A DNA stretch of 47,985 bases, taken from Patescibacteria group bacterium UBA6241 (lineage in GTDB: Bacteria; Patescibacteriota; Minisyncoccia; Phycocordibacterales; Phycocordibacteraceae). The notes below the pieces were generated by a model, which was not told where the DNA came from, did no database searches, and saw only the letters and a program-made list of their open reading frames with translations. The DNA lies in NCBI GenBank assembly GCA_002441425.1, contig DJWB01000005.1, positions 86,705 to 134,689 on the forward strand, read 5' to 3'. Both the position numbers and the translations under genes were made by a program. This document shows positions 1-47,985 of the stretch, in pieces. Positions within the stretch are counted from its first letter, which is position 1; every line of letters begins with the position of its first letter.

Positions 1-45
1 GGCGGTTTTCAAGACCGCTCGTTTCGACCACTCACGCACTCCTCC
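1..45 (-). tRNA. tRNA-Ser(TGA), 5' portion only (cut by window edge)
   Basis: Reverse complement reads GGAGGAG-TG-CGTGAGTGGTCGAAACG-A-GCGGT-CTTGAAA-ACCGC..., giving an acceptor, a long D-arm and an anticodon loop with TGA, as in class II Ser tRNAs. Confidence 0.6.
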
Positions 46-50
46 AAGTG

Positions 51-353
51 CTATTTGTTCTCAACTCCCTGCACGTCAGGAATAAGAACTTGTTTGTCCT
101 TTCTAAATCCAAGCAGGTACACGAGTTCCAAGATACCAAGGGTATTTAGTACAAGAAGTACTACAAACCAAAGTTTCTGCCCGTTACGCGCTGCGTGCCA
201 GAGTGCCAATCCCTTGATTGCTATTGTCCAAACGGCAAGAGCGACAATAAGAGGGAACAGGAACGCGATGCCGGCTCCCGAAAGGAAGCTAAGGGTGTCT
301 CCTGAAGCTAGGTACATGTCTGGATTCATGTGCACGTGGAGTGTAGCACGCAC
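51..353 (-). CDS. small membrane protein, DUF5652-like
   Basis: ORF track. Two hydrophobic helices and the motif KGLALWHAARNGQKLWFVVLLVLNTLGILELVYL. The true start may be the internal Met near 329. Confidence 0.55.
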   Translation of the reverse strand: MRATLHVHMNPDMYLASGDTLSFLSGAGIAFLFPLIVALAVWTIAIKGLALWHAARNGQKLWFVVLLVLNTLGILELVYLLGFRKDKQVLIPDVQGVENK

Positions 354-370
354 TTCCTCCTACGTGTAGG

Positions 371-778
371 ATGCAGAGTATGAAGTACATGGGCATAGAT
401 TTCGGTACTAAAAAGGTTGGTATAGCGCTCTCCGATGACGCGGGGCAGATGGGGTTCCCGCACGGGATCCTTCCGAACAACGGATTTCTCATTGATGAGA
501 TTCTTTCCCTTGCAGAGCGCAAAGGAGTTGAGGCTGTTGTTATGGGGGAGTCCAAAAACTTCCAGGGAGAGGAGAACCCGGTGGCCAAGGAAGCAAAAGC
601 ATTCGCGCAGCTTATTGAACAAAGGTCAGAGCTCCCTGTGTACTTTGAACCGGAGATGCTCACCACACAGGAGGCCCGCAGAGATTTTGAGGGAATACGT
701 GTGAAGGGGGATCCTGTTGTGGACTCATCTGCAGCTGCACTTATATTAACGAGTTATCTTTCACGTACACATGAGTAA
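371..778 (+). CDS. ruvX: Holliday junction resolvase-like protein RuvX/YqgF
   Basis: N-terminal MGIDFGTKKVGIALSD motif, ~135 aa, typical YqgF size. The start could be one of the Mets a few codons downstream. Confidence 0.8.
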   Translation: MQSMKYMGIDFGTKKVGIALSDDAGQMGFPHGILPNNGFLIDEILSLAERKGVEAVVMGESKNFQGEENPVAKEAKAFAQLIEQRSELPVYFEPEMLTTQEARRDFEGIRVKGDPVVDSSAAALILTSYLSRTHE

Positions 779-1112
779 GGAGCAAATAAACATAGAGGAG
801 TTTGGAAAGATTGAAGTGAAGGTAGGTACCGTACAAAGCGCTGAGCGTGTACCTGAAACAGACAAGCTGCTTCGTCTTGTTGTTGAGTTTGGAGAGGAGA
901 GTGGCCCCAGACAAATTGTTTCTGGAATTAATGCATACGTACAGGAGCCAGAAGAACTTATAGGCAGACAACTCGCCTTCGTTACGAATCTCGCACCGAG
1001 AAAAATAAAAGGACTTGAATCAAATGGAATGCTCTTTGCTGTTGGAAGCGAGGACACGTTTGCATTTCTGTCGCCAGACAGGCCAGTACCACCAGGAACA
1101 GAAGCACATTAG
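771..1112 (+). CDS. stand-alone tRNA-binding domain protein (CsaA/Trbp111-like, resembles the MetRS C-terminal domain)
   Basis: KVGTVQSAERVPETDKLLRLVVEFG...IVSGI...NLAPRKIKGLESNGMLFA matches the OB-fold tRNA_bind pattern. Confidence 0.75.
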   Translation: MSKEQINIEEFGKIEVKVGTVQSAERVPETDKLLRLVVEFGEESGPRQIVSGINAYVQEPEELIGRQLAFVTNLAPRKIKGLESNGMLFAVGSEDTFAFLSPDRPVPPGTEAH

Positions 1113-1144
1113 GCACACACCGCGGTATACTGTGCAGTATCAAT

Positions 1145-2230
1145 ATGCCGAATGCTCTTTCACGAATAGCACGGATAGAATTCGCACCTCCCAAGTACCT
1201 CGCGTTCCCAACTGCAGGTATTGATATTTCTGCGAGCGGAGTGAAAGTCGCTCTTTTGGAGGAACACCTGCATGGACTTGAGCTCGCTGCCTATGGAGAA
1301 GAACGATTGCAGCCAGGTGCAGTTGTTGATGGAGAGATTCGCGACACAAAGGCAGTTATAGCAGCAGTACGCTCGCTCACAAAAAAGCACGGTATTAAGT
1401 TTGCGCACATCGCACTCTCTGAGTCCCGAAGCTATCTGTTTGAAGCAAGTGTCGCAGGCCGCACGAAAGCCGCCTGGAGAACGGCTATTGAATCTAGGCT
1501 GGACGAGTATGTGCCACTTCCTCCCGCAGAGGTTGCCTTTGATGTAGCTCCTACGGGCCCTATAGGAGAGAAGACGCACGTAGTTGGTGTTGGGTATGCA
1601 CGTAGAGTTATTGAAGAGTCTCTAAACGCACTTGATGGAGCGGGAGTAGAGGTGCGCTCAATTGAGAGCGAAACATTTGCAGTACCTCGTGCCATGATGC
1701 CGCACGGAGACCAGGAGACCGTTCTTATTATTGATATTGGTCGCACTACTACGAAATTGGTCGTGGTAAGTAGGCGTGTACCACGCTTTGCAACAACGCT
1801 TGATATTGGGGGGCATGCACTTACGCTTGCAGTGCAGAAACACTTTGGAGTAACAGAAGATGAAGCGAAACGCGTAAAGGCAGAACGAGGACTTGTGAGC
1901 GGAGACGCCAATGATGAATACCTATCTGCAATGCTCTCAACAGTTGCGGCTATTAGAGAGGAGATTGTGCACCGCCTTGAGTACTGGCAGACACATGCAG
2001 CGGCAACGTCGGGCAGCGAGCAGGTGACGCGTGCAATTCTGGTTGGCGGAAACGCAACAGTGCGTGGACTTCCGGAGTATCTTGAGACGAGCCTTAAAAT
2101 TCCTGTTGAGCTTGGAGATGTATTTACGAATCTCGCATCCAGAGAGCAGTGGTTGCCGCCACTAGATTATTTAGAATCGCTTGCGTACTCAACTGCAATA
2201 GGACTAGCCCTGAGAGATTATGTTGCCTGA
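1145..2230 (+). CDS. pilM: type IV pilus assembly ATPase-fold protein PilM
   Basis: 361 aa with an actin-like fold pattern (GIDISASGVKVALLE ... LIIDIGRTTTKLVVV ... ILVGGNA), followed by PilN/O-like genes. Confidence 0.75.
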   Translation: MPNALSRIARIEFAPPKYLAFPTAGIDISASGVKVALLEEHLHGLELAAYGEERLQPGAVVDGEIRDTKAVIAAVRSLTKKHGIKFAHIALSESRSYLFEASVAGRTKAAWRTAIESRLDEYVPLPPAEVAFDVAPTGPIGEKTHVVGVGYARRVIEESLNALDGAGVEVRSIESETFAVPRAMMPHGDQETVLIIDIGRTTTKLVVVSRRVPRFATTLDIGGHALTLAVQKHFGVTEDEAKRVKAERGLVSGDANDEYLSAMLSTVAAIREEIVHRLEYWQTHAAATSGSEQVTRAILVGGNATVRGLPEYLETSLKIPVELGDVFTNLASREQWLPPLDYLESLAYSTAIGLALRDYVA

Positions 2231-2780
2231 ACTTACAAACCTTCTCCCCCCAGAGCGTGTTCGCGGACAGCGACAGCTGTATTTCTTTAGGCTTGCCACG
2301 GTAGGGATGTTGGTGCTTTCAGGAGTAGCCATTATCCATGGTGTCCTGCTGCTCCCGTCTTTCCTGTACGCAAGGCAACAGGTTAAGGAGAAAGAGACCA
2401 TTCTCTCTTCGCTCACAGCGACACTTGCAGGAAGCGAAGAGAGGCAGGTGAGCGCACGTGTGAGCAAACTTACTGAGGATGCCACATACCTGGCGCGACT
2501 AAAGGATCGCCCTGCTGCGAGCACTGCTGTTGCTGCAGTTCTTGAGGTGCCACACCAGGGAGTGCGCATGACTGGATATACTTTTACGGCTGCAGAGGAA
2601 GGGAAGGAGGCGCGCATGACGGTCTCTGGCGTAGCATCCTCCCGCGAAACACTGCGACGGTTTGAGCAGGCGCTCGCTGCTGAGCCATATGTAGGCTCCA
2701 CGAACTTGCCTATCAGTGCATACGCTAAGGAGAGTGACATTGATTTCACCATTGAGCTCGTAGGAACACTATTGCCATGA
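2220..2780 (+). CDS. PilN-like pilus assembly protein
   Basis: N-terminal NLLPPE motif, a single TM helix then a coiled coil. Overlaps the pilM stop. Confidence 0.55.
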   Translation: MLPELTNLLPPERVRGQRQLYFFRLATVGMLVLSGVAIIHGVLLLPSFLYARQQVKEKETILSSLTATLAGSEERQVSARVSKLTEDATYLARLKDRPAASTAVAAVLEVPHQGVRMTGYTFTAAEEGKEARMTVSGVASSRETLRRFEQALAAEPYVGSTNLPISAYAKESDIDFTIELVGTLLP

Positions 2781-3328
2781 AGCACGTAACGTTTATACAT
2801 CTCTCTTTGGCGCTCGTTATTTTTGCGGGGCTTGTTGGTGTATACGGGTTTTGGTACTCCCTTGTGGGGAAGGCAAGCGCAGAGGCTGCACAGCTCTCTG
2901 AGGAAATACACGCAAAGAGTCTTGAGTCTGGACGAGTTGCTGCAGCAAAGAAAGCACTTGCAGAACTTGCAGAGGACGAAGCAGCGGTCCAAAAGTATCT
3001 GGTTTCAGAGGACAACGTAGTGCCATTCTTGGAAAGTCTTGAAAACACAGGGAAAGCGCTCGGTGCAACTGTCTCAGTTGCTTCGGTGTCTGCAGAAAAA
3101 AACACAACACGGCCGCACCTCAAGCTTTCACTGAAAATAACGGGATCTTTTGATTCAGTGTTGCGCACACTTGGTGCAATTGAATACGGTGCCTATGATA
3201 GCCAGCTCATAACAACTACGTTTGATACACCTAAGGTGAGTGATCCTGCAGTAGCAGCAGAGTGGACAGCAACTGCATCTTTTATGATTGGTATGCGTAC
3301 AGCTACAAGTACTGAACCTGCTCTATGA
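2777..3328 (+). CDS. PilO-like membrane protein (position-based call)
   Basis: Single N-terminal TM helix, coiled-coil segment, ATGA overlap with the upstream gene. Confidence 0.4.
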   Translation: MKHVTFIHLSLALVIFAGLVGVYGFWYSLVGKASAEAAQLSEEIHAKSLESGRVAAAKKALAELAEDEAAVQKYLVSEDNVVPFLESLENTGKALGATVSVASVSAEKNTTRPHLKLSLKITGSFDSVLRTLGAIEYGAYDSQLITTTFDTPKVSDPAVAAEWTATASFMIGMRTATSTEPAL

Positions 3329-3624
3329 AAACATCAATAGATACAAAAAAGCTACTGAAGCATCTTTCATACGGAGAGCATATTCGCCCGCAGCGTGATT
3401 GGTTTACGCTTCTTGCAGTGGCTGTATTTCTAAGTACATGCAGTCTCGGATGGAACTTATGGTTGCTGCATACCGTTGAGTCTGGAGGCACCATTGGTGC
3501 TGAGACTGCACCGGCAAGGTTTGATACTGCTCCCATACAGTCTGTACAAGGCGTGTTTGAGGAGCGGAAGAATGAGGAGCTCAGATTCACTCGCGAGTAT
3601 CGGTTCGTTGACCCGTCTCGCTAA
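3325..3624 (+). CDS. hypothetical single-TM protein, last gene of the pilMNO-like cluster
   Basis: ORF track, ATGA overlap with the previous gene, one hydrophobic helix (WFTLLAVAVFLSTCSLGWNLWLL). Confidence 0.4.
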   Translation: MKTSIDTKKLLKHLSYGEHIRPQRDWFTLLAVAVFLSTCSLGWNLWLLHTVESGGTIGAETAPARFDTAPIQSVQGVFEERKNEELRFTREYRFVDPSR

Positions 3625-3645
3625 GACCGCTAAGGTTAGTGCCAG

Positions 3646-3717
3646 GCCCCTATAGCTTAATGGATAAAGCCGCGGACTTCTAAGCCGTTGATCTTGGTTC
3701 GATTCCAGGTGGGGGCA
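3646..3717 (+). tRNA. tRNA-Arg(TCT)
   Basis: GCCCCTA acceptor pairs with TGGGGGC, T-arm is CTTGG-TTCGATT-CCAGG, anticodon loop is CTTCTAA. One A/G mismatch closes the anticodon stem. Confidence 0.75.
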
Positions 3718-3740
3718 CAGTATTGTCAGGTGCAAACACA

Positions 3741-3764
3741 AAGGGCCGGCATATGCCGGCCCTT
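3741..3764. terminator. bidirectional hairpin between convergent tRNA genes
   Basis: Perfect 24-nt palindrome AAGGGCCGGCAT/ATGCCGGCCCTT with A/T-rich flanks. Confidence 0.6.
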
Positions 3765-3767
3765 TCT

Positions 3768-3843
3768 TGGTGCGCGCTGAGGGACTCGAACCCCCGACCA
3801 TCCCGGTGTAAACGGGGCGCTCTACCAACTGAGCTAAGCGCGC
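3768..3843 (-). tRNA. tRNA-Val(TAC), CCA encoded
   Basis: Reverse complement is GCGCGCTTAGCTCAGTTGGTAGAGCGCCCCGTTTACACCGGGATGGTCGGGGGTTCGAGTCCCTCAGCGCGCACCA. Confidence 0.85.
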
Positions 3844-3918
3844 GTAGAGCTACAGTAGCGCACATTGCGAATATTTTGAAGTAACCTCCCTGTGGCTAGT
3901 CGTGTTCTCTTTAAAAGC

Positions 3919-4197
3919 ATGCATATACGGCTTGAAGTAATCGTTTCTGGGAGGGTCCAGTTAGTTATGTATAGGGACTTTGCTCAAAGGAAGGCGCGGG
4001 GCTTAAAGCTTGTGGGAGAAGTGCAAAATCTGCGTGATGGAACGGTGCGAGTTACTGCAGAAGGTCCGCGCGCCTCTCTGGAGCGGTACCTTGAGCGTCT
4101 GCACCATGGACCTTTACTTGCACGTGTAGACAACGTACGGCACGAGTGGAAAGAAACAGAGGGAGGGTTCTCTAACTTTGTCATACGGTATGACTAA
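3919..4197 (+). CDS. acyP: acylphosphatase
   Basis: ~92 aa with VSGRVQLVMYRDFAQRKARGLKLVGEVQNLRDGTVRV, the acylphosphatase signature. The ORF track begins at an upstream GTG (3892). Confidence 0.8.
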   Translation: MHIRLEVIVSGRVQLVMYRDFAQRKARGLKLVGEVQNLRDGTVRVTAEGPRASLERYLERLHHGPLLARVDNVRHEWKETEGGFSNFVIRYD

Positions 4198-4870
4198 CGG
4201 ACCCAAAGCCATAGGCATCATTATGGACGGGAACAGGAGGTGGGCGAAAGCGCGGAGACTCCCAACGTTTGAAGGACACGCAAAGGGAATACAAAAGATT
4301 GTTGACGTAATGAACTGGGCGCAGGTTCGCGGAGTTGTTCAGGTAACCATCTACGCGTTCTCAACTGAAAACTGGAACCGATCTCCTGAAGAAGTTTCAT
4401 ACCTCATGGAGTTGTTTGGGAAGTTCTTTGCAGAACATCTCAGCGAGCTCTCAGAAAAGGGTGTGTGCGTACGGTTTATCGGAGACAGGACGTTAGCTCC
4501 AGAAGACATACAAGAGATTCTGAAAGAAACTGAAGAGAAGACAGCTGGGGGAACAAAGGGAACTCTTGTTATTGCGTTCTCGTATGGCGGGAGACCAGAA
4601 ATCCTTGCGGCAGTTAATGAACTCCTTGAGAAGGGAAGGCAGAATGTAACAAAGGAGGAGTTTGAGGAGGCGCTTTGGACTGCCGGTCTTTTGGATCCCG
4701 ATCTTATTATTAGAACAGGAGGGGATCAGCGTCTCTCAAACTTTTTGCCGTGGCAATCCGTATACAGCGAGCTCTTCTTTACAGAAACCATGTGGCCAGA
4801 CTTCTCAGAACCCGAGCTTGAAAAGATCTTTCAGGAGTACGCCACAAGAGAACGAAGGCACGGGAAATAG
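4178..4870 (+). CDS. uppS: undecaprenyl (isoprenyl) diphosphate synthase
   Basis: GIIMDGNRRWAKARRLP ... YAFSTENWNR ... RTGGDQRLSNFLPWQSVYSELFF, canonical cis-prenyltransferase motifs. Confidence 0.9.
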   Translation: MSYGMTNGPKAIGIIMDGNRRWAKARRLPTFEGHAKGIQKIVDVMNWAQVRGVVQVTIYAFSTENWNRSPEEVSYLMELFGKFFAEHLSELSEKGVCVRFIGDRTLAPEDIQEILKETEEKTAGGTKGTLVIAFSYGGRPEILAAVNELLEKGRQNVTKEEFEEALWTAGLLDPDLIIRTGGDQRLSNFLPWQSVYSELFFTETMWPDFSEPELEKIFQEYATRERRHGK

Positions 4871-4893
4871 AGGTTCGTGCTAGGGTGTGAGCA

Positions 4894-5628
4894 ATGGAAC
4901 TCCCGGTTATATACGAGGACGAGGACATGGTGGCTATTAATAAGCCTGCCGGCGTCATGACGCACCCAGACGGACACTCTGAGGATGAAACCGCTAGTGA
5001 GTGGTTTGAAAAAAAGTACCCCGCATCAGCAACTGTGGGAGAGACGCAGCGTCTCAAGGATGGGACAGAGATAGCACGTCCAGGAGTGGTGCATCGTCTG
5101 GATCGGGATACTTCAGGAGTGCTCGTCTTTGCAAAGACTCCAGAAGCGCACGCACGCCTTAAGGAGGCGTTTCAAAACAGGGAAGCAAAGAAGACATATC
5201 TCGCATTTGTGTACGGCACACTCAAAGAAGAGAAGGGATTGATTGATTTTGCTATTGGTCGTAGTCGCAAGGACTTCAGATTAAGAAGTGCCCAGCCAAA
5301 AGCGAAGGGAACTATGCGTGAAGCGAGAACCCGCTATGAAGTTGTAGGAAGCACAGGAGCGCACAGCTTAGTTAAGCTTATGCCTGAGACCGGAAGAACA
5401 CACCAAATCCGTGTGCACTTGAAGGCAATACACCATCCGGTTGTCTGTGATCCGCTCTATGCTCCAGGGAAACCCTGTGATTTGGGGCTTTCTTCTCTTG
5501 GACTGCATGCGTACCAGATAGAAGTCCCTGGACGAGAGGGAATGGTACGCATAACGGCTGAGGTGCCTGAATCCATGAAAAAGGCCCTCGCTTCATTTCC
5601 CGAGGCGGCTGAGTTCGTTGCTCAGTAG
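4894..5628 (+). CDS. RluA-family pseudouridine synthase (no S4 domain)
   Basis: VHRLDRDTSGVLVFAKT catalytic Asp motif and GRTHQIRVHL motif. Confidence 0.85.
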   Translation: MELPVIYEDEDMVAINKPAGVMTHPDGHSEDETASEWFEKKYPASATVGETQRLKDGTEIARPGVVHRLDRDTSGVLVFAKTPEAHARLKEAFQNREAKKTYLAFVYGTLKEEKGLIDFAIGRSRKDFRLRSAQPKAKGTMREARTRYEVVGSTGAHSLVKLMPETGRTHQIRVHLKAIHHPVVCDPLYAPGKPCDLGLSSLGLHAYQIEVPGREGMVRITAEVPESMKKALASFPEAAEFVAQ

Positions 5629-5655
5629 AACGGGCTGTGCTACAGTACCGCGGCA

Positions 5656-6201
5656 ATGAACGCTGTAATAACTCCAGTAAGAACTGAGGAGCGCACTCAG
5701 CTCGGCATCCGTCCGGGCGACACGGTGCGTGTACATCAGAAGGTGGTAGAGAAGGGCAAGACCCGTCTTCAGGTATTTGAAGGTTTGGTACTTGCGGTTA
5801 AGCACGGCACAGAGGCCGGAGCTACCTTTACCGTCCGCGCAACTATGTCAGGCGTGGGTGTTGAGAAGATTTTCCCTCTATACTCTCCCGTTATAGATAA
5901 GATTGAGATCGTACGCCGCTCTAAGGTTCGCCGCGCAAAGCTGTACTTCATCCGTGAGAAGGTTGCTCGTGAAGTACGCCGCCAGCTCCGCAATATGCGC
6001 ATGGTTAAGCTCTCAACTGATGACTTTAAGGAAGAGGAGAAGCTTGAGGTGAGCGAAGAGGGAAGTCCTGTGGAGGAAGTTGTTGAGGCAACACACGAGG
6101 AGTCTCCAGAGGTTGTGGCTGAGTCAGCAGAAGGAGAAGTAACTCCAGAAGAGGTGGCTGCTGAAGAGGCACGTATTGAAGAGAAGAAAGAGCAGGCATA
6201 A
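5656..6201 (+). CDS. rplS: ribosomal protein L19 with ~60-aa acidic C-terminal extension
   Basis: [30 protein letters not shown]...FTVR core, then a tail rich in E, V and A. Confidence 0.9.
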
Positions 6202-6227
6202 GCCTTTAGGTTGTAAAAGCAAGACAG

Positions 6228-6256
6228 GCCCGCTATAGTAAGCGGGCTTTCTTGTT
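6228..6256 (+). terminator. intrinsic terminator after rplS
   Basis: GCCCGCT-atagta-AGCGGGC stem followed by TTTCTTGTT. Confidence 0.65.
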
Positions 6257-6273
6257 ATGCGAGGAAGACACCT

Positions 6274-6358
6274 GCCCAGGTGGTGAAATTGGTATACACG
6301 CATCCTTGAGGTGGATGTGCCGCAAGGCGTGGAGGTTCAAGTCCTCTCCTGGGCACCA
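6274..6358 (+). tRNA. tRNA-Leu(GAG), CCA encoded
   Basis: GCCCAGG acceptor pairs with CCTGGGC, anticodon stem-loop is CATCC-TTGAGGT-GGATG, long variable arm, T-arm is GGAGG-TTCAAGT-CCTCT. Confidence 0.85.
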
Positions 6359-6366
6359 AAGTAGCT

Positions 6367-6403
6367 CAAGATACAGGGACGCAACCTACGTCCCTGTATC
6401 TTG
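6367..6403. repeat. 15-bp perfect inverted repeat overlapping the -35 of the target-gene promoter
   Basis: CAAGATACAGGGACG-caaccta-CGTCCCTGTATCTTG. The right arm ends inside TTGACA. Confidence 0.8.
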
Positions 6404-6430
6404 ACAAACAGAGTTAATGATATGTATAAT
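6401..6430 (+). promoter_or_regulatory. near-consensus sigma70-type promoter for the DGR target gene
   Basis: TTGACA (6401-6406), 18-nt spacer, TATAAT (6425-6430). Confidence 0.6.
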
Positions 6431-6557
6431 AATAGAAGCTCTTTGAAAGATTCTAAGGAGAGTTCGCTATGGCAGAAGGTGGCTTATACAGGCCCTCTCC
6501 TGCTGTAGCGAACTCATTCACGAGAAGGTTCCAGCAAACTGAAAGAAGGATGACGCA

Positions 6558-7196
6558 ATGGCAAAATCAGCCAGGACCCAATCCAAGTCCATCACCAACA
6601 GCCAGATCGCTCAGATCAACGATCGCCTGGCCACCCAGCTCCGCAACTCCGGCCTCCCGGCTGAGGGTGTGCAGAGCGTCCTCGCAACTCCGGGCGGCGT
6701 GGCCATCGACGAGATGGTCGCGGTGCTTCGCAAACGCGTGGAAGCCAACAGTGACCTCGTCGTCCGCATCGTGTCCGTGAACCGGGCGCGCAGCGGCAAT
6801 GAGGCGCTCAAGGCCACCAGCCGCACCCTCTACGTCGCCAAGGACGTCGTGGACGCGATGCCGAACGGCGAAGGCGATCAGGTTGAGCTCGTGTTCTTCA
6901 AGCCCAAGCCGGAGGAATACACTCGGCCTGGCCTCATGAGCGACGATGATCTGGACAAGGCGCTGGCACTTCGCAACCTCGGTGCCGCCGACCCGTTCTC
7001 GGTCGCCGCACACAACGAGGCCGATTCCGCCTTCGCCGACGAACGCCCGAACGCGACGCACTGGAAGGACAAGGACGACCGCTGGTGCTATGCCGCGTTC
7101 GACCGGTGGAACGGCGAGCGCCTCGTGGGCGTCTACCGCTGCGACGGCGGCTGGGGCGACGGCTGGTGGTTCGTGGGCGTGCGCAAGAGCGCTTAG
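6558..7196 (+). CDS. DGR variable (target) protein, 212 aa, C-terminal VR. Putative C-type-lectin-fold ligand-binding domain
   Basis: GAAGGA SD 7 nt before the ATG, with an in-frame stop at 6540 upstream. High-GC codon usage. The C-terminus ...FDRWNGERLVGVYRCDGGWGDGWWFVGVRKSA is templated by TR. Confidence 0.85.
   Translation: MAKSARTQSKSITNSQIAQINDRLATQLRNSGLPAEGVQSVLATPGGVAIDEMVAVLRKRVEANSDLVVRIVSVNRARSGNEALKATSRTLYVAKDVVDAMPNGEGDQVELVFFKPKPEEYTRPGLMSDDDLDKALALRNLGAADPFSVAAHNEADSAFADERPNATHWKDKDDRWCYAAFDRWNGERLVGVYRCDGGWGDGWWFVGVRKSA
7093..7186 (+). repeat. DGR variable region (VR)
   Basis: Aligns to 7533-7626 at a constant 440-nt offset. 16 mismatches, all where TR has A. All non-A positions are identical. 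Confidence 0.9.
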
Positions 7197-7201
7197 CGCT
7201 C
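7187..7201 (+). promoter_or_regulatory. GC hairpin immediately 3' of VR (candidate DGR target-recognition hairpin)
   Basis: GAGCGC-tta-GCGCTC straddles the TAG stop. It is present only after VR, not after TR. Confidence 0.45.
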
Positions 7202-7251
7202 GGGCATCTCGGAACTCCTTAGTCCCTTTGGGCTACACGCCCTTTCTTGGA

Positions 7252-7292
7252 GGCCATCGCTTGCTCTGCTCGCGGTGGCCTTCCTTTATTTT
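7252..7292 (+). terminator. intrinsic terminator of the target gene
   Basis: GGCCATCGC-11 nt-GCGGTGGCC stem (one G-T pair) followed by TTCCTTTATTTT. Confidence 0.6.
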
Positions 7293-7532
7293 GGTACACT
7301 ACATTCGGCACTAGGCGAATATGTGGGTGAGCACGTCTCTCCCGCTGCCGAAGCCAGTATCCGTACGCTCAGAATAGGGAAGGACATGCGCCTTCGCTAG
7401 CGTGGCGTACGCAGAAACTTCATACAATGAAGATACTTGGTGCGAGGCGCTGAGGCATTGCGATGCCGGATTAGATTCAACCCGAAGAACCTTCTACGGG
7501 CGGTGGTACAGATGGCGCCTCGTACAATTCGT

Positions 7533-7626
7533 CCGCGTTCAACCGGTGGAACGACGAGCGCAACGTGAACGTCAACCGCAACGACAACGACTGGAACGAC
7601 AACTGGTGGTTCGTGGGCGTGCGCAA
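7533..7626 (+). repeat. DGR template repeat (TR), non-coding
   Basis: 25 adenines including 9 AAC codons in the VR reading frame. Differs from VR only at 16 of those adenines. The 3' block CTGGTGGTTCGTGGGCGTGCGCAA is identical in both copies. Confidence 0.9.
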
Positions 7627-7636
7627 CTATCCTTCA

Positions 7637-7984
7637 TTATGAACGCCCGCCCCGCTGCGGGTGTTCGTTTTTCCGTACGATCTGTCCGTACCATCCCGTG
7701 AGCTGCTTGCCTGCATCCTCGAGCGGAACGGAGAGCGCCGCATACTTGTTCGTCTCAAGTGATCCAGTCTCCCATAGCACCATAAGCAGTATCTTTAGAG
7801 TATCTAGCTTGCGTATTGCAAGCCGTATCCAAGGCTCCTTCTCTGCAGATCCAAGGAAGGTTGCAGATGCAATTGCTTCTATGCATTCAATAAGTAGCCC
7901 ATCTACGCGGAGTCCGAGTGTGTATCGGTGGGTTTTGGGAAGCTTTTGATAGTATTGGTACCAAAGTAAATATGCTGCCTTCAA
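7637..7984 (-). CDS. avd: Avd-like accessory variability determinant (four-helix-bundle protein). The 5' end appears displaced by a frameshift at a C9 tract
   Basis: LPKTHRYTLGLRVD...AIRKLDTLKILLMVLWETGSLETNKYAALS...GKQLTGW resembles, from my recollection, the CPR four-helix-bundle/Avd family. The called start is a TTG with no SD. An ATG at 8027 joins this frame if the tract is one nt shorter. Confidence 0.7.
   Translation of the reverse strand: MKAAYLLWYQYYQKLPKTHRYTLGLRVDGLLIECIEAIASATFLGSAEKEPWIRLAIRKLDTLKILLMVLWETGSLETNKYAALSVPLEDAGKQLTGWYGQIVRKNEHPQRGGRS
7641..7672 (+). terminator. terminator-like hairpin 15 nt after TR
   Basis: GAACGCCCGC-cccgct-GCGGGTGTTC followed by GTTTTTCC. It lies inside the 3' end of avd on the opposite strand. 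Confidence 0.5.
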
Positions 7985-8009
7985 ACGTTCAAGAACAGGT
8001 AGAAGTTTC

Positions 8010-8018
8010 GGGGGGGGG
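8010..8018. repeat. G9/C9 homopolymer tract inside the avd 5' region
   Basis: Nine consecutive G on the + strand, counted directly. Confidence 0.9.
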
Positions 8019-8065
8019 TTGAACCATATGATGTCTGTGCGCTTAAGTACGAGGATATCATCTCA

Positions 8066-9049
8066 ATGGACAATCTCCTTGCTGCGTGGCGTGAGTTTTT
8101 AAAAGGAAAGCGAAAGAAGCGTGATGTGCAAGAGTTTGAGCGCAACCTGATGTCTAATATCGTATCGCTCCACACAGATCTTGTAAGAAAGGCTTATGTA
8201 CACGGTGGCTACCGTGAGTTTAGAATAAATGATCCGAAAGCGCGTGACATACACAAGGCGAGTGTGCGTGACCGACTTTTGCATCATGCTGTGTATCGCA
8301 TTCTCTACCCGGTATTTGATCGGAGTTTTATAGCAGACTCTTTCTCTTGCAGGGAAGGAAAGGGAACCCACAAAGCAATAAAACGCTTCGGGTCTTTTGC
8401 GTTCAAGATCTCAAAGAATCATACTCGCACTCTTTGGATCTTGAAGTGTGATATACGAAAGTTCTTCGCGTCTATAGACCATCAACGATTAACGAACATT
8501 CTTGAAGAACGGATTCCCAACCAAAATATACTGTGGCTCCTATCTGTCATTATAAAAAGTTTTCAGATTAATGGACAGGCAAAAGGGCTTCCACTCGGGA
8601 ATCTAACGAGCCAACTTCTCGTAAATATTTACATGAATGAGTTTGATCAATTCGTAAAGCATCAGCTCAAGGTGAAGGCGTATATTCGTTATGCAGACGA
8701 CTTTGTCCTTTTCTCTTCAGACAAAAGAGAGTTAGAAAAGATGCTGGTGTACATAGAAACATTCCTTAGAGACAATCTAAGTCTTACTCTTCATCCCAAG
8801 AAAGTTTCCATACGAACCCTCGCTTCGGGTGTTGATTTCCTAGGGTGGGTACATTTCCCTGATCATCGTGTCTTGCGCACTACAAGCAGGCGGCGCATGT
8901 TTCGCCGTCTCAAGAAGACCGCATACAGAAGAGATAGTGTAGGCTCTTATATAGGCCTTTTAGGGTACGGCAATAGCCAGAAGCTCAAGAAGGAAATAAA
9001 TATAGCGAGCGAACAAATGAGCAAGAGAAATGGCCTGGGCACCCGATGA
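8066..9049 (+). CDS. DGR reverse transcriptase
   Basis: YADDFVLF catalytic box, GLPLGNLTSQLLVNIYMNEFD (the DGR-specific LGxxxSQ motif), SFSCREGKGTHKA. 327 aa with no maturase or endonuclease tail. GAGGA lies 10 nt upstream of the ATG. Confidence 0.9.
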   Translation: MDNLLAAWREFLKGKRKKRDVQEFERNLMSNIVSLHTDLVRKAYVHGGYREFRINDPKARDIHKASVRDRLLHHAVYRILYPVFDRSFIADSFSCREGKGTHKAIKRFGSFAFKISKNHTRTLWILKCDIRKFFASIDHQRLTNILEERIPNQNILWLLSVIIKSFQINGQAKGLPLGNLTSQLLVNIYMNEFDQFVKHQLKVKAYIRYADDFVLFSSDKRELEKMLVYIETFLRDNLSLTLHPKKVSIRTLASGVDFLGWVHFPDHRVLRTTSRRRMFRRLKKTAYRRDSVGSYIGLLGYGNSQKLKKEINIASEQMSKRNGLGTR

Positions 9050-9083
9050 TGAGCCAGTACCCTCGTACTGGCTCATCATTTTG
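9046..9083 (+). terminator. intrinsic terminator of the RT gene
   Basis: 15-bp perfect stem ATGATGAGCCAGTAC-cctc-GTACTGGCTCATCAT followed by TTT. The stop codon lies in the left arm. Confidence 0.75.
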
Positions 9084-9111
9084 GTAAGATTGTGCTATAA
9101 CCCAAATACAT

Positions 9112-9184
9112 GGCGGCTATGGTGTAACGGTTAACACTACAGATTGTGGTTCTGTCAATTCGGGTTCGATTCCCGGTAGCCGCC
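9112..9184 (+). tRNA. tRNA-His(GTG) with encoded G-1
   Basis: G-GCGGCTA acceptor pairs with TAGCCGC-C, anticodon stem-loop is ACAGA-TTGTGGT-TCTGT, T-arm is TCGGG-TTCGATT-CCCGG. Confidence 0.8.
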
Positions 9185-9194
9185 CCCAGAATAT

Positions 9195-9605
9195 ATGAAA
9201 GAATTCTTCCAAGAGTTTAAGAAATTTGCCCTTCGCGGGAATGCCGTAGATCTAGCAATAGGTATCGTTGTTGGAGCTGCATTTACTGCAGTTACGAACT
9301 CACTGGTTAACAACATCATCACGCCGCCCCTTTCTCTTCTTACTAAGGGTATTAACTTTGAGGAGCTCTCATTCTCAATACCAAACACAGATGCGGCTAT
9401 TCACTACGGTCTTTTCATTCAGGCAATCATAAGTTTCCTCATAACTGCGTTCGCACTCTTCTTACTTGTGCGTTTTATTAACAAGCTTACGCTAGCGGCG
9501 CGCAAAGAGCAGGAAGAAGGAAAGACCCCGCCATCACAAAAGAGTGCTGAGCTTATGGTGCTTGAGGAGATTCGTGACGCCTTACGCAACGAACCTAAGT
9601 CATAA
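9195..9605 (+). CDS. mscL: large-conductance mechanosensitive channel
   Basis: FKKFALRGNAVDLAIGIVVGAAFTAVTNSLVNNIITPPL is the MscL signature. 136 aa. Confidence 0.9.
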   Translation: MKEFFQEFKKFALRGNAVDLAIGIVVGAAFTAVTNSLVNNIITPPLSLLTKGINFEELSFSIPNTDAAIHYGLFIQAIISFLITAFALFLLVRFINKLTLAARKEQEEGKTPPSQKSAELMVLEEIRDALRNEPKS

Positions 9606-9609
9606 TTCT

Positions 9610-10269
9610 ATGAAGCAACTCATCGCCGGTATCGTACTCATCTTCGTTCTTGGAGTTGGGGCATTCCTCTACAGAAATGCTGTTGAGCGTCCGTATGTGG
9701 CTGAAGGCACAGTGTGTACGCTTGAAGCAAAACTCTGCCCAGACGGTTCTTCCGTAGGGAGAAGTGGTCCTTCCTGCAGCTTTGCGCCTTGTGCATTTCC
9801 AAATGCGGAAATAGAGGACAAGCAGGTGGCATTTGTAGTTCCTGCTGGGTATACACCTGACGAGGCTGCGTATGGTGCTGACGCTTCTCTTATTGCCGCT
9901 TTCCAGAAAGCCGCTACAACAGGCGCACATTTTCTTATCGTGCGAAGCTACGCCATCCCTGAGGGAGAGACTGCAGAGGCGACTATTCTTGCGAACACCA
10001 AATATCAGCCTTCAGATATGCAGGCGACTAGTTTAAGCACGTTTGGCAGTGTATTGGTTAATGGAAAGACGTTCCGCTCAACAGTGATTGAGCGCTTTGA
10101 GGGCCAAGTACATAGCGCATACTATCTTGTGCGTACTAACGACGTGCTCGTGTTTGAGATCACGGAGCATGACGTGACGAACTGGACTGAGGCGACACTT
10201 GTTGTTGAGAATCTGCCAGAACACAAAGCGCTCCTTTCAATGCTCGCTACTTTGCAAGTAGGGGAATAA
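9610..10269 (+). CDS. hypothetical membrane-anchored exported protein
   Basis: Start moved to the Met before the TM helix (MKQLIAGIVLIFVLGVGAFLY). Cys-rich segment, then a globular domain. Confidence 0.5.
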   Translation: MKQLIAGIVLIFVLGVGAFLYRNAVERPYVAEGTVCTLEAKLCPDGSSVGRSGPSCSFAPCAFPNAEIEDKQVAFVVPAGYTPDEAAYGADASLIAAFQKAATTGAHFLIVRSYAIPEGETAEATILANTKYQPSDMQATSLSTFGSVLVNGKTFRSTVIERFEGQVHSAYYLVRTNDVLVFEITEHDVTNWTEATLVVENLPEHKALLSMLATLQVGE

Positions 10270-10271
10270 CT

Positions 10272-11036
10272 CTACTCAAGTACGAGGAGGAGGGCCATAA
10301 CACCAAGGCCAAAGAGTATCGCTCCAAACTGGAGTAAGTTACGTCGCGCACCAGTTGTTTTATGTAGTTCAGGTACGAGGTCAGAGCCTGCGATATACAC
10401 GAAGTTTCCTGCAGCGAATGCTGCAATAAGCGGTATCGCTGTTTCAAAACTTGCTGAGAGCAAGAACACAAGACCTGCACCCGCAAATGCAGAAAGCGCA
10501 GATGCAAAGTTAACAAGCAATGCTTTGCCGCGAGAGAATCCTGCGTGTATAAGAAGTGCGAAGTCTCCAATCTCCTGAGGTATTTCGTGCAGCATGATAG
10601 CAATGGTGGTTGCAATACCAACTTCAGGTGAGACGAGGAAGGCTGCAGCAATGGCAACTCCATCTACAAAGTTATGCAATCCATCTGAAACAAGTACTAA
10701 GTGACCAACAGGATGTACGTGTGCATGGGTCTCCGCAGCAAGCTCATCGTCTCCATGGGAATGGTGCCAGCGCAAGAACTTTTCAAGGGCAAAGAAAGTT
10801 AGTATTCCTGCAAGAATAAGACCAGATACAAGGGCTGGATTTGCGATTTCTTCAAACGCCTCAGGAATGAGGTGTATGAATGCGTCTCCAAAAAGTGCTC
10901 CCGCAGCAACAGAAACGAGCAGGAAGAGAATTTTACGTAGGAAACTTTCTTTCCAGGCGAGTGCAACAATTCCAACCAGGGAAACGAGGCTCACTACACC
11001 AATGGCGAGAAGCGCAGATATAATTTGTATAGTCAT
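10272..11036 (-). CDS. ZIP-family divalent metal (zinc) transporter
   Basis: HEIPQEIGDFALLIHAGFS motif, His-rich loop HHSHGDDELAAETHAHVHPVGH, multiple TM helices. Confidence 0.8.
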   Translation of the reverse strand: MTIQIISALLAIGVVSLVSLVGIVALAWKESFLRKILFLLVSVAAGALFGDAFIHLIPEAFEEIANPALVSGLILAGILTFFALEKFLRWHHSHGDDELAAETHAHVHPVGHLVLVSDGLHNFVDGVAIAAAFLVSPEVGIATTIAIMLHEIPQEIGDFALLIHAGFSRGKALLVNFASALSAFAGAGLVFLLSASFETAIPLIAAFAAGNFVYIAGSDLVPELHKTTGARRNLLQFGAILFGLGVMALLLVLE

Positions 11037-11058
11037 AGCAAAACGCTAGCATGCAGTG

Positions 11059-11089
11059 TATCCAGATGCAAATGGTTTGCATCTGGATA
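11059..11089. promoter_or_regulatory. candidate Fur/Zur operator in the divergent ZIP / regulator intergenic region
   Basis: 14-bp perfect inverted repeat TATCCAGATGCAAA-tgg-TTTGCATCTGGATA. Confidence 0.55.
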
Positions 11090-11118
11090 AAGTAGATGAC
11101 TACGCGTATGATCTATAT

Positions 11119-11526
11119 ATGAACGCCACACGAGCTACTGAATTGCTAAGATCTGCAGAACTCCGCGCAACGACGCAAAGAGTTCTTTTGCTCGCAACAC
11201 TCATTGCAGAGGCAAAGCCTTTATCTGTTGATGATCTTGGACTGCGTACAAAAAATAGCTTGGACACTGCAACGATATACAGAACTCTAGAGACATTTAA
11301 GGAGAAGGGTCTGGTGCGTCGTGTAGACCTTGACCAAGGCCGCGCACTCTATGAACATGCAGGGGAGCATCACCATCACATTGTGTGTACAAAGTGTGGA
11401 ACAATTCGTGATCTAGACATTTGTCTTCCAAAGACACTGCAGAATCAGGTGCGGGAGGAATCTAGATTTGCACATGTTAACCAGCACGCTCTTGAATTCT
11501 TCGGTGTCTGCAAAAAATGCGTATGA
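11119..11526 (+). CDS. Fur-family metalloregulator (Zur-like by context)
   Basis: RATTQRVLLL...TIYRTLETFKEKGLVRRV...HHHHIVCTKCG...CKKC. Start moved to the ATG downstream of the operator palindrome. Confidence 0.75.
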   Translation: MNATRATELLRSAELRATTQRVLLLATLIAEAKPLSVDDLGLRTKNSLDTATIYRTLETFKEKGLVRRVDLDQGRALYEHAGEHHHHIVCTKCGTIRDLDICLPKTLQNQVREESRFAHVNQHALEFFGVCKKCV

Positions 11527-12650
11527 ATGTACTGAAACTTTTAACACTTGGAATTTTTCTCATAGGAGCAGCAGCTCCGCTCACGACTCACGCGCAAGAG
11601 TTTCAAAGAGATATTGAGACCCTAGAGAAGGCGAGGGTTATTTCTGTTATAGACAGGGGAGAGCATCAGATACCAGGTACTGAAGTTACCTCTGAGTCTC
11701 AGTTTTTGTCTGCAGAGATTCTCACAGGAGCACAAAAGGGAGAGGTCGTGAGCTTTACGAATGATTTCGTTCAATTGCAGGAGGGAGATCAGTTCTATTT
11801 GAGACATCTAGTGAGTCCGACAGATGGAACTGAATTTTATTCAGTTGCAGATCCTTATAGATTGCATGTGCTTATTATTCTCACGCTTGTGTTTGTTGGG
11901 CTCGTATTTCTGTTCGGAGGCATCCAGGGCATACGAGGTCTCCTCTCACTCGTAGGAAGTCTACTTCTTATTTTCTACGTGCTTCTTCCGGGGATCTCTT
12001 CAGGGCTTTCTCCCGTGTTTGTGGCAATTGGTGTTGCGTCGCTGATTATTATTGTTGGCTCGTACATCACGCATGGGTTTACGAGAACAACCACAGCAGC
12101 AGTGTTGGGAATGATAGGGACTGTTGTAGTTACGGGTCTTGCGGCATGGTTTGTGGTTGATGTTGCTTCCTTAACTGGGTATGGATCCGATGAGAGTGTG
12201 TATCTTCGCTTTCAATCAGACGGCACCATAGATTTGATAGGAGTGCTTCTCGGAGGAATACTCATTGGTTTGCTTGGTGTGCTGTACGACAGTGCAATTG
12301 GACAGGCAGTAGCGGTAGAGGAGCTTCTGCGCATAGGAGGGAACGTATCAAAGCGAGAGGTGTACATGCGTGCACTGCGTATTGGACGAGAGCACATTGG
12401 AGCGCTCGTTAACACACTCGCCATTGCGTATGTGGGAGCATCTCTCCCTTTGTTCCTCTTGCTACAGTATTCCTCAGCCTCAGCGGGGTACATCATAAAC
12501 GGGGAGGTATTTGCTACTGAGATCGTCCGTATTCTTATTGGAAGTATCGGGCTTGTGCTCGCAGTGCCAGTAACGACCCTCATAGCCGTCTACCTTATAC
12601 GGCCTACAGAGAATCCCCGTGATACCATGCAGGCACACAGTCATAAATAA
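11517..12650 (+). CDS. YibE/F-family integral membrane protein
   Basis: 377 aa with an N-terminal signal/extracellular domain then ~6 TM helices. Family call is from the overall pattern. Confidence 0.55.
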   Translation: MRMNVLKLLTLGIFLIGAAAPLTTHAQEFQRDIETLEKARVISVIDRGEHQIPGTEVTSESQFLSAEILTGAQKGEVVSFTNDFVQLQEGDQFYLRHLVSPTDGTEFYSVADPYRLHVLIILTLVFVGLVFLFGGIQGIRGLLSLVGSLLLIFYVLLPGISSGLSPVFVAIGVASLIIIVGSYITHGFTRTTTAAVLGMIGTVVVTGLAAWFVVDVASLTGYGSDESVYLRFQSDGTIDLIGVLLGGILIGLLGVLYDSAIGQAVAVEELLRIGGNVSKREVYMRALRIGREHIGALVNTLAIAYVGASLPLFLLLQYSSASAGYIINGEVFATEIVRILIGSIGLVLAVPVTTLIAVYLIRPTENPRDTMQAHSHK

Positions 12651-12657
12651 TCCACCT

Positions 12658-13461
12658 ATGAATCAGCTCATGAATGAACTTTCTAGTAATAAAGTAATCC
12701 GCGGGGCAGCCGCAGCAGTGCTTATCGTGCTCGCGCTTTTCCTTGTAGCTCAGACTTGGAACGCTGTCTTTGATAAGGGTCCTAATGAGTACGTAAACAC
12801 CATTACGGTTGAGGGAACTGGACGCAGTGCAGCAGTGCCTGATATTGCCCGCATTACCTTTACGGTAACCGAGTCAGCGGCGAATGTTGCAGATGCGCAG
12901 GATGCAGCTACAAAGCGAACTGATGACGCGCTTAATGCTGTTTCCGAAATGGGAGTTGAGGACAAAGACATTAAGACGCTCTCATACAATGTGTCTCCAA
13001 AGTATGAGTACACGCAGACACCTTGCTACCCAGGCATGGCATGTCCTGCAGTTATCTCAAGCAGCCCACGTATTGTTGGATACGATGTTTCGCAGAGCGT
13101 AGAAGTTAAGGTTCGCAATACTGCAAAAGCAGGAGAAGTACTTGAAGCGCTTGGCTCACTCGGCGTGCAGAACATTTCTGGCCCCCACTTTGTAGTTGAT
13201 GACGAGTCTGAGGTAAAGAACGAGGCACGCGCAGAAGCTATTGAGGAAGCACGTGTAAAAGCAAAGCAGCTTGCTAAGGAGCTCGGTGTCCGTCTAGGAA
13301 AGGTTGTCTCGTACTCAGAGGGAAATCAGGGATACCCTATGTACGATAACTATGGAAAGGGAGGTGCAGTTATGAATGCTGAGGTTCGCTCAGCTCCATC
13401 TCTCCCAGTTGGAGAGAATGAGACGAATGTTACCGTTATGGTGACGTACGAGATTCACTAA
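12658..13461 (+). CDS. SIMPL/DUF541-domain secreted protein
   Basis: TM anchor, then ITVEGTGRSAAVPDIARITFTV...AIEEARVKAKQLAKELG, a pattern typical of SIMPL proteins. Confidence 0.65.
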   Translation: MNQLMNELSSNKVIRGAAAAVLIVLALFLVAQTWNAVFDKGPNEYVNTITVEGTGRSAAVPDIARITFTVTESAANVADAQDAATKRTDDALNAVSEMGVEDKDIKTLSYNVSPKYEYTQTPCYPGMACPAVISSSPRIVGYDVSQSVEVKVRNTAKAGEVLEALGSLGVQNISGPHFVVDDESEVKNEARAEAIEEARVKAKQLAKELGVRLGKVVSYSEGNQGYPMYDNYGKGGAVMNAEVRSAPSLPVGENETNVTVMVTYEIH

Positions 13462-13478
13462 TCTCTAGGAAGTGAAGC

Positions 13479-13508
13479 AAAACCCCGCTCAAACGAGCGG
13501 GGTTTTCG
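13479..13508 (+). terminator. intrinsic terminator
   Basis: AACCCCGCTC-aaac-GAGCGGGGTT followed by TTCGC. Confidence 0.65.
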
Positions 13509-13512
13509 CTAT

Positions 13513-13541
13513 TTGACACTGTAGTCAGGCCGTACTATCAT
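13513..13541 (+). promoter_or_regulatory. sigma70-type promoter of the secE-nusG-rplK operon
   Basis: TTGACA, 17-nt spacer, TATCAT. Confidence 0.45.
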
Positions 13542-13584
13542 GCAGCTATATAAGGCCCGCGGGGCTTTTTTATTTGCAAACCGC

Positions 13585-13773
13585 ATGAAATCACTCTTCA
13601 CCTACCTCAAAAACGTGCGCGGCGAACTGACACACGTCGTGTGGCCAGACCGTAAGGCTGCAATTATGCACACGGGGCTCATCATTTTGATCTCAGCAGC
13701 TGTTGCGCTCTACATCGCCGGTATTGACTATGTCTTCGCAGGAATTGTGAACCGCATTATCTCGGGCTACTAG
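13585..13773 (+). CDS. secE: preprotein translocase subunit SecE
   Basis: YLKNVRGELTHVVWPDRKAAIMHTGLIILISAAVALYI. Conserved position before nusG. Confidence 0.8.
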   Translation: MKSLFTYLKNVRGELTHVVWPDRKAAIMHTGLIILISAAVALYIAGIDYVFAGIVNRIISGY

Positions 13774-13785
13774 TCCTCTCACTTT

Positions 13786-14355
13786 ATGGAAATCAAAACC
13801 GCTCCCCACTTTAATGATGATGCACTAGACCAGACTCCACGCTGGTACACGATCCATACCTACGCTGGGTATGAGAACGCTGTTGAGCGTAACCTTAAGC
13901 AGCGCATTGAGTCTCTCGGCATGGAGGGCAAGATTTTTGAAGTTGTTGTTCCTACGGAGAAGAAGATCCGCGTAAAGGGAGGGAAGCGTATTGTTGAAGA
14001 AGAGAAGATTTACCCGGGCTACATTCTCGTACGCATGATTGTGGACGAGGATTCATGGTTCGTAGTGCGCAACACGCCGCGCGTAACTGGATTCGTTGGG
14101 GCAGGGAACACTCCTGTTCCTATGGAAGAGAGTGAGGTGAGTGGCCTCATGAAGCGCATGGATGCGGAGGCTCCTAAGCACCGTATTGACCTCATGAAGG
14201 ACGATCCAATTGTCATCGCTGATGGTCCCTTTAAGGACCTTGAGGGCAAGGTGGGAGAGATTGATGAGGAACGAGGCAAAGTTAAAGTTATGGTGGCTAT
14301 GTTTGGTCGCGAGACTCCGGTTGAGCTGGATTTCTTGCAGATACGCAAGCTATAA
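13786..14355 (+). CDS. nusG: transcription termination/antitermination factor NusG
   Basis: WYTIHTYAGYENAVERNL...PGYILVRM...NTPRVTGFVG... followed by a KOW motif. Confidence 0.9.
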   Translation: MEIKTAPHFNDDALDQTPRWYTIHTYAGYENAVERNLKQRIESLGMEGKIFEVVVPTEKKIRVKGGKRIVEEEKIYPGYILVRMIVDEDSWFVVRNTPRVTGFVGAGNTPVPMEESEVSGLMKRMDAEAPKHRIDLMKDDPIVIADGPFKDLEGKVGEIDEERGKVKVMVAMFGRETPVELDFLQIRKL

Positions 14356-14379
14356 CGTAGAGTCTGTAAACGAATTCAT

Positions 14380-14802
14380 ATGGCAAAAGCAATCAAGAAA
14401 ATTAAGCTCCAGATTCCTGGAGGCAAGGCAACTCCGGCTCCTCCGGTTGGTACCGTTCTCGGTCCTGCAGGAGTTAACATTGGAGACTTTGTTAACAAGT
14501 TCAACGAGCAGACTCGTGACCAGATGGGAGTCATTATTCCGGTTGAGATGACCGTATATGACGATCGTACTTTTACGTTCGTACTCAAGGTATCTCCGAT
14601 GTCTCGTCTTATTCTTAAGGCGCTTGGCGTAGACAAGGGTTCTGGAAAGACTCCACTTTCAAAGGTTGGAAACCTTTCAAAGGAACAGGTTCGCCAGATC
14701 GCAGAGACAAAGATGCCAGACCTTACTGCAGGAGATATTGAAGCAGCTGAGCGTATGGTTGAAGGAACTGCAAAGTCCATGGGCGTAACGGTAGGGAAGT
14801 AA
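14380..14802 (+). CDS. rplK: ribosomal protein L11
   Basis: [37 protein letters not shown]. Confidence 0.95.
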
Positions 14803-14818
14803 TTTATTTCACACAAAG

Positions 14819-14852
14819 CAAAGAGCCCGCGAAAGCGGGCTCTTTGCTTGTT
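14819..14852 (+). terminator. intrinsic terminator after rplK
   Basis: AGAGCCCGC-gaaa-GCGGGCTCT followed by TTGCTTGTT. Confidence 0.75.
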
Positions 14853-14914
14853 ATAGGGATGTGGTGTAGGTTCATCAGGTACGTTTCGTACATGCACATT
14901 GGAGGGAAGACTAC

Positions 14915-15559
14915 ATGCCCACAGCATGCTTAGACCTTAATGGTGTCATTTTGGGCACCAACGCAGCGCTACATGCGCTCGCTTGCGAAGAATCTGGTCT
15001 GGATATTCCGGCTGAGACCTTCGCAGGAAAGGAATCGGTGGGAAGGAAATTCCCGCTGAAAAAAGACAACTGTCGGCGTGGTGTACTCCTCGCCAAACAC
15101 TGGGAGGCAGCCAAATACCGTTTCTTCGAGCACCCGGACGACTTTGTGGCCAACGCCGCGCTCGTTCCGGGCGTGCGAAGGGCAGCTCAGATCCTCGTGT
15201 CGCGCGGCTGGGAGGTGGCCATTGTTTCGGACGTGAAGCGTCTGAACGAAGACCTGCTGCGACGCTGGTTGCGTGAGCAGAAGTTCCCGAATACGGATGC
15301 CAGTCGCATCCTGACGCGCGGCGAGGAACCCAAGACGCCATGGCAGTCCTGCTGCGACGTCGTCGTGGACAATGAGCTGGAACAGCTCATGCCGCTCGCG
15401 AAAAAGGGTGGTCCGCGGCTCGTTCACTTCCTTCCCGATCGGAAATCGGTTGGGGGCGAACGCAAGATGCAAACATCCATGACGCCGCGCATCACTTCTG
15501 TGCGCGGCTGGGAGGAAGCCCTCCCGTTCATTCTTCAGTTTGAAGAGGCGCTCGCGTAA
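14915..15559 (+). CDS. HAD-superfamily-like protein (NT5C/deoxyribonucleotidase-like layout), high-GC islet
   Basis: GGAGGG SD 8 nt upstream of the ATG. Motif I-like LDLNGVI, motif II-like VAIVSD, motif IV-like DVVVDNE. GC is about 57-62% on the sampled lines versus roughly 48-55% on two sampled flanking lines. Confidence 0.5.
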   Translation: MPTACLDLNGVILGTNAALHALACEESGLDIPAETFAGKESVGRKFPLKKDNCRRGVLLAKHWEAAKYRFFEHPDDFVANAALVPGVRRAAQILVSRGWEVAIVSDVKRLNEDLLRRWLREQKFPNTDASRILTRGEEPKTPWQSCCDVVVDNELEQLMPLAKKGGPRLVHFLPDRKSVGGERKMQTSMTPRITSVRGWEEALPFILQFEEALA

Positions 15560-15576
15560 GCCTGCCGCCACAACAC

Positions 15577-15608
15577 AAGCCCTGAGCAAAATGCTTGGGG
15601 CTTTTATT
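15577..15608. terminator. bidirectional terminator between the HAD-like gene and folA
   Basis: AAGCCCTGAGCA-aaa-TGCTTGGGGCTT imperfect stem followed by TTTATTATT. Confidence 0.55.
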
Positions 15609-16131
15609 ATTCTCGTTCAAGTGTCACCCACTTGTATGCGATGCCGTCCCAGTCTCGCACTTCCTCTGAGATTTTCTTTGTAAAAACAGATTCGTATTCA
15701 GGAAAAAAGATATCGCTTTCTTTCTCGTCGTCAATAAGGGTGAGATACAACCGAGATACCAATGGAAGTGTCTCTTTGTATAGCTCAATTCCTCCGCCGA
15801 TATGAATCTCCTCAGCGCCTGGAGCTGCCCGCGCAACTTTAAGCGCTTCTCCGAGGGAATGCACAACCAATGCCCCTGGTGCTTCGTATGTTTCGTTGCG
15901 TGTAACAACAATGTTAGTTCTTCCGGGAAGGGGACGGTATTTCTCTGGAAGAGATTCCCATGTTTTGCGACCCATAATAACTGGGTGTCCCAGTGTCAGT
16001 TGTTTAAAACGTCTGAGATCGTCCGGGATGTGCCACAGGAGTTTATTGTCTTTCCCAATAGCGCGATTGTTTGCGCCGTCTCGCCCTAAAGAAACAACAA
16101 TGCTTATCCTTTCTTTTGTTTCTTGTGCCAT
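15607..16131 (-). CDS. folA: dihydrofolate reductase
   Basis: AIGKDNKLLWHIPDDLRRFKQLTLGHPVIMGRKTWESLP...PLPGRTNIVVTR. Confidence 0.9.
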   Translation of the reverse strand: MAQETKERISIVVSLGRDGANNRAIGKDNKLLWHIPDDLRRFKQLTLGHPVIMGRKTWESLPEKYRPLPGRTNIVVTRNETYEAPGALVVHSLGEALKVARAAPGAEEIHIGGGIELYKETLPLVSRLYLTLIDDEKESDIFFPEYESVFTKKISEEVRDWDGIAYKWVTLERE

Positions 16132-16811
16132 GGCTGCACTTTTTTAATATCCTTGTCGTTCCAGAGCTGGGGAAGCATAGACTCAGGCTTCCAAGACTTC
16201 TTAAGTTCAGAAAGGTTTGTAGACTTTGCGTACTTTCCAGACTTCGTGTAATCGCGTTCAAGAATAGGCCCCGTCTCAAAGAAAATGATCTGTGCGATGC
16301 GGCGTCCAACTACAAGAGGAATGATGTAATTCTTGGAGTTGTTCGTTATCTCCATAGTCCAGCGGTTTACGTATCCAACATCGCCCCAGCCTGCACACTT
16401 ACAAACCTCAATGAAGTTGCGCCCCATAGATGAACGGGCCTTCATCATAGTGGTTATGTGATCCTTGCCTCCGATGAACTCATTGGTGTGCGCAAGAATG
16501 GTTTCTCCCGGGCGAAGCACAATGACTTTGTCGTCAGGACGAATCCCGTCAAAAGCGAAGTTGTATTTCTTAAATGCTTCCTTTGCGAGTACTGCACGCT
16601 CAACTTTATCTGCGCCCCACACATGCTCCATGTGTTCCTGACTCCAGATGTTGTATAGGCTGTGGTTGTACTTAGTTGGTTGCTCTCTGAAGAACCATTC
16701 GCCAAGTGTTACGTCGTAGCTTGAGGTTGCAAGCTGCTCCTCGGTGAAAGGAGAAATAACAATAGAACCCTTCTTCATTTCTTCTTGGATGCGTCTGTCA
16801 GATAGTGCCAT
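16104..16811 (-). CDS. dcd: dCTP deaminase-family protein (long form)
   Basis: KARSSMGRNFIEV...GWGDVGYVNRWTMEITNNS...VGRRIAQIIF matches the dCTP deaminase/dUTPase trimeric fold pattern. The 235 aa include a basic C-terminal tail. Confidence 0.7.
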   Translation of the reverse strand: MALSDRRIQEEMKKGSIVISPFTEEQLATSSYDVTLGEWFFREQPTKYNHSLYNIWSQEHMEHVWGADKVERAVLAKEAFKKYNFAFDGIRPDDKVIVLRPGETILAHTNEFIGGKDHITTMMKARSSMGRNFIEVCKCAGWGDVGYVNRWTMEITNNSKNYIIPLVVGRRIAQIIFFETGPILERDYTKSGKYAKSTNLSELKKSWKPESMLPQLWNDKDIKKVQPWHKKQKKG

Positions 16812-16821
16812 AGTAAAAAGA

Positions 16822-17655
16822 TTATACGGCCATCTCCGCTTTTATCGTAGGGTGTGACTCGTAGCCTTCAAGTGCGATGTCGTCCATGGTGAAATCCCCA
16901 ATGTTTTTCACGTCAGGGTTAAGGGAAAGAGTAGGGAATGGATACGGTTTCCTGGTGAGCTGTTCCTTAACGGCATCAAAGTGGTTGTGATAAATGTGTG
17001 CATCTCCGAGCGAATGGATAAATTCGTCAGCCACAAGACCTGTTGCTTGCGCCACCATGTGAAGCAATAGGGAATACGAAGCAATATTAAAAGGAACACC
17101 AAGGAACATATCGCAGGAGCGCTGGTGCATGAGGAGTGAGAGCTTTCCGTCAGCAACGAAGAACTGGCAGAACATGTGACAAGGAGGAAGTGCCATTTGC
17201 TCAAGCTCTCCAGGGTTCCAGGCGGTGAGGATGAGGCGCCTGCTATAAGGGTCCTTTTTAATCTGCTCTATAAGCTCTGCAATTTGGTCTACCTCGCTCC
17301 CGTCTGGGCGCTTCCAGTGTCTCCACTGCACACCGTATACGCGACCCAAGTCCCCGGGGAACTTTGCTTTAGGAGTCCAGTAGTCAGCCTGGGCGTTTGC
17401 GCTCCATATTGTCCGCTCAGAGCTATTTAGTTCCTTAAGACGATTCTCATCCCCAGACCCTTCCAAAAACCACAGGAGCTCGCTTTTTACGGCTTTGAAG
17501 GCCAGTTTCTTGGTAGTAAGAGCAGGGAAGCCGTCTGCCATCTTGAATTTCATCTGAAGTCCAAAGAGTGCGCGGGTGCCAGTGCCGGTGCGATCGTCCC
17601 GATCAACACCTGTTTCCATGATCTGCTTCAGGAGGTCTAGGTAGGCTTGTTCCAT
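16822..17655 (-). CDS. thyA: thymidylate synthase (ThyA type)
   Basis: DRTGTGT...LLWFL...ALPPCHMFCQFFV...DMFLGVPFNIASYSLL. Confidence 0.95.
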   Translation of the reverse strand: MEQAYLDLLKQIMETGVDRDDRTGTGTRALFGLQMKFKMADGFPALTTKKLAFKAVKSELLWFLEGSGDENRLKELNSSERTIWSANAQADYWTPKAKFPGDLGRVYGVQWRHWKRPDGSEVDQIAELIEQIKKDPYSRRLILTAWNPGELEQMALPPCHMFCQFFVADGKLSLLMHQRSCDMFLGVPFNIASYSLLLHMVAQATGLVADEFIHSLGDAHIYHNHFDAVKEQLTRKPYPFPTLSLNPDVKNIGDFTMDDIALEGYESHPTIKAEMAV

Positions 17656-18366
17656 GAGGGCAGTATACTAGATGGCATGCACCAGGGAATGTTCATAGTC
17701 TTAGACGGAAACGATGGGTCAGGAAAAGCCACGCAATCCAAGCTTTTACGAGAACGCTTTGAGCGGGAGGGACACAAGGTTGCGCACGTAGACTTTCCTG
17801 CGTATGACCGCAGTGTATTTGGGACACTCATTGGCGAGTGTCTTCGTGGAGAGCATGGAGATTTTGTGGCGCTTGATCCAAAGATCGCTTCAACACTTTA
17901 TGCGCTAGATCGCTACGAAGCTGCACCTAAAATACGTGCGCTCCTTGAAGACGGAGTTACCGTTGTTGCAGACCGGTATGCAAGCTCAAATCAAATACAC
18001 CAAGGAGGAAAAATAGAAGGAACGGAGGCACGCGAAGCGTTTCTTACGTGGCTTGAAGAAGTTGAGTACGGCATACTCAACATTCCAAAACCTGATCGGG
18101 TTATATACCTTGATGTGCCTGTTGAGATAAGCTTGGGGCTCCTTTCGGAAAAGCGAGCTGTTAAGAATGGAGGACTTTCAGAAGGCGAGATGGATATGGT
18201 TGAGCAAGATCGTATGTATCTTGAGCGAAGTCGCGAAAGTGCAGAGCTGCTTTCCAAAAATGAAGACTCTTGGCGTGTCGTACCCTGCGTATCTGAAGAG
18301 GGAACTTTGCGTTCCCGTGAGGAAATACATGAGGATGTTTGGGTGCTCGCAAAGGGTTTATACTAA
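17647..18366 (+). CDS. tmk: thymidylate kinase
   Basis: FIVLDGNDGSGKATQSKLL P-loop, DRY...S..A motif. The real start is probably one of the Mets 10-14 codons downstream. Confidence 0.85.
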   Translation: MFHEGSILDGMHQGMFIVLDGNDGSGKATQSKLLRERFEREGHKVAHVDFPAYDRSVFGTLIGECLRGEHGDFVALDPKIASTLYALDRYEAAPKIRALLEDGVTVVADRYASSNQIHQGGKIEGTEAREAFLTWLEEVEYGILNIPKPDRVIYLDVPVEISLGLLSEKRAVKNGGLSEGEMDMVEQDRMYLERSRESAELLSKNEDSWRVVPCVSEEGTLRSREEIHEDVWVLAKGLY

Positions 18367-18423
18367 AGGGACTATGAGATAGGAATCCGCAGCCCAGTTA
18401 TTAATTAGTTACGAAGATTACCT

Positions 18424-19725
18424 ATGGATTCCTACACACACCTACGAGAAGAAGATCGCATACTCTACGACATGATAGAGGGCGAGGAACTGCGTGAACG
18501 AGAAGGGCTTGAGCTCATTCCTTCAGAGAACTATGTATCAATGGCAGTTCGTGAAGCGATGGGGAGTGTGCTCACTAACAAATATTCAGAGGGGTACCCA
18601 GGGAAGCGCTACTATGGCGGACAGGAATACACCGATCAAGTAGAGACACTTGCGATTGAGCGTGCAAAAGCATTATTTGGATGTGATCACGCGAACGTGC
18701 AGCCCTTAGGAGGAGCTGCTGCGAATATTGCTGCGTACTTCTCGTGGCTTGAGCCGGGAGATGCAATCTTGGGCATGGATCTTTCCCATGGCGGGCACCT
18801 TACACACGGCTCTCCCGTTACCTACATGGCAAAGCTCTATCGCTTTGTACGCTACGGCATGAAAGACATAGAGACCGGAGAGATTGATTATGACGAGATG
18901 CTTGAGGTTGCGAAAAGGGAACGACCTAAGATAGTACTCGCCGGATTCTCAGGCTACCCACGTGAACTTGATTGGAAGCGCATTGCAGAGATTGCACGAG
19001 AAGTAGACGCCGTTGCAATGGCAGATGTTGCACACATTGCAGGACTCATTGCAGGAGGAGCTGCGAAGAATCCTTTTGATTATGGATTTAATATTGTGAC
19101 CACTACGACACATAAAACACTGCGTGGTCCTCGTGGCGGCATGATTCTTTCAAAGGGAACAGTTTCAAGTCCGCTTCGCGCTCCGGAGAAGACTATTGAG
19201 AATCTCCCAACGCTCATAGATCGCAGCGTGTTCCCAGGGTTCCAGGGTGGACCACACATGCATCAGATTGCAGCTAAAGCAGCAGCCTTTAAGGAAGCGG
19301 GGACTCCTGCCTTTAAGGAATACGCGCATCAGGTTGTGCGCAATGCAAAGACTATGGCAGACGTGTTTACCGAAGGCGGTGTCCGTCTCATAACAGGGGG
19401 CACAGACAACCATCTGATACTTGCTGATGTGTTTGGTTCGCTTGGTATCTCTGGAGGAGAGGCAGAGACTCTGCTTGATAGAGCGGGGATTACACTCAAC
19501 AAAAACTCAATTGCTGACGATCCACGCAAGCCATTTGATCCGTCAGGAATACGATTTGGTACTCCGGCAATAACGACACGCGGGTTTAAGGAAGCTGAAG
19601 TGAAGCGTGTGGCAGAGCTCATGCTCGCCGTGCTTACAAAGCGAGATGACGCCACAGTTACAAGCGCACGCGAAGAGATTCGTAGCTTGTCTGTTGCGCA
19701 TCCTGTACCAGCGCGATTCGCATAA
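18424..19725 (+). CDS. glyA: serine hydroxymethyltransferase
   Basis: LELIPSENYVS...NKYSEGYPGKRYYGG...TTTTHKTLRGPRGG. Confidence 0.95.
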   Translation: MDSYTHLREEDRILYDMIEGEELREREGLELIPSENYVSMAVREAMGSVLTNKYSEGYPGKRYYGGQEYTDQVETLAIERAKALFGCDHANVQPLGGAAANIAAYFSWLEPGDAILGMDLSHGGHLTHGSPVTYMAKLYRFVRYGMKDIETGEIDYDEMLEVAKRERPKIVLAGFSGYPRELDWKRIAEIAREVDAVAMADVAHIAGLIAGGAAKNPFDYGFNIVTTTTHKTLRGPRGGMILSKGTVSSPLRAPEKTIENLPTLIDRSVFPGFQGGPHMHQIAAKAAAFKEAGTPAFKEYAHQVVRNAKTMADVFTEGGVRLITGGTDNHLILADVFGSLGISGGEAETLLDRAGITLNKNSIADDPRKPFDPSGIRFGTPAITTRGFKEAEVKRVAELMLAVLTKRDDATVTSAREEIRSLSVAHPVPARFA

Positions 19726-19794
19726 TCTCCTCACCCATACTTCAGGAAGGGTGTGCTGTACTACTTGGTATTACCAGCCAATACCTATTGTTGT

Positions 19795-19905
19795 ATGAAC
19801 ACTCTTCAAAAGGCACTCACAGAATCTATTGCAGTTCTCTTAGTTGGGTTGGCTATTGTTGGAGGACTCCTGTTTACGTTCTCTCAAAATACAGGTGGGT
19901 TTTAG
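19795..19905 (+). CDS. possible 36-aa hydrophobic small protein (below the ORF-track length cutoff)
   Basis: ATG...TAG reads MNTLQKALTESIAVLLVGLAIVGGLLFTFSQNTGGF. A terminator follows. No clear SD. Confidence 0.25.
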   Translation: MNTLQKALTESIAVLLVGLAIVGGLLFTFSQNTGGF

Positions 19906-19945
19906 TGTAGCTTCGTCCGGCATGCAACTCGTTAAGAAGACGTTC

Positions 19946-19975
19946 ACAAAAGGCGGCACAAAGCCGCCTTTTGTG
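19946..19975 (+). terminator. intrinsic terminator
   Basis: ACAAAAGGCGGC-acaaa-GCCGCCTTTTGT. Confidence 0.75.
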
Positions 19976-20033
19976 TAAGGGGAAGTACCTCCAGACGTCT
20001 TATATAGAGTTACTCGTCTAATATTTATCGTGT

Positions 20034-20558
20034 ATGACAAAGACGCACATATCGTTACTCCAGGCAGGAACAGTACTTATCGGAGGGCTTTTAGCTGCAG
20101 GCGGACTCGTGGTTGCATTTACGCAAAGCGCTGAAGCTAAGGACTCAGATAGGGCACGTACTGGCTCACCACTTGAAGTTATCATTTCAGATAACGGAAG
20201 AGTGCTCGTGCGCGGTGCTGAGATAACTGCGGTTACCGACTCCACCATTACAGCTCGCAGTGAGTGGGGCCAGAGTGCACTCACGTGGACAGTCCGCACT
20301 GATGGAGATACGCACTTCGTGGAAAAGAAGGGAAGTTCAATGGAACTTGCTGATCTTGAGGATGGAGACTTCGTAAGTTTCTCTGGAACTCTGGATGCTG
20401 ACGCAGAGACCTTCACCGTTGATGCGGATACCGTTAAGAACTGGTCAGAAGATCAGGATGCGCGCGCAGAAGTGAAAGCAAAACTAGAAACAAGGTGGGA
20501 TAATTGGAAAGAAAAATTCCCAATCTTTAATTGGTTTAAGGATAAGAAAGATAAATAA
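20034..20558 (+). CDS. hypothetical membrane-anchored/secreted protein
   Basis: N-terminal TM helix, beta-rich middle, charged K/D tail. Confidence 0.5.
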   Translation: MTKTHISLLQAGTVLIGGLLAAGGLVVAFTQSAEAKDSDRARTGSPLEVIISDNGRVLVRGAEITAVTDSTITARSEWGQSALTWTVRTDGDTHFVEKKGSSMELADLEDGDFVSFSGTLDADAETFTVDADTVKNWSEDQDARAEVKAKLETRWDNWKEKFPIFNWFKDKKDK

Positions 20559-20573
20559 AGAGGCGACGTGTTA

Positions 20574-20608
20574 ACGGCCCCTGCTGACGGCAGGGGCCGT
20601 TTTCTGTT
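20574..20608 (+). terminator. intrinsic terminator
   Basis: ACGGCCCCTGC-tgacg-GCAGGGGCCGT followed by TTTCTGTT. Confidence 0.75.
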
Positions 20609-20619
20609 ACTATCCGCCC

Positions 20620-22302
20620 ATGGAGCAGCTACTACGTGAAGCGGTTCAGAAAGCACTAGAAGAGCTCGGGGCACCTGAGACAGTTTTTGCTATTGAGTGG
20701 CCAGCAGATCTTGCGCATGGGGACTTTGCTACAAATGCTGCACTTGCAAGTGCAAAGATACTTAATCGCGCTCCTCGCGAGATTGCGGAAGACCTGGTCC
20801 AGAAACTTAAGGCCTCACTTGGAGATCTTGCTGCACGTATTGAGGCTGCGGGTCCGGGCTTTGTAAACATCACGCTTGCGCACGAGACCATCACCAAGCA
20901 GATTGAAAACGCAGGAACAAATGAGTCCTGGGGAACACACACCTACAACACAGGGAAGAGTGTGATGATTGAGTACTCAAACCCAAACCCATTTAAGGAG
21001 ATTCATATAGGGCACCTCATGAGTAATGTCGTAGGAGAGGCACTCTCCCGGGTCCTTGAAGCATCAGGTGCTCGTGTTGTACGCGATACCTTCGGAGGAG
21101 ATGTTGGGCCACATGTAGCGAAAGCGCTCTGGGCACTGCGAAAGAAAGGAATCTCTGATATCGGGAATGCATCTGAGATTGGAGCAGCATATATACAGGG
21201 ATCAAATGCATACGAGCAAAGTCCTGATGCAAAAGAGGAAATAGATGCGCTCAATACACGCATCTATGACATCGTTGCCGCGCAACTATCCTCTGAGACC
21301 TTGTCTGCGGAAGACCGCGACATTCTTTCGCTCTGGAGAAAGGGGAGGGAAGTATCTATGGAAGAGTTTGCACGAATCTTTAAGATTCTTGGCACAAGCT
21401 TTGATTATATTTTTTATGATAGCGATACAACTAAAGGAGGTATCTCAGTTGTGCGCGATGGACTCGCGCGCGGCATCTTTGAGCAGAGTGAGGGGGCAAT
21501 TATTTATCGGGGAGAGAAGAAAGGATTGCATACACTCGTATTCATAACTTCTCGCGGAACTCCTACCTATGAGACCAAAGATATTGGTCTGGCTTTTCTT
21601 AAAGAAGAGCGATGTTCTACAGACGAGGTAATTATCATTACGGCTATTGAGCAGGTAGGACATTTTGAAGTAGTACTCGCGGCACTTGAGGAGATTGCGC
21701 CTCTGCTTGCGAAGAAGACGACACACGTACCGCACGGTTTACTTCGCCTTACCACCGGCAAGATGTCTTCGCGCAAAGGAAATATCATTACAGCCTCAGA
21801 ACTTCTTGGAGATATGGTGCAATCGGCAAGTGAAAAGAACGCAGATCCGCTTGTTGCAGAGCAGGTTGCTGTTGCTGCGGTTAAGTACATGATTCTACGC
21901 CAAGCCCCGGGCGGAGATATTGTCTTTGATCCAGAGAAGTCGCTCTCTTTGGAAGGAGACTCAGGTCCCTACCTCCAGTACGCACTGGTGCGCGCAAAGT
22001 CTGTTATTGCACAGAGCTCAGTTACTCCTAATACAAAGGACGCACCCGAAAAGCCGTACACGCTTGAGCGACTCCTTACAAGATTCCCTGAAATAGTGCG
22101 TAAGGCAGAGGGGCTGCGAGCGCCGCATCTTATAACGCAGTATCTTACCCAGATAGCGGGGGAGTGGAATTCATTTTATGCACAAGAGCGCATTAGAGAT
22201 GGAGCAAACGAAGCGTACAAGCTTGTTGTTGCAACAGCGTTTGTGCGCACTATGGAGCGAGGCCTCAGTCTTCTTGGAATTCCGGTTCCTGAGAAGATGT
22301 AG
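20620..22302 (+). CDS. argS: arginine--tRNA ligase
   Basis: IEYSNPNPFKEIHIGHLMSNVVGEAL (HIGH), GKMSSRKGN (KMSKS-like), 560 aa. Confidence 0.95.
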   Translation: MEQLLREAVQKALEELGAPETVFAIEWPADLAHGDFATNAALASAKILNRAPREIAEDLVQKLKASLGDLAARIEAAGPGFVNITLAHETITKQIENAGTNESWGTHTYNTGKSVMIEYSNPNPFKEIHIGHLMSNVVGEALSRVLEASGARVVRDTFGGDVGPHVAKALWALRKKGISDIGNASEIGAAYIQGSNAYEQSPDAKEEIDALNTRIYDIVAAQLSSETLSAEDRDILSLWRKGREVSMEEFARIFKILGTSFDYIFYDSDTTKGGISVVRDGLARGIFEQSEGAIIYRGEKKGLHTLVFITSRGTPTYETKDIGLAFLKEERCSTDEVIIITAIEQVGHFEVVLAALEEIAPLLAKKTTHVPHGLLRLTTGKMSSRKGNIITASELLGDMVQSASEKNADPLVAEQVAVAAVKYMILRQAPGGDIVFDPEKSLSLEGDSGPYLQYALVRAKSVIAQSSVTPNTKDAPEKPYTLERLLTRFPEIVRKAEGLRAPHLITQYLTQIAGEWNSFYAQERIRDGANEAYKLVVATAFVRTMERGLSLLGIPVPEKM

Positions 22303-22387
22303 ATAAGTCTCCTTGCGGGCAGGTGTGCTTAGGAGTAGGGTGTCCAGATGGCTCTACATTAGGGCCTGTTATCTGGAGGAATAGCTA

Positions 22388-22657
22388 GTGCGTAAGAACA
22401 CTTCGGCCCGCGGTCCGCGCGGGAAAGCATATCGGAAAAATCGCCAGAAGGCGGACGTGGTCCAGCGGACCTGCAAACAGCTGGGCCTGCGCGACATCGC
22501 GCTTTTCCGCAAGGCCTTTGAGTGGCGCTACGGGTTCAAGGACCTGCACCGCGCCGCCGCCGACCTCAAGGTCTATCTGCAGACCAACGGTCGCCGCCTG
22601 AAGGCCTATGTCCTGCGCTACATCCAGTCCCTGGACGTCGCGCCGGTTCCGGCCTGA
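22388..22657 (+). CDS. 89-aa basic orphan protein, high-GC islet
   Basis: GGAGGA SD 7 nt before a GTG start, with its own terminator. GC is about 67% on the sampled line. No family recognised. Confidence 0.5.
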   Translation: MRKNTSARGPRGKAYRKNRQKADVVQRTCKQLGLRDIALFRKAFEWRYGFKDLHRAAADLKVYLQTNGRRLKAYVLRYIQSLDVAPVPA

Positions 22658-22682
22658 TTCCAGACCAGTAACGATCTTTACT

Positions 22683-22720
22683 ACGGCCAGCTGCTTTCAG
22701 CACTGGCCGTTTTCATTTTT
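22683..22720 (+). terminator. intrinsic terminator of the orphan gene
   Basis: ACGGCCAG...CTGGCCGT stem followed by TTTCATTTTT. Confidence 0.7.
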
Positions 22721-22748
22721 GTACGCAAAACGCTAGGATACAGAGACT

Positions 22749-25700
22749 ATGGCGGATACTGAAAAAACTGAGGCGGTGAAGCGAGAGGAGGAGATACTGG
22801 CATTTTGGGAACGAGAGCAGATTTTTGAGAAGTCTCTCAAGAAGCCAAGCCCAAAGGGAACTTTCGTATTTTACGAAGGTCCCCCAACTGCAAACGGACG
22901 CCCTGGCGTGCACCACATGGAATCTCGTTCTTTTAAGGACGCGATACCGAGATACAAAACAATGCGCGGGTATTCAGTACCGCGCCGTGCTGGATGGGAC
23001 ACACACGGTCTTCCTGTTGAACTTGAAGTTGAGAAACAGCTAGGATTCTCCGGCAAAAAGGATATTGAGACCTACGGCATTGCAGAATTTAATAAGAAGT
23101 GTCGGGAGAGCGTACTTGCATACATTGAAGAGTGGGACCGCTTCACGAAGCGTATTGGGTATTGGGTAGATCAAGAGAAGGCGTACTTCACCTTTAACGC
23201 TCCATTTATGGAGAGCGTGTGGCACATTATGAAAAAGGTATCGGACGACGGACGCCTCTTTAAGGATTACAAAGTGGTGCCCTGGTGTGCTCGTTGCGGA
23301 ACGGCACTTTCTTCTCATGAACTTGCGCAGGGGTATGCAGATGTTAAAGACCTCTCTATAACAGCAAAGTTTGAACTCGTTGATGAGCCAGGTACATACT
23401 TGCTCGCGTGGACTACAACTCCATGGACACTGCCAGGCAACGTGGGGCTCGCAGTAGGAGAGAAGATTTCTTATGGCACCTATGAAAAAGAAGGGCAGCG
23501 AGTGGTGCTCGCAACAAGTCGTGCAGGCCAGCTTGGAGAGGGGTGGAACCTCGTCAAGGAGGTTCTTGGCACAGAACTTATAGGAAAGGCGTACAAGCCA
23601 CTCTATGCGTACGTGCGTGCACTTGCTCCAGAGAGCGAGCAGTCCAAGTTTGAAAAAGCTTTTCAGGTGTATCCAGCTGACTTCGTAACAACCGAGGACG
23701 GTACAGGAATTGTGCATACGGCAGTAATGTACGGACAAGAGGATTTTGAACTCGGGCAAGCAGTAGGACTGCCCAAGGTGCATCTTGTTGCTCCAGATGG
23801 GAAATTTATTGCAGGTACTGAATTTCTTGAGGGACGCTTTGTGAAAGATCAGGAGGTAGCTGTAGATATTCTTAAGGACCTCCAGGAGAGAGGACTCTTC
23901 TTCTCTAAAGAGAATTACTCACACAGCTATCCATTCTGCTGGCGCTGTAAGACTCCGCTTATTTATTACGCACGCGATTCTTGGTACATACGCATGCAGG
24001 ACTTGCGAAGCTCTTTGCTTGCCGCAAACGAGTCAGTGCATTGGGAACCGAACCACATTAAAGAGGGAAGAATGGGTGAGTGGCTTAAGAATGTGAAAGA
24101 TTGGGCAATCTCACGTGAGCGTTACTGGGGAACTCCATTACCCGTCTGGCAAAACGAAGATGGCACTGAAAGAGTAGTTGTTGGATCAGTTGAAGAGTTA
24201 CGAAAGAAAACAAAGACGAATAACAATCGTTACTTTGTAATGCGTCACGGCGAGTCAGAGAATAATGCAAAGGGCATTCTTGATTCAACTAACGAGAACC
24301 GTTGGCCACTTACTGAAGAGGGAAGGGGTCAAGTCAAAGCAGGCGCTCAAGATCTAAAGACAAAACAGATTACACATATATACGCGTCTCCCTTTGAGCG
24401 AACTACACAAAGCGCAGAGATTGCCGCAGAAGAACTCGGAATTCCTAAAGAGCAGATCGTGTATGACGAACGTCTTGCTGAGTTTGCGTTCGGCAAGTTC
24501 CACGGTGGAAGTCACCAGGCTTTTATGGATTGGCGAGCTGACAAAAAATACGATGACGCAGTTCCAGGCGGCGGTAGCTATCAAGATGCAAAGAATCAAT
24601 TCGGCGCGTTCTTGTATGACATAGATACAAAGCATAAGGATGCAGTGGTACTACTCGTTACGCATGGCGTAGGAGTTGAAACACTCCGCTCTATTGCAAC
24701 GGGATCTGGACCTGAAGAGTCTAAAGAACTTGCGTACGTGAAGATTCCTGAAAAGGGAGTTGCTGAGGAGATTGAGTTTGTGCCACTTCCGCACAACGAT
24801 CGGTATGAGCTAGATCTGCATCGCCCATACATTGATTCAGTTGTTCTTGTGAGCGAACAGGGAACAGAACTTCGTCGTGTATCTGAAGTTATGGATGTCT
24901 GGTTTGATTCAGGCGCCGTTCCTTTCGCTCAAGATCATTATCCTTTTGAAAAACATACAGGATATCCTGCAGACTACATCTCTGAGGCAATAGACCAAAC
25001 GAGAGGATGGTTCTACACAATGCTTGCAGTTGGAACACTTATGGGTAGAGGAGCTCCGTACAAGAATGTTATCTGTCTCGGCCACTTGCTAGACGAAAAG
25101 GGTCAGAAAATGTCCAAGTCTAAGGGGAATGTGGTTAACCCATGGGATGCCATAGAACAGTACGGCGTTGATACGTTGCGGTTCTGGATGTATAGCGTGA
25201 ATCAGCCAGGAGACTCAAAGAACTTTGATGACAAGACTGTTAAGGAAGCCGCTCGTGTTATTTCTTGGCTTGATAACAGTGCGAAGTTCTATGCACTTTT
25301 CAAGGACGGTTCTCTCAAGGCAGAGAAGACGGCAATGGATGAGTGGATGGGCGCTCGTGTTGCGGCAACAGTACGAGAAGTAACAGAAGCAATGGATCAG
25401 TATCGTGTCTATGAAGCTACTCGTTCAGTCGCACACCTCATTGAAGACTTGTCGCAGTGGTATGTGAGAAGAATTAGAGATCGTGCTCGTGAGGGAGATC
25501 AGGCCGCACTCGCCACATTACGTAACGCACTCCGCTCTGTAGCACTTCTCATGGCACCTTTCGCCCCCTTTATTTCTGAAGAGGTATTCCAGCTTGTGCG
25601 AACAGATTCAGATGCGCAGAGCGTCCACCTAAGTGACTGGCCTCAGACAAAACAGGGAATGCTTTGGACTTTGCAGGGAGGCAAGAGTAAAGAAGATCGC

Positions 25701-26153
25701 TGCATGTCAGAAATGAAGCGTGTTCGTGCGCTCGCTTCTGAGGCACTCATGCTCCGCCAGAAAGCAAACAGTAAAGTACGACAACCTCTCGCCCGGCTCT
25801 CCATTCCAGGAAGCGTATCTGAAGGATTGGCACAAATCCTAAAGGAAGAGGTAAACGTGAAGCATGTTGAAATGAATGCCGCTGAGCTTGAGCTTGATAC
25901 AGTACTTACTCCAGAGTTAGTAAGAGAAGGAGACGTGCGTGCATTCATGCGTGCTGTAGCGGAAGCACGCAAAGAGGAAGGATATGAACCAAAGGATGTG
26001 GTGCAGGTGACTGTCAGCAAGGAAGCAGAGGATACTTTGCGAGGAGAGACTTTCCCTGGCGTACGCGAAGTGTCCTTTGGTAAGGGAGGTGCGTATAGTG
26101 CAGAACTTTCTTTTGGAAAAGTGGCTTTCTCACTTTCGTCTAATGCGTCATAA
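22749..26153 (+). CDS. ileS: isoleucine--tRNA ligase (type 2, Thermus-like) carrying an internal histidine-phosphatase-like domain
   Basis: PPTANG...[15 protein letters not shown] editing domain, [19 protein letters not shown]. 1134 aa. Confidence 0.95.
24201..24812 (+). other. inserted histidine phosphatase (PGAM/CobC-like) domain within IleRS
   Basis: [11 protein letters not shown] (RHG motif), [35 protein letters not shown]. It lies between GSVEEL and DLHRPYID, which are only ~15 aa apart in Thermus IleRS as I recall it. Confidence 0.75.
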
Positions 26154-26691
26154 ATACGTAACGAATGCGATTGTGCTCCAGAGGACGCCTCTTGCAGAAG
26201 CGGCAACACTCGTCACTCTCCTCACAGAAGACTTCGGACTAATTCGCGCACGCGCTGAGGGCTTACGGAAACCAGGAGCAAAACTTTCGGGTGCACTTCA
26301 AACACTTTCGCAATCAGAGGTAACACTCGTGCGCGGTAAGCATGGGTGGCGCATATCGGGTGCTCTCCTGGATCACAATTGGTTTAAAGAATTTTCTCCA
26401 GAAACGAGTGAGCGTGTGGGCAGGGTATCAAGTCTCATACTGCGGCTTGTCCAAGGGGAGGGACAAGAATCTCTCTATGCACTTTATGTGGAATTTATAC
26501 ATAAAGTAAAAGGTGCGGACCTTGCGATGGGAGACACTCTGGAGTGTCTATATGCGCTAAGAATCCTCTCTGATCTAGGTCTAGATGCCGGAGTCCTTCC
26601 TGAGATTTCTGAGGAGACAGAACTTTCTAGTGACACACGCCGAGAGATTGTGCTGCGGATTAATCGTGGAATTGCAGCCTCTGGCCTATAG
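26143..26691 (+). CDS. recO: DNA repair protein RecO
   Basis: Start moved to [43 protein letters not shown] (OB-fold N-terminus typical of RecO). 11-nt overlap with ileS. Confidence 0.75.
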
Positions 26692-26720
26692 GCTGAATGC
26701 ATACGGTATACTGATGCGTA

Positions 26721-28610
26721 ATGCCTGAGGAGTTGCCAGACCAGAACGCAGACATGAGCACCCTTGAACGGTTGCGTAGGAAACTCTATGCGCAAAATGC
26801 GCCTGAGCAATTCTCAGTCCCTGAACTCGCACAGGAACCTGTTGCTGAACCAGTCGCAGCATGGGCACCTCCCGCAGAGCCTGTATCTAAAAAGAAACCA
26901 AGAGTCTCTTGGGCAGTTATCTTTCTGGGTGTTGCTGCAGTATTTTTTATACTCGCTGTTGCGGGAGCTGCATATTTCCTTATTTTTGGTGCGCGTTCAG
27001 TATCAACAGACCGCGTCATTATTTCCATTGATGCACCCACTGCTATTGCAAGTGGAGACTCGGTTTCATTACTTGTTTCAGTACAAAACAACAACCCAGT
27101 ACAGATACATTCAACATTGCTTGCAGTTGATTTCCCAGAGAGCACCCGTTCAAGCGAGTCAATTGATCTTCCTTTAAATCATTTTGAGGACACGCTTGGG
27201 GATATTAGTGCAGGAGAGCAAGGGCAGCAGACTGTTCGCGCAGTACTGTTTGGCGCGGAGAATGAACGCATAAGTATCCCGGTACGATTTGAGTATCGTG
27301 TTGAAGGTTCTAATGCAGTCTTTGTTAAGGAAACGACGTACGAATTCGCAGTTACGTCCTCACCACTTAGTGTGCGTGCAGAAGCGGTAACAGAAGCAAC
27401 AGCGGGGCAACCACTTACTTTTGCTGTAACGGTTCGTTCAAATGCAAAAACTCCTGTAGAGCACGTGGCTGTGCTTGCGCAGTATCCTTTTGGATTCACA
27501 GCTCGCAAAGGGGAAGGTCCGTTGTTCCCCGTAGGTACGCTAGCGCCTGGAGAAGAAAAGACGGTAACCGTTACGGGAACTCTATCGGGAGAGAGTGCAG
27601 AACAAAAGGTATTTAGATTCACTGCAGGAACACGAAGCAATGAAGATGCTCCTTTGCTTGCGGTTTCATACAGCACCGCAGAAGCAGCAGTTACGCTTGG
27701 AAAGCCGTTCCTCTCTACGTCCTTATCAATTAATCATGACGGAGGAGCCGCGCCTGTAGTAACTGCAGGCTCTCAGGTACAGGCAATTCTTTCTTGGGCG
27801 AATACGCTCTCAACACCAATTCTTGATGGAGAGATTTTGATAAAGCTTTCTGGCGCTGCACTTGATACAAATTCAGTGAGCGCGTATGGAGGTTTCTATC
27901 GTTCTTCAGACACAACACTAATCTTTAGCAAAGAAACAAACAGCGAGCTTGCGCGTCTTGCGCCTGGAGACACAGGGAACGGCTCATTTACATTCTCAAC
28001 TAAGAGTCCAGCAGCACTAGTTGGAATGAAGAATCCTACGGTAACTGCCACGGTTTCAGTGTCAGGAAGAAGAGTTGGTGAATCAAACGTACCGGAGAGC
28101 GTATCTTCTTCACTAGTGCGCACTATAAAGATCGGTACAGATCTCTCCCTTAAGGCGCGTACGCTATATAGCATCGGAGCATTTAAGAACACTGGTCCAT
28201 GGCCGCCTGTCGCAGACAAGGAAACGACATATACGATTGAGCTCGTACTCGCAAATACACTTAACTCAGTAGCCAACACATCTGTTAGCGCAACACTGCC
28301 TTCATATGTGTCGTACACAGGAGCAGTGAGCCCTAATGATGGGTCGGTCGTATATAACGCTACCTCACGCCGCATTACCTGGAGCGCGGGAGAGGTTCCT
28401 GCCGGAGGAGGAACCCGAACGGTGAGCTTCCAGGTCAAGCTGTTGCCAAGTGTTTCGCAGCGGGGTACAAGTCCTATACTTATGTCCGCACAGCAGATAA
28501 CAGGAACAGATAGATTTACACAAAAGCCTATCTCGTTTACAAGTCCTGAAATAACTACGCAGACTCCAGCCGATCCGCAGTTCCAGGCGGACTATGGCAC
28601 CGTGCGGTAA
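26721..28610 (+). CDS. large membrane-anchored surface protein with repeated beta-sandwich-like segments
   Basis: Charged N-terminus, one TM helix (WAVIFLGVAAVFFILAVAGAAYFLIF), then ~530 aa rich in T, S and V. Confidence 0.5.
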   Translation: MPEELPDQNADMSTLERLRRKLYAQNAPEQFSVPELAQEPVAEPVAAWAPPAEPVSKKKPRVSWAVIFLGVAAVFFILAVAGAAYFLIFGARSVSTDRVIISIDAPTAIASGDSVSLLVSVQNNNPVQIHSTLLAVDFPESTRSSESIDLPLNHFEDTLGDISAGEQGQQTVRAVLFGAENERISIPVRFEYRVEGSNAVFVKETTYEFAVTSSPLSVRAEAVTEATAGQPLTFAVTVRSNAKTPVEHVAVLAQYPFGFTARKGEGPLFPVGTLAPGEEKTVTVTGTLSGESAEQKVFRFTAGTRSNEDAPLLAVSYSTAEAAVTLGKPFLSTSLSINHDGGAAPVVTAGSQVQAILSWANTLSTPILDGEILIKLSGAALDTNSVSAYGGFYRSSDTTLIFSKETNSELARLAPGDTGNGSFTFSTKSPAALVGMKNPTVTATVSVSGRRVGESNVPESVSSSLVRTIKIGTDLSLKARTLYSIGAFKNTGPWPPVADKETTYTIELVLANTLNSVANTSVSATLPSYVSYTGAVSPNDGSVVYNATSRRITWSAGEVPAGGGTRTVSFQVKLLPSVSQRGTSPILMSAQQITGTDRFTQKPISFTSPEITTQTPADPQFQADYGTVR

Positions 28611-28619
28611 TCTGAATAT

Positions 28620-29996
28620 ATGGTCTCCCTAGAAACAATCATCTCATTTGCAAAGCGCCGCGGGTTTATATTCCCAGGCTCTGAAATATATGGAGGCTTT
28701 GCAGGAACCTATGACTTCGGTCCACACGGCCTTGCACTCAAGAAGAATATTGAGCAGCTTTGGTGGCGTCGTTTCGTTGAGCTGCGCGACGATATGTATG
28801 GAATTGATTCAGCAATTTTGATGAATCCCCGTGTATGGGAGGCATCTGGCCATACCACCACATTTAACGACCCGCTCGTTATAGATCAGAAGACTCAGAA
28901 GAGGTATCGCGCGGACCATTTGCTTGAGGAGGCAGGAATTGATCCAACAGGTATGAGCATTGAGCAAATGAGCGCAGCACTCAAGGAGAAGGACATACAG
29001 AGTCCAGAAGGGAATCCTCTTTCTGAGGTGCAGCAGTTCAATATGATGTTTAAAACCTCAGTTGGTTCTGTTGAGGGGGGAGAGATGCCTGCGTACCTGC
29101 GTCCAGAGACTGCGCAGGGAATGTTTGTTAACTTCAAAAACATTATTGACTCGTACCACCCAAAACTTCCATTTGGTATTGCTCAAATTGGACGGGCTTT
29201 CAGAAACGAGATTGCGCCAAGAGAGTTCATTTTCCGCGTACGAGAACTTGAGATTATGGAGCTCGAGTATTTCTTGGATGAAAAGATGTGGGAAGAGCAA
29301 TTTGCCTACTGGCAAAAGGAGATGCATGCCTGGTTTGCAGAACTTGGCTTTAGCGACGAAGACCTAAAGGAGGTTGAAGTATCTGCAGAAGAACGTGCAC
29401 ACTATTCAAAACGCACTTTGGATTTCTACTTCAAGTATCCTGGAGGTTTTAAGGAGATTGGAGGACTTGCATACCGTACAGATTTTGATCTTAAGAATCA
29501 TGAAGAGGCGTCTGGGTCTGAACTAAAGTATCTAGATCAAGAGAACAACACAAAGAGTACGCCGCATGTCCTTGAGCCAACGTTTGGTTTGGGAAGACAC
29601 GTACTCGCAGTGCTCGTTAAAGCGTATGACACAGACTCTCTTGGAGGAGAGGAGAGAGTTGTGTTGCGGCTGCTTCCTAAGCTGGCTCCGGTTAAGGCAC
29701 TCGTGTCACCACTTCTTAAGAACAAGCCAGAGCTCGTAGCAAAGGCACAGGAGGTGCGCGCGCGACTTCAGCAGGTGCATCCAGCCATTGCGTGGGACGA
29801 TAACGGCAATATAGGAAAGCGCTATAGACGCCAGGATGAAATAGGTACGCCGTTTTGTATCACGGTAGATTTTGACACTTTGGGAGAGTCACCAGAGCTT
29901 AAGGACACGGTAACGCTTAGACATCGCGATACAGGGGAGCAAGAGCGCCTCTCAATAGAAGAGGTAGCAACTCGCTTACAAGAGGCTCTTCGGTAG
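28620..29996 (+). CDS. glyQS: glycine--tRNA ligase (dimeric class II type)
   Basis: KRRGFIFPGSEIYGGFAGTYDFGPHG...YLRPETAQGMFVNF...FRNEIAPR. Confidence 0.95.
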   Translation: MVSLETIISFAKRRGFIFPGSEIYGGFAGTYDFGPHGLALKKNIEQLWWRRFVELRDDMYGIDSAILMNPRVWEASGHTTTFNDPLVIDQKTQKRYRADHLLEEAGIDPTGMSIEQMSAALKEKDIQSPEGNPLSEVQQFNMMFKTSVGSVEGGEMPAYLRPETAQGMFVNFKNIIDSYHPKLPFGIAQIGRAFRNEIAPREFIFRVRELEIMELEYFLDEKMWEEQFAYWQKEMHAWFAELGFSDEDLKEVEVSAEERAHYSKRTLDFYFKYPGGFKEIGGLAYRTDFDLKNHEEASGSELKYLDQENNTKSTPHVLEPTFGLGRHVLAVLVKAYDTDSLGGEERVVLRLLPKLAPVKALVSPLLKNKPELVAKAQEVRARLQQVHPAIAWDDNGNIGKRYRRQDEIGTPFCITVDFDTLGESPELKDTVTLRHRDTGEQERLSIEEVATRLQEALR

Positions 29997-30035
29997 TTCA
30001 TAGGAGATTTCGGCCGCTGTGCTAGTATTTTCTGT

Positions 30036-31085
30036 ATGCACAAGAACGTCTCCATAACCATTACGCCGGGTACCATTATTACCGCAATTCTTATCGGAGC
30101 AGCCGCTTTTGCACTTTGGACACTTCGTGACTTGGCCCTCCTGGTACTTACGGCAGTTGTTATCGCTTCAGCGATTGAGCCGGGAGTTTCTTTTTTCAGA
30201 CGAAAGCATATTCCACGCGTAGTTGCCGTAACAGGTATGTATGTCGCGGTGTTCGGTTCGTTGTTCGCTATTGTGTATTTCTTCTTGCCTCCGGTGTTAG
30301 ACGATGCACAGGGCTTTCTATCTACGGCGCCCGAGTATCTGGATACACTGAACATTCCAGCACCGTTCTCAGCATTAACTACAACTGCGCGTACAGCTGC
30401 AGCGCCAGATCAAGCACAGTCCATTTTTGACACCTTGTTTGCGTTCCAGTCTGCATTTGCGGACACAACTGGAGGAGCGGTGCGCGTATTGTCTACATTC
30501 TTTGGAGGTATCTTTGCGCTTATTCTGGTAGTGGTACTTTCGTTTTACTTTGCAATTCAGGAGACAGGTATTGATGACTTTGTACGACTTATTACGCCCG
30601 CAAAACATGAGGACTATGCCGTGGGTCTCTGGCTGCGTGCGAAAAAGAAGATAGGGCAGTGGATGCAGGGCCAGCTTTTATTATCCATAATTGTGGGGGT
30701 AATAGTGTATTTAGGGCTTCTTATCTTGGGAGTCCCGTACGCACTTTTGCTCGCCGTTATTGCGGCCATTCTTGATCTGATTCCTATCTTCGGTTCTTTC
30801 ATTGCAGGTATCTTGGGAGTGGTTGTAGCTTTTGCATCTGGAGGAGTTACGCTTGCCGTAATTGTGGCGGGTCTGTTTTTCATCGTGAATCAGTTTGAGG
30901 CACATCTTATTTACCCGCTCGTTGTAAATAAAGTGGTAGGTATTCCGCCGCTCTTAGTTATTTTGGCGCTTATTGTTGGCGGTAGCCTCGCAGGATTCTT
31001 GGGAGTACTCCTCTCCATTCCTTTAGCTGCAGCCCTTCGCGAGTTCTTGGGTGATGTTGAGCGCAGAAAGCACATTCATACGTAG
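30036..31085 (+). CDS. AI-2E/PerM-family transporter
   Basis: 8 predicted TM helices, ...LDLIPIFGSFIAGILGVVVAF... motif. Confidence 0.75.
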   Translation: MHKNVSITITPGTIITAILIGAAAFALWTLRDLALLVLTAVVIASAIEPGVSFFRRKHIPRVVAVTGMYVAVFGSLFAIVYFFLPPVLDDAQGFLSTAPEYLDTLNIPAPFSALTTTARTAAAPDQAQSIFDTLFAFQSAFADTTGGAVRVLSTFFGGIFALILVVVLSFYFAIQETGIDDFVRLITPAKHEDYAVGLWLRAKKKIGQWMQGQLLLSIIVGVIVYLGLLILGVPYALLLAVIAAILDLIPIFGSFIAGILGVVVAFASGGVTLAVIVAGLFFIVNQFEAHLIYPLVVNKVVGIPPLLVILALIVGGSLAGFLGVLLSIPLAAALREFLGDVERRKHIHT

Positions 31086-31099
31086 GTTTCCTGTACGCA

Positions 31100-32527
31100 A
31101 TGGCTCGGTACATCACCACAACACTTCCGTACGTGAACGCAGACCCGCATATAGGGTTTGCGCTTGAGATTGTTGAAGCTGATGTCCTTGCACGGGCATG
31201 GCGTTTACGCGGAGAAGAAGTTTTCTTCTCTACAGGGACAGATGAGCACGGGCAGAAGATATGGGAGGCAGCAGAGAAAGCAGGGAAGAGTGCTCAGGAG
31301 TATGTTGATCATTACGCACACGAAGTAGAGAAATTGAAGGGTGTCTTGAATCTTTCAACTGATAATTTCATACGTACAACCGATTCTGTACATCAAGAAG
31401 CTGCACAAGAAATGTGGAAGCGGTGTATGGACGCTGGAGATATCTATAAGAAGTCATACACAGGCCTGTATTGTGTCGGCTGTGAGGCATACAAGACAGA
31501 ACGAGAGCTTGAGGATGGGCACTGTGTCTTGCATCCTGGTCTTACTCCTGAAGAGCGTACGGAAGAGAACTACTTTTTCGCGTTTTCTAAGTACGCAGAC
31601 CAACTTCTCTCTATGCTCTCAGCCCCTACATCAATAGTTCCTGAGTGGCGTCGCGAAGAAGCGATACGTTTTGTGCAAGAAGGTCTAGAAGATTTCAGTA
31701 TTTCAAGAAAGAAAGAAAAACTCTCATGGGGAGTACCTGTTCCGGGGGACGACACGCAGGTTATGTATGTATGGTTTGATGCACTTACGAGTTACATCTC
31801 AACACTTGGATGGCCTAAGGATAGGGAAGGTCTGTATGAAAAGTTCTGGACTAGTGGAACAACGGTGCAGATGGCTGGCAAAGATCAGGTCCGCTTTCAG
31901 TCTTTAATCTGGCAGGCAATGTTGTTCTCTGCGGGTATCAAGAATACGGATAGCATTTTCTATCACGGCTTCATTAATTCTGGCGGGCAGCGCATGTCTA
32001 AGTCTCTCGGGAATGTAATCAGTCCCTACGAACTTGTTGAGAAATACGGAACAGAAGCTACGCGATACCTGCTATTGCGGCATGTACACCCCACAGAAGA
32101 CACAGATGTTACCTGGGAGCGTCTTAACGAGTGGTACACCGCAAACCTGGTGAATGGTGTGGGGAATCTCGTGGCACGCATTATGAAGCTTGCAGAGGCT
32201 CATCTAGAGCAGGGACTTCCTCATCCTGAAGAGGAAGAGTTTGACTCCGTGTACTGGGCATCTTTGGATGCATTTGAGTTCAATCAAACCATGGATATGG
32301 TCTGGGCAAGGATTCAGGGACTTGATGAACGCATTACGAAAGAAGAGCCATTTAAGCTTGTGAAATCTGATCCTGATGCGGGCAAGGAAAACATCAGACA
32401 GCTTACGCGCGAACTCTATACTATTGGTCGCTTACTCGCGCCCCTCATGCCTGAGACAAGCGCCCATATTAAGGAAGCAGTTCTATCAAACACGAAGCCA
32501 GAGAATCTATTCCCACGTCTTGCATAG
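31100..32527 (+). CDS. metG: methionine--tRNA ligase (short form, no C-terminal tRNA-binding domain)
   Basis: TTTLPYVNADPHIGFALE (HIGH), CVGCE...C..H knuckle, RMSKSLGN. Confidence 0.95.
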   Translation: MARYITTTLPYVNADPHIGFALEIVEADVLARAWRLRGEEVFFSTGTDEHGQKIWEAAEKAGKSAQEYVDHYAHEVEKLKGVLNLSTDNFIRTTDSVHQEAAQEMWKRCMDAGDIYKKSYTGLYCVGCEAYKTERELEDGHCVLHPGLTPEERTEENYFFAFSKYADQLLSMLSAPTSIVPEWRREEAIRFVQEGLEDFSISRKKEKLSWGVPVPGDDTQVMYVWFDALTSYISTLGWPKDREGLYEKFWTSGTTVQMAGKDQVRFQSLIWQAMLFSAGIKNTDSIFYHGFINSGGQRMSKSLGNVISPYELVEKYGTEATRYLLLRHVHPTEDTDVTWERLNEWYTANLVNGVGNLVARIMKLAEAHLEQGLPHPEEEEFDSVYWASLDAFEFNQTMDMVWARIQGLDERITKEEPFKLVKSDPDAGKENIRQLTRELYTIGRLLAPLMPETSAHIKEAVLSNTKPENLFPRLA

Positions 32528-32529
32528 GT

Positions 32530-33330
32530 ATGAAGTATTTTGACGCACACTGTCATATTCAGTTTGACCGCTTTTCAGAAGACAGGACAGAAATTATAGA
32601 GCGAATGAAACAAGAGGAATTCGGAGGGCTCGTTGTTGGAGTTGATATGGCTTCAACAAAAGCTGCAATAGAGTTGGTCCAGCAGTACCCACATTTATGG
32701 GCATCAGTTGGGCTGCACCCGAATGACACTCCAGAGGAGCCATTTGATGCGGAGTTGTTTCGCAGCTTCGCTCAGGACCCTAAAGTTGTCGCGATAGGGG
32801 AGTGTGGTCTGGACAACTATCGCCCAGAAGACCCGGAACAAGAGAAGGATCGTCAGAAGAAGGTGTTTATTCAGCACGTAGAACTTGCACTTGAGACGGA
32901 TAAGCCACTCATGATCCATTCACGCCCCAAGAAGGGAACTATGGATGCATACAAGGATTTAATTGAGATTCTCACCTCATACAAGAAAGAATATGGAGAG
33001 AAGCTCCGGGGAGATATTCACTTCTTTGTGGGAGGAGTTGAGGAAGCGAAAGCGTTTAGCGAGCTTGGATTTACGATGTCCTTTACCGCAGTCCTCACTT
33101 TCGCGCGGGATTATGACGAAGTTGTCTCGTATCTACCTCTGGAGAATATTCTGTCCGAAACAGACGCTCCGTACGTGGCTCCAGCAAGCAGAAGGGGTAC
33201 GCGCAACGATCCATTTGCAGTTAAGGACGTTATTGAAGCTATAGCTCAGATACGGGGAGAAGACACGGAAAAGGTACGGATTCAGGTGCTTAGGAATGCA
33301 GAGCGGGTTTTCGGGCTTCATCTGGCATAA
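32530..33330 (+). CDS. tatD: TatD-family metal-dependent hydrolase
   Basis: FDAHCHIQF, GECGLD, MIHSR, ETDAPY motifs. Confidence 0.9.
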   Translation: MKYFDAHCHIQFDRFSEDRTEIIERMKQEEFGGLVVGVDMASTKAAIELVQQYPHLWASVGLHPNDTPEEPFDAELFRSFAQDPKVVAIGECGLDNYRPEDPEQEKDRQKKVFIQHVELALETDKPLMIHSRPKKGTMDAYKDLIEILTSYKKEYGEKLRGDIHFFVGGVEEAKAFSELGFTMSFTAVLTFARDYDEVVSYLPLENILSETDAPYVAPASRRGTRNDPFAVKDVIEAIAQIRGEDTEKVRIQVLRNAERVFGLHLA

Positions 33331-33376
33331 GGCCCCATTTGCTGCCCTAAAATAAGCGTGGTAGGATACGGCCACT

Positions 33377-33865
33377 ATGGCTAAGAACGATATTGAATCG
33401 GGCGAAATGGTAAACGATACGGAGCACGCAGAGACGCGTGTATACGAGCTCGCATTCCATATTGATCCGGAACTCCCACAGGAGGAAGCGAAGAAGACGT
33501 ACCAGGCCCTCCGTGAGGGAATTGCTGGGGTTGGTTCAGTAGTTGCTGAGGGAGAGATTCAGAAGATCCCCCTTGCATACACGATCTCTCGCAAGGAGCA
33601 TGCAGGACGCCGCGACTTTGATTCAGCATTCTTTGGATGGGTTGCGTATGAGGCAGACGGGGCAGCACATCAGAAAGTACTAGAGATGGTACAGGCTGAA
33701 ACACGTGTTTTCCGTTTCCTAGACCTCCGCACAACTGTTGATGGTGCTAAGCACGCAGCAGAAATGCACGAGTTCTACGCAAAGCTCCCTGAGAAGTCTC
33801 ATGAGGAGGAAGAGGAGGTTTCAGACGCACAGCTTGATGCTGCGCTTAAGGAAGCCGGCGTTTAG
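33377..33865 (+). CDS. rpsF: ribosomal protein S6 (with terminal extensions)
   Basis: RVYELAFHIDPEL... core plus the conserved rpsF-ssb-rpsR gene order. Confidence 0.75.
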   Translation: MAKNDIESGEMVNDTEHAETRVYELAFHIDPELPQEEAKKTYQALREGIAGVGSVVAEGEIQKIPLAYTISRKEHAGRRDFDSAFFGWVAYEADGAAHQKVLEMVQAETRVFRFLDLRTTVDGAKHAAEMHEFYAKLPEKSHEEEEEVSDAQLDAALKEAGV

Positions 33866-33882
33866 GGTGTACACTGAGGTAT

Positions 33883-34341
33883 ATGTATCTCAACAAAGTA
33901 CTTCTCTACGGCAACCTTACACGCGATCCAGAGGTGCGCGCGCTGCCTTCAGGACAGCAGGTAGCAACCTTCGGACTTGCAACTAATCGTACCTTTAAGA
34001 ATAAAGAGGGCGCACAGCAGGAACAGACAGAGTTTCATAACATTGTCTCTTTCGGGCGCACTGCAGAAGTTATGGGGCAGTACCTTAAGAAAGGACGTCC
34101 TGTATACGTAGAAGGCCGCATCCAGACCCGTTCGTGGGACAAAGATGGCCAGAAGCAGTATCGTACTGAGATTGTCGTAGACAGTTTCCAGTTCGGTCCT
34201 CAGGCAGGCGGCGAGGGCAAGGGCGGATACAATGCTCCTGCACGCGCATCAGACACTGAGAGACCTCAGGAGTCTCCTGACCAGGGCGCAGACATCCAGT
34301 ATCCAGATGAAGAGATAAACCCAGAAGATATTCCTTTTTAA
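33883..34341 (+). CDS. ssb: single-stranded DNA-binding protein
   Basis: MYLNKVLLYGNLTRDPEVR...FHNIVSFGRTAE...VEGRIQTRSW...acidic tail DIPF. Confidence 0.95.
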   Translation: MYLNKVLLYGNLTRDPEVRALPSGQQVATFGLATNRTFKNKEGAQQEQTEFHNIVSFGRTAEVMGQYLKKGRPVYVEGRIQTRSWDKDGQKQYRTEIVVDSFQFGPQAGGEGKGGYNAPARASDTERPQESPDQGADIQYPDEEINPEDIPF

Positions 34342-34351
34342 GTAACACATC

Positions 34352-34558
34352 ATGGCACATCAATCAGAGCGAGAAGAAATAGAGCACAAAAAGTTTGTTG
34401 ACTACAAGGATGTAGCGTACTTGAAGCAATTCATGACGCCTCATGCGAAAATCGTAGCTAAGAAGCGTTCACGTGTCCCAGCAGCACGTCAGCGTGAGAT
34501 AGCGCTTGCGATCAAGCGCGCACGCTACATGGCACTCCTGCCATACCTCGCAGCATAA
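34352..34558 (+). CDS. rpsR: ribosomal protein S18
   Basis: VDYKDVAYLKQFMTPHAKI...R..V.AARQREIALAIKRARYMALLPY. Confidence 0.9.
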   Translation: MAHQSEREEIEHKKFVDYKDVAYLKQFMTPHAKIVAKKRSRVPAARQREIALAIKRARYMALLPYLAA

Positions 34559-34569
34559 AGAAGAAGACA

Positions 34570-34600
34570 AAAAGCACTCCACAGGGAGTGTTTTTGCTTT
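34570..34600 (+). terminator. intrinsic terminator after rpsR
   Basis: CACTCC-acag-GGAGTG followed by TTTTTGCTTTT. Confidence 0.65.
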
Positions 34601-34669
34601 TACTAGGTACTCATGATTATATGAGGAAGCGGCGCAATGAGGCGCCGTGTTTCTGTTATAGAGTCAAAA

Positions 34670-34834
34670 ATGACAATAAAAAACTGGAGCTTCGATAGGA
34701 AGCTGTTCGTAACTTTCGTCGTGGTAGTGACCACGGCTTGCGGTGGATTTGCCGCAGCAGACAATCACGAAGGAAGGCAGGTTGCCGCCCAAAGGGTCGC
34801 AGCTGCTCCGACTTCGTCTGGGATCGTTCGCTAA
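34670..34834 (+). CDS. possible 54-aa lipoprotein-like small protein
   Basis: MTIKNWSFDRKLFVTFVVVVTTAC|GGF... is a signal-like helix ending in a Cys. A terminator hairpin follows. The SD is weak. Confidence 0.3.
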   Translation: MTIKNWSFDRKLFVTFVVVVTTACGGFAAADNHEGRQVAAQRVAAAPTSSGIVR

Positions 34835-34883
34835 AACAGCGGGTCCATACATCAAGCACAGCGCGCTCGGATAGCGCACAAAG

Positions 34884-34908
34884 GGCCACCTTCAGAAAGA
34901 AGGTGGCC
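34884..34908. terminator. bidirectional terminator (small ORF / efp convergent)
   Basis: GGCCACCTT-cagaaag-AAGGTGGCC. Confidence 0.7.
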
Positions 34909-34930
34909 TACGTTGTTATATAGAACCGCT

Positions 34931-35506
34931 TTATGCCTTTTCAACGCGCTCAACGTAATCGCCGGTATCAGTATTGATACGTAGAATATCGTCCACGTTG
35001 ATAAATAGGGGAGTAGATACTACTGCGCCAGACTCAAGTACTACCTTCTTGTCTCCTCCTGTCGCAGTGTCTCCGCGCACTGCTGGGGGCGCTTCCACTA
35101 CTTTAAGATCCACCTTGATAGGAATCGCAATAGTTACTGGCTCGTCGTTGTAGAGGAGTACTTCTACGGGAGCGTTTTGTATAAGCCACTTCACTTTCTC
35201 AGCAACTGCAGCCTCTGGGAAGGAGAATCTATTCTTAGCATTTCCTTCCTCAGCAAACCATGACTCTCCTCGGTTGGTGTAAAGATACGAGGCATTCATT
35301 TTGCTGATATCAGCCTCAGTTACGTTCTCATTCTGATGGAAAGAGATTTCAAGTACTTTTCCAGACACAAGATGTCGTAGTTTAGTTTGATTCACCGGCT
35401 TTCGCTGCTGCATGCGAAATACATGAGAAGAAAGAACCTCATAGGGCTCGCCATTGTAATCAATTACTTTCTTCTGAACTATTTCGTTATAGGAGAGGAC
35501 TGCCAT
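34931..35506 (-). CDS. efp: elongation factor P
   Basis: 191 aa. ...YEVLSSHVFRMQQRKPVNQTKLRHLVSGKV... is typical of the EF-P KOW domain. Confidence 0.9.
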   Translation of the reverse strand: MAVLSYNEIVQKKVIDYNGEPYEVLSSHVFRMQQRKPVNQTKLRHLVSGKVLEISFHQNENVTEADISKMNASYLYTNRGESWFAEEGNAKNRFSFPEAAVAEKVKWLIQNAPVEVLLYNDEPVTIAIPIKVDLKVVEAPPAVRGDTATGGDKKVVLESGAVVSTPLFINVDDILRINTDTGDYVERVEKA

Positions 35507-35571
35507 AGGTATGTAACTGTTATATGAGTGGGTGAGTTATAAAAAATGCCCGGGAACCCAAGATACGGGGT

Positions 35572-36180
35572 ATGATACAGGACAGTATGAGGGAAGTAAA
35601 TTCTCACTTGGAGTCCTGGAAAGATACCCCTGACGCGGAAGTACTGGCTGCGTCCCAGAAAGATCCTGAGGTGTTTGCAGTACTCGTGGCCCGGTATGAG
35701 GATGCCTTCATGAGGAAGGCACGGTCTATTCTGCACTCTGTGGAAGATTCAGAAGAGGTTGTGCAGGATACGTTCACTCGCATCTACGTATATGCAGACC
35801 GCTACCAGCCACAAGAAGGAGCAAATTTCACCTCCTGGGCGTATGCAATTCTTACAAGATTAGCCTTCACAAGGTATCAAAAGTTGGTGAAGCACCGAGG
35901 TCGCACGCTTGCCCTTGAGCCAGAAACGTACGAGCGATTGCCTGAAGAGGGAAGCTTTCTAGACGGACTCAGTGTTCAGAACGAAGTTACGGTTGCACTA
36001 GCTAAATTGCCAGAGCAAGCCGCACGCGTGCTTAGGCTCCAGTTTTTGGAGGAGAAAACACAAGAGGAAATTGCGTATAGCGAAGGCAGCACTATACCTG
36101 CAATCAAAACGAGAGTGCATAGAGCAAAGAAACTATTTAAAAAAGCACTTGAGGAGAACGAACAAACACATGAACGATAA
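35572..36180 (+). CDS. ECF-type RNA polymerase sigma factor
   Basis: Region 2 (VQDTFTRIYVYADRY...FTSWAYAIL) and region 4 HTH (QEEIAYSEGSTIPAIKTRVHRAKKLF). Confidence 0.8.
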   Translation: MIQDSMREVNSHLESWKDTPDAEVLAASQKDPEVFAVLVARYEDAFMRKARSILHSVEDSEEVVQDTFTRIYVYADRYQPQEGANFTSWAYAILTRLAFTRYQKLVKHRGRTLALEPETYERLPEEGSFLDGLSVQNEVTVALAKLPEQAARVLRLQFLEEKTQEEIAYSEGSTIPAIKTRVHRAKKLFKKALEENEQTHER

Positions 36181-36499
36181 AACATTTATTTCCCATACAG
36201 TGATGAGTCGTGTACGCAGGATATATGCGATACGGAAGGCAACACCGAGCGTACTTGCGTCATCTCTTTTTGCTGTTGCTGCGCTCTGGGCAATTGGAAG
36301 GGAAGTGTGGGTTGCTCAAGTCTTTGCAAATATGCCGTCAATATTTGATATACCAGCTGTGACTAGCTTTATGACGTACGCCTTCTTTCACACTGATCTG
36401 CCTGTACAGATTTTATGTGTAGCGCTTGCTGTTGCTGCCGTTGGTTTTGTGAAAAGCTGTGTGCGTATACTCACGCCCTTTACGCATGCGTACGCTTAG
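36170..36499 (+). CDS. putative anti-sigma/membrane protein
   Basis: ATG overlaps the sigma-factor stop by 11 nt. 109 aa with two TM helices. Confidence 0.4.
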   Translation: MNDKTFISHTVMSRVRRIYAIRKATPSVLASSLFAVAALWAIGREVWVAQVFANMPSIFDIPAVTSFMTYAFFHTDLPVQILCVALAVAAVGFVKSCVRILTPFTHAYA

Positions 36500-37011
36500 C
36501 TGCTACTTAGTGCACAAATGGTGTAGCTTGTGCCGTCTGGTGCCGCACTTGGAGTAGCGGAGAATGCACATGTTTGTGGGTACCCAACAAGGAACCAGTA
36601 GAGCGTATAAGACGGACAGGAGCCGCCAGATGGCATGCACTGATACCCGTAACCCTCAAGGGTTCCACTAGGAAAGTTCTGAAGTCCACCCGCCGGCAGA
36701 GAGGGGATATAGGGGCTGAGTGCAGTGTTAAGCGCCGAGCTTGTAATCATGTTTCCGTTAACTCCACAGATTCCGTCAGCGTCATTGCCAACGCAATAGA
36801 GAACATTTGAGCCAGGGTCAGGATACTGACCGGCATGATCAAGTGCGTATAATTCAAGCGCGCTTTTGTACTCGCGAATCTGCTGGGTAACGCTGCTGTT
36901 TCTTCCCTTGGTACGGGCTTGGTTTAGTGAGGCGAGCACTACAGAAGAGAGGATGCCAATAATGGCTATCACTACCAATAGCTCAATCAGTGTAAATCCC
37001 CGATCACGCAT
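36496..37011 (-). CDS. type IV pilin (prepilin-type N-terminal cleavage/methylation domain)
   Basis: MRDRG|FTLIELLVVIAIIGILSSVVLASL class III signal peptide, Cys pairs in the C-terminal domain. Confidence 0.9.
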   Translation of the reverse strand: MRDRGFTLIELLVVIAIIGILSSVVLASLNQARTKGRNSSVTQQIREYKSALELYALDHAGQYPDPGSNVLYCVGNDADGICGVNGNMITSSALNTALSPYIPSLPAGGLQNFPSGTLEGYGYQCMPSGGSCPSYTLYWFLVGYPQTCAFSATPSAAPDGTSYTICALSSS

Positions 37012-37015
37012 GGAC

Positions 37016-38068
37016 TTATTCTGCGTTAAGACGTGCGCGAATAAGTTTTAATATGTCGTTTGCAATTGGTTTGTTCTCTCTAAGGAATGTGCGAGTTGCA
37101 TCGTATCCGCGTGCGAGGGAGATTTCTCCAAACTTATAGCTGGAACCAGATTTCTGGATGATATCAAACTTCTCGCCAAGCGCGATGAGTTCTCCTTCGC
37201 GACTGATTCCTTCGTTATACAGAAGATCAAACTCTGTTGTTTTGAATGGGGCAGCGACTTTGTTTTTTACAACTTTCACGCGCACACGTCCGCCAACGAT
37301 TTCCTCTCCTTTTTTGATTTGCGCTATGCGGCGAATATCAAGACGTACAGAAGTATAAAACTTTAGAGCTTTTCCTCCTGTCGTTGTCTCTGGGTTTCCG
37401 AACATCACACCGATCTGCATGCGGATCTGGTTGATGAAGATGATGATTGTGCTTGATTTTGCAGTGATTGCAGTAAGCTTGCGCAGGGCTTGAGACATAA
37501 GGCGTGCCTGCTTTCCCATTTGTGCAGACCCCATATCTCCTTCAATCTCATCCTTTGGAGTGAGCGCAGCTACTGAGTCAACTACAATTACATCAATGGA
37601 GTTTGCTCGTACCAATGATTCAACAATTTCAAGGGCCTGCTCGCCAGTGTCTGGCTGAGAGATAAGAAGCTCAGGCAACTTTACGCCAATCTTGCGTGCG
37701 TATTCAGGATCAAGAGCATGCTCTGCGTCTACGAAAGCACACACGCCACCTTTTTTCTGTGCCTCTGCAATTACGTGCAGTGCAAGTGTCGTCTTTCCTG
37801 AAGATTCTGGACCAAAGATTTCAATGATGCGCCCACGGGGGAGTCCTCCAATTCCTAGTGCTGCATCAAGACCAAGAGAGCCGGTTGGAATGAAATCAAT
37901 TGCCTTAGGCTTCCCAGCACCAAAAGCCATAATTGCTTCATCGCCAAACTTGGTCTGAATTTCCTTTATGGCTAGATCAATCGCTTTTTGCTTGCTGCTA
38001 GTTGAAGTCCCGGTTTCTTCAGGGGAGACCGGTTTGGAGACTTTCTTTGCTGATTTCTTTGCAGGCAT
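37016..38068 (-). CDS. recA: recombinase RecA
   Basis: [36 protein letters not shown] Walker [23 protein letters not shown]. Confidence 0.97.
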
Positions 38069-38079
38069 ACGGGTATGAA

Positions 38080-38406
38080 TTAGGGGACAAATACGGTGCG
38101 ACGCTCGGTTATTTCATGTCCAAACCGGTCGGTCGCCGTTAGAGATAGTATAGCGTTTCCTTGCGGAAGTACGAGTGATGTTGAGAACTCTCCAGACTCA
38201 TCTATGAGAAGCGGTGCTCCATTGAGCCAGAGATTTTCAGTATGGTGCGCCCGCCCTGCAATTGAGAGATTCCCATCACTCAAAGCTATGTGATCAGCAG
38301 GGGAGGTAAGAGAGAGTGAAGGCCCCGCTACCAAAGGCCATGCTCTCGTGGCGCCATACCCAAGAAGCACAACGAGGATAAGAGCAATAAGAGAGCGAGA
38401 AAGCAT
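38080..38406 (-). CDS. hypothetical exported protein (Ig-like)
   Basis: Signal/TM helix, then a beta-rich ~80-aa domain. Sits between ftsK and recA. Confidence 0.45.
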
Positions 38407-38414
38407 ATAGCTGA

Positions 38415-40577
38415 TTAAGTATCTTCCTCGTCGTCAGTATCAGTGCCTCCTGAAGCGCCACTAATAACTTCTCGGGGGCGTGAGCCGTCTGCGGGGCCTA
38501 TAACACCTTTCTCCTCAAGGATATCCATGAGACGTGCGGCACGTGAGTAGCCAATACGAAGCTTTCTCTGCAGGTAGGAAGTAGAGGCGCGCCCAGCTTC
38601 TTCAACAGCTTCTCGTGCGGCACCGTAGAGATCATCATCAGCGTCTTCATCATCTCCAGCGAGCATGATTGCATCGTTAGTTTCATGGACTCCTGTTCCG
38701 TTTGTGCCAGCCCCAAGATCAATTGAAGAGAGGGAACCGGAGTTGTGTTGCTTGATGTACGCGACCACCTTCTTAACCTCCTGCTCGCTAATGTAGGCAG
38801 TCTGGAGACGTACAGGCTTCTGCATGTCTGCAGACTGGTACAACATGTCTCCTGCACCAAGAAGAAGCTCAGCGCCCCCTGAATCAAGGATCGTGCGTGA
38901 ATCAATCTGGCTAGATACTTGAAGTGCCATGCGCGTAGGCACGTTCGCCTTAATAAGGCCCGTGATCACGTTTACGGAAGGGCGCTGTGTAGAGAGGATG
39001 AGGTGGATACCAACTGCACGAGACATTTGAGCGAGACGGACAATAGCGCTCTCAAGCTCTCTCGGGTATGTCTGCATGATGTCAGCAAGCTCATCAATCA
39101 CGATAACGATGTAGGGCATCGCCTCAGGCATCTCCTTGGCCTTTCGTTTCTTTGCAGGCTCTACGATGGTGTTGTGATAGGACTCAATATCGCGCACCTG
39201 AACCTCTTCAAGAATATTGTAGCGGCGGTCCATTTCCTTTGCTGCCCACTTAAGCGCAAAGATACATTTCTTAGGATCTGTGATAACTGGAGTGAGCAAG
39301 TGGGGGATACCGTTATATAGAGTGAGCTCTACACGCTTTGGATCAACCATGATGAAGCGCATCTGGTTAGGGCCGTTACGATAGAGAAGGGAGGTAATAA
39401 CTGCATGTATAGCTACAGACTTTCCAGAACCAGTTGCTCCGGCAATGAGTCCGTGCGGCATCTTTGCAGTATTTACGTAGTGAGGAGTTCCGGTGATATC
39501 ACGACCCACTGCAGCGAGTAGAGGCTTCTTGCTCGCGTTCCACTCAGGAGCACCAATAACTCCACCCAAGCCTACGGTTGCCTTTGAAGCATTAGGAACT
39601 TCAATTCCAACTAGAGATTTCCCTGGAATAGGAGCCTCTATGCGAACAGGGTGCGCCGCGAGTGCGAGTTCCAAGTTGTTCTGAAGACCTACGATCTTAT
39701 TAAGACGAACACCTTCAGCAGGCTTTATGGCGTAGCGAGTAACGGTTGGTCCTACAGATATTTCGTCCATCTCTACGGAGATACCGAAGTTCTGGAATGT
39801 TCGCTTAATAATATTTGCGTTTGCCTTAATGTCGCCGACTCCTGGCTTGCCTTTGTCTTCCCCCAGAAGAGAGAGTGGGGGAGCCTGGTACTCAGCATCA
39901 ATATTAGGGATAGGCTCACTGCTTGGGGCAGTGTTCTCTCTGTTGAACATAGTTATGACAGGCTCAGCTTCAGGAGCAGGTGCCTCTTCCTCTTCTTCCT
40001 CGTCCTCTGTCTCTTCTGCATCTTCCTCCTCGTCTTCCTCTTCTTCATCACGTTCTTTGCGTGCGGGAAGGGAAGGAAGCTTTATAGAAGAAGCCAGAGT
40101 CCCTGTCTTTTCAAAGAACCCAGCAAGCGCTTTTGAAAGCACTACGATATCAATGGCGATGACAACACCGATAGCAGCTACAGCAATTAGGAGAACTAGT
40201 GCAGCTGGACCGAAGAACTCAGAGGCGGCTGCTCCAAGTGCTGCACCCGCTGCACCTCCGAGTGCCTGCGTGGTGATCCCAAGAAGGGTGAGTATTGAAA
40301 GAAGGATTAGGAGGATACCTATAGCAGTGAGGGGTGATACAAATGTTCTCTCAAGCATGACTGCGAGGCCTACACCAACTAGGAGGAGCGGCAAGAGAAG
40401 TGAGGCGACACCAAATACTCCAAAGCCGAAGGTGAAGAGTGCGGTACCAGCAAGCCCTGCAAGCCCAAAAGCAGCAAGTCCGAAGATTCCCCCAAACGCT
40501 ATAAGCACGATGCCCGTCGTCCATTTGGCGAGGGCTCTGTAGTTGTCTTGGTTGCGGCGCTTTTTGCGCTTTTTCAT
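38415..40577 (-). CDS. ftsK: DNA translocase FtsK/SpoIIIE
   Basis: N-terminal TM helices, acidic poly-E/D linker, GATGSGKSV Walker A, VIVIDELADI Walker B, C-terminal gamma wHTH (YLQRKLRIGYSRAARLMD). Confidence 0.95.
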   Translation of the reverse strand: MKKRKKRRNQDNYRALAKWTTGIVLIAFGGIFGLAAFGLAGLAGTALFTFGFGVFGVASLLLPLLLVGVGLAVMLERTFVSPLTAIGILLILLSILTLLGITTQALGGAAGAALGAAASEFFGPAALVLLIAVAAIGVVIAIDIVVLSKALAGFFEKTGTLASSIKLPSLPARKERDEEEEDEEEDAEETEDEEEEEEAPAPEAEPVITMFNRENTAPSSEPIPNIDAEYQAPPLSLLGEDKGKPGVGDIKANANIIKRTFQNFGISVEMDEISVGPTVTRYAIKPAEGVRLNKIVGLQNNLELALAAHPVRIEAPIPGKSLVGIEVPNASKATVGLGGVIGAPEWNASKKPLLAAVGRDITGTPHYVNTAKMPHGLIAGATGSGKSVAIHAVITSLLYRNGPNQMRFIMVDPKRVELTLYNGIPHLLTPVITDPKKCIFALKWAAKEMDRRYNILEEVQVRDIESYHNTIVEPAKKRKAKEMPEAMPYIVIVIDELADIMQTYPRELESAIVRLAQMSRAVGIHLILSTQRPSVNVITGLIKANVPTRMALQVSSQIDSRTILDSGGAELLLGAGDMLYQSADMQKPVRLQTAYISEQEVKKVVAYIKQHNSGSLSSIDLGAGTNGTGVHETNDAIMLAGDDEDADDDLYGAAREAVEEAGRASTSYLQRKLRIGYSRAARLMDILEEKGVIGPADGSRPREVISGASGGTDTDDEEDT

Positions 40578-40639
40578 AAAGCCATTCTAACACCTGTGCT
40601 GCATAACAAGCGTAATAGCTTAAAGGAGATTTTAAGTGG

Positions 40640-41500
40640 TTGCAGATGATAGATATCGGACATATACTTGTCCTTAAAGGCATGAAGGACACAGGAAATA
40701 ATAAAGGACAAATACAAAACAGTATCTCCAGAAAAGGAGGGGATATAAGTAACTTTGTCCTTGATAAAGCTATATTCTCAAATGTTTTTGAAAGAGACAT
40801 TCGCCGCGTGTATCTGTACAAAAAGGCCGAGCGCCTCGCAAAGGCGATACACTTAGTCGGACCCGCATTCGCAAATTCCGCCGCGCTGAAGGATCGTCTT
40901 GATCGCATTTCAATCGCACTTGTTGACGCTGCTATTCTTCCTCCTGCAGCTTCTAAAGAAGCTCTCTCACGAGAGCTTCTTGCACTTTCAAGCATCCTTT
41001 CTGTTGTGAGAACTGGAGGAGTGCTATCTGCAATGAACGCAGATTTAATTGCACATGAGGCGCATGTACTCCTGCAAGAAGTTGCGGGGTATGAGGAGCC
41101 AAGACTGCTCTTGGAAGAAGTTCCAAGTCTTGCGTCACTCGCGAAGTCAGCAAGTGGAATGAGTACTGCGCAAGCAGGAGCACCACTACGCTCTGTTGCC
41201 AGAATTACCTTTGATGAGGACCTTGGGGTAGAGGAGGCTAAAGGACAGAGTAAAGGACATATATCGGACAAGAGTAGGACAACACCACAGCCTCAAAAAG
41301 TATCTGCACGGCGCGAAGCTATACTAGCCGTCCTTAAAAGCAAGGGCCCTTCCTATATAAAGGATATTTCAATGGTTATTCGTGACGTAAGTGAGAAGAC
41401 TATTCAGCGAGAGCTCTCCCTGCTTGTGTCCGATGGAGTAGTGGTTAGGAAAGGGGATCGTAGATGGACCACGTATGAGCTTTCGGATAGCGGGAAGTAA
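40640..41500 (+). CDS. hypothetical protein with C-terminal winged-helix (DeoR-like) domain
   Basis: C-terminus RREAILAVLKSKGPSYIKDISMVIRDVSEKTIQRELSLLVSDGVVVRKG. The start codon is uncertain. Confidence 0.45.
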   Translation: MQMIDIGHILVLKGMKDTGNNKGQIQNSISRKGGDISNFVLDKAIFSNVFERDIRRVYLYKKAERLAKAIHLVGPAFANSAALKDRLDRISIALVDAAILPPAASKEALSRELLALSSILSVVRTGGVLSAMNADLIAHEAHVLLQEVAGYEEPRLLLEEVPSLASLAKSASGMSTAQAGAPLRSVARITFDEDLGVEEAKGQSKGHISDKSRTTPQPQKVSARREAILAVLKSKGPSYIKDISMVIRDVSEKTIQRELSLLVSDGVVVRKGDRRWTTYELSDSGK

Positions 41501-41504
41501 TACA

Positions 41505-41533
41505 TTGACTTTTGGCCGTATACGGCTTACAAT
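41505..41533 (+). promoter_or_regulatory. sigma70-type promoter with a 12-bp palindrome in the spacer
   Basis: TTGACT, 17-nt spacer, TACAAT. The spacer contains the perfect palindrome GCCGTATACGGC (41515-41526). Confidence 0.5.
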
Positions 41534-41571
41534 CTTTGGGTGGTGAACTCTGGGGACAGAATCATATAAAC

Positions 41572-41597
41572 GGCCGGAAACGGCCTGTTTTGCGTTT
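41572..41597 (+). terminator. short GC hairpin plus T-tract about 35 nt downstream of the promoter
   Basis: GGCCG-gaaa-CGGCC followed by TGTTTTGCGTTT. Confidence 0.4.
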
Positions 41598-42060
41598 AGT
41601 TGCTAGAGGTTATCCACATTCGTTTTCAGCGTTTACACCAGATTGTTTCTGTATACTGTGTATACACCCGGCTCTCATAGGAATGAGGCCGGGAATTCCG
41701 AAACGACCTGTGCGTATTCCTGTTACGGAAGGGGTCCTTTGAAAAAAGAATAAGGATTCAAGAACCACGGCGTAAGAACCCGTGGGTCTACCCGTCTTCA
41801 TTAAGAGACGGCTCTGAAACGAATGTATTTGATAGAACACGGATGAACGCCGAATGAAAAGAACCTTTACCAGCTAGCCGATGGGACGCGTGTCGATAGC
41901 GCGCCCTGTCGGATAGTGTGAAATATGAAATAACTCACTCCCTTCCTCTCGGGGAGGGGAGGGATTACTAAAAGAGAGATAGGGTACGTGTGCACCGCGC
42001 CTTCCTTTATAAGTAGAACGCGGCGGATGCGTACTTCACTTAACTAAGCAAAGCATTACC

Positions 42061-43956
42061 ATGCAAATTGCAACAACAAACACAATCGCGAAGATTGCTG
42101 CTGTACTTGCAGGACTTGGCCTCGTTGCTTCAACTTTCGCAGCATTTGCTCCAGCAGCAAACGCTCAGAGTTCAACTTCGTCAGCTGACCTACAGGCTCA
42201 GATCAACGCTCTTCTCGCACAGATTGCAGCTCTTCAGGCTAACACCGGAACATCTGCATCTGTATCTTTTGATCGCGACCTTACCATGGGCTCAACAGGA
42301 GCTGATGTAACCGCGCTTCAGAATTGGCTTATCAGCAAGGGCTTCACCATCGCAGCTGGCGCTACCGGATACTTCGGTGCACAGACGAAGGCAGCTCTTG
42401 GTGCCTACCAGGCATCAGTTAGCATCAGCCCTGCATCTGGATACTTTGGCCCGATCACTCGCGCTAAGGTAAACGCTTCTGCAGGAACTGGTGGCACTGG
42501 CACTGGAACAGGAACTGGCTCTGGTAACGGAGACAGCCTTTCTGGAGGCGAGGCAAGTCTTACCGACTACAACTTCCGTTCTGAGGATGGAAGTGGTGAC
42601 GAGGGTGAGAACGGAGTTGATATCGCAACTGCAGAGTTCGATGTTGACGACGGCGACGCTCGTGTAGAGCGTGTAAAGCTTACCTTTGTTGCTTCAAACG
42701 CAAGCCTTGAGGATCGCCCTTGGAAGTACTTTGATTCAATCGAAGTATCTGCAAACGGTGATAAGCTCGGCGACGTTGACGCGTCTGATAAGGATGAGTG
42801 GGATGAGACTACAAGTGGTTCTGACATTTATGTCCTAACCATGACTGGTCTTGACTACGTAGTTGAGGAAGGCGACACTGCTGAACTTTTGTTCACAGCT
42901 GACGTCGCAGACAGCATTGATGCTGCTGACCTTGACCAGACCTTCTTAGTTTACGTTGATAACAACGGCATCCGCGCTGTTGACGGCGAAGGAATTCAGC
43001 AGTACATCGGTCAGGATACTGACACGGTTACTTTTGGCTTCGGCGCTGAAGACAACGGAGACCTAACCATCAAGTCAAACAACAGTGATCCTGACGCATC
43101 TATCCTCGTTGGTGATGCAGATGACACTTCTGCTGACTACGATGTATTCGTATTTGACATCGACAACAGTTCTGATGCAGATGCGATCATCAATGATATC
43201 GAGATCGGTGTAACTACTGGTACCGGTACATCAGCTCTCAACATCATCCGCGACGCAACTCTTACAGTTGACGGGGATGACTTTGACGGCGACATTGCTT
43301 CAACAACTATTACCTTCGACGACATGGATCTTCAGGTCGCTGGAGACGAGCGTGTTGAGGCAGTACTTAGCATCACCCTTAAGAGAAGCCCAGTTGAGAC
43401 CACACTCGTCTTTGACGTAGTTGGATCAACTGATGTTGACGCTGAGGGTGCTGATTCAGGAGACAACTCAGCAGTATCTGGTTCACAGACCAGTTCTACT
43501 CACACGGTAGCCCTTGAGGGTATCGCAGTAGAGCCAGTTTCAACTAGCCAGTCTGTTGTAACTCCTGGTTCTGATGCTACTGCAACCTACGGTACTTACA
43601 CGATTAAGTTCGATGTAACTGCTATTGAGGACGATGCATACATTGCAACGACAACCTCAACAACAGGTACTGTTGGTGTGACTTACGCAATTGATGGAAC
43701 TACCTACACAGGTACAACCACTGCATTGCTTACTTCATCTGCAGACACAGACACTGGTTACTACGTAGTTGGCGAGGGAGATACTGAGGAGTTCACACTC
43801 ACAGTTACTCTTGACCCAGCGAGTGCAGGTACATTTGAGGTAGATCTTTCATCGATCCGCTTCAACAATGCTGCCTCATTCACTGGTGCATCAACTCTCA
43901 CGATTGACACAAACAACAGTGATTACCAGACTGACCCAATCTACATCGCTAACTAA
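42061..43956 (+). CDS. secreted peptidoglycan-binding-domain protein with long acidic D/T/G-rich region (surface-layer candidate)
   Basis: Signal peptide ending ANA|Q, PG_binding_1-like motif GSTGADVTALQNWLISKGF...GYFGAQTKAALGAYQ, (TG)n linker, then ~460 aa rich in D, T and V. Confidence 0.65.
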   Translation: MQIATTNTIAKIAAVLAGLGLVASTFAAFAPAANAQSSTSSADLQAQINALLAQIAALQANTGTSASVSFDRDLTMGSTGADVTALQNWLISKGFTIAAGATGYFGAQTKAALGAYQASVSISPASGYFGPITRAKVNASAGTGGTGTGTGTGSGNGDSLSGGEASLTDYNFRSEDGSGDEGENGVDIATAEFDVDDGDARVERVKLTFVASNASLEDRPWKYFDSIEVSANGDKLGDVDASDKDEWDETTSGSDIYVLTMTGLDYVVEEGDTAELLFTADVADSIDAADLDQTFLVYVDNNGIRAVDGEGIQQYIGQDTDTVTFGFGAEDNGDLTIKSNNSDPDASILVGDADDTSADYDVFVFDIDNSSDADAIINDIEIGVTTGTGTSALNIIRDATLTVDGDDFDGDIASTTITFDDMDLQVAGDERVEAVLSITLKRSPVETTLVFDVVGSTDVDAEGADSGDNSAVSGSQTSSTHTVALEGIAVEPVSTSQSVVTPGSDATATYGTYTIKFDVTAIEDDAYIATTTSTTGTVGVTYAIDGTTYTGTTTALLTSSADTDTGYYVVGEGDTEEFTLTVTLDPASAGTFEVDLSSIRFNNAASFTGASTLTIDTNNSDYQTDPIYIAN

Positions 43957-44034
43957 TGGACTCTCTGAGATACGTCTCGGATAACCAAAAGAAAGTGACG
44001 TAGACTGCAAAGTCTCGTAAATGCAAAAACCCCA

Positions 44035-44066
44035 CGGTACGCCGTGGGGTTTTTGCTATACTTGGG
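44035..44066 (+). terminator. intrinsic terminator
   Basis: CCCCACGG-tacg-CCGTGGGG flanked by an A-run and a T-run. Confidence 0.8.
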
Positions 44067-44074
44067 GAAGCACT

Positions 44075-44176
44075 ATGGAGTACTTCTTTCACTTCCTAAA
44101 GTTTCTTGGTGTTTTCGCGCTTATAATTGCTGGCTCGCTCTCGCTCCTGCAGGTTGTCTCAGGCGGCACCTTTTAA
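44075..44176 (+). CDS. possible 33-aa hydrophobic small protein upstream of rplJ
   Basis: MEYFFHFLKFLGVFALIIAGSLSLLQVVSGGTF, with GGGGAAG 6 nt before the ATG. Below the ORF-track cutoff. Confidence 0.25.
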   Translation: MEYFFHFLKFLGVFALIIAGSLSLLQVVSGGTF

Positions 44177-44350
44177 ACAATTGCGCCCCTCAGGCTCTTA
44201 AGGTACAGTGCCCAGGTACGGACCGAAGACAGCAGGCATTATATAAGCCCTGCCGAGGGACACTTCGCAAACAGCTTGTTTGCGGGTCGATCGTCTCCAC
44301 AGGTCCTGCCTACAGCAGGGCCGTTCTCGTTTCCGTACACACACAACATC
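44177..44350 (+). promoter_or_regulatory. structured rplJ leader (possible L10-leader-type autoregulatory element)
   Basis: Several GC helices (GCAGGC...GCCCTGC, GTCCTGC-ctaca-GCAGGGC then a T-rich run) directly before rplJ. The call rests on position and foldability only. Confidence 0.3.
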
Positions 44351-44845
44351 ATGGCAATAACCAAAGCAAAGAAAGAGGAAGTAGTGGCTAAAGTCGCTGA
44401 CTCAATCAAGAATGCTGCATCAGTAGTATTTGTACGTTTCCGCGGTCTAACCGTGGCAGACACAAGTGCGATGCGACGTTCTTTGCGTGAGCAGGGCATT
44501 GGGTACTATGTCGCTAAGAAGTCTCTTATGCGCCGCGCCTTTGCGGACAAGGGATACACAGGAACACTTCCTGAGCTTCCTGGAGAGATAGCGATTGCGT
44601 GGAGTGAGGGGGATTCAACCGCACCAGCACGTGAGATTTACGAGCATGGCAAGAAGCACAAAGACTCGCTCACTATTGTGGGAGGAATCTTTGATGGCGC
44701 TTTTGCTGACGCAGTAGCGATGAATGCTATTGCGACTATTCCGCCAGTACCTGTACTACGCGGTATGTTCGTAAACGTCATTAACAGCCCGATTCAGGGA
44801 CTTGTTATTGCGCTAGATCAGATTCGTGAAAAGAAGGCTGCATAA
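44351..44845 (+). CDS. rplJ: ribosomal protein L10
   Basis: Start moved to MAITKAKKEEVVAKVADSIKNAASVVFVRFRGLTVAD. Confidence 0.9.
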   Translation: MAITKAKKEEVVAKVADSIKNAASVVFVRFRGLTVADTSAMRRSLREQGIGYYVAKKSLMRRAFADKGYTGTLPELPGEIAIAWSEGDSTAPAREIYEHGKKHKDSLTIVGGIFDGAFADAVAMNAIATIPPVPVLRGMFVNVINSPIQGLVIALDQIREKKAA

Positions 44846-44872
44846 GCCAATTACTAAAACTAGATTCATACT

Positions 44873-45355
44873 ATGGCAGACGAAACACAGCAGGACGCAG
44901 TAGAAGAGACTGCCGCTCCAGTAGAAGAGACCAAGGAAGAGGCGGCACCCGCAGCTCCTGAGGTATCTGAGGAGGCAGCAGTAGAAGTTCCTGAGAAGTT
45001 CAAGAAGATTGTCTCTGAGATTGAGGAGATGACCGTTTTGGAACTCTCTGAGCTTGTGAAGGTATTTGAGAAGAAGTTCGGCGTTTCAGCAGCAGCAGTA
45101 GCTGTAGCTGGGCCTGCAGCAGCAGGAGCCGCTGATGAGGGCAAGAGCACAATGAACGTTGAGCTCACCGATGCCGGAGCGAACAAGATCCAGGTGATCA
45201 AGGTCGTGAAGGAAGTACTCGGACTTGGCCTCAAGGAGGCTAAGGACCTTGTGGACGGAGTTCCTTCAATGCTTAAGGAGAACCTTGGCAAGGAGGATGC
45301 AGACGCCCTTAAGGCAAAGGTTGAGGAGGCTGGAGGAAAGGTTGCGTTTAAGTAA
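44873..45355 (+). CDS. rplL: ribosomal protein L7/L12 with ~40-aa acidic N-terminal extension
   Basis: ...[19 protein letters not shown]...[28 protein letters not shown]...EAGGKV. No in-frame canonical start lies closer to the conserved NTD. Confidence 0.9.
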
Positions 45356-45370
45356 TCGCTTTCGTTCTTC

Positions 45371-45408
45371 AATACAAAAACACCCGCAATTGCGGGTGTT
45401 TTTGTATT
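45371..45408 (+). terminator. intrinsic terminator after rplL
   Basis: Perfect palindrome AATACAAAAACACCCGCAA/TTGCGGGTGTTTTTGTATT. Confidence 0.85.
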
Positions 45409-45463
45409 GATTAGTCAAGAGTTGCAGAGAAGGGGAGCCAATGGGTACAATGCCCTCACTTCC

Positions 45464-46042
45464 ATGGATCCACTCGCTCGTCTGTTCGGCAACCCAACCC
45501 GCCTCAAACTCCTCCGTCTCTTTCTGTTTAATGACGACATGGCCTTTTCTGTTGCCGAGGCACTCTTTCGTGCAAAGGCCCCTAAAGACTTAGGAAAGAA
45601 AGAAATCTCTTTATTGCTTGCCTGCGGAATTCTCAGAAAGAAACTAGGCAAGCAGGGAACTGCGTACTCTGCAGACAAGCGCTTTGCGCACTATGACGAG
45701 CTAAAGACTTTCTTGCGCACGACGACAGATGTGAGTGACGCATACTTACTGGCTGCGCTTAAGAAAGCAGGCAGTCTTAAAGTTGTGACACTAACCGGTC
45801 TCTTCACAGGAGTTATTGAATCAAAGATAGATTTGCTCGTGGTGGGGGACAAGCTTGAAGAAAAGCCGCTTGCGAATGCCGTGCACGCACTTGAAGCAGA
45901 GCTTGGACGTGAATTGCGCTACGCATCTTTCTCAACTGAAGAGTTCAGATACCGTTTGGGAGTATATGACCGTCTTCTCCGCGATGTATTTGATTACCCA
46001 AACCGGACGGTTATAGACAAATTAGGGATAACCTCCAAATAA
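45464..46042 (+). CDS. hypothetical protein with N-terminal wHTH-like segment
   Basis: MDPLARLFGNPTRLKLLRLFLFN... The ORF-track start at 45407 lies inside the rplL terminator, so a downstream Met was chosen. The start is uncertain. Confidence 0.4.
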   Translation: MDPLARLFGNPTRLKLLRLFLFNDDMAFSVAEALFRAKAPKDLGKKEISLLLACGILRKKLGKQGTAYSADKRFAHYDELKTFLRTTTDVSDAYLLAALKKAGSLKVVTLTGLFTGVIESKIDLLVVGDKLEEKPLANAVHALEAELGRELRYASFSTEEFRYRLGVYDRLLRDVFDYPNRTVIDKLGITSK

Positions 46043-46134
46043 AGTCCTATCCACAGACCCTGCCCCACAGGGTCTCTTGCTTGCTACACTTAAGGTATTA
46101 GCGGAATAACGCCGAAATTAAGTAAAACAACCCT

Positions 46135-46812
46135 ATGTTCCTCACTACCTGGGCAGATGTGTTGACGCAGTCCTTCCAGAATCTATCTTACGGACTCGTT
46201 GCATTCATCCCGAACCTTATTGTTGCAATTATTATCTTCGTTATCGGTTGGCTCGTTGGCGCCGGTATCGGACGTGTTGTTGCACAAGTTGTTACCTCGC
46301 TTCGTGTTGACCAGGCGCTTCGTGCGGCTGGAGTTGAGCGTGTTGTTGAGCGCGCAGGGTTCACTTTGAACGCCGGCGCTTTCCTTGGCTTCCTCGTGAA
46401 GTGGTTCTTCATTATCGTATTCCTCGTTGCATCTCTTGATGTACTTGGACTTACTCAGGTAACTGCATTCCTTTCAGGAGTAGTCTTGGGATATCTTCCT
46501 CAGGTTATTGTGGCAGTTCTTATCTTGCTTGTTGCAGCAGTACTTGCTGAAGCAACACAGCGAGTGGTTACTGGCGCAGCTCGTGCCGCAAACATTAGAA
46601 GCGCAAACCTTCTAGGCGCGATTACTCGCTGGTCAATCTGGATCTTCGCGATTCTTGCAGCACTTGATCGTTTGGGAATTTCTCCACTCGTACAGACTCT
46701 CTTCACAGGAGTCGTTGTGGCACTCTCACTCGCATTCGGGCTTGCCTTCGGTCTTGGAGGCCAGGCAGCAGCAGCGCGCTACATTGAGCGCGTGCAGAAC
46801 GAGATCAAATAA
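46135..46812 (+). CDS. membrane protein with repeated conserved TM-helix motifs (mechanosensitive-channel-related)
   Basis: Four repeats of a hydrophobic helix followed by a basic amphipathic segment (e.g. LIVAIIIFVIGWLVGAGIGRVV, VIVAVLILLVAAVLAEATQRVV). Confidence 0.55.
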   Translation: MFLTTWADVLTQSFQNLSYGLVAFIPNLIVAIIIFVIGWLVGAGIGRVVAQVVTSLRVDQALRAAGVERVVERAGFTLNAGAFLGFLVKWFFIIVFLVASLDVLGLTQVTAFLSGVVLGYLPQVIVAVLILLVAAVLAEATQRVVTGAARAANIRSANLLGAITRWSIWIFAILAALDRLGISPLVQTLFTGVVVALSLAFGLAFGLGGQAAAARYIERVQNEIK

Positions 46813-46830
46813 GCTCCCTAAAAGCAGCAC

Positions 46831-46860
46831 AAAAGCCCCGCCCACGAGCGGGGCTTTTGT
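46831..46860 (+). terminator. intrinsic terminator
   Basis: AGCCCCGC-ccacga-GCGGGGCT followed by TTTGTATT. Confidence 0.8.
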
Positions 46861-46866
46861 ATTGGT

Positions 46867-46895
46867 TTGACAGGATATATACCCCCGCGTATACT
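46867..46895 (+). promoter_or_regulatory. sigma70-type promoter of an orphan short transcript
   Basis: TTGACA, 17-nt spacer, TATACT. Confidence 0.5.
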
Positions 46896-46901
46896 CCTTA
46901 T

Positions 46902-46996
46902 TACGTGTTAAACACCAAGAAATTACTGACCAAACGGAGCGGATAGGTCGTAAGACCAGGCGTGAAAGCGTCGCCGCCCCGCATGGGGCTTTTTTC
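46902..46996 (+). ncRNA. candidate ~95-nt small RNA (promoter to terminator unit, family unknown)
   Basis: No ORF. Two GNRA-capped hairpins (GGTC-gtaa-GACC, GCGT-gaaa-GCGTC with G-T pairs), then terminator GCCCC-gcat-GGGGC plus TTTTTT. Confidence 0.3.
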
Positions 46997-47139
46997 TTGC
47001 ACAGAACACGGGCTCGTTGACAGACGAATATGCAAATAGGTAATCAACGCCGTATGGTGTGGACTTTGTTCATGCCATGCGGATTGAATATTGCAGAATC
47101 ACACAATCGTTAGAACAGTGGTGTTCAAGTTTCCGCACA

Positions 47140-47985
<846 letters not shown>

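Follow-up and report, generated by a model that had tools for sequence, protein, structure and literature searches.

Organization of the locus

Between a tRNA-Leu gene and a tRNA-His gene, the window, a 47,985-nt stretch of contig DJWB01000005.1 from Patescibacteria group bacterium UBA6241, contains a target gene with a variable repeat (VR), a non-coding template repeat (TR), an avd gene on the opposite strand and a reverse transcriptase (RT) gene (Table 1). A first-pass annotation had described this region as a complete diversity-generating retroelement (DGR) inserted between the two tRNA genes. Both tRNA genes were confirmed, and the coding sequence that it had assigned to the target is present as an open reading frame.

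Table 1. Features of the locus, with positions in the window
Feature	Position	Strand	Remarks
tRNA-Leu(GAG)	6274..6358	+	ARAGORN; Rfam tRNA, 52 bits
Left direct repeat CCTGGGCACC	6348..6357	+	last 10 nt of tRNA-Leu before the final A
16-bp hairpin	6366..6404	+	left end of insert; RNAfold -27.7 kcal/mol
Promoter-like site TTGACA-18-TATAAT	6401..6430	+	12/12 consensus (consensus scan); upstream of target
Target gene	6558..7196	+	ORF; 212-aa variable protein
VR	7093..7186	+	residues 179-210 of target; three predicted beta strands
A-free GC-rich constant block CTGGTGGTTCGTGGGCGTGCGC	7163..7184	+	VR 3' end; identical to TR 7603-7624
YTYNG pentamer array (CTCGG, CTCGG, CTTAG, CTTTG, CTTGG)	7199..7250	+	target 3' UTR; spacing ~7-10 nt
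Terminator-like hairpin and U-run	7249..7292	+	RNAfold -25.5 kcal/mol; closes target transcription unit
Extended -10-like box TGgTACACT	7292..7300	+	family consensus TGnTATAAT; conserved columns in 70 and 47 loci
Structured 5' leader of TR RNA	7307..7525	+	nine helices (RNAalifold, covariance model)
Leader helices 1-3		+	7307-08/7354-55; 7314-16/7347-49; 7324-31/7337-44
Leader helices 4-6		+	7362-66/7407-11; 7367-69/7404-06; 7375-85/7388-99
Leader helices 7-9		+	7440-51/7514-25; 7454-59/7462-67; 7480-87/7494-7501
Leader segment AATGAAGA, then near-invariant TACTTGG	7427..7441	+	complementary to tail 7632-7638
TR	7533..7626	+	non-coding; 25 adenines; 9 AAC in VR frame
Tail motif CTTCATT	7632..7638	+	family consensus CTCTCTTCATTTC; 5 nt past TR/VR identity
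12-bp hairpin and UUUUU	7639..7674	+	directly 3' of TR, within 3' end of antisense avd ORF
avd (accessory variability determinant)	7637..7984	-	115 aa; TTG start
Run of 9 G	8010..8018		in 44-nt gap between avd and RT
DGR RT	8066..9049	+	327 aa from first in-frame ATG; RYADDF, LPLGNLTSQ
Right direct repeat CCTGGGCACC	9034..9043	+	right junction of insert, from empty sites L004 and L005
Native hairpin/terminator	9044..9083	+	directly after tRNA-Leu in empty sites, here after RT
tRNA-His(GTG)	9112..9188	+	ARAGORN; Rfam

Six close relatives (L004-L007, L009 and L010), whose neighbouring MscL is 73-93% identical, lack the cassette, and their tRNA-Leu and tRNA-His lie ~68 nt apart. The 2.7-kb cassette is therefore an insertion. 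Its junctions agree to the base with the empty sites and CCTGGGCACC stands at both of them, which supports the earlier proposal of insertion between the tRNAs. The empty sites lack the leftmost hairpin of the insert, whose 3' arm shares sequence with the -35 box of the putative target promoter. At the right end, the last codons of the RT cross the direct repeat.

The target gene and its product

The family of the target protein is large (at least 1491 representatives) and unannotated. In the AF2 model of the protein (pLDDT 91.9), three helices make up the N-terminal region and are followed by a C-terminal alpha/beta domain, and by-eye inspection revealed no signal peptide or transmembrane segment. 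The sequence has no match in Pfam, NCBIfam or PDB. The model has no Foldseek match to PDB or viral folds; thus, no C-type lectin fold, and no Ig fold, was detected in the fold libraries searched. The promoter-like site upstream, a perfect consensus match, probably serves as the promoter of the target. YTYNG pentamers such as those in the 3' UTR occur at 5.5 copies per 65 nt, compared with 1.7 in shuffled sequences (67 loci). At the position of the terminator-like hairpin, the alignment of relatives has a hairpin of differing sequence followed by a T-run, and it contains no conserved hairpin or cruciform 3' of VR.

The target gene differs from its surroundings in composition: its GC content is 0.657 and its GC3 0.86 versus 0.44-0.50 for its neighbours, in a window of 49% GC. 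Such a jump could result from mis-assembly or from a chimera with foreign DNA. We consider this very improbable, because the jump is family-wide (174 genes of the family, taken from independent assemblies, have a mean target GC3 of 0.70 versus a locus GC of 0.475), because the target is followed by TR, leader, avd and RT in the standard order, and because the junctions of the insert fit the empty sites exactly.

Adenine-specific differences between TR and VR

The first-pass annotation had paired the last 94 nt of the target coding region with a downstream copy at a constant offset of 440 nt. Our ungapped comparison of VR and TR reproduced every number that it gave. All 16 mismatches fall on adenines of TR (12 A>G, 3 A>T and 1 A>C), whereas the 69 non-A positions are identical without exception and nine further adenines are unchanged. 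The probability that 16 of 16 mismatches fall by chance on the 25 A among 94 positions is 4.5e-12 (hypergeometric). Identity ends at both borders (7092/7532 and 7187/7627), and no second VR-like copy was found on either strand of the 48-kb window. The count of nine AAC codons within the 94 nt was also reproduced; a tenth straddles the 3' border. TR codons that contain A template 14 codons of VR, which gives about 4e13 possible proteins, and mutation to a stop is impossible for all 14. The constant block CTGGTGGTTCGTGGGCGTGCGC is conserved at the nucleotide level across VRs and TRs of the target family and 'orphan' genes, and it may act as an IMH-like homology anchor.

The pattern recurs in the family. 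A TR lies 400-600 nt downstream in 83 of 140 family targets. A strict scan yielded 72 TR/VR pairs, in which the median number of A-mismatches per 90 nt is 15; non-A mismatches are absent from 49 of these pairs. The RT was found in 55 of the 59 family loci with sufficient downstream DNA, and the order avd(-) then RT(+) is kept in all 67 related loci.

Reverse transcriptase and Avd

The RT matches Pfam RVT_1 (6e-28) and carries both motifs noted earlier, YADD and LGNLTSQ. Its top PDB match is bRT, the DGR RT of Bordetella phage (8ub7, E=1.2e-42); the runner-up matches (~1e-19) are RTs of group II introns or of group II-like type, including one entry labelled 'retron-type'. Thousands of homologs with 60-76% identity exist in Patescibacteria. 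The neighbouring Avd-like ORF matches the Avd models NF033474 DivGenRetAVD (1.8e-11) and PF22296 bAvd (1.2e-7), both with scores under the curated cut-offs, and relatives have bAvd genes in the same place and on the same strand, opposite to TR and RT.

It could be supposed that TR and VR are an ordinary duplicated gene fragment which diverged by mutation and selection beside an unrelated RT of a group II intron or a retron. The highest-scoring named NCBIfam family for the RT is indeed a group II intron RT. However, the score of 152 bits is half of the family cut-off of 300, the NCBIfam retron RT models score far under their cut-offs, and Rfam finds no group II intron or retron RNA. Adenine-only mismatches are hardly to be expected by chance (P≈4e-12) and recur in 83 related loci, and the closest structural relative of the RT is a DGR RT. 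This explanation is refuted by the A-only pattern, the Rfam null result and the bRT match, and we regard it as extremely improbable.

The adenine-specific TR/VR pair, the RT nearest to bRT, the Avd homolog and the gene order in 67 of 67 related loci all bear out the identification as a DGR. The region is thus very probably a chromosomal DGR of Patescibacteria (CPR) with the B3 layout target(+)-TR(+)-avd(-)-RT(+), a compact cassette of 2.69 kb at the 3' end of tRNA-Leu. A study by Paul et al. (2017), cited by Wu et al. (2018), reportedly dealt with groundwater metagenomes of CPR and DPANN. Of the CPR DGRs, 90% are reported to have the architecture TR-(avd)-RT, called B3 (Wu et al. 2018, PMC5758913), and DGR clade 2 is restricted to Patescibacteria (Roux et al. 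2021, PMC8144416). Since target-TR-(avd)-RT is this known architecture, the locus is a further member of a known CPR DGR type.

That the DGR is complete is less certain. All DGR parts are present, as had been claimed, but at the position where related RTs begin, this RT lacks a start codon. Same-frame homology begins near 8021, upstream of the first in-frame start at 8066. In relatives, the RT starts ~13 residues earlier, 9-25 nt past a G-run of 6 or more nucleotides (mostly 8-14), which is found at the same position in 65 of 77 RT-relative loci; the window has ATGATG there (8028-8033), in another frame. The RT may therefore lack part of its N-terminus or carry a frameshift, or the assembly may contain an indel. 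One reading is that the DGR is now inactive, VR having been diversified formerly and the RT start lost since by a frameshift after ATG 8028/8031. In its favour, the N-terminal extension in question is a part of the phage enzyme that touches both Avd and the template (bioRxiv 10.1101/2023.10.23.563531). Nevertheless, this reading is unlikely. The lack of any non-A difference in 94 nt and the intact catalytic motifs argue for recent activity, the remaining RT is 60-76% identical to its relatives and its body, compared with them at the N- and C-terminus, has no internal stops. In addition, a one-base indel beside a homopolymer is a frequent assembly error, and the enzyme starting from ATG 8066 may remain active.

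A structured leader RNA upstream of TR

TR is embedded in a conserved RNA, consisting of a promoter-like box, a leader of ~245 nt, TR, a short tail and a hairpin with a U-run. The box TGgTACACT is the putative promoter of this RNA. The nine helices of the leader covary, and 43 of their 54 pairs show compensatory changes (RNAalifold); 96.2% of the leader cells are paired, compared with 36-52% in slid controls, and covariation is 0.63 compared with 0.12-0.20. The covariance model of the leader scores 242 bits in the window and matches 68 of 80 RT-relative loci; the 12 loci that it misses each have less than 610 nt upstream of the RT. The leader adjoins other target families in 51 of 58 matches. 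The leader accompanies every sampled RT relative with sufficient upstream DNA, whatever the target. It has no match in Rfam.

The 8-bp leader segment AATGAAGA (7427-7434) is complementary to the sequence abutting the TR 3' end. Leader 7427-7433 pairs with tail 7632-7638, compensatory changes are found in many loci, and the duplex begins 3-6 nt past the end of TR/VR identity. Doubly compensated duplexes are seen in loci L201 (AACAAAGA/TCTTTGTT), L271 (ACGAAGA/TCTTCGT) and L251 (ATAAAGA/TCTTTAT). The energy of a locus's own pairs is -5.9 kcal/mol, compared with -4.9±0.14 kcal/mol for permuted pairs, with 0 of 2000 permutations as low, in controls that ignore shared ancestry. The same segment also covaries with an alternative local partner, CTTCAT at 7419-7424, so that the long-range duplex is not the sole reading. 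The pairing beside the TR 3' end suggests a priming layout that is permuted relative to the phage paradigm and resembles the topology of retron msr-msd RNA. As a hypothesis only, AATGAAGA is a candidate primer strand and A7434 a candidate priming adenosine.

The hairpin directly 3' of TR (RNAfold -20 kcal/mol) was called by a terminator scan and is conserved with covariation in 59 loci. Either the TR RNA ends at it, as at an intrinsic terminator, or it is a stem-loop that binds Avd. In the second case, the RNA could be phage-like: the TR transcript would pass the hairpin into antisense avd and contain an Sp-like downstream primer, and the leader would be a scaffold, a regulatory element or part of a stop duplex. 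It is indeed downstream of TR that Bordetella phage has its primer (Sp A56) and the RNA that envelops the RT. Handa et al. report putative stem-loops just 3' of TR, including those of CPR DGRs, which they read as Avd-binding elements of a phage-like RNA, as well as upstream/downstream 'stop' duplexes, also in CPR DGRs; the leader-tail duplex could be one of these. On the other hand, a conserved U-run (TTTTGTTTT) stands 3' of the hairpin, the arrangement of an intrinsic terminator, beyond the hairpin lies opposite-strand avd coding sequence with no further conserved RNA block in the alignments, and the large covarying RNA sits upstream of TR. Moreover, the duplex abuts the TR 3' end, where cDNA starts, whereas the phage stop duplex acts at the 5' end. 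A phage-like RNA is thus possible but somewhat doubtful.

Proposed mechanism

If the locus works like the Bordetella phage DGR, the TR RNA would be transcribed separately (about 7305-7672), and RT and Avd would bind its structured leader. TR would then be copied into cDNA with random nucleotides opposite its 25 adenines, and this cDNA would replace VR, with the A-free 22-nt block common to VR and TR as the anchor. As a result, 14 codons in three beta strands of the 212-aa target would be recoded into about 4e13 variants, and the diversified protein presumably binds a ligand. To this we add the hypothesis that the 5' leader contains the primer strand, with AATGAAGA paired with CTTCATT 7632-7638 next to the TR 3' end.

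Comparison with known systems

With CPR DGRs of architecture B3 (PMC5758913) and with DGR clade 2 (PMC8144416), the locus shares host group, gene order and avd strand. Its TR is likewise rich in AAC, its RT is 60-76% identical to thousands of RTs from Patescibacteria, and its VR occupies the C-terminal end of a small target in which neither a domain nor a membrane anchor is recognisable. Nothing in the locus departs from the published definition. As far as the CPR DGR literature was accessible, we found no description in it of a ~245-nt covarying leader 5' of TR, of the leader-tail duplex and the avd-RT G-run, or of the GC3 excess of this target family.

With the DGR of Bordetella phage BPP-1 (mtd-avd-TR-brt), the locus has in common the adenine-specific transfer from TR to VR, a bRT-homologous RT, an Avd partner, an A-free GC-rich block at the 3' ends of VR and TR, and a stem-loop right after TR. 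In contrast, avd is inverted and downstream of TR, there is no space for a 140-nt Sp between TR and RT, and a large structured RNA lies upstream of TR. A conserved hairpin or cruciform after VR, as in the Bordetella and Legionella DGRs, is missing. The target of BPP-1 is a phage tail fibre, whereas here it is a chromosomal protein without visible export signal, in which a C-type lectin fold was not detected.

Like integrative elements that target tRNA genes (genomic islands, prophages), the cassette is inserted exactly at a tRNA 3' end that is repeated at the far junction, and the tRNA-Leu/tRNA-His gap carries other inserts in relatives. Unlike them, it has no integrase or other mobility gene in its 2.7 kb and a repeat of only 10 bp, and related cassettes lie at non-tRNA sites, usually without detectable repeats.

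In retron msr-msd RNA, a structured non-templating RNA lies 5' of the template, its 5' segment pairs just 3' of the template, and a purine primes synthesis. The RNA proposed here has the same topology, and its duplex ends at a purine that is a candidate for priming. However, the RT is not a retron RT, scoring far under the cut-offs of the NCBIfam retron models, and the proposed fate of its product is recombination into a gene, not accumulation as msDNA.

TR/VR pair and adenine specificity

The locus is a diversity-generating retroelement (DGR), and the first-pass annotation had interpreted it correctly. The variable repeat (VR) at the 3' end of the target gene was compared with the non-coding template repeat (TR) at a fixed offset of 440 nt within window region 5900-9600, and every number previously given for the pair from a hand alignment was reproduced. 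There are 16 mismatches, all 16 of them at TR adenines (12 A>G, 3 A>T and 1 A>C), and nine further adenines are unchanged. The computed alignment contains none of the non-A mismatches that the annotation had set against its own reading; the non-A positions are identical at 69 of 69. With 25 A among 94 positions, the probability that 16 differences all fall on A by chance is 4.5e-12; a chance A bias was considered and rejected. Identity ends abruptly on both sides, with divergence from 7187/7627. A block of 22 nt without A, which resembles the IMH/IMH* 3' boundary, is identical in VR and TR, and at least 59 related TRs show the same kind of boundary. Read in the frame of the target gene, the TR has nine AAC codons and a tenth AAC straddling its border. 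None of its 14 adenine-containing codons can be mutated to a stop, and about 4e13 protein variants are allowed. No second VR-like copy was found in the whole 48-kb window, and the reverse transcriptase (RT) gene lies 0.4 kb further downstream of the TR. Because the non-A positions are perfectly conserved, the pair argues for recent DGR activity. When every A of the TR was replaced by N, the pattern had 0 matches in public metagenome and genome collections, from which the window's own contig is also absent.

Coordinates of the cassette, its flanks and other features in the window
Feature	Position	Strand	Remark
tRNA-Leu(gag)	6274-6358		
Left copy of CCTGGGCACC	6348-6357		3' end of tRNA-Leu
Hairpin	6366-6404		perfect, 16 bp; extreme left end of insert
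Promoter	6401-6430		12/12 consensus
Target gene	6558-7196		212 codons
VR	7093-7186		codons 179-210
Palindrome GAGCGC-TTA-GCGCTC	7187-7201		6 bp; just after VR
YTYNG array	7199-7250		target 3' UTR; spacing 7-8 nt
Terminator-like hairpin	7249-7292		ends target gene
Extended -10 box	7292-7300		family consensus TGnTATAAT
Leader segment AATGAAGA	7427-7441		just 5' of near-invariant TACTTGG
TR	7533-7626		440 nt downstream of VR, outside any credible ORF
Tail motif TCTTCATT	7632-7638		
avd	7637-7984	-	NF033474 1.8e-11, PF22296 1.2e-7
Hairpin, then TTTTGTTTT	7639-7674		inside antisense avd 3' end
9-G run	8010-8018		in 44-nt gap between avd and RT
ATGATG	8028-8033		9 nt after G-run
RT	8066-9049		Pfam RVT_1, 6e-28
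Right copy of CCTGGGCACC	9034-9043		in last RT codons
Native hairpin	9044-9083		follows tRNA-Leu in empty sites, now follows RT
tRNA-His(gtg)	9112-9188		
23S rRNA gene, 5' 790 nt	47137-47985		window end

Reverse transcriptase and Avd

A PDB search showed that the closest solved relative of the RT is bRT, the DGR enzyme of Bordetella phage BPP-1 (8ub7, E=1.2e-42). Its translation carries RYADDF and LPLGNLTSQ, so that the YxDD and [LIV]GxxxSQ motifs, noticed earlier as YADD and LGNLTSQ, are intact. The best relative and the two motifs together would place the enzyme in the DGR clade. Thousands of relatives are 60-76% identical to it and, where named, all are from Patescibacteria. Group II intron and group II-like enzymes also matched in the PDB search (about 1e-19), as did a true retron RT (3.6e-06), and both classes were considered. 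The group II intron model TIGR04416 reaches 152 bits against a cut-off of 300 and the NCBIfam retron RT model 72 bits against 235, and Rfam scans found neither a group II intron RNA nor a retron RNA family; both classes were rejected. Avd (accessory variability determinant) is present in most DGRs. The ORF that had been called Avd-like matches two Avd models significantly, with scores under the curated cut-offs (NF033474, 44 bits, cut-off 80; PF22296, 33 bits, cut-off 40), and bAvd matches at orthologous positions in relatives.

The first-pass annotation had described the DGR as complete. This holds for the target, TR/VR, Avd and RT, all of which are present, but the RT has no start codon where its relatives start. 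Relatives begin about 13 residues ahead of the first in-frame ATG (8066), and homology is kept in frame from about 8021, covering 16 or more codons before this ATG, with no start codon at 8003-8066. The ATGATG lies where relatives start, but in another frame. This suggests either a one-base indel, real or from the assembly, between 8033 and about 8045, or an N-terminally shortened enzyme. At the other end, the RT ORF runs past the right junction of the insert into native sequence and ends 8 residues later than relatives. The G-run between avd and RT is not peculiar to this locus. Of 77 loci fetched as RT relatives (L224-L303), 65 carry six or more consecutive G (mostly 8-14) in the corresponding position, about 10-60 nt ahead of the RT start. 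The homopolymer is conserved and varies in length, and it may act as a slippage switch or in ribosome binding.

Gene order and family survey

In this Patescibacteria genome, whose flanking genes are 73-93% identical to those of Patescibacteria/Paceibacterota MAGs, the TR is followed by avd on the reverse strand and then by RT. This order is architecture B3, TR-(avd)-RT, which accounts for 90% of CPR DGRs according to Wu et al. (PMC5758913). Roux et al. described a Patescibacteria-restricted DGR clade 2, with targets typically without transmembrane or other recognisable domains (PMC8144416). Because of this gene order and this clade, the locus belongs to a known kind of DGR. We surveyed 168 loci encoding relatives of the target. 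A TR lies 400-600 nt after the stop codon in 83 of the 140 family genes with enough downstream DNA. Among the 72 of these pairs that a strict scan yielded, the median number of adenine mismatches per 90 nt is 15, and 49 pairs are free of non-A mismatches. An RT is present in 55 of 59 loci with 3 kb of downstream DNA, and avd on the reverse strand followed by RT was observed in 67 of 67 loci. One related locus (L001, 7001-9400) has two tandem units of target, leader and TR before a single avd(-)/RT(+) pair, and each unit has its own adenine-specific VR/TR pair, at offsets of 424 and 448. Patescibacteria DGRs are numerous, and a classification of their gene order dates from 2017-2018, so that the locus is ordinary as a DGR and of modest interest in itself. 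Specialists may find more to follow up in the leader RNA shared across the lineage, the target fold without a match, the G-run and the anomalous codon composition.

Insertion site and mobility

The tRNA genes that had been placed on both sides of the cassette are real. Related genomes for comparison were fetched via the neighbouring MscL gene. Six Patescibacteria/Paceibacterota genomes, whose MscL is 73-93% identical, have only about 68 nt between tRNA-Leu(gag) and tRNA-His(gtg). Alignment of the junctions showed that the window carries 2.69 kb extra relative to these empty sites, with a 10-bp direct repeat, CCTGGGCACC, at the two borders of the additional DNA. The insert codes for the target, Avd and RT only. 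An integrase-borne genomic island at a tRNA site was considered; the 10-bp repeat is indeed at the 3' end of tRNA-Leu, but no integrase is encoded in the insert, and this candidate was rejected. The first-pass annotation had also called the interval between the two tRNA genes a landing zone for accessory DNA, and three relatives bear this out. Two hold an HNH-like ORF of about 590 nt in the gap (L008, 2995-3586; L011, 5324-5913), and the third holds an insert of 1.9 kb in which the tRNA-Leu 3' end is partly copied (L012, 3422-5345). The gap is therefore a recurrent integration site.

Related cassettes occupy many different non-tRNA sites, packed tightly between housekeeping genes, and no tRNA was found near them at the 8 loci checked. 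In one case (L003, 1-14642) a related cassette and other cargo genes are located between rplB and rpsS, within a ribosomal protein operon. At the end of the window lie the 5' 790 nt of a 23S rRNA gene; the window's contig is reported at 608 kb, possibly a large part of a Patescibacteria genome. Direct repeats flanking the related cassettes are at chance level except in L171, so a general target-site-duplication mechanism is not supported by the compared sequences. L171 has an 18-bp direct repeat, CGCCACCGAGGGCCACAG, at 3821-3838 and 6503-6520, flanking its DGR cassette at a non-tRNA site. At the extreme left end of the present insert, the 3' arm of the hairpin overlaps the -35 box of the promoter, and the hairpin may be a transcription terminator of tRNA-Leu, a promoter occluder, or both. 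The locus has exactly defined junctions, its empty counterpart is seen in close relatives, and it has its own promoters and terminators; it is a clean, fully bounded example of a DGR and exposes features common to the whole lineage.

Variable protein and target gene

In an AlphaFold2 model of the target protein (212 aa), the VR lies on three C-terminal beta strands. The pLDDT was 91.9 for the protein as a whole; modelled by itself, the VR domain (residues 64-212) reached 93.9. No credible match was obtained in Pfam, NCBIfam or PDB by sequence or profile, nor in Pfam with 50 family members. Foldseek gave no match below E 0.05 for the full model against PDB and the viral BFVD library, or for the VR domain alone against PDB; the best E values were 0.11-0.17 in PDB (TM at most 0.21), for the full model and the VR domain alone, and 0.06 in BFVD for the full model. 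To our knowledge, C-type lectin (CLec; FGE-sulfatase/DUF1566-like) and Ig are the two known scaffolds of DGR targets. Since Foldseek matched nothing in PDB or BFVD, neither a C-type lectin nor an Ig fold was detected in the modelled target, and the predicted fold can be called new only relative to these two libraries. No signal peptide or membrane segment was seen on inspection by eye. A profile search of 1.84 billion representatives found at least 1491 family matches, 547 of them below 1e-30. Among the best 150 of the 1491, almost all are stand-alone proteins of about 200-220 aa and none is fused to a known domain. The family gene is present in at least 127 species-level genomes. The unmatched fold would add to the scaffolds known to withstand massive variation and is relevant to the role of non-membrane CPR DGR targets.

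The target gene is also unusual in its codon composition. Its GC3 is 0.86, and only 6% of third positions are A and 9% are T; GC3 is 0.37-0.50 in host neighbours, 0.46 in RT and 0.50 in avd. Family-wide, the mean target GC3 is 0.70 versus a locus GC of 0.475 (174 family genes, among them genes with no TR or RT next to them), and the GC of RT is slightly under that of the host. An assembly chimera was considered as an explanation of the GC-rich target and rejected. Both the codon composition and the conserved G-run hint at constraints on targeted hypermutation, or at a regulation of it, that are as yet unexplored. For about 40% of family genes (L062, L065 and 55 other loci), no TR lies within 2.5 kb and, in most cases, an RT is absent from the nearest 4 kb. 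These 'orphan' genes retain a TR-like constant 3' end, CTGGTGGTTCGCnGGnnTnCGCAAGTAG, and could be the remote targets of a DGR at another place in the genome.

The 3' UTR of the target contains an array of YTYNG pentamers (CTTAG, CTCGG, CTTGG, CTTTG). In 67 related loci, the first 65 nt after the target stop codon hold 5.5 copies versus 1.7 in shuffles, and the array also follows orphan genes without a TR (4.3 copies). A GC-rich inverted repeat (cruciform) downstream of the VR occurs in only about 34% of DGRs and is not strictly defining. A short palindrome lies at this place in the window, and RNAalifold found no conserved hairpin downstream of the VR across 34 relatives.

Leader RNA

A conserved extended -10 box comes after the terminator-like hairpin of the target, so that the TR RNA would be a transcription unit of its own. 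From this box, the next about 240 nt up to the TR are conserved far above the expectation for a spacer. This leader (about 245 nt) folds into nine helices. RNAalifold on 47 loci gave 54 leader pairs, 43 of which have compensatory double changes. Leader cells are paired in 96.2%, versus 36-52% when partners are slid by 1-3 columns, and the covariation score is 0.63 versus 0.12-0.20 in the slid controls; 0 of 500 shuffles reach the observed values. A covariance model of the leader, R1, was run on 80 loci fetched by RT alone and matched 68, always on the RT strand and directly before the TR and inverted avd. The 12 loci without a match all have less than 610 nt upstream of RT. Only 7 of 58 R1 matches adjoin this target family, which indicates that the leader RNA goes with the RT/Avd lineage and not with the target. 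The leader matched no Rfam family, nor any curated RT-associated motif as far as the library contains these. Just 3' of the TR, all loci share a tail, CTCTCTTCATTTC, whose version in the window is CTATCCTTCATTAT, and the hairpin that follows the tail also shows compensatory changes.

Leader-tail pairing and a proposed priming model

The leader segment AATGAAGA is complementary to the tail motif TCTTCATT, and complementarity is kept by compensation in relatives: AACAAAGA pairs with TCTTTGTT in L201, ACGAAG with CTTCG in L001 and L271, ATAAAG with CTTTAT in L177, L199 and L251, ATGAAAA with TTTTCAT in L002, and AAAGT with ACTTT in L289. Uncorrected for shared ancestry, the duplex energy is -5.9 kcal/mol for true pairs versus -4.9±0.14 for permuted pairs, with 0 of 2000 permutations as low. 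In 38 loci with other targets the difference is in the same direction, likewise uncorrected for ancestry. The same leader segment also pairs with a local upstream CTTCA. Because the local and the tail pairings both covary, two alternative conformations of the leader are possible.

In the Bordetella phage DGR, the TR is followed downstream by a 140-nt spacer that wraps around RT and rests on Avd; cDNA synthesis starts from its residue Sp A56, which terminates a short duplex formed with the TR 3' end; the TR survey of that study spanned just 40 nt upstream and 100 nt downstream (10.1101/2023.10.23.563531). In contrast, at the present locus avd is inverted, a terminator-like hairpin comes after the TR, and a large RNA lies upstream. 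A phage-like layout, in which the hairpin after the TR would be an Avd-binding stem-loop, is a possible alternative. Because of the three differences, we propose instead that the DGR RNA is permuted, so that the leader would be the scaffold that binds RT and Avd. The AATGAAGA strand would be the primer strand, and A7434, at the duplex end facing the TR, is a candidate priming adenosine. TR/VR identity ends 3-6 nt before the leader-tail duplex, and a priming site at the duplex would fix how far information transfer extends on the 3' side. The strongly covarying upstream RNA offers a testable model of how RT/Avd could recognise the template and prime with avd inverted and no downstream spacer. 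A minimal CPR DGR would be a 375-nt RNA and two small proteins, and its reconstitution could then be designed.

Taken jointly and for the whole Patescibacteria DGR lineage, we regard the following as possible, leaning towards doubtful: that the DGR RNA is a circular permutation of the Bordetella phage paradigm, that the nine-helix leader of about 245 nt is the RT/Avd scaffold and primes via an 8-bp duplex abutting the TR 3' end, that the G-run of 8-14 nt is maybe a slippage-prone on/off switch for the mutator, and that the target scaffold is neither CLec nor Ig. In topology, the proposed permuted RNA would resemble a retron msr-msd.

Follow-up and report, generated by a model that had tools for sequence, protein, structure and literature searches.

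The GC-rich target gene of a Patescibacteria diversity-generating retroelement: a compositional mosaic that is probably a family trait

The genome of the Patescibacteria group bacterium UBA6241 contains a diversity-generating retroelement (DGR) whose target coding sequence (CDS) differs by 22 GC points from the reverse transcriptase (RT) gene of the same element, and the question raised by this locus is where such a contrast comes from. A deviating GC content is routinely attributed to mis-assembly or to a recent foreign origin, also in DGR surveys (PMC5758913). The original prediction for this DNA followed the same line. It described a high-GC module of target gene and template repeat (TR) and a low-GC module of avd and RT, and explained them either by different evolutionary origins, through module swapping or a high-GC donor, or by a chimeric assembly. 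The analysis reported here indicates that the usual interpretation fails in this case, and that the GC deviation is a stable trait of one DGR module. The compositional mosaic is thus probably a conserved property of the DGR family, and not a scar left by assembly or by a single import.

The DGR is complete within the window, that is, the whole stretch of 47,985 nucleotides that was analysed (positions 86,705 to 134,689 of contig DJWB01000005.1), and adjoins the 3' end of a tRNA-Leu(GAG) gene as a single cassette of 2.7 kb (Table 1). TR and the variable repeat (VR) are 94-nt repeats that are 83% identical, and all 16 mismatches are found at TR adenines; family-wide, TR adenines account for 92% of the TR/VR mismatches. 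The gene order target (+), TR, avd (-), and RT (+) is repeated in 33-37 other loci, and each of 37 related loci has an avd homologue at the same position, always on the minus strand. The product of the probable avd matches the Pfam family bAvd (PF22296) with E = 1.2e-7 and 32.7 bits, the curated cut-off of 40 being higher. RT is 59-66% identical to RTs adjoining TR/VR pairs in relatives, and the right direct repeat is read as part of its final codons. The GC-rich hairpin downstream of VR may either be terminator-like or be the DGR hairpin that comes after the IMH homing site. A terminator scan with a loop limit of 3-8 missed it; its loop is about 10 nt as judged by eye. No second VR or second target was found in this genome. 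Two related loci with identical TRs, L076 and L077, share 99.5% identity over 9 kb, and all 31 differences between their targets are inside VR.

Table 1. Features of the DGR and of the tRNA genes on either side of it (positions are those of the window).
Feature	Position	Strand	Basis or remark
tRNA-Leu(GAG)	6274..6358	+	ARAGORN; Rfam tRNA, 52 bits; 3' end is the integration site
Left 10-nt direct repeat CCTGGGCACC, the tRNA-Leu 3' end	6348..6357	.	Alignment with the empty site of G022; sequence reading
Promoter-like TTGACA-18 nt-TATAAT, 12/12 matches, upstream of target	6401..6430	+	Consensus scan; consensus match only
Long hairpin in the target 5' leader	6460..6515	+	Inverted repeat, 24-nt arms; fold -42 kcal/mol, z = -3.7
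DGR target (variable protein) gene, 212 aa, 65.7% GC, GC3 85.4%	6558..7196	+	
VR, 74.5% GC, 9.6% A	7093..7186	+	Repeat family D1; composition
GC-rich hairpin with a T-run after it, downstream of VR	7249..7292	+	Fold
Spacer between target and TR, 55.4% GC	7197-7532		
TR, 60.6% GC, 26.6% A	7533..7626	+	Repeat search; composition
Probable avd (accessory variability determinant), 115 aa, 50.0% GC, opposite to target and RT	7637..7984	-	
Terminator-like hairpin just downstream of TR; overlaps avd (opposite strand) at its 3' end	7639..7668	+	Scan; fold z = -4.1
DGR reverse transcriptase, 327 aa, 43.6% GC	8066..9049	+	Pfam RVT_1, E = 5.4e-28
Right 10-nt direct repeat CCTGGGCACC	9034..9043	.	DNA past the repeat aligns with the empty site of G022
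tRNA-His(GTG)	9112..9188	+	ARAGORN; Rfam; 68 nt after tRNA-Leu in the closest relative

The predicted 60-68% GC and very GC-rich third positions of the target gene are borne out, the three codon positions having 65.7, 46.0, and 85.4% GC. The genome is 686 kb with 48% GC, and its 640-nt windows have a mean of 48.1% (sd 3.5), which places the target at z ~ +5; 200-nt windows over the gene reach 0.59-0.705 GC. The other half of the proposed mosaic turned out to be host-like. The avd gene is at host level, and the 37% GC suggested for RT is approached (37-40%) only in 8400-8800. RT as a whole has a GC3 of 45.7% and is at the 6.6th percentile of genome windows of the same size (z = -1.4), and it is therefore not a compositional outlier. 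The single GC switch placed at about 7640 is not found either: the profile goes up at the start codon of the target, is 55.4% straight after the stop codon, 60.6% in TR, and about 50% in avd, and decreases further along RT, so that the steps are at the target start and stop codons with spacer and TR intermediate. The spacer is among the top 6.5% of host intergenic stretches. When dinucleotide signatures are normalised for base composition, RT, avd, and spacer plus TR are host-like, and the target stands out only mildly, being within the top 7.5% of random windows. Third positions of the target have frequencies of 0.056 for A and 0.089 for T, against 0.26 and 0.31 in the host; since T is almost as depleted as A, adenine avoidance was rejected as the cause of the high GC.

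Some other GC-rich stretches of the genome should be mentioned. The target is not unique, since the genome has about 20 further single-gene islands with 58-69% GC, and 23 ORFs with a GC3 above 0.66. A Pfam search with 20 other GC-rich ORFs left 18 without a match, the two matches being Band_7 and OMP decarboxylase. On contig C3 the identity to the closest relative falls from 92% to about 65% inside tuf, around 88,570, and the remaining 2.8 kb of the contig have 58-72% GC and contain an N gap. A search for a high-GC congener that could have donated the GC-rich fusA on this contig found none; no member of the genus exceeds about 68% identity.

The DGR is a single insertion of 2,686 bp bounded by the two copies of the direct repeat. 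In the sister genome G022, where the products of rplS and mscL are 95 and 91% identical to those found here, the site is empty, with tRNA-Leu, 68 nt, and tRNA-His in succession; it is empty in G021 too. The DGR is indeed a recent insertion relative to the sister species. A different cassette is found at the same position in G028, with an 11-nt repeat, and G061 has another DGR in the same tRNA-Leu/tRNA-His interval, where no repeat is detectable. The 2.7-kb insert contains no integrase gene, its genes being target, avd, and RT only. DGRs are patchily distributed among close relatives. The tRNA-Leu site is not a family rule, because a tRNA gene is found within 800 nt upstream of the target in only three of 80 other family loci, and tRNA association was consequently discarded as a general property.

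When it comes to the target protein, residues ~62-212 adopt a C-type-lectin/FGE-like fold in the AlphaFold2 model (pLDDT 90). C-type-lectin and FGE-like domains dominate the VIA-align matches of this model, with Z-scores of 5.4-7.2, all below 8. The best match is Bd2740 (Z 7.2); Mtd (111 aligned) and TvpA (128 aligned) both have Z 5.4. A Foldseek search of the model against the PDB gave no match, and a Pfam search with the protein gave no domain match. The closest protein relatives are 83, 82, and 74% identical, and the 62 protein matches and 80 loci are almost all from MAGs labelled as Patescibacteria, five MAGs having other labels. A metagenome scan with the target protein alone gave two distant loci only. 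The BLASTP-type check proposed for the taxonomy of the nearest homologues thus does not place them in a high-GC lineage outside the Patescibacteria.

The contrast seen here recurs throughout the family. Homologous targets have a mean GC content of 58.2% against 45.3% in their flanks, and the target is the higher of the two in 71 of 73 cases (mean +12.9 points), with flanks ranging from 32 to 61% GC. Target GC is also above RT GC in all but one of 34 loci, the mean difference being 13.6 points. The correlation with flank GC is r = 0.80 (slope 0.84) for RT and r = 0.45 (slope 0.31) for the target. Relative to the flanks (n = 42), the leader is at -1.7 points, the non-VR part of the CDS at +9.7, VR at +21.7, the spacer at -0.3, and TR at +9.2. 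GC3 is 0.63 already within the first ten codons, and GC is down to 0.46 within 50 nt past the stop codon. Targets with neither a TR within 3 kb downstream nor an RT within 5 kb (n = 25) have an excess of 15.4 points, and those with a TR 10.8. These figures show that the GC excess is confined to the target CDS and TR, and that it is independent of a neighbouring RT or TR. The GC3 of 0.85 found here is matched by values of 0.82-0.90 in several loci, whereas the genes of the richest hosts sampled have 0.64-0.80. About ten of 80 homologues have a GC3 of 0.50 or below, and high GC is therefore not indispensable. In high-GC hosts the DGRs are GC-rich throughout; only about eight hosts are at 56% GC or more. 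Since the same contrast is found in related elements of dozens of these ultra-small bacteria, it is probably a lasting family trait, and neither an error of assembly nor a single import.

The codon usage of the target differs from that of the ribosomal-protein genes of the host. In all eight 4-fold boxes ribosomal-protein genes favour T- or A-ending codons, while the target favours C- or G-ending ones (GCC, GGC, CCG, GTC/GTG, CTC, and CGC), as exemplified by GGC (0.78 vs 0.18), GCC (0.50 vs 0.12), and CCG (0.75 vs 0.15). In 2-fold boxes both favour the C-ending codon. The RSCU values of the target correlate with those of genes from high-GC Patescibacteria (r = 0.85-0.86), and the correlation with this host is about 0. 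The genus includes genomes of about 61-63% GC, and together with the codon match this makes a high-GC source within the phylum possible.

The target CDS folds with -299 kcal/mol, with z = -4.35 relative to dinucleotide shuffles and z = -3.5 relative to synonymous-codon permutations. For 16 homologues the mean z is -1.64 (15 of 16 negative), and for their RT genes -0.35 (paired Wilcoxon p = 0.018). This mRNA-structure signal is modest, the 16 sequences behind it are related, and it could be a by-product. In a young clade of targets, synonymous GC-to-AT and AT-to-GC changes number 117:58 for the tip branches and 43:31 for the internal ones, while a neutral decay toward host composition would by our own calculation give about 3.6:1. 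The 2:1 excess on the tips means that some net decay is possible; the internal-branch counts correspond, again by our own calculation, to an equilibrium GC3 near 0.66. Split by host, the changes number 65:36 in hosts below 45% GC and 36:13 in hosts at 50% or more, and the GC3 of the clade is steady at 0.70-0.77, unrelated to host GC contents of 0.36-0.595. The synonymous changes in this clade are independent of host GC, and they suggest that the high GC3 is being maintained.

The modules of the element have separate histories in relatives. Divergence at 4-fold sites is 0.02-0.38 for target, 0.33-0.94 for avd, and 1.3-1.9 for RT, and within related DGR pairs it is 3-14 times lower for the target than for avd or RT. 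GC selection alone would reduce the rate by about 12% (own calculation) and cannot give such a difference, so recombination must contribute. In one DGR pair the recombination tract stops at the TR/avd junction. The target cassette is found on its own in many genomes, and the same RT clade pairs with other target and avd families within the genus. Such data from relatives show a block of leader, target, spacer, and TR that has been exchanged horizontally far more recently than avd and RT. The distance matrices of target and RT agree weakly (Mantel r = 0.31, p = 0.001), with the same nearest neighbour in six of 33 cases; at that depth module exchange is neither proved nor excluded. The predicted module swapping is thus supported in the sense of separate histories within the DGR pairs of relatives, but not as a one-off import from a high-GC donor.

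Several explanations for the mosaic have to be weighed. A chimeric assembly, in which reads from a high-GC organism were joined at ~6360-6560 and 7600-7700, is highly improbable, even if the assembly may have one such join elsewhere, on contig C3. The junctions are clean, and the 10-nt tRNA-Leu duplication and the empty site in the sisters bound the whole DGR and not its GC-rich part; moreover, VR and TR differ at adenines only, TR borders directly on avd and RT, an arrangement shared with 33-37 independent assemblies, and MAGs of many studies display the same mosaic. It is equally improbable that the target is a very highly expressed gene with host-preferred codons. The promoter-like site matches the consensus perfectly and the C-ending codons of the 2-fold boxes are shared with ribosomal-protein genes, but the preferences are opposite in the 4-fold boxes, the ribosomal-protein operon has a GC3 of only 0.36-0.64, and target RSCU is uncorrelated with that of host genes. 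An unlikely, although not negligible, explanation is that the target-TR block was recently recombined in from a Patescibacterium of ~60-65% GC and has retained the donor composition, avd and RT being older residents. Module-level exchange is demonstrated in relatives, the codons track those of high-GC Patescibacteria and not those of the host, congeners have a suitable GC content, and high-GC hosts have DGRs that are GC-rich throughout. Furthermore, the spacer (55%) and TR (61%) are also raised in this copy, which fits an import better than the family average does, and the tip branches display a 2:1 excess of GC-to-AT changes. However, 71 of 73 hosts have the excess and only about eight hosts are at 56% GC or more, the young-clade GC3 is the same whatever the host GC with a bias that is no stronger in low-GC hosts, and the internal branches point to an equilibrium near 0.66. 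Several targets also exceed the GC3 of the genes in the richest hosts, and family-wide, the GC content of the leader and the spacer, which belong to this block, is that of the flanks.

Biased repair of heteroduplexes in the often recombining target-TR block could raise GC without selection for the sequence itself. Shared ancestry is youngest in the GC-rich segment, which is also where recombination tracts were mapped, the ratio of changes is 2.0 for the tips and declines to 1.4 for the internal branches as a fixation bias predicts, and GC1 and GC2 are raised besides GC3. Recombination is reportedly linked to GC3 in bacteria (Lassalle et al., 2015), but gene conversion bias in bacteria is itself debated. 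As a complete explanation it is improbable: the leader and the 340-nt spacer are in the same tracts yet deviate by only -1.7 and -0.3 points, avd has an intermediate divergence and no intermediate GC (-2.7 points), and GC falls within 50 nt past the stop codon. The mosaic is more probably a conserved family property: the target CDS is kept GC-rich, chiefly at third codon positions and with C-ending codons preferred, and the composition of avd and RT drifts with that of whichever host carries the element. On this view TR owes its GC-richness solely to being a copy of the target gene's 3' end. An active force would then hold the synonymous sites of the target at G or C. The favoured candidate, named tentatively, is selection on the mRNA, which would be tightly folded and possibly long-lived; GC-biased gene conversion linked with the frequent recombination of the block is a rather unlikely force, and a standing reservoir in Patescibacteria of ~60% GC an unlikely source. 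It is conceivable, but doubtful, that mobile single-gene cassettes are actively maintained in a GC-rich 'dialect' across Patescibacteria whatever the host composition, moving by themselves and plugging into a resident avd-RT, and likewise doubtful that DGR target genes are the clearest example of them. A GC-rich composition would in that case be the mark of genes that circulate horizontally as a separate pool under a selective regime of their own, for instance one of hyper-stable mRNAs, and not of a foreign donor. If the target-TR block does circulate apart from avd and RT, this would mean modular DGR evolution in tiny symbiotic bacteria, with binding-protein cassettes being swapped across species and the mutagenesis machinery left behind. 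The upkeep of G and C at silent sites against the mutational bias of the host would offer a tractable case for separating mRNA selection from biased gene conversion in bacteria.

The DGR of Bordetella phage BPP-1 (mtd, avd, TR, brt; PMC5758913) resembles the element described here by having an RT, an Avd-like protein, and adenine-only TR/VR differences. VR is at the 3' end of the target gene in both, the C-terminal domain is C-type-lectin-like (here as predicted by the model), an identical GC-rich stretch ends both repeats, and a GC-rich hairpin is found downstream of VR. The two differ in that the order here is target, TR, avd on the opposite strand, and RT, that TR has its own terminator-like hairpin, that the element is chromosomal and located in a tRNA 3' end, and that the target CDS deviates by 22 GC points from its own RT. 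The host group is that of the cellular CPR/Patescibacteria DGRs of 'DGR clade 2', which are also patchy among close relatives (Roux et al., 2021; PMC8144416). Clade 2 targets are small and without transmembrane or other recognisable domains (PMC8144416), and the target here is also small and has no Pfam domain. Judged from host and architecture, the DGR would belong to this clade. The term 'GC content' is absent from the text of Roux et al. (2021; PMC8144416), and base composition is not discussed there. Compared with islands and cassettes at tRNA 3' ends, the element has the 10-11-nt tRNA-Leu direct repeat around the insert and the varied cargo at the same site in common, but the insert is only 2.7 kb, lacks an integrase, and has a very short repeat. 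In the survey of Wu et al. (2018; PMC5758913), a whole DGR whose GC content departed from that of its host by 5 points or more was taken to give evidence of a recent transfer. Here the deviation is inside the element, in the target CDS and TR only, and since it persists over hosts of 32-61% GC, GC deviation is no transfer clock in this DGR family.

Complete in itself, the diversity-generating retroelement (DGR) of this Patescibacteria genome (five contigs, 686 kb, 48% GC) is placed between tRNA-Leu(GAG) and tRNA-His(GTG), and it is an ordinary Patescibacteria DGR. The template repeat (TR) and the variable repeat (VR) differ at 16 positions, all of which are adenine in TR. The target, i.e., the variable-protein gene, matched no Pfam family; its AlphaFold2 model (pLDDT 90) places residues ~62-212 in a predicted C-type-lectin/FGE-like fold, and among its modest structural matches are Bd2740 (Z 7.2) and two DGR proteins, Mtd and TvpA (both at Z 5.4). 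A run of nine Gs is found at 8010-8018, between the divergent starts of the accessory gene avd and the reverse transcriptase (RT) gene. Ahead of ATG 8066, and in its frame, the sequence encodes the RT N-terminus conserved among relatives, yet no start codon is present there; a change in the length of the G-run, or a sequencing error in it, could shift the RT start.

Features of the DGR and its flanking tRNA genes in the window
Feature	Position	Remarks
tRNA-Leu(GAG)	6274-6358	
Promoter-like site	6401-6430	perfect consensus match
Strong hairpin in 5' leader of target	6460-6515	z = -3.7
Target gene	6558-7196	212 aa
VR	7093-7186	last 94 nt ahead of the target's final codons
GC-rich hairpin followed by T-run	7249-7292	
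TR	7533-7626	
avd	7637-7984	strand opposite to target; bAvd E = 1e-7, under Pfam's cut-off
Terminator-like hairpin	7639-7668	directly 3' of TR
RT	8066-9049	RVT_1 E = 5e-28
tRNA-His(GTG)	9112-9188	

The original prediction described the target as GC-rich, also at its third codon positions, and this was borne out: its GC is 65.7% (65.7, 46.0, and 85.4% at codon positions 1, 2, and 3), about 5 SD above genome windows of equal size. The proposed low-GC module of avd and RT, with about 37% GC in RT, shrinks to a local dip to 37-40%, since RT as a whole has 43.6% (6.6th percentile among windows of the genome) and avd 50%, and both have a host-like dinucleotide signature. A compositional switch had further been placed near 7640. 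The GC is indeed about 50% from there on, but the main steps are found at the target start codon, where GC rises, and immediately past its stop codon, where it drops to 55%. TR has 61% GC because it copies VR, while only 6.5% of intergenic stretches in the host match or exceed the GC of the target-TR spacer. The compositional outlier is thus the target coding sequence, with a mildly raised spacer in the window.

The suggestion that the mosaic reflects a chimeric assembly is contradicted by the closest relative, G022, which is 91% identical to the window at the DNA level across rplS and tRNA-Leu (protein identity 95% for rplS and 91% for mscL). Here tRNA-Leu is followed by 68 nt and then tRNA-His. 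Aligned at both DGR ends, the window has 2,686 additional bases. The two copies of a 10-nt direct repeat, CCTGGGCACC, mark their limits (6348-6357 and 9034-9043); this is the sequence with which the tRNA body ends. The RT ORF reads through the right copy in its final codons, and past this copy the sequence continues exactly like the empty site. The empty site proves that the whole DGR is a single insertion, and the GC-rich part is therefore an internal portion of one integrated element.

The interval is a hot spot in the genus. It is empty also in G021. In G028 (L100, contig C4) the position is taken by another cassette, a small GC-rich one for a membrane protein, with a 71-codon gene (GC3 0.86) and an 11-nt flanking repeat. 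G061 carries another DGR here (L137, contig C53), with no detectable direct repeat, an RT of the same clade (65% identical), a different target family and an avd that is 27% identical. Several genomes have in this interval a gene which, from its N-terminal sequence alone, we take to be PduO-type cobalamin adenosyltransferase-like. Within this genus (loci L096-L108) GC around rplS ranges from ~48 to ~63%, an unusually wide spread.

Other GC-rich stretches occur in the host genome. Contig C3 ends in ~3 kb (88300-91342, outside the window) of 58-72% GC, interrupted by an N gap, in which lie fusA, the 5' portion of tuf, and a contig-end ORF. Identity to the closest relative falls from 92 to ~65% within tuf, at ~88,570, and a second fusA-tuf pair of normal GC is found at the start of contig C2; the C3 end is either an assembly chimera or carries a xenologous fusA. 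About 20 other single-gene islands have 58-69% GC. One of these (C3:77155-77755) is in the operon for ribosomal proteins; pyrF (C4:14972-15712) is likewise GC-rich. Genome-wide, 23 ORFs have a GC3 of more than 0.66. A signal-peptide-like, lipoprotein-like, or hydrophobic N-terminus was judged by eye to be present in many of the products, and 18 of 20 other GC-rich ORFs matched no Pfam family.

The GC mosaic is a trait of the family. Homologues of the target (62 proteins, and 80 genomic loci) come nearly all from Patescibacteria MAGs; five (L014, L026, L034, L071, and L072) are in MAGs labelled Gammaproteobacteria, Methylocystis, Bdellovibrionales, or Bacteroidota, contigs that may be mis-binned Patescibacteria. 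Flanks could be used at 73 loci, where they range from 32 to 61% GC and average 45.3%; the targets there average 58.2% and are the higher at 71. Among 34 loci of the same architecture, RT and avd are 3.3 and 2.7 points below the flank, and target GC exceeds RT GC at 33; avd, identified at 37 loci, lies on the opposite strand in every case. RT follows host GC (r = 0.80, slope 0.84), the target only weakly (r = 0.45, slope 0.31). Relative to the flank (n = 42), the excess is confined to the coding sequence (+9.7 points outside VR, +21.7 in VR) and TR (+9.2), the 5' leader and spacer being at -1.7 and -0.3. The first ten codons already have a GC3 of 0.63, and no more than 50 nt past the stop GC is down to 0.46. 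For 25 targets that lack both a TR within 3 kb downstream and an RT within 5 kb, the excess is no smaller (+15.4 points), and the trait is therefore that of the gene rather than of ongoing retrohoming.

The target-TR block also has a history of its own. A young clade of 14 targets is 84-96% identical at the nucleotide level across different species with flanks from 36 to 59.5% GC. Its solo copies share only a block from about -25/-190 to +670/+790 around the gene, with flanks that cannot be aligned. For the same pairs of DGR-linked members, four-fold divergence is 0.02-0.38 in the target, 0.33-0.94 in avd, and 1.26-1.94 in RT. Selection for GC alone would, by our estimate, slow synonymous change by only ~12%, so that the gradient is due to a more recent common origin of the target-TR block. 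Loci L030 and L031 are 98-99% identical over leader, coding sequence, spacer, and TR, compared to 92% in the upstream DNA and 91% in avd, which marks a recombination tract with its right end at the TR/avd junction. Within the genus, the RT clade is found in 20 of 40 genomes, the target family in only five of 36. Module swapping, as first proposed, is thus supported in a general sense, in relatives of the window's copy only, and at the boundary then indicated. The MAGs carrying L076 and L077 are 99.5% identical across 9 kb, and their TRs do not differ at all; in the target, the 31 differences all fall within VR, together with a 3-nt length change, natural sequence evidence that points to an active DGR family.

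Several causes of the GC-richness were rejected. Host-preferred codon usage does not fit, as ribosomal-protein genes favour T- or A-ending four-fold codons while the target uses GCC, GGC, CCG, GTC/GTG, CTC, and CGC; the host encodes GNN and UNN tRNAs for each four-fold box, and GC3 of its ribosomal-protein operon is 0.36-0.64. Adenine avoidance driven by the DGR is countered by a third-position depletion of T nearly equal to that of A, and no non-Patescibacteria donor was found among the target homologues. A passive signature of a GC-rich donor has more in its favour: the codon usage resembles that of Patescibacteria with ~60% GC (RSCU r = 0.85), genomes of which kind occur even within the genus, and about ten homologues have decayed to a GC3 of 0.50 or less. 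However, GC3 reaches 0.82-0.90 in several targets, including that of the window, whereas genes of the sampled hosts with the highest GC have 0.64-0.80. In the young clade, synonymous GC-to-AT and AT-to-GC changes number 117:58 at tips and 43:31 on internal branches, as polarised by parsimony, which is imperfect and to that extent leaves room for a donor. Neutral decay to a host equilibrium GC3 of ~0.40 would by our calculation give ~3.6:1, while the internal ratio implies an equilibrium close to 0.66. Changes in low-GC hosts are not more strongly biased toward AT (65:36) than those in hosts of high GC (36:13), and GC3 is 0.70-0.77 whatever the host. Because of these ratios, the host-independent GC3 and the values above those of the richest hosts, an active GC-ward force is favoured over a passive donor signature.

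Such a force might act on the message. Compared with dinucleotide shuffles, folding of the target mRNA has z = -4.35, and compared with permutations of its synonymous codons z = -3.5; the predicted structure thus exceeds what composition accounts for. Across 16 homologues the mean z is -1.64, compared to -0.35 for their RT genes (paired, p = 0.018), and mean folding energies are -0.40 and -0.26 kcal/mol per nt for target and RT. This folding, taken with the leader and terminal hairpins, would fit a stable, tightly folded message. The main alternative is biased gene conversion tied to frequent recombination of the target-TR block, but the leader and spacer have host-level GC although they lie inside the same exchanged tracts.

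A deviating GC content of a whole DGR has been taken as a sign of transfer (PMC5758913), while the term "GC content" is absent from the text of PMC8144416; in neither survey was a description found of a GC mosaic within an element or of independent exchange of target cassettes. To this the present analysis adds five results: the empty site proves insertion of the whole DGR as one unit, host-preferred codon usage is rejected as the cause, and a divergence gradient across modules comes with a mapped recombination boundary, next to a polarised substitution spectrum and a paired test of mRNA folding.

Follow-up and report, generated by a model that had tools for sequence, protein, structure and literature searches.

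A conserved, length-variable repeat at the 5' end of avd as a likely phase-variation switch of DGRs in Patescibacteria

Our analyses indicate that a run of nine cytosines (C9) at the 5' end of an avd gene is likely a repeat-driven phase-variation switch that acts on Avd and gates hypermutation by a diversity-generating retroelement (DGR), a reading for which we have no expression or protein data. The tract lies in the window, which is the whole stretch of 47,985 nucleotides analysed here from Patescibacteria group bacterium UBA6241 and to which all coordinates refer. In the mechanism that we propose, slipped-strand mispairing during replication would add cytosines to the avd tract or remove them, and the resulting length would decide whether one of the avd start codons shares the frame of the Avd body, and which one. 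As Avd is needed for cDNA synthesis and mutagenic retrohoming, the tract would turn hypermutation of the target gene on or off at random, as a bet-hedging switch layered on a diversity generator.

The avd gene is part of a DGR with the following elements:

6558 to 7196, plus strand: target gene of the DGR, 212 aa, with the variable repeat at its C-terminus (from the ORF and the variable repeat)
7093 to 7186, plus strand: variable repeat (VR), at the 3' end of the target gene (from the TR/VR comparison)
7187 to 7201, plus strand: GC-rich inverted repeat GAGCGCTTAGCGCTC, right after the VR and spanning the target stop codon (read from the sequence)
7533 to 7626, plus strand: template repeat (TR), 94 nt, with 16 mismatches to the VR, all at TR adenines
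7639 to 7668, plus strand: terminator-like hairpin with a 12-bp stem and a T-run, right after the TR and overlapping the avd stop (function inferred only)
8066 to 9049, plus strand: DGR reverse transcriptase (RT), divergent from avd (RVT_1, 5.4e-28; LGNLTSQ and YADD motifs)

Membership of the DGR class rests here on an adenine-type TR/VR pair, an RT near the TR, and a 3' VR accompanied by a GC-rich inverted repeat, all of which are present. All 16 TR-VR mismatches (16/16) fall on TR adenines, such that 16 of the 25 adenines in the TR are changed, and the VR stops 10 nt short of the target stop codon. DGR RTs typically carry an [LIV]GxxxSQ motif. Hairpins downstream of the VR are known in DGRs (Wu et al. 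2018, PMC5758913), and by analogy we liken GAGCGCTTAGCGCTC to them. The 212-aa product of the target gene had no match in Pfam or NCBIfam. The avd gene is placed between the TR and the RT on the opposite strand, a TR-(avd)-RT arrangement designated "B3" that accounts for 90% of CPR DGRs (Wu et al. 2018, PMC5758913), and its distal ATG (8061) is separated from the RT ATG by 4 nt. Avd binds the RT, is essential and is needed for DGR cDNA synthesis (PMC5758913). At the sequence level, the RT, the TR/VR pair, the target and the Avd body are all intact in the window. Two further contigs also carry the RT of the window.

The 5' region of avd, read on the minus strand, contains the following features:

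8059 to 8061, minus strand: distal ATG of avd (MISSY...), which joins the Avd body at C7, C10 or C13 (140-142 aa)
8025 to 8027, minus strand: proximal ATG of avd, in frame with the Avd body at C8 or C11 (129-130 aa)
8010 to 8018, minus strand: poly-C tract C9 (G9 on the plus strand), the proposed hypermutable switch and sole homopolymer of at least 8 in the window
7637 to 8009, minus strand: Avd body frame, which begins with the codon that follows the tract (K LLPVLERLK...) and ends with the stop codon 7639-7637
7982 to 7984, minus strand: TTG, the first canonical start codon in the body frame at C9 (mechanical call)

The C9 tract starts 6 nt past ATG 8027, which on the minus strand is followed by GTT CAA and nine cytosines and yields a 12-aa peptide, MVQPPPETSTCS, terminated by TGA 7991-7989. 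The Avd body frame contains no internal stop and is open from TGA 8065-8063, reading ...IWFNPPPKLLPVLERLKAAYLLW, and there is no ATG, GTG or TTG in this frame between that TGA and TTG 7984. Removal of a single cytosine in silico (C8) connects ATG 8027 to the body in a 129-aa protein, MVQPPPKLLPVLERLK.... The original prediction, made from sequence alone, had described an ATG reading through C9 to an early stop, and this held in full in our sequence check. Its other claims also held: that the body frame is open upstream of the TTG, that C8 gives an ATG-joined product of about 129 aa, and that TTG 7984 has no Shine-Dalgarno motif and would truncate helix 1 (by 5 residues, in the model of homolog P0002 described below). 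It overlooked, however, ATG 8061, which joins the body at C7, C10 or C13. From this codon, which AAGGAG precedes by 13 nt, the frame enters the tract through MISSYLSAQTSYGSTPP and gives, at C9, a 26-aa peptide ending at 7981-7983. We found no Shine-Dalgarno motif upstream of ATG 8027, nor an AGGAG-like one before TTG 7984.

An in-silico series from C6 to C13 separated the tract lengths into three classes:

C7, C10, C13: ATG 8061 gives a 140-142 aa Avd and ATG 8027 a short peptide; ON
C8, C11: ATG 8061 gives a short peptide and ATG 8027 a 129-130 aa Avd; ON
C6, C9, C12: ATG 8061 and ATG 8027 both give short peptides; OFF

The assembled C9 allele belongs to the OFF class and has two different ON states one step away. 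This is shown as frame geometry; that the out-of-frame lengths abolish Avd is inferred. Two of the properties of contingency loci that we looked for are satisfied by this geometry: a non-triplet repeat inside the 5' end of the avd reading frame (C9 here, and C7-C13 or a long di- or tetranucleotide repeat in relatives), and a change in repeat number that shifts a start codon in or out of frame with an otherwise intact gene (the in-silico series, with protein clusters 3, 6 and 7 as natural cases). C9 is the only homopolymer of at least 8 across the 47,985-nt window, where the runner-up G/C run has 6. A dinucleotide shuffle test for C8 counted 2 overlapping matches against a mean of 0.52, with at least 2 in 12 of 100 shuffles; this window-only test is unremarkable, and the significance of the tract rests on the comparison with related loci.

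The protein repaired in silico matched Pfam bAvd (PF22296) with 32.6 bits and NCBIfam DivGenRetAVD (NF033474) with 48 bits, the latter over positions 1-103 of the 104 in the profile; both matches had significant E-values and were below the curated cut-offs of 40 and 80, respectively. The first position of the NCBIfam profile corresponds to L9 of LPVLERL, and the precomputed Pfam annotation of the homologs is also PF22296. Structural information was taken from homolog P0002, which is 84% identical, and not from the window protein itself. AlphaFold predicted for P0002 a four-helix bundle (pLDDT 88) in which helix 1 begins at the Pro of LPVLE, with the prolines encoded by the tract in a low-confidence N-terminal tail before it, a position that would tolerate changes in length according to this model. 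A Foldseek search with the P0002 model retrieved the Bordetella Avd structures 4DWL and 8UB7 with TMt values (TM-score normalised to target length) of 0.82-0.90 and a TMt of 0.9 for 4DWL, unlike a sequence-profile search of the PDB, which gave no match. We assigned the protein to Avd by the four-helix-bundle fold predicted for this homolog, like that of Bordetella Avd, together with the place of the gene in a DGR cassette, and both were satisfied.

Comparison with homologs located the start of translation upstream of the tract. We found 333 Avd homologs, all from Patescibacteria wherever they were named, with N-termini of the form Mxx-PP(P)-x-LLPVLERLK (e.g. MxxPPPKLLPVLE). Among them P4, L9, P10 and V11 are conserved in at least 90%, and L12 is invariant. 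This comparison had been put forward with the original prediction as a check, and the presence of the PP(P)xLLPVLERLK segment indicates that the TTG start is wrong. Starts of the MISSY or MIxSY type occur in homologs P0006, P0008, P0020, P0022, P0024, P0036 and P0122, and one relative (L084) is ON through the counterpart of ATG 8061.

In 143 distinct loci, codons 8-16 carry the coding signature of purifying selection at the protein level, and selection on the protein just downstream of the tract is thereby shown. P10 is invariant in these loci and is encoded by all four codons, with a third-position entropy of 1.86 bits and with CCC in only 16 of 143 (11%). Because CCC is rare at this neighbouring invariant proline, a tract made only of CCC does not reflect ordinary codon usage. 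The codon equivalent to TTG 7984 was TTG in 29 of the 143 loci, TTA in 16, GTC in 13, ATC in 12, GTA in 12 and others in the remainder; since it varies, TTG 7984 is not a conserved start. We thus rejected it as the real start, because upstream residues are conserved as protein and most loci have, at the equivalent position, a codon that cannot serve as a start; starting there would also cost the 5 residues of helix 1. With the upstream codons conserved and the TTG not a conserved start, translation must start upstream and cross the tract. A non-canonical ATC or ATA start in the body frame upstream of the tract was also rejected as a general solution, because a stop directly precedes the tract in some loci (e.g. 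L009 and L013).

To survey the site across related bacteria we used DNA-level searches, which are independent of gene calls and produced two sets of 80 loci, with 160 usable. The first set comes from species-representative Patescibacteria (Kaiser-, Uhr-, Nomura-, Azam-, Wolfe-, Yanofsky-, Buchanan-, Vogel- and Adlerbacteria, Paceibacteria and others). The second comes from metagenomes and does not include the allele of the window. A tract of C7-C13 is found directly 5' of LLPVLE in 140 of the 160 TR-(avd)-RT DGR loci, with a modal length of 9-10 (C9 in 53 loci, C10 in 54). The occurrence of a homopolymer in related DGR loci was another of the checks put forward earlier, and its outcome favours phase variation. 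In 561 kb of related loci, G/C runs of at least 8 occur 130 times at the tract site and not once (0) elsewhere. Essentially all related loci that include the upstream DNA contain a divergent RT, and in nearly all of them the tract is 37-78 nt upstream of the RT start.

Loci without poly-C often contain other non-triplet repeats at the same site: (CAAC)n with 2, 3, 3, 7 and 12 units, (GCCA)10, (ACGA)9, (GA)6 and (GA)21. For instance, (CAAC)2 is in frame in L034, whereas (CAAC)3 is out of frame in L054. Stabilised alleles, with PPP encoded as CCG CCA CCG, are rare, and PPP is encoded by mixed codons in L017 and L110. A need for the PPP peptide was considered as the reason for the tract and rejected, because poly-C encodes proline in every frame, mixed-codon alleles exist and the repeats of other lineages encode unrelated peptides. 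All these repeats have in common only their instability and a non-triplet unit, which speaks against sequencing error, a requirement for PPP and an RNA or DNA element of defined sequence. The variety of non-triplet repeats at a single site is, in turn, an argument for selection on the switch itself. In all, a non-triplet simple-sequence repeat (SSR) at the 5' site of avd is conserved across a large clade of Patescibacteria DGRs, and the contrast of 130 versus 0 runs, the 11% of CCC and the diversity of repeat types satisfy our criterion for a repeat maintained by selection, as opposed to codon usage or chance; selection for a regulatory role is inferred.

Variation in tract length between otherwise identical DNA is shown in relatives. 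One Uhrbacteria locus, with 405 nt of identical flanks, occurs with C9, C10, C11 (three contigs, from JGI, NCBI and Logan), C12 and C13 (two contigs, from two JGI samples). Its two overlapping ATGs, ATGCATGG, would start MHGQQST... at C10 and C13 and MDNSL... at C11, and no ATG is in frame at C9 and C12. Tracts also differ by one cytosine in three further pairs of sequences with 0-1 mismatch in 500 nt. Likewise, protein clusters at 90% identity contain identical bodies with different leaders that derive from the same DNA in different frames, such as ...NGTPPP (32 contigs) versus MVPPPP (11), and MIFSY...DESNPP versus MNPTPP. In the cluster nearest to the window a single member, P0122, is ON (through the MISSY ATG), next to six truncated calls; P0123 and P0126, both among these six, are the window's own allele. 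That switching is fast and reversible within a lineage is inferred.

Adenine-specific diversification of the VR is ongoing in relatives. In two pairs of loci (L009/L100 and L037/L134), differences over the 1,500 nt downstream of the tract are confined to the VR, where TR-adenine sites account for 16 of 17 and 15 of 15 of them, respectively, and the TR is identical between samples. As the VR changes almost only at TR adenines, the DGRs of these relatives are active in nature. The avd tract also differs within both pairs. L134 (C10) is ON and L037 (C9) is OFF, whereas both lengths of L009/L100 (C9 and C10) are OFF despite the diversification of the VR between samples. It is possible, for L009/L100, either that ON cells are a minority or transient or that the OFF state is leaky through slippage of the RNA polymerase or the ribosome.

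All tract-bearing loci contain, in the short spacer between avd and RT, one or more ATGs whose frame runs into the tract. Of the 140 tract loci, 51 (36%) have an ATG that shares the frame of the body, against 60 expected under a random frame, and the same holds for 25 of 69 species-representative genomes, against 28.0 expected if random (P=0.26). Consensus states are therefore mostly OFF (64%), and frame states are close to random across species. The out-of-frame cases among the 69 species genomes would need the loss of one cytosine in 22, the gain of one in 18 and either in 4. Conversely, an ATG is in frame in 10 of the 12 loci where the repeat is absent or vestigial, indicating that frame disruption is tied to the repeat. 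This speaks against a classical programmed ribosomal frameshift, which would always be out of frame and shift in one direction: in 36% of loci no shift is needed at all, and the needs for +1 and -1 are about equal. The original prediction had offered phase variation, a ribosomal frameshift or a sequencing error; of these, phase variation is supported and programmed frameshifting is disfavoured.

For the allele of the window, an identical 5' region with C9 is present in three assemblies (ENA ERZ27315056, Logan SRR943318 and JGI 3300001592), which are 100% identical over up to 1,700 nt, VR included. This identity, which extends to the VR, means that they possibly represent one population or sample and are not independent evidence. 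No length variant of the allele was seen among these three assemblies, which possibly derive from one sample and for which we had no reads, and variation of the window's own tract is thus an inference. A full-length version of the allele was also absent among 5.8 billion protein clusters, and the gene caller used on the source contig did not call avd. The identical VR in the three assemblies would be compatible with an inactive (OFF) DGR, although this is only a possibility.

We considered four rival explanations. The one that survives best, although we regard it as unlikely, is frame-independent decoding, in which slippage of the RNA polymerase on the C9-C11 run, or +1 or -1 slippage of the ribosome with tRNA-Pro on CCC-CCC-CCC (a polyproline stall), yields Avd at any tract length, so that the DNA frame is nearly neutral and drifts freely, and the tract tunes the level of Avd instead of switching it. 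On a run of C only, tRNA-Pro can re-pair in all frames; +1 slippage at CCC-C sites is established, as is the involvement of EF-P and m1G37. This explanation is supported by the statistically random frame states across species and by L009/L100, with both lengths OFF and yet a diversifying VR. Against it, lineages with (CAAC)n, (GCCA)n, (ACGA)n or (GA)n cannot use homopolymer slippage, there is no conserved direction of the shift, and length variation is directly observed in DNA. Neutrality would also leave unexplained why the tract is retained at one site only and why stabilised CCG CCA CCG alleles are rare. Slippage at the RNA or ribosome level could nonetheless coexist with DNA switching, possibly as a leak on poly-C.

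A length error in the window, with a true tract of C8 or C10 and an intact avd, is very unlikely but cannot be formally excluded without reads. In its favour, homopolymers are classic sites of indel errors, no read data are at hand and the three concordant assemblies may stem from the same reads. Conversely, three assemblers or pipelines agree on C9, the window has no other gene-breaking homopolymer, and 64% of the related loci, from many studies, are also out of frame. Tract lengths also recur in independent assemblies (C11 three times, C13 twice), and no full-length copy of the allele exists among the protein clusters searched.

It is also very unlikely that the tract is a cis element for the divergent RT or the DGR RNA, such as a promoter spacer or a 5'UTR, with an incidental or secondary effect on the avd frame. 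The G9 of the plus strand is 48-56 nt upstream of the RT ATG (37-78 nt in relatives), the 4 nt between the ATGs imply that the promoters must overlap coding sequence, and SSRs in promoter spacers are a known kind of phase variation. However, neither the type nor the length of the repeat is conserved (C7-C13, 42 nt in (GA)21, 48 nt in (CAAC)12), which is incompatible with a fixed -35/-10 spacer or a sequence-specific element, and no sigma-70-like promoter match spans the tract. In addition, the repeat is always within the avd frame, just past the start codons, although the tract could still affect RT transcription as well. A fixed spacer of the RT promoter, in particular, was rejected as unlikely, with repeat lengths from 7 to 48 nt and no promoter-like match over the tract.

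Finally, decay of avd into a frameshifted pseudogene of a dying DGR, which would fit the broken frame, the lack of an avd call on the source contig and the identical VR in three assemblies, is all but excluded, because the Avd body, RT, TR, VR and target are intact with VR-TR differences only at adenines, the break is exactly at the conserved repeat with both ±1 neighbours restoring a homolog-like protein, and the same break occurs in about two thirds of species, some with demonstrably active DGRs.

Phase variation of avd by changes in the DNA tract thus remains our preferred reading. On balance, we also lean towards a bolder version of it, in which the repeat would be a clade-wide stochastic switch of Avd and the DGR, allowing subpopulations to diversify the binding protein and then lock a variant. 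A multi-state switch through the two ATGs, and an additional effect of tract length on an overlapping promoter of the divergent RT, are conceivable extensions. Two caveats concern this switch reading: assembly may be biased against populations with active DGRs, whose hypervariable VR could break contigs, and promoters are undefined in the Patescibacteria concerned.

The avd tract resembles known contingency loci, such as the poly-G/C tracts of Campylobacter jejuni and Neisseria and the tetranucleotide repeats of Haemophilus influenzae, in having a non-triplet repeat after the start codon, a length-tolerant part of the protein, a frame toggled by ±1 unit and, in relatives, polymorphism between otherwise identical sequences. 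Poly-G/C of at least 7 is a typical class of phase-variable tract (PMC4965091), and on/off switching driven by SSRs has been described (PMC3546556, PMC2651432). Unlike in those loci, however, the product is an accessory factor of hypermutation and not a surface structure or a restriction-modification enzyme, and the hosts are uncultivated environmental Patescibacteria instead of host-adapted pathogens. The avd site is also conserved over a very deep radiation with interchangeable repeat types, and the two ATGs in two frames make two of the three length classes of the window allele ON.

The DGR of Bordetella phage BPP-1 (mtd-avd-TR-brt; 4DWL, 8UB7) shares with that of the window an RT, Avd and an adenine-specific TR/VR pair. 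It differs in that avd of the window is on the opposite strand (B3, typical of CPR DGRs, PMC5758913) and its product is only about 18% identical to BPP-1 Avd; no repeat switch has been described for BPP-1 avd. Phasevarions, which are controlled by phase-variable DNA methyltransferases, likewise combine a random SSR switch with a second-order effect (PMC5909438), although the output of avd switching would be the rate of diversification of the DGR target and not methylation-dependent expression. Frameshifting or transcriptional slippage at homopolymers is known from dnaX, IS elements and poly(A) rescue in endosymbionts. These systems share with avd a homopolymer of at least 9 between two frames of one gene, whereas avd lacks a conserved out-of-frame layout or direction and other lineages use di- or tetranucleotide repeats, which makes transcriptional slippage less tenable as the shared mechanism.

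In the literature searched, including the DGR survey of Wu et al. (PMC5758913), we found nothing linking DGRs or avd to homopolymers, SSRs, frameshifts or phase variation. Both SSR phase variation and DGRs are familiar in their own right, and a conserved SSR switch on avd is apparently undescribed in that literature. DGRs are among the most abundant systems of targeted mutagenesis in nature and are especially common in CPR bacteria. The control of their activity in the wild is unresolved and has been called "an exciting frontier" (2026 study, PMC12875486). If the clade-wide reading is true, avd would provide the Candidate Phyla Radiation (CPR) with its first widespread contingency locus, and DGR activity with the first natural regulator of this type to be described. 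Phase variation, most known cases of which are in host-adapted pathogens, would then also operate in ultra-small environmental bacteria that have not been cultivated, and evolvability would here be controlling evolvability. The ON or OFF state of a DGR could then be read from metagenomic reads and compared with VR diversity over samples or time series. In roughly two thirds of the loci, avd is truncated or overlooked by gene callers, and surveys that require an avd call will therefore undercount the gene or misplace its start.

The diversity-generating retroelements (DGRs) of this Patescibacteria clade are active in natural populations, as directly evidenced by differences in the variable repeat (VR) between samples. 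In the pair of related loci L009/L100 the VRs differ at 17 positions, 16 of them at adenine sites of the template repeat (TR), and in the pair L037/L134 all 15 differing positions fall at such sites; the TR and all the flanks are identical between samples in both pairs. Measured from the poly-C tract, these differing VRs begin to be met some 870 nt downstream and extend to about 1030 nt.

At the site homologous to the tract (window 8010-8018), at the same avd position, the poly-C is replaced in other lineages by (GA)21, (GA)6, (CAAC)3-12, (ACGA)9 or (GCCA)10 (loci L150, L032, L128, L072, L146, L054, L080 and L073). The tract of a further related locus, L123, is interrupted, reading ...TCACCA CCCCCCCC, and its near relatives L035, L042 and L164 show TCA C9 at this site; L123 may represent a partly stabilised allele.

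The avd ATG at 8061 and the reverse transcriptase (RT) ATG at 8066 are divergent, with 4 nt between them (window 8059-8068), and the adjacent motif ATGATATCCTCGTA is kept in nearly all of the 160 related loci. This motif lies antisense to GAGGA, the RT ribosome-binding site, so conservation of the 'MISSY' N-terminus read from the avd ATG at 8061 may partly reflect that site on the opposite strand.

The cassette and its surroundings include these other features:

Window 6274-6358: tRNA-Leu(gag), flanking the DGR cassette
Window 6567-7061, minus strand: antisense ORF of 164 aa, called on the source contig of locus L001
Window 7639-7668, plus strand: terminator-like hairpin with a 12-bp stem and a T-run, immediately 3' of the TR and overlapping the avd stop codon
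Window 9112-9188: tRNA-His(gtg), flanking the DGR cassette

The two tRNA genes entirely bracket the cassette (6558-9049; target, TR, avd and RT), suggesting that it is an island-like insertion between them. The function of the hairpin is only inferred: it may terminate a separate TR RNA or, alternatively, might act as a bidirectional terminator for convergent TR and avd transcripts.

On the source contig of L001 (ENA ERZ27315056 k141_820366), the antisense ORF is called in place of the DGR target gene and avd is absent altogether from the gene caller output; DGR surveys relying on annotation would miss both genes.

Elsewhere in the window, positions 39981-40049 contain a CT-rich imperfect tandem repeat. 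Its periods range over 6-27 nt, every one a multiple of three, and it likely corresponds to an acidic or low-complexity stretch encoded on the other strand.

Follow-up and report, generated by a model that had tools for sequence, protein, structure and literature searches.

Results

The ileS locus and its product

The window analyzed here is the whole stretch of 47,985 nucleotides of DNA from Patescibacteria group bacterium UBA6241. The part of the window that concerns this study holds the following genes.

20620..22302, + strand: argS (ArgRS), the upstream member of the block, with PF03485, PF00750 and PF05746
22749..26153, + strand: ileS::hp, complete, an intact and uninterrupted ORF of 1134 aa for a type-2 isoleucyl-tRNA synthetase (IleRS) with a nested histidine phosphatase (HP) domain
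26077..26691, + strand: recO, the downstream member of the block, with PF11967 (RecO_N)

The ileS::hp product scores 835.4 bits against TIGR00392, the equivalog profile of isoleucine-tRNA ligase (cut-off 621.4), and its Pfam domains are PF00133, PF00300, PF08264 and DUF5915. The top fold match of a full-length AF2 model (mean pLDDT 88.2, pTM 0.80) is 8c8w, IleRS2 of P. megaterium, at a target-normalised TM of 0.80, with a phmmer E=2.6e-223 between the two proteins. Several landmarks of the synthetase can be located.

22905..22916, + strand: class I signature motif at residues 53-56 in the non-canonical form G-V-H-H, placed by alignment to 8c8w
23286..23297, + strand: first Cys pair of the CP-core zinc site, C180/C183, both invariant in 116 sequences
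23937..23948, + strand: second Cys pair of the CP-core zinc site, C397/C400, within PFCWRCK at residues 395-401, C397 being invariant
25107..25121, + strand: KMSKS loop, residues 787-791, with K787, M788, S789 and K790 invariant

Residues 53-56 align with the GVHH of the 8c8w mutant and not with the wild-type HVGH, and within the family H56 is invariant and G53 and H55 are nearly so. The GXHH form is a documented natural variant of IleRS2 that is hyper-resistant (PMC10485003). The signature motifs of an isoleucine-tRNA ligase are thus present (GVHH, and KMSK at 787-790) together with intact editing-site residues, namely an invariant 11-residue motif at 221-231 and an invariant H323, and the CP-core zinc site is retained. 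An acquired mupirocin-resistance enzyme of the MupA/MupB kind is ruled out by scores of 680.5 (MupA) and 700.8 bits (MupB) against exception-level profiles that each have a cut-off of 1900. We predict a functional type-2 (GxHH) IleRS, which, seen from the 48-kb window and up to 6 kb of flank in relatives, is probably the sole IleRS of the organism. Eukaryote-like, mupirocin-resistant type-2 enzymes (P. megaterium IleRS2, 8C8U/8C8W; T. thermophilus, 1ILE) have in common with this protein the GXHH type of signature, the Rossmann fold, the CP core zinc site, CP1 editing, CP2, CP3, KMSKS, the anticodon-binding domain and the DUF5915 C-terminus. Unlike these known enzymes, the window's protein has a CP3 that is split by an enzyme domain of 199 aa and lacks its four Cys ligands.

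A predicted phosphatase domain within CP3

The split of CP3 can be described by five adjoining features.

24147..24209, + strand: CP3 before the insert (first half), residues 467-487, where a hairpin that once belonged to the zinc knuckle (467-476, Cys lost) precedes a helix, placed by alignment to 8c8w
24210..24233, + strand: TKTNNNRY, the N-terminal linker together with the first residues of the domain, with TKKSGNxY as consensus in the family, defined by conservation
24234..24779, + strand: histidine phosphatase (branch 1) core, residues 496-677, defined by PF00300, AF2 and Foldseek
24780..24806, + strand: C-terminal, fusion-specific linker VPLPHNDRY, residues 678-686, with P679, P681, H682 and N683 invariant or nearly so
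24807..24872, + strand: CP3 after the insert (second half), residues 687-708, without its former second Cys pair (699-708), aligning with 'SIELHKPYVDDVQLTCPVCSGE' of 8c8w

The insert occupies residues 488-686 of the 1134-aa IleRS and is a branch-1 HP domain (PF00300). This profile matches residues 496-661 when searched over the whole protein (E=2.1e-29), and the insert alone yields E=8.4e-31 and 107.6 bits (cut-off 21.7) over profile positions 2-169 of 194. Modeled alone by AF2 (pLDDT 93.2, pTM 0.90), the insert adopts the alpha/beta fold of the superfamily and matches many solved members in Foldseek, among them PspA 4IJ6, PhoE 1H2E, GpgP 4QIH and TIGAR, with TM 0.70-0.77 and a probability of 1.00. 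A previous sequence-only reading had placed a PGAM-like domain inside an IleRS at 24201-24812, which corresponds to residues 485-688, and had proposed a Pfam search of residues ~485-690; both the synthetase and the phosphatase assignment are borne out by the profile scores given above. Its count of 204 residues between VVGSVEEL (477-484) and DLHRPYID (689-696) is exact.

In the alignment to the solved IleRS2 8c8w, query residues 487 and 687 fall on residues 477 and 485, so that about 199 aa stand where there was a loop of 7 aa. The first half of CP3 aligns with 'VWECEGCQHQV...' of 8c8w, and in the model it forms strands at 466-468 and 475-477 and a helix at 481-487. The loss of both flanking Cys pairs, also part of the previous reading, extends beyond the window's protein, as the alignment of 118 relatives has no Cys at either knuckle pair. 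However, both pairs are kept around the insert in the related fusions P0146, P0195, P0228, P0223, P0239 and P0213, which indicates that Cys loss in the window's subclade is secondary. P0146 shares its linkers and GxHH motif with the window's protein and still has its Cys pairs, and the CxxC pairs are also kept by IleRSs of the split type, in which the phosphatase is a separate gene. The domain interrupts the CP3 zinc knuckle in the loop that connects its two halves, and the idea that it stands in place of the knuckle has to be given up. In Thermus-type enzymes the two Cys pairs lie outside VVGSVEEL and DLHRPYID and not, as the sequence-only reading had it, between these two motifs; the pairs lost from the window's protein were placed correctly in that reading. 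Zinc binding by CP3 is known to vary among IleRSs (PMC7191050).

The two linkers differ in their distribution. N493 of the N-terminal linker is invariant and K489, G492 and Y495 are nearly invariant, and its 'GNxY' part is also present in free-standing homologues, from which VPLPHNDRY is missing. The strong conservation of both linkers in the window's clade suggests a fixed orientation of the domain, and a geometry-dependent role would fit this conservation too.

The insert is a genuine part of the gene. PF00300 is carried, in the same single-ORF architecture, by 120 of the 120 best homologues, all from Parcubacteria-group Patescibacteria, and at each of the 80 genome loci examined by BLAST with three query segments the N-part, insert and C-part fall within one ORF. 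Together with the intact ORF this excludes misassembly or a frame artefact. The protein has no Pfam match to an intein/Hint domain, neither repeats nor hairpins flank the insert, T/K and E/D stand at the junctions, and the residue past the C-terminal linker is E/D and not C/S/T, which excludes an intein or mobile in-frame element. Base composition runs unbroken across the insert (GC 0.45-0.48 vs 0.45-0.50 in the flanks), which speaks against recent foreign DNA. The search for this architecture in other CPR IleRSs and the exclusion of misassembly and inteins, which the sequence-only reading had named as checks, have thus both come out in its favor.

Catalytic residues, conservation and family membership

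The residues expected of a histidine phosphatase active site are found at the following positions.

24243..24251, + strand: R499-H500-G501, the RHG motif with the nucleophilic histidine; R and H in 118/118, G in 105/118 with A or S in the rest
24399..24401, + strand: R551, second phosphate-binding arginine, in 118/118, aligning with the corresponding Arg of PhoE
24480..24482, + strand: E578, general acid/base glutamate, E in 113 and D in 4 of 118, aligning with the Glu of PhoE 'lrEihlG'
24663..24668, + strand: H639-G640, second catalytic histidine motif; H in 118/118, G in 117/118

The hallmark motifs follow one another in the order originally described (RHGESENN at 499-506, then 546-556, 574-586 and 635-644), and the catalytic core, consisting of the RHG histidine nucleophile, two arginines, the second histidine and the glutamate donor, can be aligned residue by residue with PhoE. 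The view that these residues are intact holds across the aligned relatives, with R499, H500, R551 and H639 present in every one of the 118 sequences and position 578 being E/D in 117. The insert is at the same time the least conserved region of the protein, with a mean column conservation of 0.57 vs 0.83-0.85 in the flanks and a pairwise identity of 45% vs 70%. Its pN/pS is 0.17 and that of the rest of the gene 0.12; only pN/pS is quoted because synonymous sites are saturated, making dN/dS proper unreliable. Judged by these substitution patterns, the active site is under purifying selection even though the insert diverges most, and the phosphatase domain is complete and predicted to be active.

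The domain stops at its last strand (~residue 677) and is followed directly by the linker, so that it has no counterpart of the C-terminal tail with which cofactor-dependent phosphoglycerate mutase (dPGM) covers its active site; free-standing homologues end at the same place. Scores against dPGM profiles are low (NF038349, 77.6 vs 225 and over model positions 3-99 only; TIGR01258, 16.6 vs 81.7), as are those against the equivalog profiles of PspA (55.1 vs 350), the alpha-ribazole phosphatase CobC (62.8 vs 162.9) and GpmB (53.5 vs 261). The SixA profile TIGR00249 gives 31.8 bits for the insert alone and 30.8 for the whole protein, below its cut-off of 74.5. Identity as a dPGM, PspA, CobC or SixA is thus ruled out, and since every NCBIfam equivalog cut-off for known specificities is missed, a specificity cannot be transferred from known families. 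The insert has no match among PADLOC defense models, which speaks against a component of a known anti-phage defense system. A single marginal and unrelated PADLOC match was seen for P0190 (E=4.6e-4). The HP domain has a mean net charge of -8, giving it an acidic surface.

The nearest sequence and fold neighbors of the HP domain are small-molecule phosphatases. PhoE (1EBB/1H2E), the phosphoserine phosphatase PspA (4IJ5/4IJ6), GpgP Rv2419c (4QIH) and TIGAR have the same RHG...R...E...HG set and, like the insert, a core of ~180 aa with no dPGM C-terminal tail. They differ from the insert in being free-standing, and are only 21-25% identical to it. A branch-1 HP domain joined to a nucleic-acid or nucleotide enzyme occurs in the actinobacterial RNase H/acid phosphatase (NF005567, PRK07238) and in the MutT1 Nudix-HP protein (NF052459). 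The former profile matches the whole insert with its model positions 172-344 (68 bits, cut-off 326) and the latter scores 21 (cut-off 475). In contrast to the window's protein, these are end-to-end fusions and not nested ones, and they join the phosphatase to enzymes other than a synthetase. A precedent for a further catalytic domain within IleRS is CP1, the editing domain of the class Ia enzymes, which is universal and acts on aminoacyl-tRNA. A domain added to IleRS also has a precedent, going by its NCBIfam name, in 'ileS_w_GNAT' (NF040702); the window's protein scores 314 against it (cut-off 1999) and GNAT is a different domain. To our knowledge no described IleRS carries a phosphatase, and a literature search for any link between an aminoacyl-tRNA synthetase and a histidine phosphatase found no description of such a fusion, in keeping with the sequence-only reading, which was aware of none.

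Free-standing hp genes, synteny and other fusions

A free-standing gene of ~190 aa located upstream of ileS encodes this phosphatase family in sister lineages. Among ten free-standing HP genes sampled in a genome scan that used a single protein as query, nine have ileS downstream, eight of them directly and one via a CYTH gene; the tenth (L106) does not adjoin ileS. The hp stop and ileS start overlap (ATGA) in four of those loci, with a gap of at most 4 nt in three more. A block of ArgRS-HP-IleRS-RecO-DUF11/CLIPPER is common to split-gene loci and the window. The ArgRS neighbor is also present at the split-gene loci L088, L089, L103, L104, L105, L107, L108 and L109, and the recO neighbor at L088, L089, L102, L103, L105 and L107. 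The presence of a free-standing hp directly upstream of ileS in sister lineages indicates a conserved partnership, and the sequences suggest that this partnership is older than the fusion. Six-frame HMM searches detected no hp remnant in the gap between ArgRS and IleRS in the window, and there is no free-standing HP elsewhere in the window. The ArgRS-IleRS gap contains an unrelated GC-rich ORF of 89 aa.

The association has a limited range. HP lies upstream of ileS in 6 of 20 non-nested Patescibacteria loci vs none of 49 loci from other groups, four of the latter being MAGs without a clear label. The remaining 14 of the 20 Patescibacteria loci have no HP within 3 kb of IleRS, which shows that HP is not a general need of IleRS.

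Additional fusions were observed. Other IleRSs have two tandem HP copies or a second HP site before the anticodon domain, a ValRS-like protein has at least four HP copies, and ValRS of the Gracilibacteria type carries an HP domain at the equivalent CP3 position, with no free-standing HP upstream of the Gracilibacteria valS. An NJ tree of HP domains, which lacks support values and serves as a guide only, places P0195 and P0228 inside the free-standing clade. With the differing linkers and HIGH types, this placement suggests that HP apparently entered IleRS more than once. The split-gene hp-ileS operon and the parallel ValRS fusions are the most informative facts about the domain, and they lay beyond the view of the sequence-only reading.

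Discussion

The comparisons above establish the architecture, the conservation of catalytic residues, purifying selection, the operon-to-fusion relationship and the recurrence of the association. The explanation we favor, with moderate confidence, is that a type-2 GxHH IleRS carries in its CP3 loop a second, catalytically competent PhoE/PspA-like enzyme descended from the upstream hp gene. The small tail-less histidine phosphatase is nested in the CP3 loop of the Rossmann fold and would descend from a free-standing gene that in sister Patescibacteria lies directly upstream of ileS, often translationally coupled to it, and that in the window's clade would have turned into an in-frame insert. 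The insertion would have fixed 1:1 co-production and physical tethering, and the CP3 zinc ligands would have been lost after it. The IleRS itself would carry out normal activation, transfer and CP1 editing, and the HP domain would hydrolyze a phosphomonoester or terminal phosphoanhydride via a phospho-His500 intermediate, with the phosphate held by R499, R551 and H639 and with E578 as the general acid. We infer that the phosphatase serves the synthetase and that its substrate may be a small diffusible phospho-compound tied to aminoacylation flux, such as a nucleotide or pyrophosphate-type by-product or inhibitor. A copy number that varies from one to at least four at three sites, the acidic surface and the PhoE/PspA-like fold favor such a small phospho-compound over a precisely positioned tRNA end. 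The sequence-only reading had put forward nucleotide, Ap4A-type or tRNA-end phosphates as candidate substrates. More tentatively, the domain could give a class Ia synthetase a third catalytic activity, directed in cis at its own substrate or product in a phosphorylated state. Such a target could, for instance, be a tRNA end that bears a 3'-phosphate or a pyrophosphate, or else a phospho-nucleotide or pyrophosphate that arises at the synthetic site and is inhibitory.

A somewhat doubtful alternative is that the fusion is neutral or driven by co-expression, with a housekeeping phosphatase dropped by local rearrangement into a permissive CP3 loop and the two activities remaining independent. The structure of CP3 varies among IleRSs and tolerates change (PMC7191050), and fold and sequence of the insert resemble those of a generic broad-specificity phosphatase. 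Gene adjacency in streamlined and highly syntenic genomes can be a historical accident, and recO and the gene for a DUF11 surface protein, both unrelated, are indeed part of the same block. Additionally, the 14 of 20 Patescibacteria IleRS loci without an adjacent HP and the free-standing HP at L106 away from ileS would be expected of independent activities. Against this stand the occurrence of the same family in the same CP3 loop of ValRS in a different class of Patescibacteria, the apparent entry into IleRS more than once, the existence of extra copies and a second site, ATGA overlaps that amount to stoichiometric coupling in the split form, and the lack of HP upstream of ileS at any of the 49 loci from other groups. 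A repeated, lineage-independent association of HP with synthetases is hard to ascribe to chance.

It is unlikely that the HP domain heals tRNA ends by taking a 2'/3'-phosphate or pyrophosphate off the CCA end, for example after damage by a nuclease or toxin. The association is exclusively with the tRNA-binding class Ia synthetases IleRS and ValRS, the insertion lies at the periphery of the catalytic domain on conserved rigid linkers, and a tail-less HP should, judging by the model, have an active site open enough for a bulky phospho-end. However, one to at least four copies at three sites, one of which adjoins the anticodon-binding domain, are a poor fit to reaching A76, and this variability and the acidic surface (mean net charge -8) argue mildly against a geometry-dependent role at the tRNA end. 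Moreover, no known defense model was matched, and the window's ArgRS, MetRS and one class II aminoacyl-tRNA synthetase are without an insert. We know of no member of the histidine phosphatase superfamily that acts on RNA ends.

The superfamily includes protein phosphatases (PGAM5, Sts-1 and SixA), and the domain could accordingly dephosphorylate the synthetase, for example in a kinase-modified KMSKS region, or another protein, or its phospho-histidine state could tune IleRS activity to the metabolic state. Tethering would favor such action in cis, and there is weak similarity to the SixA model. Nevertheless this is quite improbable, given that the SixA cut-off is missed (31.8 vs 74.5 bits), that the nearest sequence and fold neighbors act on small molecules, and that no kinase partner lies within the conserved neighborhood. 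Finally, an artefact, intein, mobile insertion or dead remnant with no more than a structural role in place of the zinc knuckle can be dismissed as refuted, for despite two unusual linkers and an invariant 'HN' in the C-terminal one that superficially resembles intein C-termini, the ORF is intact with continuous composition, hundreds of independent assemblies show an equal architecture, there are no Hint matches, flanking repeats or C/S/T after the linker, and the catalytic residues are invariant under purifying selection.

Few enzymes are as conserved and as well studied as the bacterial aminoacyl-tRNA synthetases, which rarely acquire new catalytic domains. The phosphatase described here, which is predicted to be active, lies within an essential synthetase, and this arrangement extends to hundreds of species in a major uncultivated radiation. 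The operon, the nested fusion and the convergence seen in ValRS provide strong comparative evidence that phosphate-ester hydrolysis is linked to tRNA charging, a link that has so far been undescribed and that is directly testable with recombinant protein. The split gene, the insertion with a zinc site and the insertion with its zinc site lost also form a natural series for the nesting of a domain in an ancient fold. The domain could point to a housekeeping or repair reaction so far unseen in translation, or to a way in which ultra-small symbiotic bacteria handle the by-products of aminoacylation. If true, a phosphatase acting in cis would add to tRNA charging a novel step of quality control or repair that has evolved repeatedly, in IleRS and ValRS, in Patescibacteria.

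The inserted domain and its host synthetase

The IleRS gene is an unbroken open reading frame of 1134 codons, and the segment 24201-24812, which the sequence-only reading had described as a histidine-phosphatase (HP) domain, corresponds to residues 485-688 of its product. All of the motifs quoted in that reading were found in the stated order, and a real HP domain inserted in IleRS is confirmed by the reading frame, profile matches to both components and a base composition that is smooth through the insert. The insert alone scores 107.6 bits against PF00300 (E=8.4e-31, cut-off 21.7), while the whole protein scores 835 bits against TIGR00392 (cut-off 621), with PF00133, PF08264 and DUF5915 flanking the insert on either side. 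The relevant features are as follows.

Synthetase genes of the window and features of the IleRS
20620-22302: ArgRS
22749-26153, + strand: IleRS
22905-22916: IleRS signature motif, G-V-H-H instead of H-x-G-H
IleRS residues 496-661: PF00300 (His_Phos_1), E=2.1e-29 in a Pfam search with the whole protein
28620-29996: class II synthetase with an HGTP anticodon domain
31100-32527: MetRS, short (475 aa)

No flanking repeats or hairpins were found at the insert. An artefact is ruled out by the unbroken frame, the smooth composition and the same architecture in relatives, and the data also rule out an intein or a pseudoenzyme.

By its sequence the host is classed as a type 2 IleRS of the GxHH kind. 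The G-V-H-H motif is conserved throughout the fused clade, and GxHH also occurs in three relatives with separate hp and ileS genes (L089, L102 and L108); a passage of PMC10485003 describes G-V-H-H as a natural, active IleRS2 variant that experimentally confers mupirocin hyper-resistance. No variation across the family is seen in the KMSK motif (787-790), in the CP1 editing motifs [11 protein letters not shown] or at H323, and the CP-core zinc site is kept (C180, C183, C397, C400), such that the synthetase part appears fully functional. In an AF2 model of the whole protein (mean pLDDT 88.2, pTM 0.80, HP-region blocks 91-98), the hairpins of CP3 are still present to either side of the insert, and the best superposition is with IleRS2 structures (target-normalised TM 0.80).

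A 12-kb stretch (20620-32527) holds four aminoacyl-tRNA synthetase genes, of which only that for IleRS carries the insert; none was found in the ArgRS, MetRS or class II synthetase, nor was a further HP gene found within the window. The ArgRS-IleRS gap (22303-22748) contains a GC-rich island at 22388-22657 (GC 0.57-0.63 vs ~0.48 nearby). Within it is a very basic ORF of 89 aa, with a terminator-like hairpin and T-run after it. This ORF has no Pfam or PADLOC match, and was rejected as an hp-gene remnant. Downstream of ileS, the recO ORF as listed, which begins with TTG at 26077, would share its first 77 nt with the end of ileS (26077-26153), and its true start probably lies further downstream. 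A 23S rRNA gene begins in 47137-47985 and continues past the window end with no 16S rRNA in the 47 kb upstream of it; the rRNA genes appear unlinked.

A conserved active site in a divergent domain

Conservation was assessed in 118 full-length relatives that are 62-99% identical overall. The catalytic residues, which the sequence-only reading had judged intact, are indeed invariant (R499, H500, R551 and H639) or nearly so, with position 578 being E in 113 relatives and D in 4, and G640 kept in 117. The insert is nonetheless the least conserved segment, with a mean column conservation of 0.57 vs 0.83-0.85 in the flanking Rossmann-fold segments and a pairwise identity of 45% vs 70% in the flanks. 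Against the closest relatives pN/pS is 0.17 in the insert vs 0.12 in the remainder of the gene, values that are approximate as synonymous sites are saturated. Invariant residues in so divergent an insert are the signature of what is predicted to be a working active site in a domain that is otherwise evolving freely.

Modeled alone, the insert gives a pLDDT of 93.2 and a pTM of 0.90. Its nearest relatives by sequence are PhoE (1EBB, E=1.8e-8), PspA, TIGAR and the small S. pombe PGM, and its fold resembles those of PspA, GpgP, PhoE, TIGAR and a riboflavin-pathway phosphatase to a similar degree (TM 0.70-0.77). Unlike dPGM, it has no C-terminal tail. None of the curated equivalog cut-offs for specificity is reached: dPGM_arch (77.6 < 225), CobC (62.8 < 162.9), PspA (55.1 < 350), GpmB (53.5 < 261) and SixA (31.8 < 74.5). 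Because every one is missed, we assign the insert on profile scores to histidine-phosphatase branch 1 as a member of no characterised specificity family.

Distribution of fused and split genes

The same fusion is present in other CPR IleRSs. PF00300 and IleRS domains occur together in 120/120 best homologues from a 5.8-billion-protein collection, and an insert-profile scan of species-representative genomes gave at least 571 confirmed relatives, which need not all be fusions as some scan patterns also match free-standing genes. At all of the 80 best loci among these, the N-part, insert and C-part share a single ORF (67 complete, the remaining 13 cut by contig ends only). Where a source is named, it is one of the Kaiser-, Nomura-, Vogel- or Zambryskibacteria or 'Paceibacterota', all within the Parcubacteria group of Patescibacteria; public databases label the sequences 'class I tRNA ligase family protein' or 'isoleucyl-tRNA synthetase'.

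Searching 1.84 billion representatives with the profile also brought up free-standing proteins of ~190 aa that have the whole HP domain, from the 'GNxY..RHG' start through the last strand, and lack the 'VPLPHNExY' linker. Their genes lie upstream of ileS in 9/10 sampled loci (8 adjacent, 1 via a CYTH gene, 1/10 unlinked); the hp stop and ileS start codons overlap (ATGA) in 4 loci and the gap is <=4 nt in 3 more. The order of these split loci is ArgRS - HP - IleRS - RecO - DUF11/CLIPPER protein, and the window has this same order with hp relocated into ileS. The closest split-type IleRSs are those of L089 (50% identity), L102 and L108. Viewed from the IleRS side, HP is upstream in 6 of the 20 non-nested Patescibacteria loci whose upstream region was covered, and in 0/49 loci of other groups (31 Firmicutes, 10 Archaea, 2 Dictyoglomota, 1 Chloroflexota, 1 Riflebacteria and 4 MAGs without clear label).

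In locus L104, the CYTH (triphosphate tunnel metalloenzyme) gene at 4570-5160 begins 2 nt past the hp stop, and the IleRS is short (818 aa) without the DUF5915 C-terminus. The sole sampled free-standing HP gene not adjoining ileS (L106, 4001-4597) neighbors MazG-like, SLFN-type helicase and DUF3800 genes, with a DUF7619/CLIPPER surface-protein gene downstream, an arrangement resembling the usual block after loss or relocation of ileS and recO.

The insertion site

Alignment to the P. megaterium IleRS2 structure 8c8w pairs query 9-487 with residues 10-477 and query 687-1044 with residues 485-851, so that ~199 residues occupy the place of a 7-residue loop. The loop borders 'VWECEGC...' and '...LTCPVCSGE' correspond to '[11 protein letters not shown]' and '[10 protein letters not shown]' in the window, where both flanking Cys pairs have been lost as initially claimed. 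This element is named the CP3 subdomain, and a passage of PMC7191050 gives zinc as bound there in T. thermophilus IleRS and not in that of C. albicans or S. aureus; with binding differing among IleRSs, this zinc site is not a constant feature to begin with.

The initial description of a domain "in place of" the zinc knuckle needs adjusting, as both CxxC pairs persist around the insert in several fusions. For example, the homologous protein P0146 has both pairs together with the linkers and signature motif of the window clade. Split-type IleRSs also retain them (CP3 read in L088, L089, L103 and L107). Neighboring genes would thus have been followed by insertion between the knuckle halves and only later by loss of the zinc ligands, an order that makes the original wording inexact.

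Recurrence in IleRS and ValRS

Five homologous IleRSs (P0176, P0186, P0251, P0141, P0211) carry two tandem HP domains at the CP3 site, and four (P0158, P0187, P0256, P0233) have a CP3 copy plus a second HP that separates the stem-contact region from the anticodon-binding domain (query-equivalent residues ~853-863). ValRS-type proteins have HP at the CP3-equivalent position and at one further site. A Gracilibacteria MAG ValRS of 1159 aa (L081, 2941-6417) has one HP at the CP3-equivalent site ~80 residues before KMSKS, P0244 has a Val_tRNA-synt_C arm and two HP domains, and P0121 has at least 4 copies, with 'ValRS-like' resting only on 22% identity to the query. The IleRS fusions differ in linkers and signature-motif types, and a rough NJ tree (no support values) nests inserts P0195 and P0228 in the clade of free-standing domains and gives the ValRS inserts a clade of their own; HP was therefore likely inserted independently several times. 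Free-standing proteins of 360-450 aa consist of two tandem HPs of the same family (P0204, P0220, P0227, P0238, P0246, P0257, P0261, P0264).

Possible role of the phosphatase

These loci establish that, in a large clade, a phosphatase with a predicted intact catalytic set is obligately co-made with or tethered to IleRS, and elsewhere to ValRS. We infer that it serves aminoacylation. Its substrate would be a small diffusible phospho-compound rather than a precisely positioned macromolecular end, given that copy number varies from 1 to at least 4, that one of the three insertion sites is far from the acceptor-end path, that the surface is acidic (mean net charge -8) and that the fold is tail-less and PhoE/PspA-like. 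Our leading guess is a nucleotide- or pyrophosphate-type compound that is left over from adenylate chemistry or inhibits it, and the CYTH triphosphatase between hp and ileS at a single locus hints at the same theme. The variable copy number and sites and the acidic surface argue mildly against geometry-dependent dephosphorylation of tRNA 3' ends (tRNA-end healing), which the rigid conserved linkers of the window clade would also suit. The domain might alternatively act as a protein phosphatase or phospho-switch. That an unrelated housekeeping phosphatase neutrally landed in a permissive loop is opposed by the operon, the nested fusion and the convergence, with a clean outgroup control, which favor a functional link over accident.

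The nearest precedents are the CP1 editing domain, which is nested and universal, an NCBIfam family that by its name is an IleRS with a GNAT domain, and Actinobacteria HP fusions to RNase H or Nudix enzymes (NCBIfam names), which are joined end to end. Full-text literature searches, including recent papers on IleRS evolution and structure, turned up nothing that connects a synthetase with a histidine phosphatase. IleRS-HP is thus best described as a synthetase in which one more catalytic domain is nested, and it is of note for being conserved and recurrent.
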